DNA from: Candidatus Sysuiplasma jiujiangense
GTDB taxonomy: Archaea; Thermoplasmatota; Thermoplasmata; Sysuiplasmatales; Sysuiplasmataceae
Direction of reading: 5' to 3'
Assembly (NCBI GenBank): GCA_019721075.1
Contig: JAHEAD010000015.1
Coordinates: forward strand, 1 to 46,138
DNA: 46,138 nucleotides
Below are positions 1 to 46,138 of the stretch, piece after piece. The notes beneath the pieces were generated by a model. It did not search any database, was not told the origin of the DNA, and saw only the letters and a program-made list of their open reading frames with translations. Within the stretch, counting starts at the first letter, position 1, and each line of letters opens with the position of its first letter. Both the position numbers and the translations under genes were made by a program.

Positions 1-8
1 ATCTTCCG

Positions 9-827
9 TGGAGTGCATCCCATTGCCTCCAAACAACGGAATGCACTCTCACATCAAAAAACAGTGCCAGTGCAGTAATTTCCCTATGCGGGACTACTGC
101 ACAGTTGCATTGGTGGCCTAGGGCCATTGAAGACAGAATCATCACAGGAGATAATTTATTATTAGAAATAGATAAAAATAAGAGGACGAACAGCGAATTG
201 GATCTACCAGAGAACAGTAGAAGAAGGACGTATCTGTTCTGGGCCCACTAAAAACAGAAGGTTCATACCCACAGCACCGGACCAGCTGTGGGAGACAGAC
301 ATAACATATGTCTGGTGCGGCATAGACAGATGGTGCTACCTGTTCAACAACCTGGACTGCTTTACAAGGGAATGGCTGGCATATGTGTTTGCCAGGGACA
401 TAAGGAGGCAGCATGCAATTGACTGTCTCCTCAAGGCAACAGAAGGAAGGGACCTGTCCAACCTCGTTCTGAGGTCTGACAACGGCTCTCAGTTCTCATC
501 CAGTGCATTCATGGAGTCCGTGAATGCGCAGGGCAAAGGCAGGAATTCATCGCAAACAGCACTCCAGAACAGCAGGGGCACATCGAGTCGTTTCACAGCA
601 CGCTGAAGACTGAATACATGTGGCTCATTGAGTTCGGCAGCTACGGTGAGGCCGCCGAATACATGCCACAAGTATTCGTCGATTACAACAATGCCAGAAT
701 TCACTCGGCAATAGGTTATTCAACACCAGGAGAGTTCTAAATGAATTGGAAGAAACAGCTTGCGCCGGAGGGGGTCACATCAAATCTACAGGGCAGAAAG
801 TGATTCTAAAAACAGGGGTCCATTCCA
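9..827 (+). mobile_element. Degenerate, internally deleted IS3-family element; candidate TG...CA terminal inverted repeats at 9-21 and 815-827
   Basis: Left TGGAGTGCATCCC versus right (reverse complement) TGGAATGGACCCC match at 10/13 positions and bracket the transposase remnant. No target-site duplication is visible. Confidence 0.5.
286..740 (+). pseudogene. IS3-family DDE transposase (integrase core) remnant, frameshifted and 5'-deleted
   Basis: Translation gives WETDITYVWCG...YLFNNLDCFTRE...LVLRSDNGSQF. After a frameshift near 535 it continues QEFIANSTPEQQGHIESFHSTLKTEY...DYNNARIHSAIGYSTPGEF*. These are the D, D and E motifs and C-terminal motif of the rve core. Confidence 0.88.
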
Positions 828-1119
828 TGCTTTCTTCTATTATTCATTTAACTTACCCATTGCTCATTATTCATTATTCAAATATTTCTATAATCTTTCC
901 ATCGTTAATCTTCTTCTAGTCATGCATGATAAATGTAATTCCGGTGTGTTGGTAAGTTGACTTTTTGTGGGCATCGGCTCCTGTCCCAGACCCCTTTAGA
1001 TCCGTAGACACCATTTTTGGAGACTTTGCAAGGGAATCAAAAGAAAAGTGAAGAGGATCAAGCATTGTAGCTCTTTGAAACACTATTGCCTTATAATTTA
1101 TTTGATTCAATATAGCATT

Positions 1120-1333
1120 CCTCAGAACTGATGTGGCTATTTGAACAGTCCGTTTATGGCTTGAGAATGCAGACGCTTTTCACAGTTGCAGGCTGTGTAT
1201 TCCTGGCGAAGCAGCGGAGTTCCGAGTAACACGAGATCTACGCTCCATCAACGAGACAAAGCCGTATTCCTCGCGTGGTTATCTCACACCTAGGGAGGAT
1301 AGAAGCAGGTTTATGGCGAAGGTGTTTGAATGA
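1120..1333 (+). pseudogene. Second, heavily degraded IS3-like transposase C-terminal relic
   Basis: Fragments LRTD, ENADAFHS and INETKPYSSRGYLTPRE resemble the LRSDNG, ESFHS and YNxxRPHSSLGYxTPxE motifs. Confidence 0.45.
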
Positions 1334-1622
1334 AACAAAACAATAAAAACACGCGCGAGTCCCTTTTCCCCTGATACCAGAACAGATACTAAAGAGGGGT
1401 AATCACGTCAAAACATACTTAATGTGCCTATGCCAGCAGTTCAAAAATGACACAGTGCAGAAGGAAACAATGTTATTCAAACGAAGTCCGGATATGCAAT
1501 CAAATACTGACGCGTTGTTCTGAAATTGGAAGAAGATGCTTTAAATACCCCTGTTTGGGTCTAGAATAAATATAGTGCGAATATCACAGGTATGACAGAA
1601 AAATTTGATAGAGAATATTGCC

Positions 1623-2423
1623 ATGAAAGTGAACGATAGAATTTCAATCATAATTCCAGTCATCAACGAAAGAGAAAACGTTGTAAACCTCCTATGTGAA
1701 TTTGATAAGCTGGTATCAGAATTTGGGCTTAATGTTCTTGACGAAGTCGTATTTGTTGATGATGGGAGTTCAGACGGCACTGTCGAAACTATCAAAGAAC
1801 AAGCCAGAGTAATTAATCGTAAGTACAAAATCAATATTGTGGAACGACACAAAAAAATGGGTCAAGTAGATGCTTGCATAATAGGAAGCAGAGTCGCAAA
1901 CAACGATACAATTGTGATAATGGACGCTGATTTACAGCATCCGCCTAAGACACTGATTGCTATGTCATCGAACAGGATAGATGATATCGACATAGTTGCT
2001 GCATCCAGACATGTAAGAGGTGGTGGCAATATTTGGTCACCGACAAGAGGCGTAATAAGCCGAGTCGCCATATTAATGGCGCAAATGCTGATTAAACCGG
2101 CACGAAGGCTAAAAGACCCAACCACAGGATACTTCATGACGAGTAGAGACAACATCTCGGATCTTCGCCCGTTAGCTAAACGCACAAAATTGATGCTATA
2201 CCTGCTATCCATGCGACCTGAATTGAAAGTGAAGGAAGTTGCATACACTTTCGTCGACCGCACGACCGGCAGATCAAAGACAATTACTCGAGGACCCTCT
2301 TTTATTGTCAATTATATTATTGAGGTTCTTGGATACATGAAACTCTGCGCGAAAAGTAGATTTACGATTAATAATTCACATAACAAGCGCTTAGCACAGA
2401 GATCTAGTTTCAGGGAACGATAA
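1623..2423 (+). CDS. Glycosyltransferase family 2, polyprenol/dolichol-phosphate mannosyltransferase-like
   Basis: ISIIIPVINE, VFVDDGSSDGT, IMDADLQHPP, DPTTGY and FVDRTTGRSK motifs. ATG at 1623 is preferred over the ORF-track TTG at 1605. Confidence 0.9.
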   Translation: MKVNDRISIIIPVINERENVVNLLCEFDKLVSEFGLNVLDEVVFVDDGSSDGTVETIKEQARVINRKYKINIVERHKKMGQVDACIIGSRVANNDTIVIMDADLQHPPKTLIAMSSNRIDDIDIVAASRHVRGGGNIWSPTRGVISRVAILMAQMLIKPARRLKDPTTGYFMTSRDNISDLRPLAKRTKLMLYLLSMRPELKVKEVAYTFVDRTTGRSKTITRGPSFIVNYIIEVLGYMKLCAKSRFTINNSHNKRLAQRSSFRER

Positions 2424-2966
2424 CACATTCATGATCATTAGTTTCTAACACCGGTTTGCTGCAGAGCCGTCATAGAAAGGGACGTAAACCACTATAGTTC
2501 CGTTTATTTGTAAATTTCAGAGCTCCTGTAATATCAACGGCGAAACCTATAGGGGGTTGCTGAAATTGAGTAAAGTAATTCCGGTAATCTACTTTCAAAG
2601 CACATTCAGTCGTGTTAAGCAATAATAGCAGTTATCGAAGATTAATTTTCAATAAAGATGGCGATAAATAGTTAGAGAATTGGCGGTTGCATGAGATATG
2701 GGGCGAGATGTGATATTTATGGTGAAGTAATTTGTTGTTCTATTCTCACCTTTTCATTTTGATCAATTTGTAAATTAATTTCTATCACGAACTCAGAGCA
2801 CCGCGCGATACTTGGCAGTAGTCGAAGGCAAACATCGTGAAGGATGTTGACGGCTACAACGACAGCTGATTTACACCGCATAAGGGCATGAACAACCTAT
2901 CGGGGTGGAGACACCGATGCTCTTATTTTGATGAGCACAAACCAATGCAAAAGGGCGAATAACTGA

Positions 2967-4062
2967 TCATTTATTAGTGTGAGTGTGCTGGCTTGAATAC
3001 AAACGTTCTATTCTGCCTGTTTGCAATGCTTTTCTGAATTCGAACAGAGTGAGGCAGAGAATTTTCAAACGTTTTGCTTCTACGACAACACCCCTATCCA
3101 GTCTGTCACCCACAAGTACTCCGGGCAGTCTGAGTTTCTTTGACTTCCTTACAACCTGTTTGAGTGCATCCATGTCTGCATGTGATTTTGCTTCCACAAA
3201 GAAGGACACCCCGTCTCTTACAAGAATATCGATTTCCTCATCGTGGCTGACAACTCTCGTTTTTGACTTCCAACCAATGTTTTCTGCGTAAAATTCTATT
3301 TTATCTCTAACTCTGTCCTCGATAATTCTACCCAAAGTATTACCCAGAGAACTTCTTTCCTTGCTGGCTACAGCAAATCCTTCGTGCATCTCCTTGATGA
3401 TTGCGTCGANNNNNNNNNNNNNNNNNNNNNNNNNNNNNNNNNNNNNNNNNNNNNNNNNNNNNNNNNNNNNNNNNNNNNNNNNNNNNNNNNNNNNNNNNNN
3501 NNNNNNNNAACTTGCGATCATGCTCTTCGAATTTCTTGTTGAATGAAGCTGTTGTCTCATCCATTCTCTTAATGATTTCATCGAACTTGCGATCATGCTC
3601 TTCGAATTTCTTGTTGAATGAAGCTGTTGTCTCATCCATTCTCTTAATGATTTCATCGAACTTGCGATCATGCTCTTCGAATCTTCTGTTGGCTGCGGCA
3701 AAACCTGCCTCTCTCTCCTTTCTTGCTTCTTCGAAGCCCTCGTGCATCTCCTTGATGATTGCGTCGAACTTGCGATCATGCTCTTCGAATCTTCTGTTGG
3801 CTGCGGCAAAACCTGCCTCTCTCTCCTTTCTTGCTTCTTCGAAGCCCTCGTGCATCTCCTTGATGATTGCATTGAATTTAGCATCGAGTGCTTCAAACCT
3901 TGCTGAAGACTCTTCAAAATGCCGTTCCATCACCTTTTCGAAGGAGTCAATTCGTTCCACTATTCCGGCGCTAACGACTACGCTGAACTCCCTCGCCACA
4001 TCAGGGTTTTCCCTGAGGAAGTCCACTATCCTCTTTACTTCCTCTCTTGTGACGTCCATCAT
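2967..4062 (-). CDS. Tandem-repeat coiled-coil protein with C-terminal PD-(D/E)XK nuclease-like domain (archaeal DUF3782-like); spans the assembly gap
   Basis: The N-terminal frame (4062 to the gap) has repeats ending FEEHDRKFD. The C-terminal frame (gap to 2967) has EIDILVRDGVSFFVEAKS. The frame change coincides with the N run at about 3410-3508. Confidence 0.75.
3509..3870. repeat. Coding tandem repeats: two 108-bp units plus at least two 75-bp units, running into the N gap
   Basis: The anchor TCGAACTTGCGATCATGCTCTTCGAAT recurs at 3581, 3656 and 3764 (spacings 75 and 108 bp) and partially at 3509. A further partial 108-type unit is seen at about 3380-3409. Confidence 0.92.
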
Positions 4063-4199
4063 GACGTGAATCCATAAAGGATGGATATTTAGTTATTCCT
4101 GCGGCATTTCCGAAAATCGCCTTGATAGAGAAGTAAAAAGTTTTACATTCGAAAGACAGTGATATCGGGAAAGTTACAGGATTGTTTTTACATGCGGTA

Positions 4200-4493
4200 T
4201 CACAAACTATGGAAATCAAATATCCTGCCGTCATCGTTGAATTTGATGTAAAACCTCAGCATTTTCGCTTTGCAGACGGCAAGACAGTTCCTGCCGGTCG
4301 TATTGTTACCATTTATTTCGAGCCTGTCTATACTTGGCCACTGAGTTGATTCCTTAACCTTAGCTATCATGTTCCTGAACGCAAAAGCGCATGTGCTGCA
4401 GCAGAAACGCCTTTTTTCGCCTTCCACCTCATCCCAGTATTCTCCCCATGTTGCATCGCACAGAGCACATCCACGTGTGTTGTTAATCTGCAA
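4200..4493 (-). CDS. TA0938-family small Cys-rich putative metal-binding protein
   Basis: GCALCDATWGEYWDEVEGEKRRFCCSTCAFAFRNMI. The TTG start at 4493 overlaps the stop region of the upstream gene. Confidence 0.75.
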   Translation of the reverse strand: MQINNTRGCALCDATWGEYWDEVEGEKRRFCCSTCAFAFRNMIAKVKESTQWPSIDRLEINGNNTTGRNCLAVCKAKMLRFYIKFNDDGRIFDFHSL

Positions 4494-5373
4494 ACTGCTC
4501 GCCCCTCTCAAGTCTTGCCATAAGGTAGTCGTCCAGGAGTTCCACTGTTTTGTAGACGACAGACTGGATGTCATGCTGAAGGTCCGTTGTGTTGCAGTAC
4601 TTCACTATGAGATCCAGAGCTTCCATCGAGTGACCCGCATCGGCCTTGTAACCTTCGTAAAGGAAGGACTTGACTGCTTCCGGATATTCCCTGTCCTCGA
4701 GGATGGCAGGGTCGAAATACGTCATGCTTGAACCCATCTTTTTAATGTCGGGATTGGCAGTGAGCTCGAGTGTATGCATTGCGGCCATTGTTTCAATCCA
4801 GGTGCATTCACTGGCGATACGATTCCACCATTTAAGGCAGTTTGCTGTGGCAGGCAGCGGTCTGCTTGCATACACCGTGTTTCTGCCGATACCGATGCTC
4901 TCGCCCATTCTGAGAAGAAGTTCATGGTGAGACGGTTGGACCGGAGGATTTCCCCTGAACTCCGAAACGATGTTGTCTATCTCATACATCTGCACATCCT
5001 CCAGGTCTGTACGGGAGATTATTGAAGCGCAGGATCTGACCCACTGGACAAGGAAATGGTGATGTTCCATCACATACCCGTAGATTGTCTTCTTGTCAGG
5101 ATGTTGGAGCTTCTGAATAAAGGGATGGGGCGGATCCGCATATATTCTTTCAATCAGGCGGTTCACGATCCATCCTTTCAGGTCTCCGTTAATCTCGTAA
5201 AGGTTGACGAGCAATGCCTCCAGTTCCGTCTCCGTAATTTTCTCGCGAACGACATATCTGTTCAGCCACCGGACATGCTGATTGCCGGCCTGTTTGGCAT
5301 TAACCAGCAGATGATTTGCCAGACCGGTAAATTTTGCGCCTTCAACCGTTTCAAGACACGCCGGGCATTTCAC
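4483..5373 (-). CDS. C2H2 zinc-finger fused to a TenA/PqqC/CADD-like heme-oxygenase-fold (iron-containing redox) domain
   Basis: N-terminal CPAC...H...H. C-terminal NIVSEF...SHHELL, AMHTLE and FLYEGYKADAGH match the spacing of HO-like diiron ligands. Confidence 0.75.
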   Translation of the reverse strand: MKCPACLETVEGAKFTGLANHLLVNAKQAGNQHVRWLNRYVVREKITETELEALLVNLYEINGDLKGWIVNRLIERIYADPPHPFIQKLQHPDKKTIYGYVMEHHHFLVQWVRSCASIISRTDLEDVQMYEIDNIVSEFRGNPPVQPSHHELLLRMGESIGIGRNTVYASRPLPATANCLKWWNRIASECTWIETMAAMHTLELTANPDIKKMGSSMTYFDPAILEDREYPEAVKSFLYEGYKADAGHSMEALDLIVKYCNTTDLQHDIQSVVYKTVELLDDYLMARLERGEQFAD

Positions 5374-5592
5374 ACAGATGTATAAGCGAAATTCCTATTA
5401 ACCAATTACGAATTTCCGGGGGATGCCGAAAGGCAAAGATTTGCTGCATATTTTATCCTCAGGCCGAATTCCAGATACTGGCAATCGACAGTTTGAATAA
5501 TTGCCTTCTCTATTCCTTGTTGGCGACGGTAATATGAAAAGTCTTTCCGCGGGGCATTTATCGTTGCTGTCAGGGAATGCAGGCGAATCGCC

Positions 5593-6231
5593 ATGATTGA
5601 CAGAGATCGGAGTGTAGCCGGCAATGCGCTTAAATGCATACAACCCGATCATGCTATCTCATTTGAGCAGCACTTCATTGCAGCTTATCTTGTAGCAATG
5701 GAACGGTGTAATGTGGTTCAGCACAATATGCGCCATCTTGAAAGCAAACACCCCGACATCGTGACGGTCGGTTATTCATCGGCAACACACAGATACATTG
5801 GCTGCGACGTTCTGGATTGGATGGACACGTGGTGGCCTTTGGAAATGAACCGGACCAAAGTGCTTCCAAAACTGCAGGAAAGGGTCAGACTGTTCAGGGC
5901 GATGATTCCGCTCAAGGATTCTCTCCGGAACGAGCATGCAGATGCAAAACCGCAGACGCGATACATCTTCTTCAGTTTCTCTTCCCCTTCCGACAGAATA
6001 CGCAGAGTCCTCCAGTCCATCGGGAATGATGCTGGCGTTCATATATTCAGCGCAGTTCAGGTAAAAAACCTGGCGAAAGCTTTAGCCGGATTCTTTGCAT
6101 CAACAGACCTGCTCCCCGATAATCATTTCGCAAGGGCTGTCCGGTTGCTTGCTGATGAAAAACGAGAAACAGTTGAGGCGGCTGATGTCCGGACTGTGAA
6201 GCAGAAGCCTTCAGGCGGCATTCAGAACTGA
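5593..6231 (+). CDS. Hypothetical protein, possibly a degenerate restriction-endonuclease-like fold
   Basis: 212-aa ORF. HPDIVTVG...IGCDV loosely resembles PD-(D/E)XK spacing but lacks the Lys. Confidence 0.55.
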   Translation: MIDRDRSVAGNALKCIQPDHAISFEQHFIAAYLVAMERCNVVQHNMRHLESKHPDIVTVGYSSATHRYIGCDVLDWMDTWWPLEMNRTKVLPKLQERVRLFRAMIPLKDSLRNEHADAKPQTRYIFFSFSSPSDRIRRVLQSIGNDAGVHIFSAVQVKNLAKALAGFFASTDLLPDNHFARAVRLLADEKRETVEAADVRTVKQKPSGGIQN

Positions 6232-6292
6232 GGAACGCATAGACTTTAACATTGACAGATGCATATCTGATTGCAGGGCAGAGAATGAGAAA

Positions 6293-7405
6293 ATGATAGA
6301 AGATACGGACTTCACAAGCTACAGACTTGGAAGATTGAGAAGCATATTATCAGACAACCCCGCCAATGTTGATCTGGCTGAGTTTATAAATCTTGCAATA
6401 GACCCCAATATTGACGAAGAGAGAATCGAAGGCATACTCCTTTACCACATGAAATCATCAGAATATTTCTTCACGCGTGTCCTTTCCGTAGATCAGACAT
6501 TTTACTGGCCAGCTGTCTTATTCACACGGCTGCTGGCAGTGAATGAAAGATACGGTGAGGCCATGGGCCTGCTTGATAGCGCCATCATGAAAACCGCATA
6601 CAATCCGCAACTTGCCGCCCGCTTTCATAACTTATACGCTGAGATTCTGCGGATTCCGGGAAAATACAATGATGCACTCACACACCTCAATATGGCGATA
6701 AGCCTTAACCGCACTGATCCGCGCAATTACATAGAGCAGGCAAGAACTTTCTATTGTAGCGGGCAAGAAAAAAAGTCGCTCAGGGCACTCAGAACAGCAG
6801 TTGCATTGATGTCGCCGGGCAGCGAGGTGAGAAGCATCCTCAAGCACGTCTTGAAGGGGGAAGAGAAGATTGAAAGCCTGTTCGGTGAACCGCCCTCCTA
6901 CGGCTCCCTCCTGAGATTCATGATTTTCGGCGGAAAGGCAGTTCGGGAAGTTCTGCAATCCGGTATTGAGAAATCGGGCATGCTGCAGGAGGGCATTAAG
7001 AGCATCCACACCAGCCCTTATGTGGAGAGAATCATGAATGGCGAGGATTGCGGAAATGTAATGACAGGTATAGAATCGGACTCATCTGACCTTCCCGCTG
7101 ACACAGATGCATTCGAATGGAAGGCTGAGAACCTAACTGATGTGCTGGAACAGCTGAGTCCGGGTTTCGAATTGCAGCAGTGCAGCCGTTACTTCGATGA
7201 CAGATGCAGCAGATGCACCCATTCCGAAGCCATCTATGCAGTTAACGGTCTGGGGAACTGCCCGTTTGACAGTGAATTTAAGGAATACATGAATAATCTT
7301 GTGACCCGAATTGCCGAAGAGATTAAAAGGGGTAAAAAGGTCGAAGACATAAGCGAACTTTCTGTCGAACAGAAGTTCAGGGAAATGGTCCCCCGCCGTA
7401 AATGA
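6293..7405 (+). CDS. TPR-repeat protein with C-terminal Cys cluster
   Basis: Helical repeats YGEAMGLLDSAI, YNDALTHLNMAISLNRTDPRNY and EKKSLRALRTAVALMSP. Cys motif CSRYFDDRCSRC...GNCPF. Confidence 0.7.
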   Translation: MIEDTDFTSYRLGRLRSILSDNPANVDLAEFINLAIDPNIDEERIEGILLYHMKSSEYFFTRVLSVDQTFYWPAVLFTRLLAVNERYGEAMGLLDSAIMKTAYNPQLAARFHNLYAEILRIPGKYNDALTHLNMAISLNRTDPRNYIEQARTFYCSGQEKKSLRALRTAVALMSPGSEVRSILKHVLKGEEKIESLFGEPPSYGSLLRFMIFGGKAVREVLQSGIEKSGMLQEGIKSIHTSPYVERIMNGEDCGNVMTGIESDSSDLPADTDAFEWKAENLTDVLEQLSPGFELQQCSRYFDDRCSRCTHSEAIYAVNGLGNCPFDSEFKEYMNNLVTRIAEEIKRGKKVEDISELSVEQKFREMVPRRK

Positions 7406-7489
7406 GATGAAAATTGATGGAACAGACAGATATGCAATTCGGGGCAGCCGTTGATTCAGGCACATTGCAAAGAGAAGGCGCTACGATTT

Positions 7490-8386
7490 ATGAATAACCG
7501 CAGGGGTCTTCCGGCCGGTATCGCAGATGGTGACGGCAAGGACGGCAATCACACGCTGATCGCAGACACCCAGATTATCAACGGATTGAAATCTGTTCCC
7601 CCTGGCGAGATGAACAAGCTTGCTGAGGCAGTCAGAATTTACCTCGACTATTTCTCACCTGCGGACGAGGAGGGCAGGACTCCCGCCCAGCGGGCCTCTC
7701 TGGAGATGCCAGAATGGCTGCGTTTGATTCGGCCCGAACCGGGTGAAAAACTGAGCGAACGGGACATCGAGATTCTCAGGGAAGACAATCTCTATTTCAG
7801 CAATGTCGTGATCCAGCGAATCATTCTGGACTGGAACGAGAATGAGGGCCTGGCCGGCGTCATCAACAGCATCATGACAGAGATTGAGAAACCTGGCACG
7901 AGAACGAAACTGGAGGAGGCCGGAAGGAATGCAGCCGGAGGACATGGAAGAAAAGACAGCCGTAACGGCAAGCAGCATAGCGAGCTCCTACGCGGATCTT
8001 CGTTGGAGGACATCATCATTGTCCCTTTCATGAGAGTCTACATGATCGAAGAAAGTTCGGATGCCTGGAACTGGCTGCTCTCATATCAAGACAGAAGGGT
8101 AATAGAATATTTCGGCGTGCTCCATTCAGTCCGGTTTGAGCAGAACGAAATGCCCGAGGAGGAAGTGCTTTCTGCCACCGCCTACTGCTTTAGACTCGAC
8201 GGATCGAAGGTGAAGGTCGGAACAAGGCTCGGAACGATCAACTTTGCCCGCAGCAGGATCGAAGTCAGCAGCGTTGTCAAGTCGCGTTTCAGGGTGCTGA
8301 CCGAGCTCGTTGAGGATATTTTTCGATTCCACGGGTTGGAACTGGTAAAGGAACTGACAGATTATTACGAGCGCCGTCCGGATTGA
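7490..8386 (+). CDS. Hypothetical protein
   Basis: About 298-aa ORF co-oriented with its neighbours. Contains IYLDYFSP...GRTPAQRA, which resembles the GxTPA C-terminal motif of DDE transposases. Confidence 0.65.
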   Translation: MNNRRGLPAGIADGDGKDGNHTLIADTQIINGLKSVPPGEMNKLAEAVRIYLDYFSPADEEGRTPAQRASLEMPEWLRLIRPEPGEKLSERDIEILREDNLYFSNVVIQRIILDWNENEGLAGVINSIMTEIEKPGTRTKLEEAGRNAAGGHGRKDSRNGKQHSELLRGSSLEDIIIVPFMRVYMIEESSDAWNWLLSYQDRRVIEYFGVLHSVRFEQNEMPEEEVLSATAYCFRLDGSKVKVGTRLGTINFARSRIEVSSVVKSRFRVLTELVEDIFRFHGLELVKELTDYYERRPD

Positions 8387-8547
8387 CAGTCATCTCGCTG
8401 ACTGTTTACTGGTGCCGAACCTGGTGCAGCGAACCCTTTCTGCCGTCCTCAATGCTTTCCCGGAATGTGAATTCTAAGGGGAACGGAAGGCTACGGCTGG
8501 CACATATCTGCAGTCCATGCAGCATTCGGCCACCCCCCAACTAGAGA

Positions 8548-8657
8548 TTTAAATAGGCCGGTCGTAGCGAAATACAATCAGGCGGGGTTACAGCATCCAC
8601 CGTCGTCAGATTGGCGGCCTGTGACTCCTTCGTCGAATACATTGCGCGGGATCGGAT
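8548..8657 (+). promoter_or_regulatory. Putative TATA box (TTTAAATA, 8548-8555) and hairpin-forming 5' leader of the recombinase gene
   Basis: The TATA lies about 25 nt before 8581. Stem GGGGTTACAG (8584-8593) pairs with CTGTGACTCC (8619-8628), with an inner CCGTCG/TGGCGG stem. Confidence 0.5.
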
Positions 8658-9521
8658 ATGAAACCAAGTCGGGAAGAACTGTCCAATTTCAGGACGTGGG
8701 CGATAGGCAGCGGAAAATACTCTCCGTCCACTGCCGTCAGAATGAATGTGACCGTGAAGTCGCTTTCGAAAAGATTCGACATACACAACATTTCTGCCGA
8801 AAAATTATGGTCTTATGTCGAAACCGAAAGAAAGAAGGGAAAGTGCGAAGGCACAATAAACAATGAAATGAAGGATATCAGGGCATGGCTCTCATTCAGA
8901 AAATCAGATGTTCGGGTTCCGATGCTCAGGATGAAGCGGAGCTGTGAACCCTGGATACCGACCGACGAAGAAGTCTGGAAAATGATAAATTCAGAAAAGC
9001 TCAATGACGGAGGCCTGAAAGGATTGAGAAACCGGGTGATGATAGAGATACTTGCATTCTGCGGACTGAGGGTTGGCGAGATGACTCGACTGAAGGTGAG
9101 GGACTATCAGAACGGCAGACTGCATGTCGAGAGCGAGAAGCTGGAGGCGGACAGGATCGTCGCAATGCCCGATTTCGTCAGGGACGACATCGAAGAATAT
9201 CTGAAAGCTGCCGATTTGAAGATGGAAAGCCCGTTATTCACTTCGGGCAACGGCAGTCTTTCCTACCACTGCATAAGAAACGTGATAAGAAAAGTCAGCT
9301 GCGATTGCGGTATTGGAAAAATGCATCCGCATGCACTGAGACACTGGTGCGCTACCCGGCTGATAAAGAACCGTGTGAGTCTGAGGGCTGTCCAGATACA
9401 TCTCGGGCATGCAACAATCAGCACCACCGAACGATACACGCACCTTTCGGGAGAAGACGTTGCACGGGAGATAGAGACAAGTTTCAATTCTTACAGCAAC
9501 ACAAACAGACGAAAACAGTGA
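8658..9521 (+). CDS. Tyrosine recombinase/integrase (XerC/D-like)
   Basis: Catalytic set is intact: GLRVGE (R), SEKLE (K), HPHALRH (HxxR), HLGH and TERYTH (Y). Confidence 0.95.
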   Translation: MKPSREELSNFRTWAIGSGKYSPSTAVRMNVTVKSLSKRFDIHNISAEKLWSYVETERKKGKCEGTINNEMKDIRAWLSFRKSDVRVPMLRMKRSCEPWIPTDEEVWKMINSEKLNDGGLKGLRNRVMIEILAFCGLRVGEMTRLKVRDYQNGRLHVESEKLEADRIVAMPDFVRDDIEEYLKAADLKMESPLFTSGNGSLSYHCIRNVIRKVSCDCGIGKMHPHALRHWCATRLIKNRVSLRAVQIHLGHATISTTERYTHLSGEDVAREIETSFNSYSNTNRRKQ

Positions 9522-9851
9522 TTCTGTAAATTGTTGACCATGACACATTTCCGGAACTGTCTGAACATTTTCAGTTCCGCAGGCAAAATTCCCCAATCCC
9601 ATAATGCGCATTGCAATTCTGGCGTAGCTCAAAAGGATCCGTATTGTGCATCCGGCGCCTGGATAATGCGAGAGTCATTAGAGCCCGTTTCCCAATCCAG
9701 GGCACAGGTCTCAGCAAGCCATCTTTGAACGCTGTAAAACCTCTTCATGTTCAAGAGCAATGTCATATCCGTGCCGCATTCTGCCGTTTCGCCGGATCGT
9801 CCTGATCGGTGCGAACGGTTTCATCAGGTTTCATTACCTGTATGATTATCA

Positions 9852-10058
9852 TTAGACAATATGTGAAAAGCCGATTATCACCAGTATAACCATAAGGATG
9901 ATGTAGAGCCTCAGAAACCAGAACGCCAATCTTGTCCGTCTGCTGAAAACTATCCTTTCCACAGGAATTTTTGCATAGTCTTCAAGTCCCTCCTCCACCA
10001 TAAATCTCCGGAAATAATCTTCATCATCTATCCTCGATTCAGTGTCCTCAGGCGTCAT
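9852..10058 (-). CDS. Small single-pass membrane protein co-transcribed with the NRAMP-family transporter
   Basis: 68 aa with a C-terminal TM helix (FWFLRLYIILMVILVIIGF). GGAGGTGA RBS; lies 15 bp downstream of the transporter gene. Confidence 0.8.
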   Translation of the reverse strand: MTPEDTESRIDDEDYFRRFMVEEGLEDYAKIPVERIVFSRRTRLAFWFLRLYIILMVILVIIGFSHIV

Positions 10059-10073
10059 TCACATCACCTCCAT

Positions 10074-11474
10074 TCACAGCCACCCCACGATGTGGCTGAA
10101 CAGGGCAGGAAGCGCGATCGACAGACCGTAAAGCGCATTCATCAGTATCAGGAAACCTATTATTGAAAAACCGATTGCATTCTGCCATCGTTTGTTGGTG
10201 CGGTCTCCCATTATCCCCTTGTCATTGAGGAGCAGCAGAAGAAACAGCATGGCTGCCGGCATGAAGATTGTGGCTATGACCTGTACTGTCAGGTTGAGAT
10301 AACCGAGCGGAGCACCGGGAATAAGTGTTACAGATGCCGCGATCGCAAGAGAGGCAAAACTTGGCAGGTAGAACATGACGCCGTCGCGTGCCGGAAGGTT
10401 TATACTCTTCTTCCAGCCGAATGCTTCACTCATTGCCCATGATGTACTGGCTGAAATCGCAATTGCAGCAATAAAACCCGCTTCTATGAGTCCGGCTGCG
10501 AATAGCTCCATCGGGAACACTCCCACCCTTGCTTCAAAGCTCAGCAGTATGCTGTCTATGCCTGGCGTGCCCCTGACAGCCGAGCCGTAAACTGTCATTC
10601 CGGTGAGTATAATGATGGCAATGGCGACTGCGACCATAACTGCCGAGCCTATAAGCGTATCCCGCTGTCCGAATTTTATGTCCTTTTCCGTCAGTCCCTT
10701 GTCCACGACAGAGGACTGCTGAAAGAACAGCATCCAGGGGGCAATGGTTGTGCCCAGGTTGGCAAGAAGGACGTAGATGAAAAGGGAACTCACGCCGCCG
10801 TTTATTCTCCATGTCGCGAAGCTGGCGGCGACCTGACTCCACGCGGGATGAGGCAGAAACAGCAGCAGCGGAATGAAAACAAGGTTGAAAACGGCTATAA
10901 AAAGCGAAACCCGTTCCCAGGTATAGTAACGCAGGAAGAGCTGTATTGCAATCACGATGCAGACGAAGACTGCGGCCGAGAATATACGTGGCACACCGAA
11001 TATAGACAGTCCGACAGTTATGCCTATAAATTCTGTGATAAGCGTCAGGAAGTTGGCAATAACCAGATCCCCCAGAGAGAAGGAACCCCAGAATTTGCCA
11101 TAATGTTTCCATATGAGTTCGGCGTGTCCCCTGTGGGTTACCGCCCCGAGCCTCACAGTCATTTCCTGCACAAAATATGCTACCGGAAGCATGAGTATCA
11201 TGAACGGTATGAAAAAACCTATGCCGAAGATAGCGCCGGTCTGCGCATACGTGATCACGCCGCCTGCATCGTTGTCTGCGATCATCACCAGTATGCCCGG
11301 GCCGATTAAAATGAAAAAGAGTTCCAGTCTTGAAAGACGCGTGTGCCTTTCACGGTGAAAAGCCACATGCAGCCTGTCTTCCGCCCTGTACCTGATATCG
11401 ACAGGGAGCGAATTTAACTGCTTCATCATCTCGGTTTCCGTATGCTCGGAAACATGCTTTTTCCAGGATGACAA
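10074..11474 (-). CDS. NRAMP-family divalent metal transporter, NRMT/Mg2+-type (DNDAGG motif)
   Basis: GPGILVMIADNDAGG, QEMTVRLG and ANLGTTIAPWMLFFQQSSVVDKG; about 11 TM helices. GGAGGT RBS before the TTG start. Confidence 0.92.
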   Translation of the reverse strand: MSSWKKHVSEHTETEMMKQLNSLPVDIRYRAEDRLHVAFHRERHTRLSRLELFFILIGPGILVMIADNDAGGVITYAQTGAIFGIGFFIPFMILMLPVAYFVQEMTVRLGAVTHRGHAELIWKHYGKFWGSFSLGDLVIANFLTLITEFIGITVGLSIFGVPRIFSAAVFVCIVIAIQLFLRYYTWERVSLFIAVFNLVFIPLLLFLPHPAWSQVAASFATWRINGGVSSLFIYVLLANLGTTIAPWMLFFQQSSVVDKGLTEKDIKFGQRDTLIGSAVMVAVAIAIIILTGMTVYGSAVRGTPGIDSILLSFEARVGVFPMELFAAGLIEAGFIAAIAISASTSWAMSEAFGWKKSINLPARDGVMFYLPSFASLAIAASVTLIPGAPLGYLNLTVQVIATIFMPAAMLFLLLLLNDKGIMGDRTNKRWQNAIGFSIIGFLILMNALYGLSIALPALFSHIVGWL

Positions 11475-11543
11475 TCAGGGAACCTCCATTTTGACTGCTG
11501 TTGTTAAATTAAAATTGCCTCAGATTTGTCAGGGGAGAACGGG

Positions 11544-11580
11544 TGAAAAAAAGAAGGCTTACTGCCCGCATGCACGGGTG
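11544..11580 (-). terminator. Candidate attenuator terminator: GC hairpin followed by a U-rich tract
   Basis: Minus strand CCCGT-GCAT-GCGGG (11578-11565), followed by AAGCCTTCTTTTTTT with a U7 tract at 11552-11546. Confidence 0.5.
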
Positions 11581-11588
11581 CAAAACTG

Positions 11589-11666
11589 TTAATGGCACAA
11601 GACAGGCGGAGCGAAACTGGTTCCATAAGAACTGAAGATGGCACTATTGGGGGGTTCATCGTTCAT
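11589..11666 (-). CDS. Putative 25-aa proline-rich leader peptide (MNDEPPNSAIFSSYGTSFAPPVLCH)
   Basis: Read directly from the sequence. AGGTGACGGAGG precedes the ATG at 11666 and TAA lies at 11591-11589. It sits in the leader of the Mg2+-type NRAMP gene and has two XPP motifs. Confidence 0.55.
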   Translation of the reverse strand: MNDEPPNSAIFSSYGTSFAPPVLCH

Positions 11667-12137
11667 CCTCCGTCACCTGCTGTTGCCCTTCACCCTTCCA
11701 TCATATATGTAGCTTCGTACGAATGCATTCTATGATTATTTTCCGCCTGCGGATTACAACTGCCAAAACTGAACGGATGCTTATCAAAACTTGAAAAATG
11801 CATGCATTCCGGAAAGATTCCGCTACCCGGAGCCAAACACTGCATGTTTGTGAGCTGCTGACAGCCGATCAAAAAGAATGAAGCGCTCTTCAGTCGTGCA
11901 GTATAAGTGTCTGTCACGATGCCCGTCCTGGCGCTGCCTTTCCTTTCACTGCTTGCCTGGGATGCAGCATCACTCCGCACCTGTCAGCAGTTTCCTGCGG
12001 GAGAGCAGTGGCACAGATCTGTGAAAACTTCACTTCCGGAATAGCCCGTCGGTCGTTATCAAACCAATGAACTTGCATACTGAAGCTTTTTATTTCATTA
12101 CCCGATGGAAAATGCGAAATTGTGATTGTGATCTTGT

Positions 12138-14173
12138 ATGCGTTCCGGGAACGGTGGAATAAAAATACTCTACGTTGACGACGAGTGTTTTCTACACGAT
12201 CCGTTCAAGCTCTACATGGAGAAGGACGGCGAATTCCTCGTCGATGCCGTGGACTCGGCAAATAAGGCGCTGGAAAGGCTGTCCTCCGGCCACTACGATG
12301 CTGTTGTGTCTGACTACCAGATGCCCGGAATGGACGGGATAGGATTTTTGAAGCATCTCCGTTCGAAAGACAGGAAGATTCCGTTCATTCTGTTTACCGG
12401 GAGGGGGAGGGAGGAAGTGGCAATCGAAGCAATAAACAGCGGTGCAGACTTCTACTTACAGAAGGGAGGAGACATTTCTTCCCAGTTCGCTGAACTCACC
12501 CATTTCATCAAAGGTGTGGTTGAAAGCCGTGAAGCGGAGGAAGAGCTCGTAGCGATGGAAAGGAAACTCACATCCTTCTTCGCGCACACAGCTGATGCCA
12601 TCGTCCTCTTTGACGGCGGCGGAAATGTGCTCAACATCAACGCTGCCGCGGAACAGCTCTTCGGAGCGACCGAAAGCGAACTTGCGGGCAGGAGACTCAC
12701 GCTGCGCGGTGAAGGTGCAACAGCAAGATTCGATGAGATATTCAGAAAGACTGTTGAGAAGGGGACTCCGATGAGCCATGACGAAGTGCTGGAGAGGAGT
12801 GACGGCGGCCGTTTGTACCTGAGCGTCAGTATGACGCCGATAAGGGATGCATCCGGTGGTGTTGCGTTCGTCGCCTGCACGATCAGGGATGTGACAGACA
12901 AGACACGTTCCCAGGCGCTTGTGAGGGCCATACGCGATACGTCCATTGCGGTGCTCAGGGAAAGACCGCTTGACGGCATTCTTTCATATCTGTGCGGCAC
13001 CGTAGCGGAGATATTCCAGTTCAGGGGAGTCGGCGTATTTCTCAAGGAGAATGACGGTTCTCTCAGACTTCTGTCGAGGGCGGAAAATATGCCGGAGTTC
13101 GGGATGGAAAAGGCGGTACGATGGGATGACAGCCCCGGCGGAAGAACACTGACAGGCAGTGCGGTGCGAACCGGCAGGATCCGGGTGGGCCGTATTGACG
13201 ATCCTGATTGCATTGAGTGGAAGGATATTGTGGGGAAGGACGGTTACGATTCGGTCATTTCCATACCGATTGTATCAGGGGACCAGACAATGGGCGCAAT
13301 GACCGTGGTAGGCAGCGACCTACGGAAAATTTCAGCTGAAGCGATAGGACAACTGGAAAACGCAGCGGAAGCCATAAGCATTGCAATACAGTCATCGCGG
13401 CAAAGGGAAAAACAGAAGCTTCTGGAGGCAGCCCTCGAGAGCGCGAGCGACACTGTAGTTCTCACCGACAAGGAAGGCATAATCGAATGGGCAAACCACG
13501 CATTCACGCTAACCACCGGTTATACCCTCGATGAGGTGAAGGGCAGGACGCCACGGGTGTTGAAATCAGGGAAGCACGACGCCGCTTTCTACAAAAACCT
13601 CTGGAATACTATACTTTCCGGAAAGGTGTTCCATGCAAGACTCACGAACAGACGCAAGAATGGCGAACTGTACATAGAGGATACTGTTATCACCCCGGTG
13701 GCGAATGAAAAAGGCACCATCTCGAACTTCATTGCTATAAAGAGGGACGTAACAGAGCAGATGACCTTGATGAAGAACTGCGGAAGAGCGAGGAGAGATA
13801 CAGGACGATGCTCGAGGGCATCGGCGAAACATACTTCGAGATCGATCTGAACGGCAACCTCACATTATTCAGCGACACGCTTTGCGGGATAACCGGGTAT
13901 TCGCGGGAGGAGCTTGCCGGCATGAATTACAGAAACTACGTCAGCAGGAAGACCGCAGAGAGATTATACGAAGTCTTTGACAATGTGTTTCTTACAGGCA
14001 GGCTCGAGGCGGGAGTCGACTGCGAAATAGCAGGGAAGCAAGGCAAGGGCACATTGATGGAGGCATCAGTACAGCTCATGAAGGACAAGGACGGCAAACC
14101 GGAAGGATTCAGTGGCCTGGTCAGAGAGATGACTGCAGGCTGTCACGATCATTCAAAGGGACACAAACAGTAA
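12138..14173 (+). pseudogene. REC-PAS-GAF-PAS-PAS sensory protein with a 1-bp frameshift near 13765 (real or assembly error)
   Basis: REC motifs (ILYVDDE, VVSDYQMPGMDG, FTGRG, YLQKG) plus PAS and GAF motifs. Adding one C at ATGACCTTGAT restores ...MTLDEELRKSEERYRTMLEGIGETYFEIDLNG, joining ORF 12138-13850 to ORF 13808-14173. Confidence 0.85.
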
Positions 14174-14259
14174 GCGGTTGGACAGAAATGAAATACAGAC
14201 TTCATAGCAACTGCATCCAGCTCCATTTGAGGGCATGTCCAATCAGCGCAGAAGCTTTG

Positions 14260-14755
14260 TGAAAAAACCCGCCGGCTGCCGAATTTTCTTCACTTGAAGG
14301 CTTCCGCTCAGCGTCTTTGAACTGCTTCATCGCCTCATCAGCCTACCGCTCCTGCCTGAGTCACAGGCAGACACACTGGGTTGGACCGCGACCAGATGTT
14401 CCTCGCAGCATTCAGGTCACGGTCATGTGCGGCACCACAGGGGCATTGCCACACCTTCTCCGCTTCGAGTTTGCGGTTCACTTTCCCGCACACGGAGCAT
14501 TTCTTTGGCGTACTCCACAGCGACACCGGCCCACGCCGCCTTGTACTCTGTCGCTTGCTGCAGCATCGAGAAAGGCCATCTGTTTATGCGTCGCCTGATT
14601 GATCGGCCGTTGCCATTGCCCTTCCTCTTTGACCTGCGTATGTGCTTCAGCTTCTCCATCACAATGACAAAGGATGTGTCCGGCGCCTCGGACTTCAGTC
14701 CTTCCGCTCTCTTCCCCGGCCCGGTGAGCGTCCATTTCGCGCTGCCGGCTTCCAC
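14260..14755 (-). mobile_element. tnpB: IS200/IS605 tnpB 3' remnant (RuvC II, Zn ribbon, RuvC III) with downstream right-end/omegaRNA-like sequence
   Basis: IVMEKLKHIR...RWPFSMLQQATEYKAAWAG, then a frameshift, then CSVCG...CPCG..HDRDLNAARNI. The element end is approximate. Confidence 0.8.
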
Positions 14756-14819
14756 GCAAGAAAACAGTGTGGTGAATGCTCCCGAACGATCTTCCTGAAT
14801 ATCACCCTCCCATCAGATA

Positions 14820-15043
14820 TTCGACCGGGCGTATCTACTGCTCAAGGGCCTCAGGAAGCTGAGAGGAGAAACAGGACTCACTGTGCGGACTTTCAACTTG
14901 CGAAGAGTGCTGAACATGATGGGAACGAGGAAGCAGGTGATGCAATCACCAGCTGCTGGAGCAGCACAGAAAACATCCCGGCAGAATGCAGAAGAGAGAT
15001 AATGCCGGCATTCAATTAGGGCATTTACTTTCTGCACAGTCTC
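14820..15043 (+). mobile_element. IS1182-family transposase C-terminal relic with candidate right inverted repeat
   Basis: FDRAYLLLKGLRKLRGETGLTVRTFNLRRVLNMMG matches the IS1182 C-terminal pattern. Terminal-like ACTTTCTGCACAGTCTC at 15027-15043. Confidence 0.65.
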
Positions 15044-15116
15044 GCAGGGATTCTCTATTTATTGCCTTATTTGTTGCACTGTTTCAGATGTAATCTCTTC
15101 GATTTGACCGGATGCG

Positions 15117-15521
15117 TTACTCGTTTTCCCGCTCCTCCATATCTTGGGACCTTGTAAGTTCGAAACCACTGACTCCCAGAGCAGACAGCGCCGGAGGAGA
15201 AACGATTATCATACTTCTTATTTTGTCCAGAAGTTCATTTTTCTCCAGTTTCGCAAGTTTCTTCATCATACGATCCAGATCGAGGAACGACTTCCTGTTA
15301 ACAGTGTAAGTCTCCAGGAGGGCGTCTACGTGCTTGCATGGGTACTCTTCAGAAGGGCAGGAACAGGAAAAGTCCAGGCGGTCATTAAGATCGACACTTG
15401 TAATGTAGCTGCCGTATCTTCCCTCAATCAGGCAGGAAAGACGGTTTCCAGTCCTCAGCCGCGCGCGGAGAAAGCCCGAATCGACGTACTCTGCCACTCT
15501 CTCTTCCCTTGAGCGCCCCAT
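15117..15521 (-). CDS. SWIM zinc-finger protein
   Basis: IEGRYGSY...FSCSCPSEEYPCKHVDALL (CxC...CxH). Confidence 0.85.
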   Translation of the reverse strand: MGRSREERVAEYVDSGFLRARLRTGNRLSCLIEGRYGSYITSVDLNDRLDFSCSCPSEEYPCKHVDALLETYTVNRKSFLDLDRMMKKLAKLEKNELLDKIRSMIIVSPPALSALGVSGFELTRSQDMEERENE

Positions 15522-15770
15522 ATGCAGTTCCCTGCACAGTTATGTGGGTCATTCCTCTTAAATCTTCAAGTCGGTTAGACCAGAGCAGTCTGCACTCCGA
15601 TGAGTGCTGTTCGCCTTTGTCGAGCATAATCACCTGAATGGTGAAGTTGTTGATTTGATCGCAACAGCCTGAGAGATCTGGTACAGTCCTTCATGCCGGA
15701 ATACCCTGTTTGCATGAGGAGAACTCGAACGGGTCCTCCGCTGTGGCCAGACCGGGTTACTGCGTGCGTG

Positions 15771-15818
15771 TTTATAATTGTGTAACAGAATCTCCATTTT
15801 TGTGGATATATTGTTACA
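15771..15818 (+). promoter_or_regulatory. TATA box (TTTATAA) followed by an imperfect inverted repeat; candidate AbiEi operator
   Basis: 15781-15818 TGTAACAGAATCTCCA-N6-TGGATATATTGTTACA, with 13 of 16 arm positions complementary, directly upstream of the antitoxin gene. Confidence 0.55.
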
Positions 15819-15832
15819 AATACTTTATATCG

Positions 15833-16486
15833 ATGAATAACGGTAATACGTATGTGACCCACAACAAGGTGCGCGATGTACTGGATGAGCTGGCAGAACA
15901 CAACAAATCTGTGTTCACCCTGAATGATGCTGCAAGAATAATGAACAAACCAAAGAAGTACGTTTCCAAGTTGCTAGCCATGAGCAGGAAAGTAACGAGA
16001 ATCGAAAGAGGAAAATACTTCATCACGACGGGAAAAAACATTGATTTCTACGAGATTGCCTCTCAGATTGTGTTTCCTTCATACATCAGCCTTTTTGCAG
16101 CATTTGAGTATTACGACGTTACTGACCAGGTCATAACAACTGTCAGCGTTGTCTCTCTCAAACGCCACAGACCAGTAGCTCTATACGGACACATGATCGA
16201 ATTCAGGAGTATCCAGAAGAAGAGGTTTTTTGGTTATAAGAAGACAGAGAACACATATATTGCAACGATTGAAAAGGCAATCATCGATGCGCTGTACTTC
16301 AATGCTCCACCGATGTCCTATGTACAGGAGACATTCTCGGAGGCGGTCAAAAGGGACATTATAGACGTCGATAAACTATTGGAATTCTCGAGGAGAATGA
16401 ATTCCAGCAGCCTGGTGAGAAAAGTGGAATTGCTCCTCGGTCCGAGGAACAGGAGCCTGGCGGAAGAAGGGAGTCGACGTCGATGA
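15833..16486 (+). CDS. abiEi: Type IV toxin-antitoxin antitoxin, AbiEi-like transcriptional regulator
   Basis: wHTH (VFTLNDAARI...RIERGKY), PSYISLFAAFEYY and ATIEKAIIDALY. Overlaps the toxin start (ATGA). The start is probably later than the ORF-track 15710. Confidence 0.88.
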   Translation: MNNGNTYVTHNKVRDVLDELAEHNKSVFTLNDAARIMNKPKKYVSKLLAMSRKVTRIERGKYFITTGKNIDFYEIASQIVFPSYISLFAAFEYYDVTDQVITTVSVVSLKRHRPVALYGHMIEFRSIQKKRFFGYKKTENTYIATIEKAIIDALYFNAPPMSYVQETFSEAVKRDIIDVDKLLEFSRRMNSSSLVRKVELLLGPRNRSLAEEGSRRR

Positions 16487-17277
16487 TAGACGAAGGGACA
16501 CTTCTGGGGTTGTCCGGCAGATTCAGTGACCAAAGGCAACTGGAGAAGGATTATCTTCTGACCCTTCTTCTGCGTGAGATTTACTCTATATTCAGCAATG
16601 ATCTGATATTCAAAGGCGGGACATCTTTGAAGTACTTTTACAATTTAAACAGATTCTCAGAGGATCTTGACTTCTCTTACACGGGACAATACGGAGCTGA
16701 TGGCAGAAGATTGCTGTACCACAAGTTAAACTCTGCACTTGACAGTCTGAGCCTTCAATATGAGGTCATTGAGAGGGAACACAGAGGCAACAAGTTTGAA
16801 GGGCGAGTAATAGGCGTCAACTTTGAGGCCAGAGTTCGGGGACCGCTGAACAGGAAGCTGGGTCGGCTTCAGAACATCAAGTTGGACATAAGCACCAGGC
16901 AGGACGTCATGTCGAATCCAGACACCAAGTATCTGCTCCCTATTTACCCGGACATAGCCACATTCACAGTTCCGGTCATGAACATTGAAGAGATAGTCGC
17001 AGAGAAAATCGCATCAATATTCGAGAGAGACAAACTGCGTGACATATACGATCTGTATTTTCTTCTTTTTGTGAGTGGCCGCGGATATAACGAGTCCATG
17101 GTATCGGAAAAGATGAGCAGAAGAAAGGAGATTTTCGACAAAGAGAAATTACTCAGCAAGATCAATGGAGCTCTGGATAGAATGAAATGGAGATCTGAAC
17201 TCTTCTATCTTGTCAATCCGCTCCCTGAAAGCAAAGTGGTTGTCGAAAGTCTCGAAAGAGCACTAAGGAATTGTTAA
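16483..17277 (+). CDS. abiEii: Type IV toxin-antitoxin toxin, AbiEii/AbiGii nucleotidyltransferase
   Basis: LEKDY, LIFKGGTSLKYFYNLNRFSEDLDFS, AEKIAS and RDIYDLY motifs. Confidence 0.93.
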   Translation: MIDEGTLLGLSGRFSDQRQLEKDYLLTLLLREIYSIFSNDLIFKGGTSLKYFYNLNRFSEDLDFSYTGQYGADGRRLLYHKLNSALDSLSLQYEVIEREHRGNKFEGRVIGVNFEARVRGPLNRKLGRLQNIKLDISTRQDVMSNPDTKYLLPIYPDIATFTVPVMNIEEIVAEKIASIFERDKLRDIYDLYFLLFVSGRGYNESMVSEKMSRRKEIFDKEKLLSKINGALDRMKWRSELFYLVNPLPESKVVVESLERALRNC

Positions 17278-17319
17278 TGTTATTCATTAACAATTCCTTA
17301 ACAGACGTCGGACTGTTAA
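17264..17319. repeat. Perfect 16-bp inverted repeat (5-nt spacer) abutting a second 7-bp inverted repeat
   Basis: TAAGGAATTGTTAATG-TTATT-CATTAACAATTCCTTA (17264-17300) and TTAACAG-N8-CTGTTAA (17298-17319). Confidence 0.85.
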
Positions 17320-17395
17320 AACCTGAAAATAAAAATGTAAAGAGTTCGAAGCTTTAATTTTTGTTTATGTTTACTGTAGTGTCGTCGAACAGTGT

Positions 17396-17730
17396 GAGGT
17401 CGATCTGAAAGGCAACCTCACATTGTTCGACGATGCACTTTGCGGGATAACCGGTTATTCGCGGGAAGAGCTTGCCGGAATGAATTACAGAAACTACGTC
17501 AGCATGGAAACGGCAGAGAGACTGTATCAGGTCTTTCATGGTGTGTTTCTCACAGGTAAGCCTGAAACGGGGGTCAGTTGCGAAATACTGGGGAAGAATG
17601 GCAAGGCCAGATGGGTGGAGGTTTCGATACAGCTCATGAAGGACAAGAACGGCAAACCGGAAGGATTCAGGGGCCTTGTAAGAGAAATGACAACAAGCTG
17701 CCATGAGCTTCAAATGCACACAAACAGCGT
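17396..17730 (+). pseudogene. 5'-truncated paralogous copy of the last PAS domain of the 12138-14173 sensor
   Basis: Aligns codon-for-codon with 13838-14170 (for example LCGITGYSREELAGMNYRNYVS is identical), roughly 80% nt identity by eye. It has no N-terminal domains. Confidence 0.85.
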
Positions 17731-18081
17731 TGAAGGAAGCTGGCATATGATGATATTCATAAAGGGAACAGGGCGCATTTCAGTCTCTCAGGCGGTCAGT
17801 AGTCCCGGTCAAAGAGTATTCCATCCCCTGAGGTAACCACCTGACTGCAACAATAACGGTTAAGCTGAAAGGGCTAAAGGCTAAAAAGTTCATTGAGAAG
17901 AAAGCCGGAGACCCGGTGCATTGCTGCACTAAGCTGTCAGATACCAGAAGACACCATCAACCGATCACCATTCAGTCGAAACTGAAAGCACAGGGACCAG
18001 CAAGCAGCTCCTTCACTCAGGCGGCTGCTGTTTCTTGGGCAGGGCAATGGGGTTCCCGCCAGATTATTTTAAAGCACCGGT

Positions 18082-19179
18082 TTAAAGTTCTGTGAATGAT
18101 TTTGCCCTTTTCGAATCAAGCATGCGTATCACCGCAACCATAAGTCTGACGGCCGCATCGATATCATCAAGACTTGCAATCGCCGAATGCGAATGTATAT
18201 GCCTTGTAGGAACACCAATAACAATAGAAGGGCAGCCTGCTCTGTTCATGTGAAACTTTCCCGCGTCTGTTCCGCCGCGGGACACGGTCGAAAGCTGATA
18301 TGGAATGCGCTCTTTCTCTGCTGTGTCTATGACAAACGATTTGAGTTCCTGGTTTGGTATCATTGATGCGTCAAAGGTGAGTATCGAAGGTCCCTTGCCG
18401 ATACGGGACGGAGCTTCGCTTGGCTTTATTCCCGGAACATCGCCCGCAATGTCCACCTCAAGCGCAAAGGCGACGTCTGGATCGACGATGTGTGAAACTG
18501 TCTGTGCTCCGCGGAGACCGACTTCCTCCTGAACGGTCGCCGCCATGAAAACCGTGTTGGGATGGTCAACATGCTTTTTCCGGAGATGCTTAAGCACCTG
18601 GAGGCCCACAAACGTCCCGACCCTGTCATCGAACGCCTTTCCTATCACGCAGCTGTTCCTTCCCGTGGACAGAAAGGACGCATCGGGCGCAACCGGATCG
18701 CCTATCTTTATGCCGAAATCCCTTTCAACCTCTTTTCTTCCGGTCGCACCGACGTCAATGTACATGGAGGTTAGCCTGACAACCTTCTCCCTTTCTTCGG
18801 GCGCAAGGAGGTGTGGAGGCTTGCTGGAAATTACACCTGTTACATCCCCTTTGCCTGCCCTTATCCTGACCCTCTGACCGAGCAGAACCTGATCAAACCA
18901 TCCTCCAAGCGGGCTGAATGAGATGAAACCGGTCTGTTCGTCTATGCCGGTAACGACAAATCCGACCTCATCCATATGCCCGGCCATCAGGATTCTGGGT
19001 GATTCCTCCTTTCCTGACTTCCTGAATATCACTGAACCAAGCTTGTCAAAAGAGACGCTGTCGGCAAAAGGGCTTCCTGCCTCTTTGACTATTCCCGCCG
19101 GTTCACGTTCGAAACCCGATGGGCCGAAGGATTCTGAAAGCCTCTTCAGCAGTTCCGTGTCTTCTTTTGCAAATGTCAT
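18082..19179 (-). CDS. M42 family metallopeptidase (TET/FrvX-like aminopeptidase)
   Basis: GPSGFE, AGHMDEVG, KAFDDRVG, TVQEEVGLRGA, GGTDAG and RHIHS. Confidence 0.95.
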   Translation of the reverse strand: MTFAKEDTELLKRLSESFGPSGFEREPAGIVKEAGSPFADSVSFDKLGSVIFRKSGKEESPRILMAGHMDEVGFVVTGIDEQTGFISFSPLGGWFDQVLLGQRVRIRAGKGDVTGVISSKPPHLLAPEEREKVVRLTSMYIDVGATGRKEVERDFGIKIGDPVAPDASFLSTGRNSCVIGKAFDDRVGTFVGLQVLKHLRKKHVDHPNTVFMAATVQEEVGLRGAQTVSHIVDPDVAFALEVDIAGDVPGIKPSEAPSRIGKGPSILTFDASMIPNQELKSFVIDTAEKERIPYQLSTVSRGGTDAGKFHMNRAGCPSIVIGVPTRHIHSHSAIASLDDIDAAVRLMVAVIRMLDSKRAKSFTEL

Positions 19180-19299
19180 GATGGCAGTAAAAGCATGGGC
19201 ATTATTTATTTCCGACCCGCCATATTGTGTGGCGGTCTGGCGGCCCTTTCCTGTACCCTCCCTGCAGCGATAGCAGGAATACCGAGCCAGTAAGGTCCG

Positions 19300-19797
19300 T
19301 CAGCCCTTCTGCTGATCTTTCATTTCGTCCCGGCCTTTGACGATCAGGAGCTGGACCTCGATGTTCTGCCACGCTTCCCTGCTCTTCCAGGGATTGCCAT
19401 CATATACCTCCCTGAAGCGTCCTGTTCTTGCAATCGTGCCGTCCTTCCTTCTCCATCTTATCCAGTCATTTATGGCATGATAGACTATCGATGATGACAC
19501 CTGATCCGGATTAAATTTCACGCTCACGACGTCGAAGGGTTTGAGCGTACGGACGCTTACACCGCCGCTGCCTCTGGCCTTCCCTTTCAGTTCGATGCAG
19601 GCTTCCCACTTTATCCTGTCCTCTCCTTCGGCCTGTTCTGTGAATATCCACTTCCCCCCACGCAATCCCCTGGACGTGATCCACTTTTCGACCTTTTCAA
19701 ATGAAGTTCTTATTGCCCTGTCGCTGTAGGCAGCCTCAGTCGTTATGCAGGCAACTGTGTAGCCCGGCGCACGTTTTATCCTGAAATCAACAGCCAT
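19300..19797 (-). CDS. GyrI-like small-molecule-binding domain protein
   Basis: Internal pseudo-repeat with FEKVEKWITSRGL, WEACIEL, YHAINDWI and FREVYDGNPW...EVQLLI. Confidence 0.75.
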   Translation of the reverse strand: MAVDFRIKRAPGYTVACITTEAAYSDRAIRTSFEKVEKWITSRGLRGGKWIFTEQAEGEDRIKWEACIELKGKARGSGGVSVRTLKPFDVVSVKFNPDQVSSSIVYHAINDWIRWRRKDGTIARTGRFREVYDGNPWKSREAWQNIEVQLLIVKGRDEMKDQQKG

Positions 19798-20003
19798 ATC
19801 GCTCGATCTCCTCTTCTATGATAACGCATTGTCCCTTAAAACAATACTGTCCCCGCTTGGGTGCATATCAGGACGGGCGACACTAACCTGGCCGAATGAA
19901 ACCGGACGCCAGACAGGATTTAAATCATGCAACCTAATCCGACGGAATATTCAGTCAGCGCGAGAGGATCTATTAATATTGCAGCCGGGCCTTTAGTATC
20001 GCG

Positions 20004-20672
20004 ATGGCAGAACCCATCCCCACAGATACCAGTCTGCATAGCCTTCCGCGTAATTTGCCGGCTCCCGAAGACGACGGAGCGGCTAAACACCTTCCAGGCA
20101 TGGCTGTCCCCGAAATAGAGCTGCGCTCCACGTCCGGCAGACTGGTTAATGTGGGAAAAGCCGCAAAGAAGCTTTCTATTTTTTTCTTTTACCCCGCAAC
20201 AGTTGCGCCGGGAATACCGATACCCGGTGAGTGGAGCGAAATACCGGGAGCAAGGGGATGCACGATCCAGAATTGCGCTTTCCGGGACGCCTACGAGGGT
20301 TTCAGAAAACTGCGGTACCAGGTTTTCGGGGTAAGCGGTCAGGGACAGGGACCGGAAAGAGGCCTGGAGGAACAGATGGAGTTTTCCAGACGCGAAAATC
20401 TGCCATACGAACTGCTGAACGATTCAAAGTTTGAGCTGGCAGATTCGCTGAGACTCCCCACTTTTGTTGCCAGACTGAAATTTCCGGAAGTTGTCTACGA
20501 AGGAAAGAAATATACATTCCCGCTGCAGAACCGCAGGCTGATCAAAAGACTGACAATTGTGGCATATGCCGGCCGCATAGAGAAGGTATTCTATCCAGTT
20601 TTCCCGCCTGACAGGAATGCGGCTGAAGTAATGGATTACCTTAAATCAGTGCGAAATGTGCGAAAGAATTAA
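20004..20672 (+). CDS. Peroxiredoxin (BCP/PrxQ-like, AhpC/TSA family)
   Basis: LPAPEDDGAAKHLPG, FFFYP, IPGARGCTIQNCAFRD, LPYELLND and KVFYPVFPPD. Confidence 0.9.
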   Translation: MAEPIPTDTSLHSLPRNLPAPEDDGAAKHLPGMAVPEIELRSTSGRLVNVGKAAKKLSIFFFYPATVAPGIPIPGEWSEIPGARGCTIQNCAFRDAYEGFRKLRYQVFGVSGQGQGPERGLEEQMEFSRRENLPYELLNDSKFELADSLRLPTFVARLKFPEVVYEGKKYTFPLQNRRLIKRLTIVAYAGRIEKVFYPVFPPDRNAAEVMDYLKSVRNVRKN

Positions 20673-20727
20673 GGATGAAGCCGGGAGGGGGCAGTCGACA
20701 CCTGCCTGCGTTGTTCCAGTCAGCAAA

Positions 20728-21231
20728 TCATTCATGTGCACGCGGGTTGTTATAAAACCATTGCATCGGAGGCGGCTCAATGTCATGCTGCCAGAGAAGC
20801 GCAATGAGTTCACCCATGTGATAGAGCTGCTCGGTGAAGGACTGCAACAGGCACTCTTCCACACTCAGCCTGAACTCTTTTCCGGCAGAGGTTTTCAATA
20901 CAACGACGCGTGACAATGCCGCATCGTCGATCGACTGAAAAAACGCGTCCGTTCCCGATTCGACGCTTTGCATGTGTTCTGTCACTTCACCCATATCCGC
21001 GTAGCTTTCCCACTTCCTCCTTACGTAGCTGTCCTGCCGTCCTGTTATGACATAATTGACAATCCAGTCCTCGTTGTCGATCATGTGCAGCAGCACGTTT
21101 TTCATGCTGTAGAAGCTTGCCTCCATATTTTTCTCAACAACGTCGGCAGACAGTGTCGAGAGTTTTTCGGCAAAACGCCTCCTCACCATCCTTGCATAGT
21201 TTACAAGTTCACGCACGTCCGTCATCATCAT
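20728..21231 (-). CDS. DinB family protein
   Basis: SMKNVLLHMIDNEDW and EQLYHMGELIALLWQ motifs of the DinB/YfiT four-helix fold. Confidence 0.85.
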   Translation of the reverse strand: MMMTDVRELVNYARMVRRRFAEKLSTLSADVVEKNMEASFYSMKNVLLHMIDNEDWIVNYVITGRQDSYVRRKWESYADMGEVTEHMQSVESGTDAFFQSIDDAALSRVVVLKTSAGKEFRLSVEECLLQSFTEQLYHMGELIALLWQHDIEPPPMQWFYNNPRAHE

Positions 21232-21580
21232 CAACCCAGGGCCGATCAGTTCAACCTTTAGATATACTGATGCCCGTTCCCGGAAATCGGGCCGGATACA
21301 ACCGGGAAAATGTCATCCATTGCGAATACTGCCAAACCGCCATTTCCTTCCGCAGTTCCGTAACTGCCCTGGAATTCGGCCGCATTAGTCCATGCGCTTA
21401 TCACGGTGCCCGCAGTCCTCGCTGCCCTCAGCAGGTCTGGAAAGAGACTGCGCTGAAAGAGCGATGAGGTGGACAGCGTTCGGTGTCGGCACTGAGAACT
21501 TAAAAGATGTCGGACAAAAATGAGTAAAAATAGAAAATTAAGGGATTTAGGAAGTCATTTTTGGCTCTGGTGAATTAAAT

Positions 21581-22048
21581 TCATTGAAGAGTCGTGGAAA
21601 CGAGTATTGACGAGCCATCGAGTATTTCAAAGGTGGTACCCGCTTGAATAAGTGCCGAACCAGCGCTTGAAATAGAGAAATAGTCTCCGGCTGACAGATC
21701 TGAACTACCAGTTGCAACGTTCGTGAAATTCAGATAGACACTGTTTCCGTTTCCATGTGTATTCCAACTAGAGTACGCGTAAGTAGTTCCATTCAGTACA
21801 ACTTTCAGACCGGAAAGTGCAATGTTCGAAACAGTTACTTTATCCACCGTTACGGTCCAACTACCTGCACCATTATTTGTGGTCGTCAATCCCGCGCTGT
21901 TCGCCGTTCCCGGTGAGTGGGTGAACCCGCTCACCATCACATAAAGGACTGCAGCGAGCACGACTGTAATCGCCACCATCAATATGGTTGCAATGACAGG
22001 CGACACACCGCTGTCCTTCAGTCTCTTTGCCATTTTCTTTGTATTCAT
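21581..22048 (-). CDS. Archaeal type IV pilin (class III signal peptide)
   Basis: KRLKDSG|VSPVIATILMVAITVVLAAVLYVMV N-terminus and a Ser/Thr/Asn-rich globular domain ending LSAGDYF. Confidence 0.92.
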   Translation of the reverse strand: MNTKKMAKRLKDSGVSPVIATILMVAITVVLAAVLYVMVSGFTHSPGTANSAGLTTTNNGAGSWTVTVDKVTVSNIALSGLKVVLNGTTYAYSSWNTHGNGNSVYLNFTNVATGSSDLSAGDYFSISSAGSALIQAGTTFEILDGSSILVSTTLQ

Positions 22049-22503
22049 TTACTTATGTCCTGCAACTTACAGTTGCGAGGATTGAGTTTGCAGTTGTAAT
22101 TAAAAGGGTTATCAGATGAATTGCTCATGTTGATATTCAGGGACAGACCTGCAACAGGCTTATTTTCGAAGCTGAGAATCGACTCACAAGATTAAAATAG
22201 AACAAACCGGGGAACCGTAAAGGTCGTTTGTCTTTGCTACAATTGCACAATAGCCTTCGCTTCATTTTTCCAAAATAAAGCCTGTTCTTTAACGTAGGCT
22301 GATTTTGAAGTTACTATGACAAATAAAGCCATGCAATTGCTATGCCAGGCTGACTGTCCACTCTGCACGATCTGAGTCTAGATCCTGCACCTATCAGATT
22401 ATTGGGCAGCTCTTTGCTCAACCGTGTATGGTTTCTGGAAAGTAATATTCATTGCAACATGCAAAACCTCATCGTTCTAGCTGGAATTGTAATTTGAACC
22501 GAG

Positions 22504-23529
22504 TCAGTATGTTACAAACTCATTGCGGCTTGTCAGCGTCGTGACGCTAATGAATGTATACTGTTTCAAATTGGAATTCACGCTTACCCATCCACTGCTG
22601 TAATGAAATACTGAAACAGGTGTGTTGCCTGAGAAATTCCATTCGTCGGCAAACACAAGGACGGAGGATATTGGAGCTCCATCCACTTTATACGTTACCA
22701 TAGACATCGTAAAATCATTCATATCGCCGCGGTACCATTCAGTCATTAACCCTGTGAAAAATGCTCCCTGCCCTGCCTTCTGGATGCCACCTGCAAAGTA
22801 CGATGCGCCATATGCGCTTACGGTCTTGCTTGCGCCCGCGCTTGTATTCCAGTCATGCACTGAAAGAATGACATCACCTGCCGAGAAGCGCATACCGAGC
22901 TGAACGCTGTTACCATTGTTCACATTGGCACTGAGATCAATCAGGCCAATCGTGTCTGATGTACCGTTCGGAAAATAAACCTGATAAGCCATGTGGAATC
23001 CCTGATAAATGACTGCAGTGTTCGCAGTCTTATTGACATCCCCGGGCCAGTTCCATGCGATGCCCACCTGATACCAGTAGCCTGCGCTCGACACGCCATT
23101 GAGGAGATATGAGGGTCCAAAGGCCGAGAAGTCATTTTGCGCCACCGCCGTAACATTCCAGGCGAGGGAGGAATAGTTGCTCTGGAATGCCTCGCCGATC
23201 TGCAGATCATAATATGGAGCAGCGTTCTTGGGCAACTGAAGCGTACCGCCGTGAAACTCAAATAAAAGAACAAAATAGGAGAGGGAAAACAGCACGATAA
23301 CCGCAAGAACAACAACCACTGCGACAATTCCCACTTTCTTTTTCCTGCTCCAGCCCGGCCTTTGTTGCAGTGAAGTTATTCCCACATTTGACGATGGCAT
23401 CGACATAGGTCTGACAGACTCACTTTTCGGCGCCTGCTGCACACCGGCTGATGTCTGCACAGGTGTTCCGCAGACAGTGCAGAATCTGGCGCCTTCTTCA
23501 ATCGGACTACCGCATTGCGTACAATACAA
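22504..23529 (-). CDS. Zinc-ribbon, single-TM protein with extracellular beta-rich (thermopsin/G1 peptidase-like) domain
   Basis: MYCTQCG...RFCTVCGTP, then a TM helix after RKKK, then YLLNG...YWYQVG and LMTEWY. Many N-x-S/T sequons. Confidence 0.75.
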   Translation of the reverse strand: MYCTQCGSPIEEGARFCTVCGTPVQTSAGVQQAPKSESVRPMSMPSSNVGITSLQQRPGWSRKKKVGIVAVVVVLAVIVLFSLSYFVLLFEFHGGTLQLPKNAAPYYDLQIGEAFQSNYSSLAWNVTAVAQNDFSAFGPSYLLNGVSSAGYWYQVGIAWNWPGDVNKTANTAVIYQGFHMAYQVYFPNGTSDTIGLIDLSANVNNGNSVQLGMRFSAGDVILSVHDWNTSAGASKTVSAYGASYFAGGIQKAGQGAFFTGLMTEWYRGDMNDFTMSMVTYKVDGAPISSVLVFADEWNFSGNTPVSVFHYSSGWVSVNSNLKQYTFISVTTLTSRNEFVTY

Positions 23530-23945
23530 CGCATATCGCCTGCTGGATAGATATCATATCTTTTGATAAGGATTTGTGCCGTAGTTACGTTTTTTGACAC
23601 ATAGTGCCTTAAAGCGATTGTGTAAAACTGTTGCTGTCGAATCAGCCTGGGAGTATTGATTATCCAGTTCTTCATAGAAATAGCCGGGTTTCGGGCACTT
23701 GCGCATTCGGCATCCTTCTGACAACATCGTTACTTTTCAGTCGTTCTTGATGGATGAAGGAGTCGTACCACTTCGCTTCAGCAAAAGCCAAGTCGAAAGC
23801 AGTTTTGACAATGTGCATTTGGCGTGGCTATTCGATAACGAACAGCATGACTCTTTTCCCCGCCCCCCTGGAACTTTTGAAAACTGAAAGACTAAAAGAA
23901 CAGCCGTGCATCCACTATGAAACAAATCAGAGGTGAAATCGAAGA

Positions 23946-24809
23946 ATGGCGGAAACCGTAGGAACGATAAAATGCACGCTGGCGGAGGGGCCTCTCTGGG
24001 ACTCAAGACAGAATGTGTTATACTGGGTGGATATCATTGAGGGAAGGATTCATTCGTATGACCCTGGTGCAAATGCCTTTAAGTCATACAGCGCTGGAAA
24101 GCTTGTCAGCTGCATCCTGCCAAGGCAGAAAGGCGGCTTCCTGATTGCCAGAGAACATACCGTCTATTCCTGGGATCCGCACAAAGTCCCTGAAAAGATG
24201 TTTTCAATCGACAGCGAACCTTCCAATAACAGGTTCAATGATGGAAAATGTGACCCGGCGGGAAGATTGTGGATCGGAAGCATGGACATGGAGGAGAAGA
24301 GCGCCACAGGAAGCCTCTATATGATTGGAGAGAATCTGAAAATTGACAGGAAAGTTAGAGGACTCACAGTATCAAACGGACTTGCATGGTCCCCCGATAA
24401 CACCAGGATGTACCATGTCGATTCTCCGACAAGACGCGTGTTCAGATATCACTACGACCCCGGGAGCGGCAGGATTTCCGACAGGGAAGTATTCGTTGAA
24501 ATCCCTGCAGGCGAAGGATTTCCGGACGGATTGACAACAGACACTGAAGGAAACGTCTACGTCGCTCAATGGGGAGGGTTCTGTGTTTCCGTCTGGAATT
24601 CCGGAGGGGAGCGCATCAGCAGGATTTCGATCCCTGCGTGCAATGTTTCATCATGCGCGTTCGGAGGGAGTGATATGAAGGATCTATATGTGACAACAGC
24701 TGCATACGGCCTGAGCAGGGAGCAATTGAAGAAGGAAAAATTCAGCGGAGCGATATTCAGAGAAAGAAGTGACATCCGTGGAACGGAACCGGACGCATTT
24801 GCAGGATGA
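23946..24809 (+). CDS. SMP-30/gluconolactonase/LRE family sugar lactonase
   Basis: LAEGPLWD, NRFNDGKCDPAGRLW, SNGLAWSPD, PDGLTTD and CAFGG...LYVTTA. Confidence 0.95.
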   Translation: MAETVGTIKCTLAEGPLWDSRQNVLYWVDIIEGRIHSYDPGANAFKSYSAGKLVSCILPRQKGGFLIAREHTVYSWDPHKVPEKMFSIDSEPSNNRFNDGKCDPAGRLWIGSMDMEEKSATGSLYMIGENLKIDRKVRGLTVSNGLAWSPDNTRMYHVDSPTRRVFRYHYDPGSGRISDREVFVEIPAGEGFPDGLTTDTEGNVYVAQWGGFCVSVWNSGGERISRISIPACNVSSCAFGGSDMKDLYVTTAAYGLSREQLKKEKFSGAIFRERSDIRGTEPDAFAG

Positions 24810-24885
24810 ACTGCACTGTGGGCCTGCAGGCTGGACTTAACAGCTGCTAATTGAAAGCCTGAAAGCAGTTCCGTGTATTCGGGGA

Positions 24886-25905
24886 ATGAAATCGATGAAG
24901 TATGTTGTAAGTTCAGGAGAAATGCTTATTGATTTGACACAGTCCGGCGGGGGAGGGAGTGCCGTTTTTGAGGCGCATCCCGGCGGTGCTCCTGCAAACG
25001 TTGCTGTGGGTATAGCAAGGCTCGGCGGCAGATCGCGCTTTTTTGGAAAGCTCTCTTATGACTGGTTCGGCGATCTGCTTCTGCGGACATTGAAGAAAAA
25101 TGGCGTTGACACGGATTTTATTCCTGAACGCTCAGAGAGGCAGACAGCACTTGCAGTTGTTTCGCTTGACAAATCCGGAAACAGAAGATTTGCTTTTTAC
25201 CATGACCTGAGTGCTGACACGCGGCTTACTCCGGGAGAGGTTTCAGGAAAGATGTTCGATGATGCATCCATTTTCCACTTCGGATCCGTCTCGATGGCTA
25301 CGGATCCGCCAAGAAGCGCGATGGTCAGACTGGTTGAGAATGCAAAATCAGCGAAATGCCTGGTTTCATGCGATCTCAACATGAGAGAGGATTTATGGCC
25401 TGAGAAGAGGGATATAGGCACTGTAATGGAGTTTCTGCTGTCGAATTCGGATGTATTCAAGTGCAGCGAAGAGGAGCTTCACCTGCTGGAATGCGGACTT
25501 AAGAAAGACGGATCACGCAAAAGTGGAGGCAATTACAGCGATCGCAGCATACGCAGATGTATAGACGAATTACTCTCTGCTGGCCCCGGAATGGTTATCG
25601 TCACACGAGGACGTGGAGGTGCGGTCGTTGGATGTGAAAACAGCATCGTAAGCGTTCCCGCTTTCCGGGTGAGAGCAGTGGACACGACCGGAGCAGGTGA
25701 CGCGTTTACCGCAGCGCTGCTCTATCGCCTTGTCAGGGACGGTTTTACAGATGCTTCCGGATTCAGCGTTTTGTCTGAGAGCACACTGACAGAAATTGGT
25801 CGCTTCTGCAATGCGGCCGCGGGTTTCAGCTGCATGCATTACGGCGGAATTGATTCCCTCCCCACAATCAGAGAGATATCAGAAATTCTGAAGACCGCGA
25901 AATGA
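24886..25905 (+). CDS. PfkB family carbohydrate kinase (fructokinase-like)
   Basis: GEMLID, PGGAPANVAVGIARLG and VDTTGAGDAF. Confidence 0.95.
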   Translation: MKSMKYVVSSGEMLIDLTQSGGGGSAVFEAHPGGAPANVAVGIARLGGRSRFFGKLSYDWFGDLLLRTLKKNGVDTDFIPERSERQTALAVVSLDKSGNRRFAFYHDLSADTRLTPGEVSGKMFDDASIFHFGSVSMATDPPRSAMVRLVENAKSAKCLVSCDLNMREDLWPEKRDIGTVMEFLLSNSDVFKCSEEELHLLECGLKKDGSRKSGGNYSDRSIRRCIDELLSAGPGMVIVTRGRGGAVVGCENSIVSVPAFRVRAVDTTGAGDAFTAALLYRLVRDGFTDASGFSVLSESTLTEIGRFCNAAAGFSCMHYGGIDSLPTIREISEILKTAK

Positions 25906-26084
25906 CAGCTCATTCCCGTTTCGATACATGAGCGCTTTCCATGAGCAGTTTCTTCTGATGACTGTTGCAGCAGTCACTATCACTGCACTTAATGGAATTT
26001 CACATCATGTAGATCATAAATTGTCGAATCAGAGCCGTCTAAAAACCATGGTTAAATAGTAAAATTAACTCTTCACCCCCGGCA

Positions 26085-26999
26085 GTGTTATTGATGTCTC
26101 CTGCAAACGAGCAGCGCCTGAAGTCTCTGGTATTTTTGAAAAAGTTCGCATACGGCAATCTGATGAAAAATTATCTTCCGTTTCCAATGGATACAAAACT
26201 GTGTTCGGGATGGGCGAAGGGAATCCCGACGGAAGGTCCCACTGTAATCTATACATCCATGATGTACCAGATGGCACCTCTTTTCAAGAACTATGAGAAG
26301 ATGCTTCCCACCATTTCAAAGATGAAGGGAATTTCACAGCTCGCAGGCATCGGGAAGTATTTTTACAGGCCATCAAAAACAGAGGTTGAGAGGGCATACC
26401 GCATCCTTAACAACATTGCAGCCATGCTTAGTAACTCAGGAGTACAGTTTGCATATCTGTATGACAGGGAGCCATACAGCGGGGCGCTGCTGCTTGAACT
26501 AGGCATGATTGACGAATTCCGGGAATACGGAAAACGCCTGCTGGAATTCTTCGGAAGCAGGGGCATCACAAGACTGATAACAGTGGATCCGCACACGACA
26601 AATGCGCTGTCAAGGCTCAGGGAATACCATAAGTCCGACATTGAAGTTATCCCGTATCTCTTTCTTCTTAAGGGTGCAAGGGCGGAGGGTGAGTTTGTAC
26701 TGCATGATTCCTGCCTGTACTCGAAACACCTGAAAATGTACGAAAGCATCAGGCAGTTTATGAGGGACAGCGGCCTTAAGCTGAAGGAGGACAGAATGGT
26801 CACAGGCAGGGAGACTGCAATGTGCTGCGGTTCTCCCGTCGGTGTTGTGAATCCGGAGCTCAGCGGGGAAATAGCTGCCCATCGCGCAGTAAAACTGTCT
26901 TCTGTCGGGAGCAGGGTGATATTAATGTGCCCAATGTGCTATCAGAATCTTTCGCCACACATTCGGGATATTTCGGATCTGGCTGAGGTGATTCATTGA
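26085..26999 (+). CDS. CCG-domain Fe-S protein (LutA/LldE-like, lactate-utilisation type)
   Basis: HDSCLYS, MCCGSP and MCPMCY. The N-terminal CCG copy is degenerate (TVDPHTT). Overlaps the LUD gene start. Confidence 0.8.
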   Translation: MLLMSPANEQRLKSLVFLKKFAYGNLMKNYLPFPMDTKLCSGWAKGIPTEGPTVIYTSMMYQMAPLFKNYEKMLPTISKMKGISQLAGIGKYFYRPSKTEVERAYRILNNIAAMLSNSGVQFAYLYDREPYSGALLLELGMIDEFREYGKRLLEFFGSRGITRLITVDPHTTNALSRLREYHKSDIEVIPYLFLLKGARAEGEFVLHDSCLYSKHLKMYESIRQFMRDSGLKLKEDRMVTGRETAMCCGSPVGVVNPELSGEIAAHRAVKLSSVGSRVILMCPMCYQNLSPHIRDISDLAEVIH

Positions 27000-28150
27000 T
27001 AAGTGAATGGGATGTAGCGCTCGAAAGGTCGACAGTGAACAACGTTCCCGGGGTATGGAACGTCCTTGAGAGATACCCTTACATTGAAAGCATCAGGAAG
27101 AGTCTCCGGGAAGCGAAATTGAAGGTTATTGAAAACATGGACGTGTATCTGAAGCAGGCTATGGAGTCTGTCTCAAGGAGCGGCGGTAAACCGCATTTCG
27201 CAAGGAATGCCGAAGAGGCCCTGAAGATAGTGGACGGCATAATAGGCGACAGCAAACATATCATCATGGGCAAGTCAAGCGTCGCATTTGAAATCGGCCT
27301 CAGAAAGCATCTGGCTGAGACCGGGAGGGATGTGTGGGAAACAGACTTCGGCGAGCTGCTTCTTCAGATATCGAACGAGGAGCCGTCACATATCATAACA
27401 GTTGCGCTTCACATGACAAGGGAGGCTTTCGGCCGAAGCATACATGAAAAGCTGCAGAAATCGATAGACGAAAATTCGTCCGCTACGGACATGGCTGCCG
27501 TTGTAAGGTCGTTTCTCAGCGAGAAATACCAGAAGGCGGAGGTCGGAATAACAGGTGCAAATGCGGTTGCCGCTGATACAGGCTCCGTTGCACTCGTGGA
27601 GAATGAGGGCAATATCCGCATGACCACCGTAAAGCCGGCCGTTCATATCGTTGTGACAGGCATCGACAAAATTGTTCCGACAATGCAGGACGCATTCCAT
27701 GAGATAATGATCCAGTCCGCATATGCGGGTTCCTACCCTCCCACATACATCAATTTCACAACCGGACCAAGCTCAACGGGCGACATTGAATCTGAAATTG
27801 TGAGACCAGCTACAGGACCAAAGGAGGTTCATGTGGTCTTTCTTGACAACGGAAGGATGAAAGCTGCCGGAGACCCGGTTCTCAGGCAGTCTCTGTTATG
27901 CGTTAGGTGCGGAAGATGTTATTTTGCATGTCCTGTCTACGGCATACTGGGAAAGGACTGGGGAAAGCCGCCATACAGCGGGCCCACAGGTGTGATGTGG
28001 CATTCCATCGTGACAGGCGACAGCTCATATGCGCACCTCTGCACTCATTCCGGAGGATGCAAGGAGGTCTGTCCGATGGATATAGACATACCGCGGGTAA
28101 TGGAATACCTCAAATGGAAGGATATGCAGGGAATGACAAAAGGAAAGTGA
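26996..28150 (+). CDS. lutB: LUD-domain/4Fe-4S protein (LutB/LldF-like)
   Basis: ETDFGE...PSHI, GITGAN, VENEGN, TGPSSTGDIE...GPKEVHVVFLDNGR, CVRCGRCYFACP and CKEVCPMDI. Confidence 0.88.
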   Translation: MISEWDVALERSTVNNVPGVWNVLERYPYIESIRKSLREAKLKVIENMDVYLKQAMESVSRSGGKPHFARNAEEALKIVDGIIGDSKHIIMGKSSVAFEIGLRKHLAETGRDVWETDFGELLLQISNEEPSHIITVALHMTREAFGRSIHEKLQKSIDENSSATDMAAVVRSFLSEKYQKAEVGITGANAVAADTGSVALVENEGNIRMTTVKPAVHIVVTGIDKIVPTMQDAFHEIMIQSAYAGSYPPTYINFTTGPSSTGDIESEIVRPATGPKEVHVVFLDNGRMKAAGDPVLRQSLLCVRCGRCYFACPVYGILGKDWGKPPYSGPTGVMWHSIVTGDSSYAHLCTHSGGCKEVCPMDIDIPRVMEYLKWKDMQGMTKGK

Positions 28151-28160
28151 AGGTGTACTC

Positions 28161-28943
28161 ATGGATGTTAAGGGAAAAATAGTCGTTGTAACCGGCGGCT
28201 CAAGCGGAATAGGGAGAGCGATAGTTGAGGGTCTTATTGACGGCGGCGCAAAAGTGGTAACCTGCCATCGCGGGGATGAACAGGGAGCTGCGGAGCTTGC
28301 AGATTATGTGTCACGTAAAGGGCATGCGGCAGATTTCGAGATTGTTGACGCCGATGTATCAAAAAAGGGGACATCGGAATTGCTTCGGAAAGCTGCCGTG
28401 GATAAATTCGGTGCGCTTAACGGCTGGGTCAACAATGCTGCAATACAGATACTGTCAAGGTCTGAGGAACTGAGCGAAACTGAGTGGCACAAAATACTTT
28501 CTGTAAATCTCGATGGCTATTTCTTTGGCTGCCAGGCGGCTGCCCGGCACTTCATAGCTACGGGCTCTTCGGGCAGCATTGTCAACATTACATCCGGCGT
28601 AAATCTCCTTGCTGTCAAATTTCTGGCCGCATACACGGCATCCAAAGGAGCGGTTGCGTCGCTCACGAGATGCCTTGCAGTCGAATGGGGACGATACGGC
28701 ATCAGGGTCAATTCACTCGCGCCCGGGGCCACCGACACGCCGCTGAATAAAACACTCTATACCCCCGAGGTGAGGAAGACATACAACGACAGGATACCGC
28801 TGGGGCACATTGCGTTGCCGGAAGAAATTGCCGATGCGGCAATTTTTCTCATTTCGGATGCAAGCAGGTACGTGAGCGGTCACGAACTTGTTGTTGACGG
28901 GGGCCTCAATTACAACGGCACCGTTTATCAGCCGCTCGGATAG
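28161..28943 (+). CDS. Short-chain dehydrogenase/reductase
   Basis: TGGSSGIG, VNNAA, YTASKG, RVNSLAPG and VDGG. Confidence 0.95.
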   Translation: MDVKGKIVVVTGGSSGIGRAIVEGLIDGGAKVVTCHRGDEQGAAELADYVSRKGHAADFEIVDADVSKKGTSELLRKAAVDKFGALNGWVNNAAIQILSRSEELSETEWHKILSVNLDGYFFGCQAAARHFIATGSSGSIVNITSGVNLLAVKFLAAYTASKGAVASLTRCLAVEWGRYGIRVNSLAPGATDTPLNKTLYTPEVRKTYNDRIPLGHIALPEEIADAAIFLISDASRYVSGHELVVDGGLNYNGTVYQPLG

Positions 28944-28975
28944 GGTAGGCATAGGGGCGTCTGTTCCCCGCCCTT

Positions 28976-29890
28976 TCATCTGAAGGTTCTGCGGATTTTG
29001 CCGGCAAGGAATGAAACAGAGCGCACAAGATCCATGTTTCCGTTCACTCCGTCCTCGATAGATATCCATCCGTTGAAATCAATTTCCTTCAGGATTCCAA
29101 AAACACTGTCATAATCGATCAGCCCCGTGCCGACAACGCCGTGCTCGAGTGACTCAGGATAACCCACACCTGTATATTTTTTCAGATCCTCCAATGAGTA
29201 GCCGCTCTTCAGATGTCTGTCGCTGGCATGCATGGTAAGTATTCGCCGTTTGAATTTTCCGAGCACCTCAATTGGATCCTGTCCGGAAACAAGCGCGTTC
29301 GAAGGATCGTAATTGATTCCAAACCATGGTGAGTGAATGCTGTTGACTATTTCCTCGAAAATATCTATAGACTGCGCGAACTCCGGGTAAATCCATCTCC
29401 CGTCCTTGTAGTGGTTTTCCATCACCAGATGCACGCCGTATTCCTCGGCGTAGGGAATAAGCTTCTCGATGGATTCGACAACCCAGCCGATTCCGTCCTC
29501 CCTTGAGATCTGAGGACGCCTCTGACCGGAAAGAACCCTGCATGTTCTAATCCTGCCTCCGGTTTCAGACTTCGACATCGTCTTTATCCAGAAGAGCATA
29601 TCATCAATCTGGCCTTTCCTGTATTCCCTGTCTGGATTCGTAAAGTCGGGGGAAGTGCACATCATTGGCACCAGAAGCCCCCTGGATTTTGCATAGTCAT
29701 GAATTCTGAGTACGTCCCCTTCGCTTTTTTTCTGGTAGAAATACGGATACATTTCAATGCCGTCAACGCCGAGTTTGGAAGCTTCTTCTATCCAGCTTTC
29801 GAGGGGTCTGTTTCCGCTGCAGAGGTCATCGAAATAACCTTTGGGAAACGCAATCAAACCGGGTCCTTGCATTTCAACCACTCCGCTCAT
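28976..29890 (-). CDS. Sugar phosphate isomerase/epimerase (xylose isomerase-like TIM barrel)
   Basis: DGIEMY, VMENH, INYDPSN, MHASDR, GTGLIDY and GWISIEDG. Confidence 0.88.
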   Translation of the reverse strand: MSGVVEMQGPGLIAFPKGYFDDLCSGNRPLESWIEEASKLGVDGIEMYPYFYQKKSEGDVLRIHDYAKSRGLLVPMMCTSPDFTNPDREYRKGQIDDMLFWIKTMSKSETGGRIRTCRVLSGQRRPQISREDGIGWVVESIEKLIPYAEEYGVHLVMENHYKDGRWIYPEFAQSIDIFEEIVNSIHSPWFGINYDPSNALVSGQDPIEVLGKFKRRILTMHASDRHLKSGYSLEDLKKYTGVGYPESLEHGVVGTGLIDYDSVFGILKEIDFNGWISIEDGVNGNMDLVRSVSFLAGKIRRTFR

Positions 29891-30591
29891 GCAGTGTTCG
29901 GGTGCTTTACGAGGGATACGACTTCTTTGAGAACCTTTCGTATTTCTGATGATTCGGAAGCAGGCGAGAAGGAGTGCCCGTCAATCACCAGCGGGGCTCC
30001 GACCACAACAAGCGGGGCTCCGAGAGCGGGCAGTTTAGGCAGATCCCTGATAGACAGACCGCCTACTGCCTGAACCGGGCAGTCAACGGCATCCACTATC
30101 TCCCGCAGGAAGTCAACCGGACTGCCGCCGTTCTCGCCCCTCTCATCGAATCCGAGATGGGCGATGACAACATCCACCCCCGCCTCCTCGAGTTCTTCGG
30201 CAGCCCTTACCCTGTCGCTTCTGCCCAGAATGTCTCCCATGACGTATATGCCGTAGTCGCGGGCTGCCCGTATCGTGGCCCTGACGGTGGCAGGATGACT
30301 TGCAGCCATCACGACGACAAAATTTGCGCCTGCCTTTGCCATCATTTCTGTCTCAAGATATCCTCCGTCCATCGTCTTCAGGTCTGCCACTATCGGCGTA
30401 CCTGGAAATTTTTTTCTGAAATGGGACACGGCGTGCAGACCTTCGCCGAGCAGCAACGGTGTGCCGACCTCCAGCCAGTCCACGCCCGACTCCATGGCTA
30501 TTTCCGCAATCGGTTCGGCTTCCCTTATCGTTTCCAGATCCAGGGAGACCTGGACAGTAGGTTTTTTCAGATCTCCTTTCGTCAGTTTCAT
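29887..30591 (-). CDS. OMP-decarboxylase/HUMPS family protein (3-hexulose-6-P synthase or 3-keto-sugar-acid-6-P decarboxylase)
   Basis: VQVSLD, WLEVGTPLL, IVADLKTMDGG, HLGFD and QAVGGL. Confidence 0.88.
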   Translation of the reverse strand: MKLTKGDLKKPTVQVSLDLETIREAEPIAEIAMESGVDWLEVGTPLLLGEGLHAVSHFRKKFPGTPIVADLKTMDGGYLETEMMAKAGANFVVVMAASHPATVRATIRAARDYGIYVMGDILGRSDRVRAAEELEEAGVDVVIAHLGFDERGENGGSPVDFLREIVDAVDCPVQAVGGLSIRDLPKLPALGAPLVVVGAPLVIDGHSFSPASESSEIRKVLKEVVSLVKHPNTA

Positions 30592-31631
30592 AGCATCAGC
30601 ACTCCTTTCGCGATCCTTCTCTTCTCCATATCTTCAAATGCGTCCTTCCATCTGTCCAGGCTGTACTGCCTGACAATCCTTTCGGGATTCAGCTTTTTTG
30701 TTGTGAACAGCCTTAGCACTCTCTCCCATGTCTCCCAGTTGTGGCTGAATGACCCATGCAGTTCGACAGCCTTTGCAACAATCTGGTCAAGGTTAAACCC
30801 TGGAACGTCCGGACCCCAGCCAACCTTTACAATCCTTCCACCTGGCCGGATAACATCAAGCGCAGTCTTGAGCGTCGCACTGACTCCCGAGGCGTCAACA
30901 ACCACATCCACACCATCGCCCCAGCCGGAATGACTCAGTGCCTCCACAGCCGCACGCGCATTGTCGAAAATCATGTTCGCACCTATTTCCAAGGCGGTTT
31001 TGAGCCGTTCAGCGTCTGAAGGCACACCGAGCATTGCAATGGCCGCTGGGGATCTGAGCGTCGCAACCTGAAGGCAGAAGAGTCCTATAGGACCCGGACC
31101 GATTATGAGAACGCTGTCGGCAGGTTCTATTTTTCCTATCGTGGAAGTGGCGTTGAAGGCCACACAGCTCGGTTCTGTCAGCGCAGCGGTTACATTGCTT
31201 ACTGCGTCGGGCACCTTGTGGAGTATCTCCTCCCTTGCAATCAGGTATTCAGCCATTCCGCCGTCTGTTAGAGCGCCGAAGCCAATCCTGCTCGAGCAGA
31301 GGTTGTAATTTCCCTTCCTGCAGTTATAGCATCTTCCACAAACATGGAACGCGGTTTCGCAAACCACTCTGTCTCCCGTTTTGAAATTTCGAACTTCGCT
31401 CCCTGTTTTATCGACTATTCCCATCAGTTCATGTCCCAGAATTACAGGTTCCTTCCTTGGATAAGATTCCGTTCCGTTGTAAACGTGTATGTCGCTGCCG
31501 CACACGCCAACAGCCTTCATCTTCAATCTCACTTCCGTCTTTCCGGGTTCGCCCGGATCACGCACTTCCTTCAGCACAACTTTTCCTTGACCATGCGATT
31601 CGGAAACTATAGCCTTCAAATTCGACACCAC
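30588..31631 (-). CDS. Zinc-dependent (MDR) sugar/polyol dehydrogenase
   Basis: GVCGSD, GHE, CGRCYNCRKGNYNLC and GPGPIG. The start is probably near 31631 rather than 31709. Confidence 0.92.
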   Translation of the reverse strand: MVSNLKAIVSESHGQGKVVLKEVRDPGEPGKTEVRLKMKAVGVCGSDIHVYNGTESYPRKEPVILGHELMGIVDKTGSEVRNFKTGDRVVCETAFHVCGRCYNCRKGNYNLCSSRIGFGALTDGGMAEYLIAREEILHKVPDAVSNVTAALTEPSCVAFNATSTIGKIEPADSVLIIGPGPIGLFCLQVATLRSPAAIAMLGVPSDAERLKTALEIGANMIFDNARAAVEALSHSGWGDGVDVVVDASGVSATLKTALDVIRPGGRIVKVGWGPDVPGFNLDQIVAKAVELHGSFSHNWETWERVLRLFTTKKLNPERIVRQYSLDRWKDAFEDMEKRRIAKGVLML

Positions 31632-31978
31632 CACTCGGCTAGACAGGTCACATAGAATAACATTTCTAGAAACATGCAGGTCGAAGCGAAGGACAGCATG
31701 GACAGCCATATTCCGCTGGCAAATGGCAAAGGGAGCCCATGTCTGTACACCGACGAAATTATATCGCCGTTTTACAGAAAGAATCCTTTGCTTGCGAAAC
31801 GATTCGAGAAACAGAAACGCACATCGGCGGTTTCACCGGATCGTTTAATCAAAAGGTTGCGCTCTCTTCAGAAAAACTGCAGATTTGCATATCGTTCAGA
31901 TCTCAGCGCTGAACAAAATTAAGTTTGCCGGGAAACAGATTAATATAGCTATATCCGGATGGGGGGGAAGGTGAAAAA

Positions 31979-33637
31979 TTGACGCAATCTGCGAGTGGGA
32001 ACGAAAAGCGTGGAAATAAAAAGATATTGTGGGCGTCAATAGTTGTGGTGGTAGTTATCATTGTTGTAGTTGCTGCCGCAACTGCAGTCATATTGTCCAA
32101 ACCGCCCACAAAGAAGAGCAATACGGTTTACTTCTACACCTGGTGGGGACCAACCAGCGGTAGAGCGCTGCAGAATCTGACGGAAGCTTTCCATACGGCA
32201 TATCCGCAGTACACTGCCGTGCCTACGGTATCTCCCGGGGCGGGAGGCACCAATGCGAAGTACGCCATACTTACACTAATCAAGGCAAACGATCCTCCGA
32301 ACACATTCCAGACCCACTATGGACCTGAAATGCTGAGTTACATAGAGGCTGCTCCAAGCGGAGCCAACTCGTTCGTCAACTTTACAAGCTATGTTCAGAG
32401 CAATATGGCCAACAAAGCTGTTTCGTCCGTTCTTGCTGCCGGGACCTACAATGGTGTCACATTCTCGCTGCCTGTGGATGCACATCAGGGTGCACAGCTA
32501 TTCTTCAATCCTCAGGTTCTGGCCAAATACAGCCTCCCGATACCCAATAACATGTCCACGTTGCTCAGCGACACCGTTGCTCTGGGCAGCCATGGCATCA
32601 ATGCCTGGGTCATACCCGGCGGAGACGGCGGATGGGACCAGCTGAATGTCTGGGAGAATGCGTTCCTCGCGTATGGCGGCAATACCATGTATGACGAACT
32701 CATGTATGGAACGCTTAACACAAGCAGCCCGAGTGTTATGCATGTTCTGAACGAAACAAACGCCGCATTCTTTACATTTGAGAAATACAGCATGCCCGGT
32801 CTCGAATCGGACAGCTGGCTGCAGGCACTGCCCTATGTCCTGAAGGGTCAGGCGGCTTTCTACACTTCAGGCAACTGGGTTCTTGAATATACAACAGATT
32901 ACCTCAATGTCCTCGTTTATCCGGCAACCGCACCATACACTTCGTGGACAAACCTTACAATGCTCGACCAGTCCTTCCCGGGAACGCAGAACTACTGGGT
33001 CCTTGTTACAGACTCAGTTGCGGTACCGTCCGGTCCTACATCAACGCTTGGTCTGACGTTTGCAAAGTATTTCTCATCCTATGCTGGAGATAAGGTGTTC
33101 ACAAAGACCAAGGCAGTAACATTCTATAATAATGTTACATCCGATTACTACGCGACCCAGGCGCAGTGGTACAGTTACAAGACACTTCTCAACACGAGCC
33201 CGTCCAACTTCGTTTACCAGCTGTCGGATGGAGGACTGTTCGACAATGTGTTTGCGTCATACACCTCCGCAATGACTGCCCTTTCTGAGATAGGACCTTC
33301 TGATCTAGCGGCATGGAACCTGACGCTTTCGAGTGGCATCAGCAGCGAACAATCCGAATGGATGACCGCCAACTCTCTTGGCTACGGATACATGGGCTTC
33401 CCGGGCCACCCCTTCGGAGGCTACGCCCCCCCATGGGCAACAGCAGCAGTGTCAGGAGTTGCAGCGCATCCTAACAGCGTCAGCACCACTGGTGTTACCA
33501 GTGCAAAGTCTCCGACTGCAAGCAGCCACATCCAGAAACCGGTGAAGATCAACTACGTCCAGATTTCACTGACTTCGGTGACCTTGCTTCAGAAGTTCTA
33601 TGTAATGGGCGTCAGCCAGGGAACCAGACTGCTGTAA
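31979..33637 (+). CDS. Sugar ABC transporter substrate-binding protein (Sulfolobus GlcS-like)
   Basis: N-terminal TM anchor, VYFYTWW, PGAGGTNAKYAIL, PNTFQTHYGPEM and GDGGWDQ. Ser/Thr-rich C-terminal linker. Confidence 0.88.
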   Translation: MTQSASGNEKRGNKKILWASIVVVVVIIVVVAAATAVILSKPPTKKSNTVYFYTWWGPTSGRALQNLTEAFHTAYPQYTAVPTVSPGAGGTNAKYAILTLIKANDPPNTFQTHYGPEMLSYIEAAPSGANSFVNFTSYVQSNMANKAVSSVLAAGTYNGVTFSLPVDAHQGAQLFFNPQVLAKYSLPIPNNMSTLLSDTVALGSHGINAWVIPGGDGGWDQLNVWENAFLAYGGNTMYDELMYGTLNTSSPSVMHVLNETNAAFFTFEKYSMPGLESDSWLQALPYVLKGQAAFYTSGNWVLEYTTDYLNVLVYPATAPYTSWTNLTMLDQSFPGTQNYWVLVTDSVAVPSGPTSTLGLTFAKYFSSYAGDKVFTKTKAVTFYNNVTSDYYATQAQWYSYKTLLNTSPSNFVYQLSDGGLFDNVFASYTSAMTALSEIGPSDLAAWNLTLSSGISSEQSEWMTANSLGYGYMGFPGHPFGGYAPPWATAAVSGVAAHPNSVSTTGVTSAKSPTASSHIQKPVKINYVQISLTSVTLLQKFYVMGVSQGTRLL

Positions 33638-33732
33638 ACCCTGCAAGGAATCAAAACTTTTACAAACCACTTTCTTCTCTTTATTTTATTTTTGAATGAT
33701 ACGCTGCGGCATCATCCGGCATTTTACAGTAG

Positions 33733-34752
33733 CTACAGCGTCAACATGACTTTTGACGAGCCAATAAGATTGGAGGCCAGTTTCCTGAAAACATCAGGCC
33801 CGTTATCAAGCGGCTCCATCGAAATCCAGTTCTGCCGATCATCCAGGATGTTCGTGCCCGCAAGCTTCACCGCCCTGGAAAATTCGACGTCCGTATATGC
33901 GTACGACCCCTCTATCACAAGTTCGCCCCTCACAATTGAGTTTGCTCCGAGCCTGGACGATGCCTCATGATTCCCGATGAAAATTGCCTTGCCGCCTCTT
34001 CTTATGACCTCGACACACTGAGCCCTCGTTGATTCCAGGCCAACAGCATCGAATGAGAAATCTGCCCCCTGGCCAACTGCATTTTGCAGGTTCAGTATGG
34101 CATTGCTGTCACTGCCGTTTATCACCCGCGTGGCTCCCATACTCCGGGCTGTCTTCAGCCTCTCCTCGTTCACGTCGACTGCGGTGCAGTCTTCCACGCC
34201 ATGCAGTTTCAGGAGTTTGAGAACTAACAACCCTATAATGCCCATTCCAAAGACAACAGCGCTGTCGCCTGTTCTGAATTTGCACTTGTCAACGGCCCTG
34301 AGAGCCGTTGCAAGCGGTTCGGCTATTGCGCCGGCAACCGGATTTTCCACCGGATGGCATGATGCTGCAGGAACAGCGACATATTCCGCAAAGGAGCCTG
34401 GAAACGCGGCTCCGATGATTCTCCTGTCCTGACACAGATTCCTCAAACCTGAAAGACAGTACGTGCAGTGGCCGCATGTTACCATTGGATTGACTGCGAC
34501 AAGCCTGCCTTTCAGATGCTCCGGCGAACCAGTACCTGTCTCCTCCACGATGCCCGAAAATTCATGCCCCATAGTGAGTGGCGGTACCCTCAGTTCATTC
34601 AGACCCAGATACGCAGCAACTTCGCTTCCGCAGACGCCGGACATGGAGACCCTGACAAGCACCCAGCCGGCAGGGATCTCAGGTTTGGACACGTCCTCGA
34701 TCTTCATCTCATTTCTGGCTACCCATACAAGCGCTTTCATTGCCACCGACAT
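33733..34752 (-). CDS. Zinc-dependent (MDR) sugar/polyol dehydrogenase
   Basis: GVCGSE, MGHEFSG, CGHCTYC...NLC and GMGIIG. Confidence 0.92.
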   Translation of the reverse strand: MSVAMKALVWVARNEMKIEDVSKPEIPAGWVLVRVSMSGVCGSEVAAYLGLNELRVPPLTMGHEFSGIVEETGTGSPEHLKGRLVAVNPMVTCGHCTYCLSGLRNLCQDRRIIGAAFPGSFAEYVAVPAASCHPVENPVAGAIAEPLATALRAVDKCKFRTGDSAVVFGMGIIGLLVLKLLKLHGVEDCTAVDVNEERLKTARSMGATRVINGSDSNAILNLQNAVGQGADFSFDAVGLESTRAQCVEVIRRGGKAIFIGNHEASSRLGANSIVRGELVIEGSYAYTDVEFSRAVKLAGTNILDDRQNWISMEPLDNGPDVFRKLASNLIGSSKVMLTL

Positions 34753-34837
34753 CTGAAACACTGGCTTAACATTATCGTTTTTCGGCAGAAACGCATACGC
34801 GATTCAGAGGTTGCCGCTGTTACCGTTTCAAAGCTCG

Positions 34838-35824
34838 TTACTTCTGCAACGGAGTCGTTCCGGCCTTATAGATTTCCAGGACAGCTGCAAGATCTCTCTT
34901 CGCAATTACCGGATCCATGGGTGGTTCGCTCCTCTCTTCGACAGCCTTGAGAAAACCTCCGATCTCCTTATCGAATACATCTTCTATTTTGATGTCAACT
35001 GTCTTTCCGTTCAGTACGGGTTTTCCAAACGCGTAGCGGATGCCGGACATGTACTTGAAATCCACTTCGGGATGTGTGCCGACATCCTCCACTATGCTGC
35101 CCTCGCTGCCTATGACTTCGAACGAGGGTAACCGCGGACTGTAAGGATAGCTCCATGTATAGAAGAGCAGGCCATGTGCCGACGATTTGAAATCAAACAG
35201 TGAAATGGACGTGTCCTCTCCCTCAATAGAGGAAGAGCCATGGTAAGCCGCCGACCTGATACTGCGGTAGTCGCCGCCCAAGTTGAGAAGCGTGTCGACG
35301 AAATGGATGCCGCCGTCAATAAGGGAACCGCCACCCATTACTTTCGCATCTGTCCTCCAGCCGTTCTTGCTGTAAAGCCTCTGATCCCGGACAATGATCG
35401 TGTGAACTCTGCCGATTTTTCCCTCGTTCACTGCCCTGACTGCATATCTGACGGATGAATCAAAGTAATACTGCTCTGCCACCATGAATTTCACTCCTGT
35501 CCTGGCCGCCGTTTCAATCATCAATTCGGCGTCGGCGACAGTCGTTGCTATCGGTTTTTCAATCAGCACATGCTTCTTCCTGGAGATGGCGTCTAATGCA
35601 ACTGCCCTGTGCATGTTATGCGGCAGGATGATATCGACTATTTCGGCGTCTGATGACAGAGCCTTCGTAATATCGCTGAAAGTCTCCGTTGCGCCGTAGG
35701 CTTCGGCCGTCTCTTCAAGAATCTTTTCATTACGGTCATAGAGCGCAATTTCGACGTTCTGTTTTTTCCATGAGTCGAGATGCACCTTGCCAAAACCTCT
35801 TGAGCCGAGAACCAGGGTTTTCAT
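34838..35824 (-). CDS. Gfo/Idh/MocA family oxidoreductase
   Basis: GSRGFGKVH, HVLIEKP and GGGSLIDGGIHFVD. Confidence 0.92.
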   Translation of the reverse strand: MKTLVLGSRGFGKVHLDSWKKQNVEIALYDRNEKILEETAEAYGATETFSDITKALSSDAEIVDIILPHNMHRAVALDAISRKKHVLIEKPIATTVADAELMIETAARTGVKFMVAEQYYFDSSVRYAVRAVNEGKIGRVHTIIVRDQRLYSKNGWRTDAKVMGGGSLIDGGIHFVDTLLNLGGDYRSIRSAAYHGSSSIEGEDTSISLFDFKSSAHGLLFYTWSYPYSPRLPSFEVIGSEGSIVEDVGTHPEVDFKYMSGIRYAFGKPVLNGKTVDIKIEDVFDKEIGGFLKAVEERSEPPMDPVIAKRDLAAVLEIYKAGTTPLQK

Positions 35825-35935
35825 GAAGGAGGGATAGACGTGAAGGTGATTAAAAGTTTTCATGGATGTACATTTCGAATCCGTTCGTTCCTGGAAATAG
35901 AAGTTTTAATTTCCCGGGATCGTCACACGTTTGCC

Positions 35936-36742
35936 TCAGCGGGAATCGCTGCGGTGCATTTTCCTGAGGACTGAAAATGCGGTCGTCTCATTAAGTGCTG
36001 TCATCTGACCACCGTCAACCAGCATGGAACTGCCGGTAACGAATGATGACCTGCCTGATATCAGAAAGCTCACTGCCTCGGCAATCTCTTCGGGTTTGCC
36101 TGCCCTTCCGAGAGCATGCGAGAGGCAGGATGCCTCATATTCAGCCGGTTTTCTCTTCTTCCAGTCCAGTATCCGCTCGCTCGCCACAAGACCGGGCAGT
36201 ATGGAATTTGCCCTTATCCCAAGATGACCGAATTCAAGCGCTATCGAGCGTGTCAGTGCATTCATTGCGGCCTTCGCGGCGTCATATGCAGCTGAATCGA
36301 CATCTCCGGCCGCAAGAGCGTGCACAGAGGATATGTTGACTATACTTCCGCCTCCATTCCTGATCATCAGCGGGATTAGTTTCCTGCACAGGAGAACAGG
36401 TGCGAAGAAAGTGACATCGAATGTCCGTCTCCAGTCTTTCCCTGTGAGTTCCAGAAAGGGCTTGCTTACCATGGCAAAAGCACTGTTCACGAGTCCGGTC
36501 AGTTTCACCCCTGATCTGCCCGCGGCACGTGCAATCCGGTCTATTGTTCCGGCCTCGGAAATGTCGCCTGTGACATGGATTACAGAATCATTACTGCCTG
36601 CGATTTTATCGAAAACCCTGCTTGTGTCCACTAAGTCGTTCAGAATAAGATCATAACCTTCCGAGGCCAGCTTCATGGCTGTTGCCTTGCCTATTCCAAG
36701 GGAAGCGCCTGTAATAACAACTGTATTTCCGCTTCCTTCCAT
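35936..36742 (-). CDS. Short-chain dehydrogenase/reductase
   Basis: TGASLGIG, IVNISS, YDAAKAA, RANSILPG and VDGG. Confidence 0.93.
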   Translation of the reverse strand: MEGSGNTVVITGASLGIGKATAMKLASEGYDLILNDLVDTSRVFDKIAGSNDSVIHVTGDISEAGTIDRIARAAGRSGVKLTGLVNSAFAMVSKPFLELTGKDWRRTFDVTFFAPVLLCRKLIPLMIRNGGGSIVNISSVHALAAGDVDSAAYDAAKAAMNALTRSIALEFGHLGIRANSILPGLVASERILDWKKRKPAEYEASCLSHALGRAGKPEEIAEAVSFLISGRSSFVTGSSMLVDGGQMTALNETTAFSVLRKMHRSDSR

Positions 36743-36797
36743 TTCACTTCATCCCGTTCATCGCTGCATTACTGATATAACTTACCGGCGTCCGGAA

Positions 36798-37970
36798 TCA
36801 GTTAAACGCCGGCTGTATGACTTTTCCGTCGTAATTCATTATCGAGCGCCCTTCGGTGTCAAACAGCAGAATCTCGTTCTTCCTGACATATACCTTTACT
36901 GGAGTTCCTCCCGGCAGCGGAACTTCGCTTGTTGTCACAATATCCTTGTCTATGCCGGGAATGTTGAATATCACCCTGAACACGCCAACCGAATAACCGG
37001 AAATGTTCACCGTACCGTTGCTGAGCATGAGCCATTCTTTCTCATTCAGTTCTTCATCCTCATCTTCTGTCGTAAGCATTATTCCCTCTGGCCTGAGACC
37101 GAGAAGGATTTTCATTTCTCCGGCGCTCCTGTGCGCATCCCCTAACTGCTCCGGGCTGATTTCAAAACCGATCTTCTCCCCGATATTGACCACAGACCTG
37201 CTGCCGGCTGTCAGTTTCGAAGGTATGAGGTTTATTTCACCAATCGCCCTGGCTACATCGATAGCCTTCGGCTTGTGATAGAGCGTTTCGGTCGCGGCTG
37301 TCTGAATGTTCAGGCCGTTGGATATCACCAGGGCATTGTGCGCGAGTGCGAAAATATCGGCCGGATCATGGGAAACAATTATGGCCGTGATTTCCAGTTC
37401 CTTCTGCACGTTCCGGACAAGCGAACGTGCGCTGTCCTTGATGGTCGCATCGAGATTGCTGAAAGGTTCGTCGAGGAGGAGCAGGGACGGATCCTTGGCG
37501 AGCGCCCTGCTCACGGCGACCCTCTGCTGCTGTCCGCCGCTGATATTGCCGGGCCTCCTGTTCAGGGCTTCCCGTATATCGAGGAGATCGGCAAGGAACT
37601 CCACCTTTTTCCTGATCTCGGGAGCGGGCATTTTTCTCGCCCTCAACGGGAAGGCTATATTCTCATAGCTCGTAAGATGCGGATAGAGCGCCCAGTTCTG
37701 GAATACCATACCGATGTTTCTGCCCTCGGCCGGAACATTGATCTTTCCGTTTTCAGCGACCACTTCATCGTTGAAATAGATTGAACCCGTCGTTGGTTCT
37801 TCCAGGCCGGCAATGAGTCTCAAGAGTGTCGTCTTGCCGGCGCCGCTGGAACCGATAATGCCGTAGAAGTCCCTGTTTTCAACTGTGAACGATATGTCCT
37901 TGATGGCTGTTTTTATCCTGTTTCCGCGTCCAAACGATTTCGTAACATTTCTGAATTCTATTTTTACCAA
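36798..37970 (-). CDS. Sugar ABC transporter ATP-binding protein (GlcV-like)
   Basis: GSSGAGKT, VFQNWALYP, SGGQQQR, LLLLDEPFSNLDA and VSHDPADIFALA. Confidence 0.95.
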   Translation of the reverse strand: MVKIEFRNVTKSFGRGNRIKTAIKDISFTVENRDFYGIIGSSGAGKTTLLRLIAGLEEPTTGSIYFNDEVVAENGKINVPAEGRNIGMVFQNWALYPHLTSYENIAFPLRARKMPAPEIRKKVEFLADLLDIREALNRRPGNISGGQQQRVAVSRALAKDPSLLLLDEPFSNLDATIKDSARSLVRNVQKELEITAIIVSHDPADIFALAHNALVISNGLNIQTAATETLYHKPKAIDVARAIGEINLIPSKLTAGSRSVVNIGEKIGFEISPEQLGDAHRSAGEMKILLGLRPEGIMLTTEDEDEELNEKEWLMLSNGTVNISGYSVGVFRVIFNIPGIDKDIVTTSEVPLPGGTPVKVYVRKNEILLFDTEGRSIMNYDGKVIQPAFN

Positions 37971-37976
37971 TCCGGT

Positions 37977-38828
37977 TCACCCCTTGCCGCCCGAGCCCAG
38001 GGCCAGAAATCCTCTTATGAAGTATCTGCCGAGTACGATTATAAGCAATAGCGGAAGAAGGGACGATATCAGTGCGGCAGCAAAGCTCTCATTGTACAGC
38101 GCACCGTAGCTGCCCGAATAGGACATCACCAGCACCGATGCAGTTCTCATGGGAGGTGTCGAGGTGAGTATAAGAGGTATGAAAAAATTATTCCATGTTT
38201 CAACTATTATGAACATGAAGGTGGATATCGCACCTGGGATGACCAGCGGCCATACTACCTTCCTGAATATGAGCCAGTCATTTGCTCCGTCTATCCGCGC
38301 CGCTTCCAGTGTCCGCTTCGGCAGGACGGCCATAAAGATCGACATCAACAGGGCCCCTGTCGGAAGGTAGAAAACAAGAAAGGCGAATATCAATCCGTAA
38401 TATGTATTGAAAATACCCAGCTTCACCGCCAGGCTGGTCAGCGGCACAAGCGTTATCTCATAGGGCACAAAGGTGGCGATTGCTATTATTGTAAAAACAG
38501 TGTCGTTGAAGTATGATTGCTTGAGGGAAAGATGGTATGCAGCCATTGCCCCCAGGAAGGTCGAGATTGCAGCCACCGGAATCGTGACGATAAGGCTGTT
38601 GAGCAGACTCTGCTTCATCTGGGAGAACACTGTTTCTATAGCGGACAGTGAGAAGCCCGCAGGCTCCAGAACGGGAGTGCTGATGACTCCCGATGCAGTC
38701 TTGAATGAATTGATTAGCAGGCTGTAGACAGGAATCAGCCATATTGCCGCAAAAAAGCACAGCAGTGCAATTACAACAGCAGAGCGTATCAGTATTTTGG
38801 TCCGCGCGCTGATCAGCTGCTCAGTCAT
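37977..38828 (-). CDS. Carbohydrate ABC transporter permease (GlcU-like)
   Basis: Six TM helices, EAARIDGA loop and WNNFFIPL. Confidence 0.93.
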   Translation of the reverse strand: MTEQLISARTKILIRSAVVIALLCFFAAIWLIPVYSLLINSFKTASGVISTPVLEPAGFSLSAIETVFSQMKQSLLNSLIVTIPVAAISTFLGAMAAYHLSLKQSYFNDTVFTIIAIATFVPYEITLVPLTSLAVKLGIFNTYYGLIFAFLVFYLPTGALLMSIFMAVLPKRTLEAARIDGANDWLIFRKVVWPLVIPGAISTFMFIIVETWNNFFIPLILTSTPPMRTASVLVMSYSGSYGALYNESFAAALISSLLPLLLIIVLGRYFIRGFLALGSGGKG

Positions 38829-39684
38829 TTGTTATCCACCTCTTCAGGCCCAGGAGCGCGTAGGGTATCACGACAACTGCCGCCAGAATAACCAGCACTA
38901 CGCTCGCAGCAGATGAATCGGCGAAAAACTCGGTAATGTAGTAGAAGTACATACTGAGGACAGCCGTTTCGGTAAAGGGATTCAGACCGGTCGATACAAA
39001 GGGAAGTGAAAATATTCTGAGTGCAAACAGGAAAAGCAGTGCTGTTGAAACAATGAATGCATTCTTCGATTCAGGAAGCAGTATTTTCGTAAGGATCCTG
39101 ATCGTTGAGGCACCGTCTATCCTGGCGGATTCGATTACCTCCTTAGTGACATTCTGGAATGATGCAAGATAGAATATCACAGCAAGCCCGGAGAATACCC
39201 AGATGGATACGAGGATGAGACTTGGAAGTGCGGAGGCAGGCCTGTCGAGCCATGTGTACTGCGGCAAACCCAGAGCCCGGAAAATTGTGTTTATGCCTGT
39301 CCTTGTATTGTACAGCCATGTCCATATCACAGCGGATGCGGCCAGGGAAATGGCAAGCGGGTAAATGAAAATAGTGGTGAATATCAGCCTTATTTTGCTG
39401 CTTCCGACATTATATATCAGTGTTGCAAAAAATATTCCGAAAATATTGCCAAACAGTATGAGAGAAGCGGACCATATGAGAGAGCTCCTCAGCGGATTGG
39501 TGAATGCCGTGTCTCTGAAAATTGAAGTGTAAGTCTGGAAGCCCACAAAAGTGGCGACCGGATGAAACGAAGAGGAGTTTGTGAAGGACGTATATACATT
39601 CCAGCCGACAAGATACAGGAGGACAACGGAGAATATTCCTGTTGGAATGAAGAAAAGGAAACTGGTTCGTTTTAAAAGCACCAT
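38821..39684 (-). CDS. Carbohydrate ABC transporter permease (GlcT-like)
   Basis: Six TM helices and ESARIDGA loop. Overlaps the next permease gene. Confidence 0.93.
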   Translation of the reverse strand: MVLLKRTSFLFFIPTGIFSVVLLYLVGWNVYTSFTNSSSFHPVATFVGFQTYTSIFRDTAFTNPLRSSLIWSASLILFGNIFGIFFATLIYNVGSSKIRLIFTTIFIYPLAISLAASAVIWTWLYNTRTGINTIFRALGLPQYTWLDRPASALPSLILVSIWVFSGLAVIFYLASFQNVTKEVIESARIDGASTIRILTKILLPESKNAFIVSTALLFLFALRIFSLPFVSTGLNPFTETAVLSMYFYYITEFFADSSAASVVLVILAAVVVIPYALLGLKRWITND

Positions 39685-40337
39685 ACTGCATTGCCCCCCG
39701 TCTGAAACTGCAATATACGCAACTATTCCATCTCTTTCATTTTTATGGTTCTGTCATTCCTGTTTTACACTTCAGTCCGAAACGCTTTACCTTAAATAAC
39801 ATTAACTATAAATCATGATAGATGCCCGCTGCAGTCCAGCGCGACGACCAGGAGTCAGGTGGAAGGATCTGGAATGAACTGAACTCTGGAGTTCGGCCGT
39901 GCGTGTAAGAACAGAACGAGTGAAGGCTGAGCCTGCAGGATTCATCTCGGCAGAAATCCAAAATTGCTGCAGGCGAGACATCAGAAATAAATGCACTCAG
40001 CAGAGTTCTGATCATGTAACTTTTATTTCCAGAAAAAGGCGGCAATTCATTCAAGGCCTGAAGAAATTCAGAAAACGCGGCGGTAAGGGCGGCGAAGCAT
40101 GAAGGGCGTGATTGTTTAGCCGCATCAATCACCGGTTACCCGTCGCCTGAAATGGAAAAAAGAAACCTGCAGAATGTACCAATTGTTTTCCTCCGATCGG
40201 ACTAATACAATATGCATGATACATAAATTAAAAAGCTCGCTCGCGCCAAAGTGCGGCGGGACAGGCAGATGGCGTGGCGATCACAATTTGGACTGTCGCA
40301 CTTTGAGCAACCGTTTATCAGGCAATACCTCAACGGT

Positions 40338-41135
40338 CTATCCCGGTCTGCCCCCTGTTCGCTTTCTTTTCAGAAATACCAGAAAAGCCACTGCAGCAAC
40401 AATCGCAACAGCGCCTGCGATGCCTTCCAGAACAAACTGCGACAGACCGCGCTGAGACGACGAGACGGAGGGACCCAGCGGTACGTTCGTCGCCATTACA
40501 GCACTGCTCTCATTGTTCCATACCTGCCCGTAGTACGTATTCGCTTGTCCGCCAAGCCTAATACCGGAAAATCTGTCAATCGCAAAGGTTGCGTTGAAAT
40601 AAATGGCTGTTCCGTGCAGGAAGACAACCTGATGCAGATGAACGGTGTCTGAGTGAAAAGTGCCGAGAGGCGTTGTGAACAAAGAATTCGCGGAAACTGT
40701 CATAGAGAAGTCTGGACCTTCCATGGCAGATACCCACGGGGGCACCTTTCCAGCGTTGAAATACATCAGCGCCGTCTGATTGACGGCAGGATACAGCGAC
40801 TGCGAGGACAGATTCTCCGAAACTGTCGTGTTAGGAACTCCAGAGCCTGAAGAACCTGATACTGTCACCGTGTAGCTCCCGTTTGCTGTGCTCACCTTCG
40901 ATATATAAAAGGTCTGAACCGTCGTTCCATTGCTGCCGGAGGGAGAGCCCGTGGACTTTACACTGTAACGGACAAACGAACCGTTAAAAAACCAAACAGG
41001 GAACTTCACTTCAGCAGACTGATTTCTGTAAAACAGTGGACTGCCCGTATGCCTGGAAACTGCCGGAACGGTGAACACCACAATTATTGAAATTACGACC
41101 AGCAACAATGCTGCGGCCGGCCTTCCTCCTTGCAT
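40338..41135 (-). CDS. Secreted/surface protein with signal peptide and C-terminal membrane anchor
   Basis: Hydrophobic N-terminus, Ser/Thr/Asn-rich body with sequons, and GIAGAVAIVAAVAFLVFLKRKR tail. Confidence 0.75.
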   Translation of the reverse strand: MQGGRPAAALLLVVISIIVVFTVPAVSRHTGSPLFYRNQSAEVKFPVWFFNGSFVRYSVKSTGSPSGSNGTTVQTFYISKVSTANGSYTVTVSGSSGSGVPNTTVSENLSSQSLYPAVNQTALMYFNAGKVPPWVSAMEGPDFSMTVSANSLFTTPLGTFHSDTVHLHQVVFLHGTAIYFNATFAIDRFSGIRLGGQANTYYGQVWNNESSAVMATNVPLGPSVSSSQRGLSQFVLEGIAGAVAIVAAVAFLVFLKRKRTGGRPG

Positions 41136-41228
41136 TTTTGTCAGGGTAACCTGAGGCGGATAATAGCGACGGATAGAAATATTTTCCGTTTCAGTTTTGT
41201 AGAGCCCAGGCACTTTCAGGCGCAGGAA

Positions 41229-41449
41229 TCATCGGGCAGGCATCGTTACAAGTATCGCAATCGGCATAAGCATGACTGATAGTTGAACTAACCTGGACAC
41301 CGATCTGGCAAATTGACAGTGCAGCTGACCACAAGCCTCTCTGGAACAAGAACGCGGCCGTCATTCCTTTCGTAATATATTGCGCCTGCCTTCCAGAATG
41401 AGTCTTCGTCAGGCACATTGACGGCTAAGGCGTTTGGATACCCAGCCAT
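41229..41449 (-). pseudogene. DUF5808-like small membrane protein, frameshifted
   Basis: AGGTGA RBS, then MAGYPNALAVNVPDEDSFWKAGAIYYERNDGRVLVPERLVVSCTVN (W-x-x-G-x-x-Y...VP-x-R...T-x-N pattern). A frame shift at AATTTGCC continues into a hydrophobic tail. Confidence 0.55.
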
Positions 41450-41459
41450 TGGAATCACC

Positions 41460-42077
41460 TGACATCCTCCCGCGAATAAATTCGTGTGTTCCTGGCTGCA
41501 TTAGAATGCGACCTCCTTTGCGGCCGGCGGTTCACGTTTCTTCGAGACTGCTCACCTTCCCTTCTGGGAGGTGTTGGCAATTCTCTCCACGCGCGTGAAT
41601 TCGGGCATGCCCTGCCCTGCCGTCTGTGGTTACGGCGGAGCCGTTGTATGCGTCGGGATAGGTAAGCGACAGCATTTCATCCTTGAAACGCGGATATCCT
41701 GCAATGTGTCTGAAGAATGATTTGAATGCCCTGTCCAGCCTGTGCAGGCATTCCTGTGCGACATGACTGTAGACTTGACCTATACCGCTGCCGTCGTTAC
41801 TGTGCCACATAGCGAGTGATTTGCACTTTTCAGCATAGACGACTGAAACCCGCCCTGTTTTCCATTCATGCTGTCTCTGCTCCAGCGCATAGTTCCAGAG
41901 GGACCTCAGCTCATCGGGCTGGCGCATGAGCTTACGTTCCTGGTTGCGGAACGGATACAGGCGGTACTTGAAGGGGACATACACCGGAGGCCACATCTGT
42001 TGCATATTCACCTTCCTGTTTAGTTCCGCCGCCCGCTTACCCACGAATAAATTCATGGGCCTGCGCTCGTTTTTTTA
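41460..42077 (-). mobile_element. Internally deleted IS200/IS605 (tnpB-only) element retaining both end hairpins and an omegaRNA-like 3' region
   Basis: Left hairpin CCCATGAATTTATTCGTGGG (42059-42040). Right hairpin CACACGAATTTATTCGCGGG (41488-41469), followed by AGGATGTCA. Candidate TAM TTGAC at 42082-42078. Confidence 0.8.
41532..42005 (-). pseudogene. tnpB: tnpB N-terminal part (HTH/wedge) fused to the element 3' end; RuvC and Zn ribbon deleted
   Basis: FKYRLYP...LWNYAL...VAQECLHRLDRAFKSFF...YPRFK. Near 41630 it jumps to GGGCAGGGCATGCCCGAATTCACGCGCGTGGAGA, typical of the post-RuvC 3' end. Confidence 0.85.
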
Positions 42078-42139
42078 GTCAAACAGAGCACGCAATTTCT
42101 GCAGCCTTACAGCCGGTGCCACAGCTCCGGCCCCTGAAT

Positions 42140-43072
42140 TCAGCGACGGGAATGTTTTCTTCTCATTTCCCGTGTGACCTCTTTCCCCGAAGGAATGCCC
42201 GAAAGTCCCGGCGAACTCACTTTGCGTGAAGCAACTATGTTGCCTGCGTTCAGCGAATCCTCCAGATCCATGCCACCTAAGTGTGCCCACATGAAAGCGC
42301 CGTCGAACGCATCGCCTGCGCCGACTGTATTTTCCAGCCTCCTTGCTTTGACACCGGGAACGCGAACAGACACATTACCGTCAGTTGCATACGCGCCTCT
42401 TTCCCCGGTCTTTACAACTATCAGATTTCCTTTTGCACCGGAGCTGTGCACTGATTTGAACCTGCGCAGGAATCGATGCTCCACTTCGTTGACAAACACG
42501 ATATCCGAGTTCGTCAGGAAGAACCCCGGATCGGGTATTGTGTCAATCAGCGGTCCCGGATCGAACGCCACCGTCACACCCGTTTTCCTGCATTGCTCCA
42601 GAATACTGCGCATCATACCTGCAATCTTTACCGCCTGCGAAATGAAATAACCGTCGAAAAAAATAGCCCTTGTCCCTGGCAGAACTGCCTGCAGTCGCCG
42701 CGACAGCAGCTGGGAATGGACGCCGCTGCCGCCGTATCCGACAAATGTGTGTTCCTTCTTCCTGCTCACGAGCACGGCGCAAATTGCCGTGTGCCGGCCG
42801 GAAGACGAAACTACGCCTCCTGTGCAGACACCTTCCTTCCTCAGCACACTGAGCAGCAGCGATCCTGCAGGATCCTTTCCCAGGAAATCGAAGAGCGCAG
42901 TCCTCAAGCCCATTCTGCTCGCCGTTATCGCGACAGTGCACATTCCGCCGGGCACGAATGACGCACTCCCGGATGAAACGACTTTGTCAGCCTTCAGGGG
43001 AAAGGAATCTATATCGAGGTAAATATCCAGGACTGCATCGCCGATACATAGAAGATCAATGTCTTTTCGCAT
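42140..43072 (-). CDS. PfkB family carbohydrate kinase (ribokinase-like)
   Basis: IGDAVLD, PGG...A..ASRMG, FDPGP, NEVE and NTVGAGDAFDGAF. Confidence 0.92.
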   Translation of the reverse strand: MRKDIDLLCIGDAVLDIYLDIDSFPLKADKVVSSGSASFVPGGMCTVAITASRMGLRTALFDFLGKDPAGSLLLSVLRKEGVCTGGVVSSSGRHTAICAVLVSRKKEHTFVGYGGSGVHSQLLSRRLQAVLPGTRAIFFDGYFISQAVKIAGMMRSILEQCRKTGVTVAFDPGPLIDTIPDPGFFLTNSDIVFVNEVEHRFLRRFKSVHSSGAKGNLIVVKTGERGAYATDGNVSVRVPGVKARRLENTVGAGDAFDGAFMWAHLGGMDLEDSLNAGNIVASRKVSSPGLSGIPSGKEVTREMRRKHSRR

Positions 43073-44060
43073 TTAACAGCACTCTCGCGGTTTTGATAAG
43101 GTCGACATCCGAATTCTTTCCGACTGCACGCACCCAGTCACTGCGTATGCCTCCCAGCCCTGTGTAGGCGCCGGACACTGCGCCTGCTATGGCACCGATG
43201 GTATCACAGTCGCCGCCCAGATTTGCTGAAAGCAGCGCGACGCGGTTGAAATCGAATTCCGCATACGCGCATAATGCAAGCGCTATCGGCACGGCGTCCT
43301 CGGTGAGTGCCTTCCTCTTGCCTTTCATAAAAGCATAGAGATCGGTGAGCAGCTGTTCCTCGCTTCCTGCACCTTCCGCTATCCGGATGGCATGACGTAT
43401 CCTGAGATCCAGTTTGCCGCGATAATCACGGCCGCATTTTGAGCAGCTTGGAAAAGCCGCACCGTCGAGCGCACTCTGTATTATCAGAGCGGTGTCCCTC
43501 TCGCCCTCGATGGCCCTCTTTGTCGCAAGGCAGACTGCTGTTGCACCGGATATTGCAATGCCTGTGCAGTGAGTGGGCATGCAGGCTTTTTCAACATCCG
43601 ACTTGGCCTCTTCGTCCGCACGGCCTGCATTTACAATGGCCACGGGTGAAATTCTCATGGCGCATCCGTTGGTGGTCCCGCCCTGTCCCGATTTTTCGGG
43701 CGACTGCCCGTTCATGAGCTTCGTTATTGCACGACGGGTGCTTGGTCCGATTAGAGTTGTCTGCAGTATGCTGCGCCTTTTGGCCCATGATACAAGCGAC
43801 TTTGCAAATGCATCCGGCGAGACAGCTCCAGTCCTGATTATTGATTCTGCAAGAACCAGAGTAAGCTCCGTGTCGTCTGTAAAGCTTCCGGCAGAGAGAG
43901 CCTCATGGACCCTGGAAGATTTGGGTTCGATGAAACCAGTTACCCTGCCAAATTTCATTAAAATTTCGCGATGGGGAATGAAGGTCGTTGCCGCACCCAG
44001 TGCATCTCCGATGGCAACGCCGGAAAAGGTGCCCGCCGCCCTCTGCTCTGTCTCATTCAA
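43056..44060 (-). CDS. ADP-ribosylglycohydrolase family protein
   Basis: AIGDALG, FTDDTE, GPSTRRA, TNGCAMRISP, PTH and GGDCDTIGAIAGA. Confidence 0.95.
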   Translation of the reverse strand: MNETEQRAAGTFSGVAIGDALGAATTFIPHREILMKFGRVTGFIEPKSSRVHEALSAGSFTDDTELTLVLAESIIRTGAVSPDAFAKSLVSWAKRRSILQTTLIGPSTRRAITKLMNGQSPEKSGQGGTTNGCAMRISPVAIVNAGRADEEAKSDVEKACMPTHCTGIAISGATAVCLATKRAIEGERDTALIIQSALDGAAFPSCSKCGRDYRGKLDLRIRHAIRIAEGAGSEEQLLTDLYAFMKGKRKALTEDAVPIALALCAYAEFDFNRVALLSANLGGDCDTIGAIAGAVSGAYTGLGGIRSDWVRAVGKNSDVDLIKTARVLLNAKRH

Positions 44061-44064
44061 GAGT

Positions 44065-45360
44065 TCAGCCCCACATTCTTACGCTCTGCCCTTCACCGGT
44101 CTCGACGCCATGGAGACGCCATGCGACTGCAGCGGCGAGTCCGAGAGCAAAGATGCCGAGTTCTGCCCAGAGATAGTCGCCAATCGGCAGCTCAGAGGCA
44201 AGGAAGATAACAGGTATGGAACCGCCAAGTGATATTACACGGACTATGCCTGTAAATGTGCCGCGCCCCTTCACCGGCCACACCTCCGATTTCAGCGTGT
44301 CCTCAGTAAGGAAGAATATGTTTATCATTATGTTGAGCACGACAAAGAGGAGCCAGAACACAATCATGTCTACAAGCCATACTTTCTCTGTCACGATGAA
44401 AAGAAATGTCACGACTATCATTCCTATTATGGAATAAGTCAGCATATTCCTCCTGCTCAGCCTGTCGGAAAATATGCCTATGAAACCGCCAAGGAATGCA
44501 GATACACCGGATATGAGTATTATGTAGTCTGTCAGAGAAGGAAAGAAGTATGGGCCGATTGCGAGGACGCCCAGGCTGAAGCCCGCAGTATAGGACCACC
44601 CGATGATGCCTCCAACTGCCAACCTGAACGCTTTCCCGGGATGTTTCCGCTCCCCGGGCTCGGCCTCCTTCGTGAAATGCGTTTCACCTGCCTTCACCGT
44701 CTCGGGACTGCCATCATAGTATTCGGCAAACTCCCTGCCGGCTGTATTTTCTTCACCCGACTTCTCAAGCCACATTACTGATTCAGGGAGCCTTAGTCTG
44801 ATAAGGAAGATAACGAGAGCCACAGCAATTACAGAGATTCCCAGAAGGAGTTTCTGGGAAGAGACGGAAGTAATTGCCACTATTGCAAGCGCCGTAGCGA
44901 CGATACCGCCGACGTTCGTGAAATTCAGTTCGAGATACAGGGCCTTGGATCTGTGTTTTTTTGGAAAAAGTTCGTGGGTGCTGACCAGAATCGTGTTGTA
45001 TTCCCCTCCTGCGGCAAGCAGCAGGATTGCAAGAGCAATCAGAATTTCGACAAAGTCGTATGCAGCAATCAGCACAAGAGCGCCAACGACATAGGTTGAG
45101 AGTGTAACATAGAACGTCTTCTTCCTGCCTATGCGGTCTGCAAGAGGGCCTGCGGCAATACCGCCCACAAGGAGCCAGAGCGGTGACCAGACAGAAATCA
45201 GGGCTATGAGGTATATCGGAAATTTCACCCAGGTTGTGGCGATGTACGGGAGCGAGTAAATGTATGCCTCTAGCAGTGTCCCAACACAAAAGGCAGTGAA
45301 TATCCAGCTGTGAAGCGATGACCATTTCGCATTCTCTACATATGTGGAATAATCTGCCAA
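44065..45360 (-). CDS. MFS transporter
   Basis: GPLADRIGRKK and SDRLSRR motif-A copies, ELFPKKHRS, and about 12 TM helices. Confidence 0.92.
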   Translation of the reverse strand: MADYSTYVENAKWSSLHSWIFTAFCVGTLLEAYIYSLPYIATTWVKFPIYLIALISVWSPLWLLVGGIAAGPLADRIGRKKTFYVTLSTYVVGALVLIAAYDFVEILIALAILLLAAGGEYNTILVSTHELFPKKHRSKALYLELNFTNVGGIVATALAIVAITSVSSQKLLLGISVIAVALVIFLIRLRLPESVMWLEKSGEENTAGREFAEYYDGSPETVKAGETHFTKEAEPGERKHPGKAFRLAVGGIIGWSYTAGFSLGVLAIGPYFFPSLTDYIILISGVSAFLGGFIGIFSDRLSRRNMLTYSIIGMIVVTFLFIVTEKVWLVDMIVFWLLFVVLNIMINIFFLTEDTLKSEVWPVKGRGTFTGIVRVISLGGSIPVIFLASELPIGDYLWAELGIFALGLAAAVAWRLHGVETGEGQSVRMWG

Positions 45361-45600
45361 ATGACCCCATCCGCGGTCATATCAGGCAGTCTATTTCAAA
45401 TTTGGCTTTTGCGTCTTCACACCACTCCCGCTTAAGGCATGGGCGAATCGAAATGCTGGCATCAGACCTGGAATTTTGTTAAACAGTGATGAAACTTTGA
45501 CATATCCCCCTGTTCAGGCAAATATGACGGGCCAATCGCAAAGTTCGACTATGTGTTTGTGTATGAGCCTGGCTGGTTATGGAAAAGGAGTGAAATAAGC

Positions 45601-45937
45601 ATGGATGAAAAACCGAAAGTGGAAATTGATCTTCTGCACGACTATGTCTTCCGTGTTTCGTTCCCTGACGCGGACGGAACGACACTTGTCATGGACGAGC
45701 CGGAACCGCTTGGCAGGCTTGAGGGGCCCAATGCATCGAGGGTGCTCGCTGCTGCAATAGGGAACTGCCTGAGCGCTAGTCTTGCTTTCTGTCTGAGAAA
45801 GAGCAGGATAGACGTCAAGGGCATACATACAGAAGTGACACCGACGCTTGAAAGGAACAAGGAAGGCTACTGGAGAGTCACTAAAATGGATGTGAAGGTC
45901 AGGCCTGCTCTGGATCCGGAAGCTGAAGAAACAAGGG
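45601..45937 (+). pseudogene. OsmC-like protein, 3'-truncated by IS607 insertion
   Basis: MDEPEPLG...GPNASRVLAAAIGNCLSASLAFCLRK. The sequence diverges after EAEETR and lacks the usual second conserved Cys segment. The ORF reads through into IS DNA to 45990. Confidence 0.75.
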
Positions 45938-45986
45938 TAATTAGCAGCAGGAAACTTCAATACCATATGTGCTTATGTAGGATCAA

Positions 45987-46138
45987 ATGAAGTTGGCGGA
46001 TTGGGCGCGGGAACAAGGCATAGATTACAAGACGGCCTATCGTTGGTTCCGTGCAGGGCAATTGCCCGTAAGGTCTGAACAGATGCCAACTGGAACCATT
46101 CCCGTCTATCCCACTCCGAAGAATGAAGGTGGTGTTGC
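45987..46138 (+). mobile_element. tnpA: IS607-family transposase TnpA (serine recombinase) N-terminus, runs off the window; element left end at about 45936
   Basis: MKLADWAREQGIDYKTAYRWFRAGQLPVRSEQMPTGTI, the characteristic IS607 MerR-like HTH. It is absent from the ORF track because it is cut by the window end. Confidence 0.88.

Follow-up and report, generated by a model that had tools for sequence, protein, structure and literature searches.

The systems closest to the leader analysed here are the Mg2+-responsive leader peptides of enterobacteria. In MgtL, the proline-rich leader that controls mgtA, the residues EPDP come immediately after the initiator methionine and translation has been described to abort within MEPDPT, more so at low Mg2+; the published accounts take as D/E/P-rich an N-terminus with at least four such residues among the six that follow the Met, and they include the upstream open reading frame (uORF) mgtQ, located before mgtB, as a second MgtL-like case. 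Mg2+-dependent destabilisation or pausing of the ribosome is described, in the literature that we found, only for the ribosomes of E. coli and Salmonella. The importers relevant to the present locus are the NRAMP-related Mg2+ transporters (NRMTs), which were originally defined, in the description of NrmT, by their association with the M-box, and whose signature is a DxxG motif in helix 1 where other family members have DxxN, together with TxxA/T instead of AxxM in helix 6 (eLife 2022).

The stretch of DNA analysed, hereafter the window, is the 46,138-nucleotide contig JAHEAD010000015.1 of Candidatus Sysuiplasma jiujiangense (Thermoplasmata; assembly GCA_019721075.1), an acid-mine archaeon. A preliminary description of the window had proposed that a MgtL-like, proline-rich leader peptide controls an NRAMP gene of the Mg2+ type in place of an M-box riboswitch, ribosome stalling at XPP motifs choosing between a terminator and an antiterminator. 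Archaea have, as far as we are aware, yielded few cis-regulatory devices, and full-text literature searches found no leader-peptide-based control in this domain, in agreement with the earlier view that such a device had not been described there. We propose, with doubt and confidence about evenly balanced, that this region forms the 5' leader of an operon for an NRMT Mg2+ importer, and that it acts through the translation of two short overlapping ORFs; neither a riboswitch nor a hairpin terminator would be involved.

Results

The transporter gene and the place of the M-box

The gene downstream of the leader (positions 10074 to 11474 of the minus strand, on which all features described below lie; 466 amino acids, TTG start) matches the Pfam Nramp family (E = 2.6e-56), and its product begins with MSSWKKH, an N-terminus common to its orthologues in the alignment of leaders and starts. 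A Shine-Dalgarno (SD) sequence, GGAGG (11483 to 11487), lies 8 nt before the TTG and is found in both the sequence and the alignment. The top match of the transporter among solved structures is EleNRMT (7qia; E = 1.4e-52), the other four matched NRAMP-family chains, three of which are named MntH, scoring E = 5.3e-15 or weaker, and the NCBIfam MntH model gave 94.8 bits against a cut-off of 430. Both parts of the NRMT signature are present, as D-A-G-G and as T-T-I-A followed by P-W, and the stretches NDAGG and GTTIAPWM are identical between the transporter and EleNRMT when the two are aligned. Consistent with the class assigned to it earlier, the gene is, as judged from its sequence, that of an NRMT-type Mg2+ transporter; Mg2+ transport by its product is supported only indirectly, by the M-boxes found upstream of orthologues sharing 44-64% identity. 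Directly 3' of the transporter gene is a small ORF with its own SD (9852 to 10058) that encodes a single-helix protein of 68 residues. By tblastn it was found 3' of the transporter gene in 65/166 loci, which belong to several phyla, and it had no family match in a Pfam search; going by this recurrence, NRMT genes have it as a conserved companion.

An M-box was found directly upstream, and on the same strand, of orthologous transporter genes in 23 of the 80 sources scanned. In contrast, an Rfam scan of window positions 11000-12500 returned neither an M-box (RF00380) nor any other match at E <= 10, and none of the related leaders L004 and L009-L017 carried an M-box at gathering score. Judged by position, the leader stands where an M-box is found in bacterial orthologues, the Thermoplasmata-clade leaders having none, as the preliminary description had suggested for the window. 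That orthologues are under M-box control points to Mg2+ as the signal.

ORF A, a conserved leader ORF

The candidate sensor, ORF A (11589 to 11666), consists of 25 codons, MNDEPPNSAIFSSYGTSFAPPVLCH, with its ATG at 11666 and a TAA at 11591-11589, and starts 192 nt upstream of the NRMT start. Its product, MNDEPPNS..., has an N-terminus rich in acidic residues and prolines. It is preceded by a purine-rich block, AGGTGACGGAGG (11667 to 11678), which comprises AGGTGA, 6 nt before the ATG of ORF A, and GGAGG (11671-11667), 7 nt before the ATG of ORF B, a second frame described below. In all orthologous leaders a GGAGG-like block is kept 6-8 nt before the conserved Asp codon.

ORF A recurs, beyond chance, in 11/11 orthologous Thermoplasmata leaders. 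When a single regular expression was used, its motif was found in 9/9 close Thermoplasmata loci and in genomes G000 and G001, and in 0/71 more distant loci. The 11 archaeal leaders amount to about eight lineages only, or to 10 leaders once made non-redundant, and since a metagenome scan for further archaeal relatives yielded none above 65% identity, the archaeal set remained at 11. The alignment places the conserved core at codons 3-6 (11649 to 11660; GAT GAA CCC CCC, D-E-P-P). Among the 10 non-redundant leaders the Asp is present in 10/10, a Glu, Asp or Lys follows it in 10/10, the first Pro is found in 8/10 and the second in 10/10; three archaeal leaders have Lys, not an acidic residue, at codon 4. 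The pattern [DEK]-P-P-[GNS] occurs in 9/11 archaeal leaders (E-P-P-N in the window), the other two having A-P or H-P.

Variation within the core falls on third codon positions, the majority counts at positions 1/2/3 of the four codons being 10/10/8, 8/10/5, 9/9/6 and 10/10/4. Over the first 60 nt, pN/pS in frame A was low in 5/5 pairs (0.12, 0.28, 0.28, 0.45 and 0.30), three of which were drawn from a single subgroup. The coding-type substitutions indicate that the unannotated uORF is a real and conserved gene element under purifying selection in its own frame. Constraint is limited to the first 8 to 20 residues, length and C-terminus varying between leaders; between G000 and G001 the length and frame of ORF A are kept, and its middle diverges at an intergenic-like rate.

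On another reading, the conserved block, GAYGARCCNCCN, would act as RNA or DNA, either as a site bound by a protein or as a small motif like a riboswitch, and the reading frames would be incidental to it; this appears most improbable. The block does overlap the conserved purine-rich stretch, and three bacterial loci (L019-L021) retain CCGACAGTAG without an obvious ORF. However, period-3 variation and low pN/pS are seen in frame A only, an in-frame start codon is present in 11/11 archaeal leaders, the Pro codon uses all four third bases in the bacterial group, and the block has no Rfam match at E <= 10.

The N-terminus of ORF A is also MgtL-like in composition, as had been claimed: residues 2-7, NDEPPN, include four D, E or P out of six. 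The same count is reached by three leaders with a start two codons before the Asp (IDEPPS in L009, SDEPPN in L015 and NDEPPG in L017), while a fourth, L016, reaches three out of six (SDKPPS). As for the two XPP motifs originally pointed out, the first, EPP, is present within the conserved core, but conservation of the second, APP, fails even inside the genus: it already reads ATP in the same-genus G001 and has no counterpart in 8/9 other leaders, L013 alone having a C-terminal YPPFF.

The pattern ATGNNNGAYRANCCNCCN was found in the window's own genome in the leader itself and in one antisense hit inside a gene, which we treated as a chance match; no further regulon members were detected with it. 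Likewise, small ORFs with D/E/P-rich N-termini upstream of long ORFs were not enriched genome-wide, with 83 in the sense and 83 in the antisense orientation. Programmed +1 frameshifting at the Pro codons, by which ribosomes would pass from ORF A to ORF B, was rejected as a general mechanism, only the window having a slippery CCC CCC A where its relatives have CCG CCA or CCA CCT.

ORF B, a second overlapping frame

Overlooked by the preliminary description, ORF B (11504 to 11659; 51 codons), taken from the list of ORFs, is read in the +1 frame with respect to ORF A. It starts at an ATG located inside codons 3-4 of ORF A, with its own well-spaced SD, the GGAGG noted above. The frame is open in 11/11 leaders, and in 9/11 the first stop codon to close it lies between -4 and +2 relative to the start of the transporter gene (TAAATG, ATGA, TAGTG), a position held although leader lengths cover all three residues modulo 3. 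Shuffle P values for the frame were 0.004-0.19 per sequence, and in L013 ORF B has no canonical start codon. The spacing associated with translational coupling, about -4 to +1 nt, is found in 9/11 related leaders but not in the window, where 29 nt separate the end of ORF B from the TTG of the transporter gene. Polarity and spacing rules for archaeal coupling have been described in a review, by which a gap of this size is at the limit where coupling fades.

Unlike that of ORF A, the ORF B peptide is unconstrained, with pN/pS of 0.84-1.68 in the overlap with ORF A and 0.49-1.31 downstream of it. ORF B was discarded as the selected frame at the conserved block, since the variation there would then fall on second codon positions, with pN/pS of 0.84-1.68. 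We consider ORF B the more likely output device of the leader.

Both frames could alternatively be ordinary small genes or constitutive coupling ORFs, or ORF A could encode a protein acting in trans, with no sensor involved. We judge this distinctly unlikely, even if ORF B has the SD, start codon and stop/start juxtaposition of an operon gene and a conserved small protein gene is also present 3' of the transporter. The restriction of constraint in ORF A to its first 8 to 20 residues and the pN/pS of about 0.5-1.7 of ORF B argue against ordinary protein-coding genes, and the same N-terminal motif occurs in bacterial leaders beside hairpins that sequester the RBS (ribosome-binding site) as well as beside M-boxes.

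Hairpin, U tracts and the promoter

The RNA switch of the preliminary description consisted of a GC hairpin and U7 tract (11578-11546), acting as a terminator, and of an antiterminator duplex formed between a 5' segment (11698-11686) and positions 11550-11537, the choice between the two being made by a ribosome stalled at XPP. All of these elements, like every other feature that the preliminary description listed, are present where it placed them, and they are conserved in the same-genus G001; among the listed features, however, chance is exceeded only by the uORF with its first motif. The small hairpin, CCCGTGCATGCGGG (11565 to 11578), is without support for a function: the fold of its region (-10.5 kcal/mol) has z = 0.28, 114 of 200 shuffled sequences being at least as stable, and a consensus scan of the minus strand called no terminator. 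Stem and U tract are separated, the core stem ending 12 nt and the extended stem 5 nt before the T7, whereas an intrinsic terminator has a GC-rich stem with a U run within 0-2 nt. The hairpin is conserved only in the near-identical G001, and outside the genus neither it nor the 5' complementarity can be aligned.

The tract itself, T7 (11546 to 11552), located inside ORF B and 36 nt past the stop codon of ORF A, is a candidate archaeal oligo-U termination signal; archaeal termination needs no hairpin. It exceeds the five U residues expected of such signals, and T runs of five or more occur in 10/11 leaders. Counted over 10 leaders, there are 17 such runs where about four are expected, and a single A run of this length. 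U-tract positions vary between lineages, and G001 has a 3-nt, frame-preserving indel at the T7.

At the 5' end, a TATA-like box, ACATATATGA (11701 to 11710), aligns with TTTATATG-type boxes in orthologous leaders and, at the box-to-start distance of archaeal promoters in general, implies a transcription start near 11681-11678. The segment put forward as antiterminator, GAAGGGTGAAGGG (11686 to 11698), is situated between this conserved box and the inferred start and is therefore probably an untranscribed promoter spacer. In a population variant, 4 of its 13 bases are changed and positions 11650-11687 of the same contig are unchanged. Complementarity to 11550-11537 does exist, with seven contiguous pairs (GGGUGAA:UUCACCC), but the duplex, at -15.3 kcal/mol, is no stronger than what 48% of shuffled versions of the purine-rich segment form (P = 0.48), and the same test applied to ten other leaders gave P < 0.05 for only 1 of 17 tracts.

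Single-sequence folds of the 11 archaeal leaders revealed no common architecture, and no conserved RNA structure was found in these leaders. The mutually exclusive stem-loops, coupled to Rho-dependent termination, of the MgtL system were not recovered either, the 11 leaders having no shared fold and the anti-SD and antiterminator duplex tests being non-significant; we know of no Rho in archaea. The strongest pairing of the transporter RBS with the leader was, in 10/11 archaeal leaders, no better than in shuffled sequences, and in the window no significant anti-SD partner was found. The pairing probability of the SD (0.75 in archaeal and 0.77 in bacterial leaders) does not separate the two domains, and this measure was dropped. 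Since archaeal termination can do without a hairpin, the results on the hairpin and the 5' segment make the proposed terminator/antiterminator switch very unlikely; the position of the T7 after ORF A and the excess of T runs in orthologous leaders speak for it, as do the presence of its elements and their conservation in G001.

Leader ORFs upstream of bacterial NRMT genes

Small ORFs beginning M-x-[SD]-[DE]-P were present within 500 nt upstream of the transporter gene in 23/160 loci on the sense strand and in 0/160 on the antisense strand. Among loci with an M-box, an M-x-x-D-P ORF with an SD before it separates M-box and gene in 12/21, and three more have M-P-D-D; M-box and D-P leader ORF thus stand in series in 12/21 loci, which are of the Bacillota/Actinomycetes type. 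The bacterial ORFs, which have EPD or DPG and no Pro-Pro (MRSEPDSS and MSSDPGGH are examples), are followed by SD-sequestering hairpins, part of the uORF being complementary to the anti-SD arm. On this pattern, ORF A is a member of a family of leader ORFs that precede NRMT genes in both domains and in which codon 4 is acidic and codon 5 encodes Pro.

A two-ORF leader might also respond to something other than Mg2+, ORF A reporting the capacity for Pro-Pro translation (aIF5A hypusination or polyamines, or the supply of Pro-tRNA) or general translation status. The prevalence of E-P-P, D-P-P or K-P-P followed by G, N or S (9/11 archaeal leaders) would fit this reading, proline stalls relieved by EF-P or a/eIF5A have been described as universal, and a physiological link between polyamines and Mg2+ has been described in Salmonella. 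However, the bacterial peptide homologues, like two of the archaeal leaders, are devoid of Pro-Pro, and orthologous genes are under M-box control. Pro-Pro not being an invariant of the family, the mechanism that its members share cannot be an XPP/aIF5A stall alone, and we regard a signal other than Mg2+ as unlikely.

Discussion

Our analysis retains part of the original proposal, namely the uORF, the NRMT class of the transporter, the place of the M-box and the MgtL-like cluster, and leaves out the RNA switch and the second XPP motif. The leader is probably ribosome-mediated and Mg2+-responsive; the Mg2+ signal, the direction of regulation and the output through coupling or termination are what we infer. 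In the mechanism that we favour, ORF A (M-x-D-E-P-P-x-S) would be a translated sensor ORF with a MgtL-type N-terminus, and a ribosome on its D-E-P-P codons would cover the start site of ORF B. The dwell time at these codons, whether as a stable Pro-Pro pause or as the early drop-off of a destabilised ribosome, would be set by Mg2+, possibly also by aIF5A or Pro-tRNA, and would determine how frequently ORF B is translated. Translation of ORF B, which spans the hairpin and the T7 tract, would take ribosomes across the U-tract-bearing leader, may thereby shield it from oligo-U/FttA-type termination, and would deliver ribosomes to the transporter start. Tentatively, and with less confidence than in the two-ORF leader itself, we further suggest that a ribosome-intrinsic Mg2+ sensor, consisting of the acidic and Pro codons 4-5, is shared by bacteria and archaea before NRMT genes and moved with the gene among acid-mine organisms, its outputs being domain-specific: in bacteria a hairpin that sequesters the RBS, in some cases combined in series with an M-box, and in Thermoplasmata a second uORF that overlaps the first and has its start occluded when a ribosome sits on D-E-P-P.

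If this proposal is correct, no attenuator based on a leader peptide would have been described in archaea before this one, MgtL-type sensing would work on archaeal ribosomes, and the same transporter family would have a non-riboswitch alternative to the M-box. Should Mg2+ be sensed through the ribosome on an acidic/proline N-terminus, sensing of the MgtL type would reach beyond enterobacteria. The family would then provide a natural set of homologous sensor peptides with differing output modules in four phyla, making the mechanism testable in vitro, and the overlap of ORF A and ORF B would represent an unusual conversion of a ribosome pause into a gene-expression decision.

Compared with known systems, the E-P-P-N of ORF A resembles the XPP stalling motifs that EF-P or a/eIF5A relieve, but Pro-Pro is not family-wide. 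With the coupled ORFs of archaea and bacteria, the leader shares a stop of ORF B that abuts or overlaps the transporter start in 9/11 leaders, a spacing inside the range of -4 to +1 that the review gives for coupled genes; it differs from them in its unconstrained peptide, in a start codon inside another conserved ORF and, in the window, in the 29-nt gap. The M-box (ykoK) riboswitch has the identical position upstream of orthologous transporter genes, on the same strand, whereas the archaeal element is protein-coding, neither the window nor the ten related archaeal leaders having an M-box. The resemblance to MgtL and mgtQ is that the leader of a Mg2+ importer gene contains a short ORF, the translation of which would be expected to decide downstream expression; the RBS-sequestering hairpin of mgtQ has its like in the bacterial members of the ORF A family. 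MgtL has its acidic/proline cluster directly after the Met (M-E-P-D-P, against M-N-D-E-P-P in ORF A), and the acidic codon 4 and Pro codon 5 of the family correspond to its D4-P5, in peptides too short to establish homology. Differently from MgtL, the present leader belongs to an archaeon, precedes an NRMT and not a P-type ATPase gene, has no conserved alternative stem-loops that we could find, and apparently uses as its output another ORF, which overlaps the first and whose frame stays open as far as the transporter start.

A Mg2+-type transporter gene whose leader stands in the place of the M-box

The gene at 11474-10074 on the minus strand, which has a TTG start and encodes a Pfam Nramp protein, had been described as a Mg2+-type NRAMP, and comparison with solved structures supports this. 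The EleNRMT Mg2+ transporter (7qia) was its best solved relative (E = 1.4e-52); matches to four other chains of the NRAMP family reached E 5e-15 or weaker. Alignment to EleNRMT revealed DAGG and TTIA, then PW, at the residues of the NRMT signature, which the accessible text of an eLife 2022 paper gives as DxxG and TxxA/T. The literature available to us describes NRMTs as first recognised through their association with the M-box. In Rfam scans, 23 of 80 sources had this Mg2+ riboswitch immediately 5' of the homologous transporter gene and in the same orientation (titles mostly of Bacillota, plus single Actinomycetes and Acidobacteriota records; transporters 44-64% identical to the archaeal protein). 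No M-box was found by Rfam scan in the leaders of the Thermoplasmata clade, and an Rfam search of the window's leader region returned no match even at E <= 10. As proposed earlier, the leader thus occupies the place of the bacterial M-box. Homologues at 82-85% identity bear the source names of uncultured Thermoplasmata or Thermoplasmatota, and the DNA runs that contain the leader region carry metagenome labels of mine drainage, mine tailings or sediment.

The transporter was present in just six of 61 related genomes searched, including one of nine other same-family genomes. A phage-integrase-family gene lies at 8658-9521 on the plus strand, 330 nt past the end of the transporter operon. The cassette may be mobile; the composition profile has no obvious shift. 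A 68-aa ORF (9852-10058, minus strand) begins 16 nt past the transporter stop; it has an SD of its own and a single hydrophobic helix. By tblastn it follows the transporter directly in 65 of 166 loci, which span archaea and several bacterial phyla, Pfam offered no family match, and the product is apparently a conserved small protein that partners NRMT transporters. Upstream, the leader promoter is separated from a divergent response-regulator/PAS/GAF gene (12138-13850, plus strand) by another 440 nt or so of intergenic DNA (11700-12138). Identity to a same-genus genome (G001) is 68-74% at 11850-11999 and 94-98% at 12000-12100, and a 96-codon ORF within the variable part (11690-11980, minus strand) is probably not a gene.

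ORF A is conserved across Thermoplasmata leaders

The small leader ORF of the preliminary description, here ORF A, runs on the minus strand from ATG at 11666 to TAA at 11591-11589 (25 codons, MNDEPPNSAIFSSYGTSFAPPVLCH) and is preceded by the purine-rich block AGGTGACGGAGG, read in that description as its ribosome-binding site; ORF A was retained in all 11 archaeal leaders compared, which represent about eight lineages. In G001 and in all nine loci from other Thermoplasmata genomes (transporters 76-85% identical), a purine-rich block and an in-frame start accompany D-[E/D/K]-P-P-[S/N/G]-[S/N/W], and these elements sit 144-187 nt 5' of the transporter start. The same regular expression had no match in 71 more distant loci. 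Among ten non-redundant leaders, positions 1 and 2 of the four core codons were near-invariant and position 3 variable (majority counts 10/10/8, 8/10/5, 9/9/6 and 10/10/4). Over the first 60 nt, pN/pS was 0.12-0.45 in the ORF A frame against 0.84-1.68 in the +1 frame in five of five pairs, three of them from one subgroup. Between the window's own genome and G001, the middle of ORF A has diverged to an intergenic-like level (74% identity in a 50-nt bin) without indels, and its start region, last codons and the remaining leader are almost identical. Judged by these substitution patterns, ORF A is conserved and translated.

Two XPP motifs had been noted in ORF A. The first (EPP) is conserved, although A-P or H-P replaces Pro-Pro in two archaeal leaders; the second (APP) is not, being ATP in G001 and lacking a counterpart in eight of the nine other leaders, with a C-terminal YPPFF only in L013. 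Five leaders have no start two codons ahead of Asp; each of these has an ATG or TTG in frame 9-10 codons to the 5' side, and L010 and L011 among them also have GTG in frame three codons ahead of Asp.

A second ORF overlaps ORF A in the +1 frame

ORF B, absent from the preliminary description, occupies 11659-11504 on the minus strand in the +1 frame relative to ORF A, its ATG lying inside the Asp-Glu codons, 7 nt past GGAGG. All 11 leaders keep this frame open, and in nine of them the first stop falls between -4 and +2 relative to the transporter start, in the arrangements TAAATG, ATGA or TAGTG, with leader lengths covering all three residues modulo 3. In dinucleotide shuffles of the individual sequences, 0.4-19% of trials kept the frame open as far as in the original, and a 3-nt T-run indel between the window's genome and G001 leaves it intact. 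The peptide is unconstrained (pN/pS 0.84-1.68 across the ORF A overlap and 0.49-1.31 downstream). An open frame with an unconstrained peptide argues that translation of ORF B is kept, not its product. The start codon is ATG in eight of the 11 leaders and a nearby TTG or GTG in two, with no canonical one in L013. In the window and G001 the ORF B stop is 29 nt short of the transporter start, at the edge of effective coupling by the ranges in the accessible part of a review (spacing of -4 to +1 typical, little beyond 30 nt). In L011 and L017, ATA and ATT stand at the aligned transporter start instead of ATG, GTG or TTG; errors in assembly, non-canonical initiation or dependence on reinitiation from ORF B could each account for this.

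The hairpin and the 5' segment

A hairpin and U7 tract had been proposed as a terminator. Both the small GC hairpin (11578-11565) and the T7 run (11552-11546, inside ORF B and 36 nt beyond the ORF A stop) are present on the minus strand, but the stability of the hairpin region is ordinary (z = 0.28; 114 of 200 shuffles as good) and a consensus terminator scan of that strand called none. The 5' segment at 11698-11686, held to sequester the U tract, does have seven contiguous bases complementary to the sequence past the T run; the duplex, however, was equalled by 48% of shuffles, and in the ten other leaders P fell below 0.05 for only one of 17 tracts. A population variant alters four of the segment's 13 bases, with the SD, start and D-E-P-P codons unchanged on the same contig. 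Furthermore, a TATA-like box (11710-11701, minus strand) aligns across leaders, and the usual archaeal box-to-start distance would put the transcription start near 11681-11678, so that the segment would be untranscribed. T runs of five or more are themselves enriched (17 in ten leaders versus about four expected, with one A5+ run), at varying positions.

Proposed mechanism

A two-ORF mechanism is most likely, with its signal, direction and termination step inferred. ORF A would act as sensor: a ribosome on D-E-P-P (codons 3-6) would cover the SD and ATG of ORF B, and its dwell time or early drop-off, varying with Mg2+ and perhaps also with aIF5A or Pro-tRNA, would set how often ORF B is translated. 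Translation of ORF B would take ribosomes over the U-tract-bearing leader and shield the transcript against termination where RNA is untranslated, a process attributed in archaea to FttA (review, accessible part); in most relatives it would also deliver ribosomes to the transporter start. Should drop-off rise at low Mg2+, the transporter would be induced at low Mg2+. Because ORF B translation is proposed to shield this leader, a version of translation-coupled attenuation at the U tract survives, with ORF B replacing the hairpin and antiterminator.

Related leader ORFs in bacteria

Small ORFs starting M-x-[SD]-[DE]-P at most 500 nt 5' of the transporter were found at 23 of 160 loci in sense and 0 of 160 in antisense. 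Three are Thermoplasmata leaders that match it strictly, 11 (MRSEPDSS...) come from uncultured bacteria of an AT-rich group, seven are from Bacillota including Sulfobacillus and Sulfoacidibacillus (M-x-S-D-P-G-G-H...), and two have MDSDPSCFH (L042, titled Acidithiobacillus, and L094, a metagenome contig). The family invariant is an acidic residue at codon 4 with Pro at codon 5, not Pro-Pro; all four third bases occur in the Pro codon of the bacterial group. An SD-preceded M-x-x-D-P ORF also lies between riboswitch and gene in 12 of 21 M-box-bearing loci, with M-P-D-D in three more.

The bacterial leader ORFs are followed by a hairpin pairing the transporter SD. Six of nine loci in the AT-rich group have an anti-SD arm complementary to uORF codons ~23-30 as well (individual P from <0.004 to 0.34), the helix changing compensatingly between loci. 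These pairings together give the classic three-element logic, in which a ribosome completing the uORF would allow the SD to be sequestered and one that aborts early would keep it free.

Three loci of the AT-rich group, L019-L021, retain the block CCGACAGTA(G/A)G at nucleotide level but lack the leader-ORF start codon, a sign perhaps of a decayed copy or of constraint on the RNA. In the long-form bacterial leaders L018, L028, L029 and L030, ~170 nt separate the SD-sequestering hairpin from the transporter; in L029 a further small hydrophobic ORF (MLKDKICKTCMAIFLLILAPFF...) lies in this stretch, and it is the SD of this ORF that the hairpin sequesters.

Comparison with MgtL and mgtQ

The preliminary description was aware of no such device described in archaea. 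Consistent with this, full-text literature searching, with subscription-only papers and supplements outside its scope, returned no description of such a leader, whether archaeal or ahead of NRMT genes; among the papers listed on MgtL with archaea, judged by titles and abstract beginnings, none dealt with an archaeal leader, and a full-text search joining M-box, leader peptide and Nramp gave none.

According to the accessible portion of a preprint by Chadani et al., MgtL carries EPDP immediately after its initiator Met, its translation aborts within MEPDPT because the ribosome is intrinsically destabilised, the abort is stronger at low Mg2+ and thereby raises mgtA, and a long nascent chain counteracts D/E/P destabilisation; the D/E/P-rich criterion there is at least four of six such residues. 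Residues 2-7 of ORF A (NDEPPN) satisfy this rule. The MgtL-like label stands as a likeness of kind, the peptides being too short for a claim of homology, and MgtL-type destabilisation has been shown only on bacterial ribosomes. In mgtQ, a second Salmonella uORF, Asp and Glu codons are described, in the part of the account available, as freeing the sequestered RBS of a Mg2+ transporter. MgtL and the bacterial three-element version share the direction of the low-Mg2+ induction proposed here. We rate leader-peptide control of a Mg2+ importer as known, and the host domain and the output arrangement as new.
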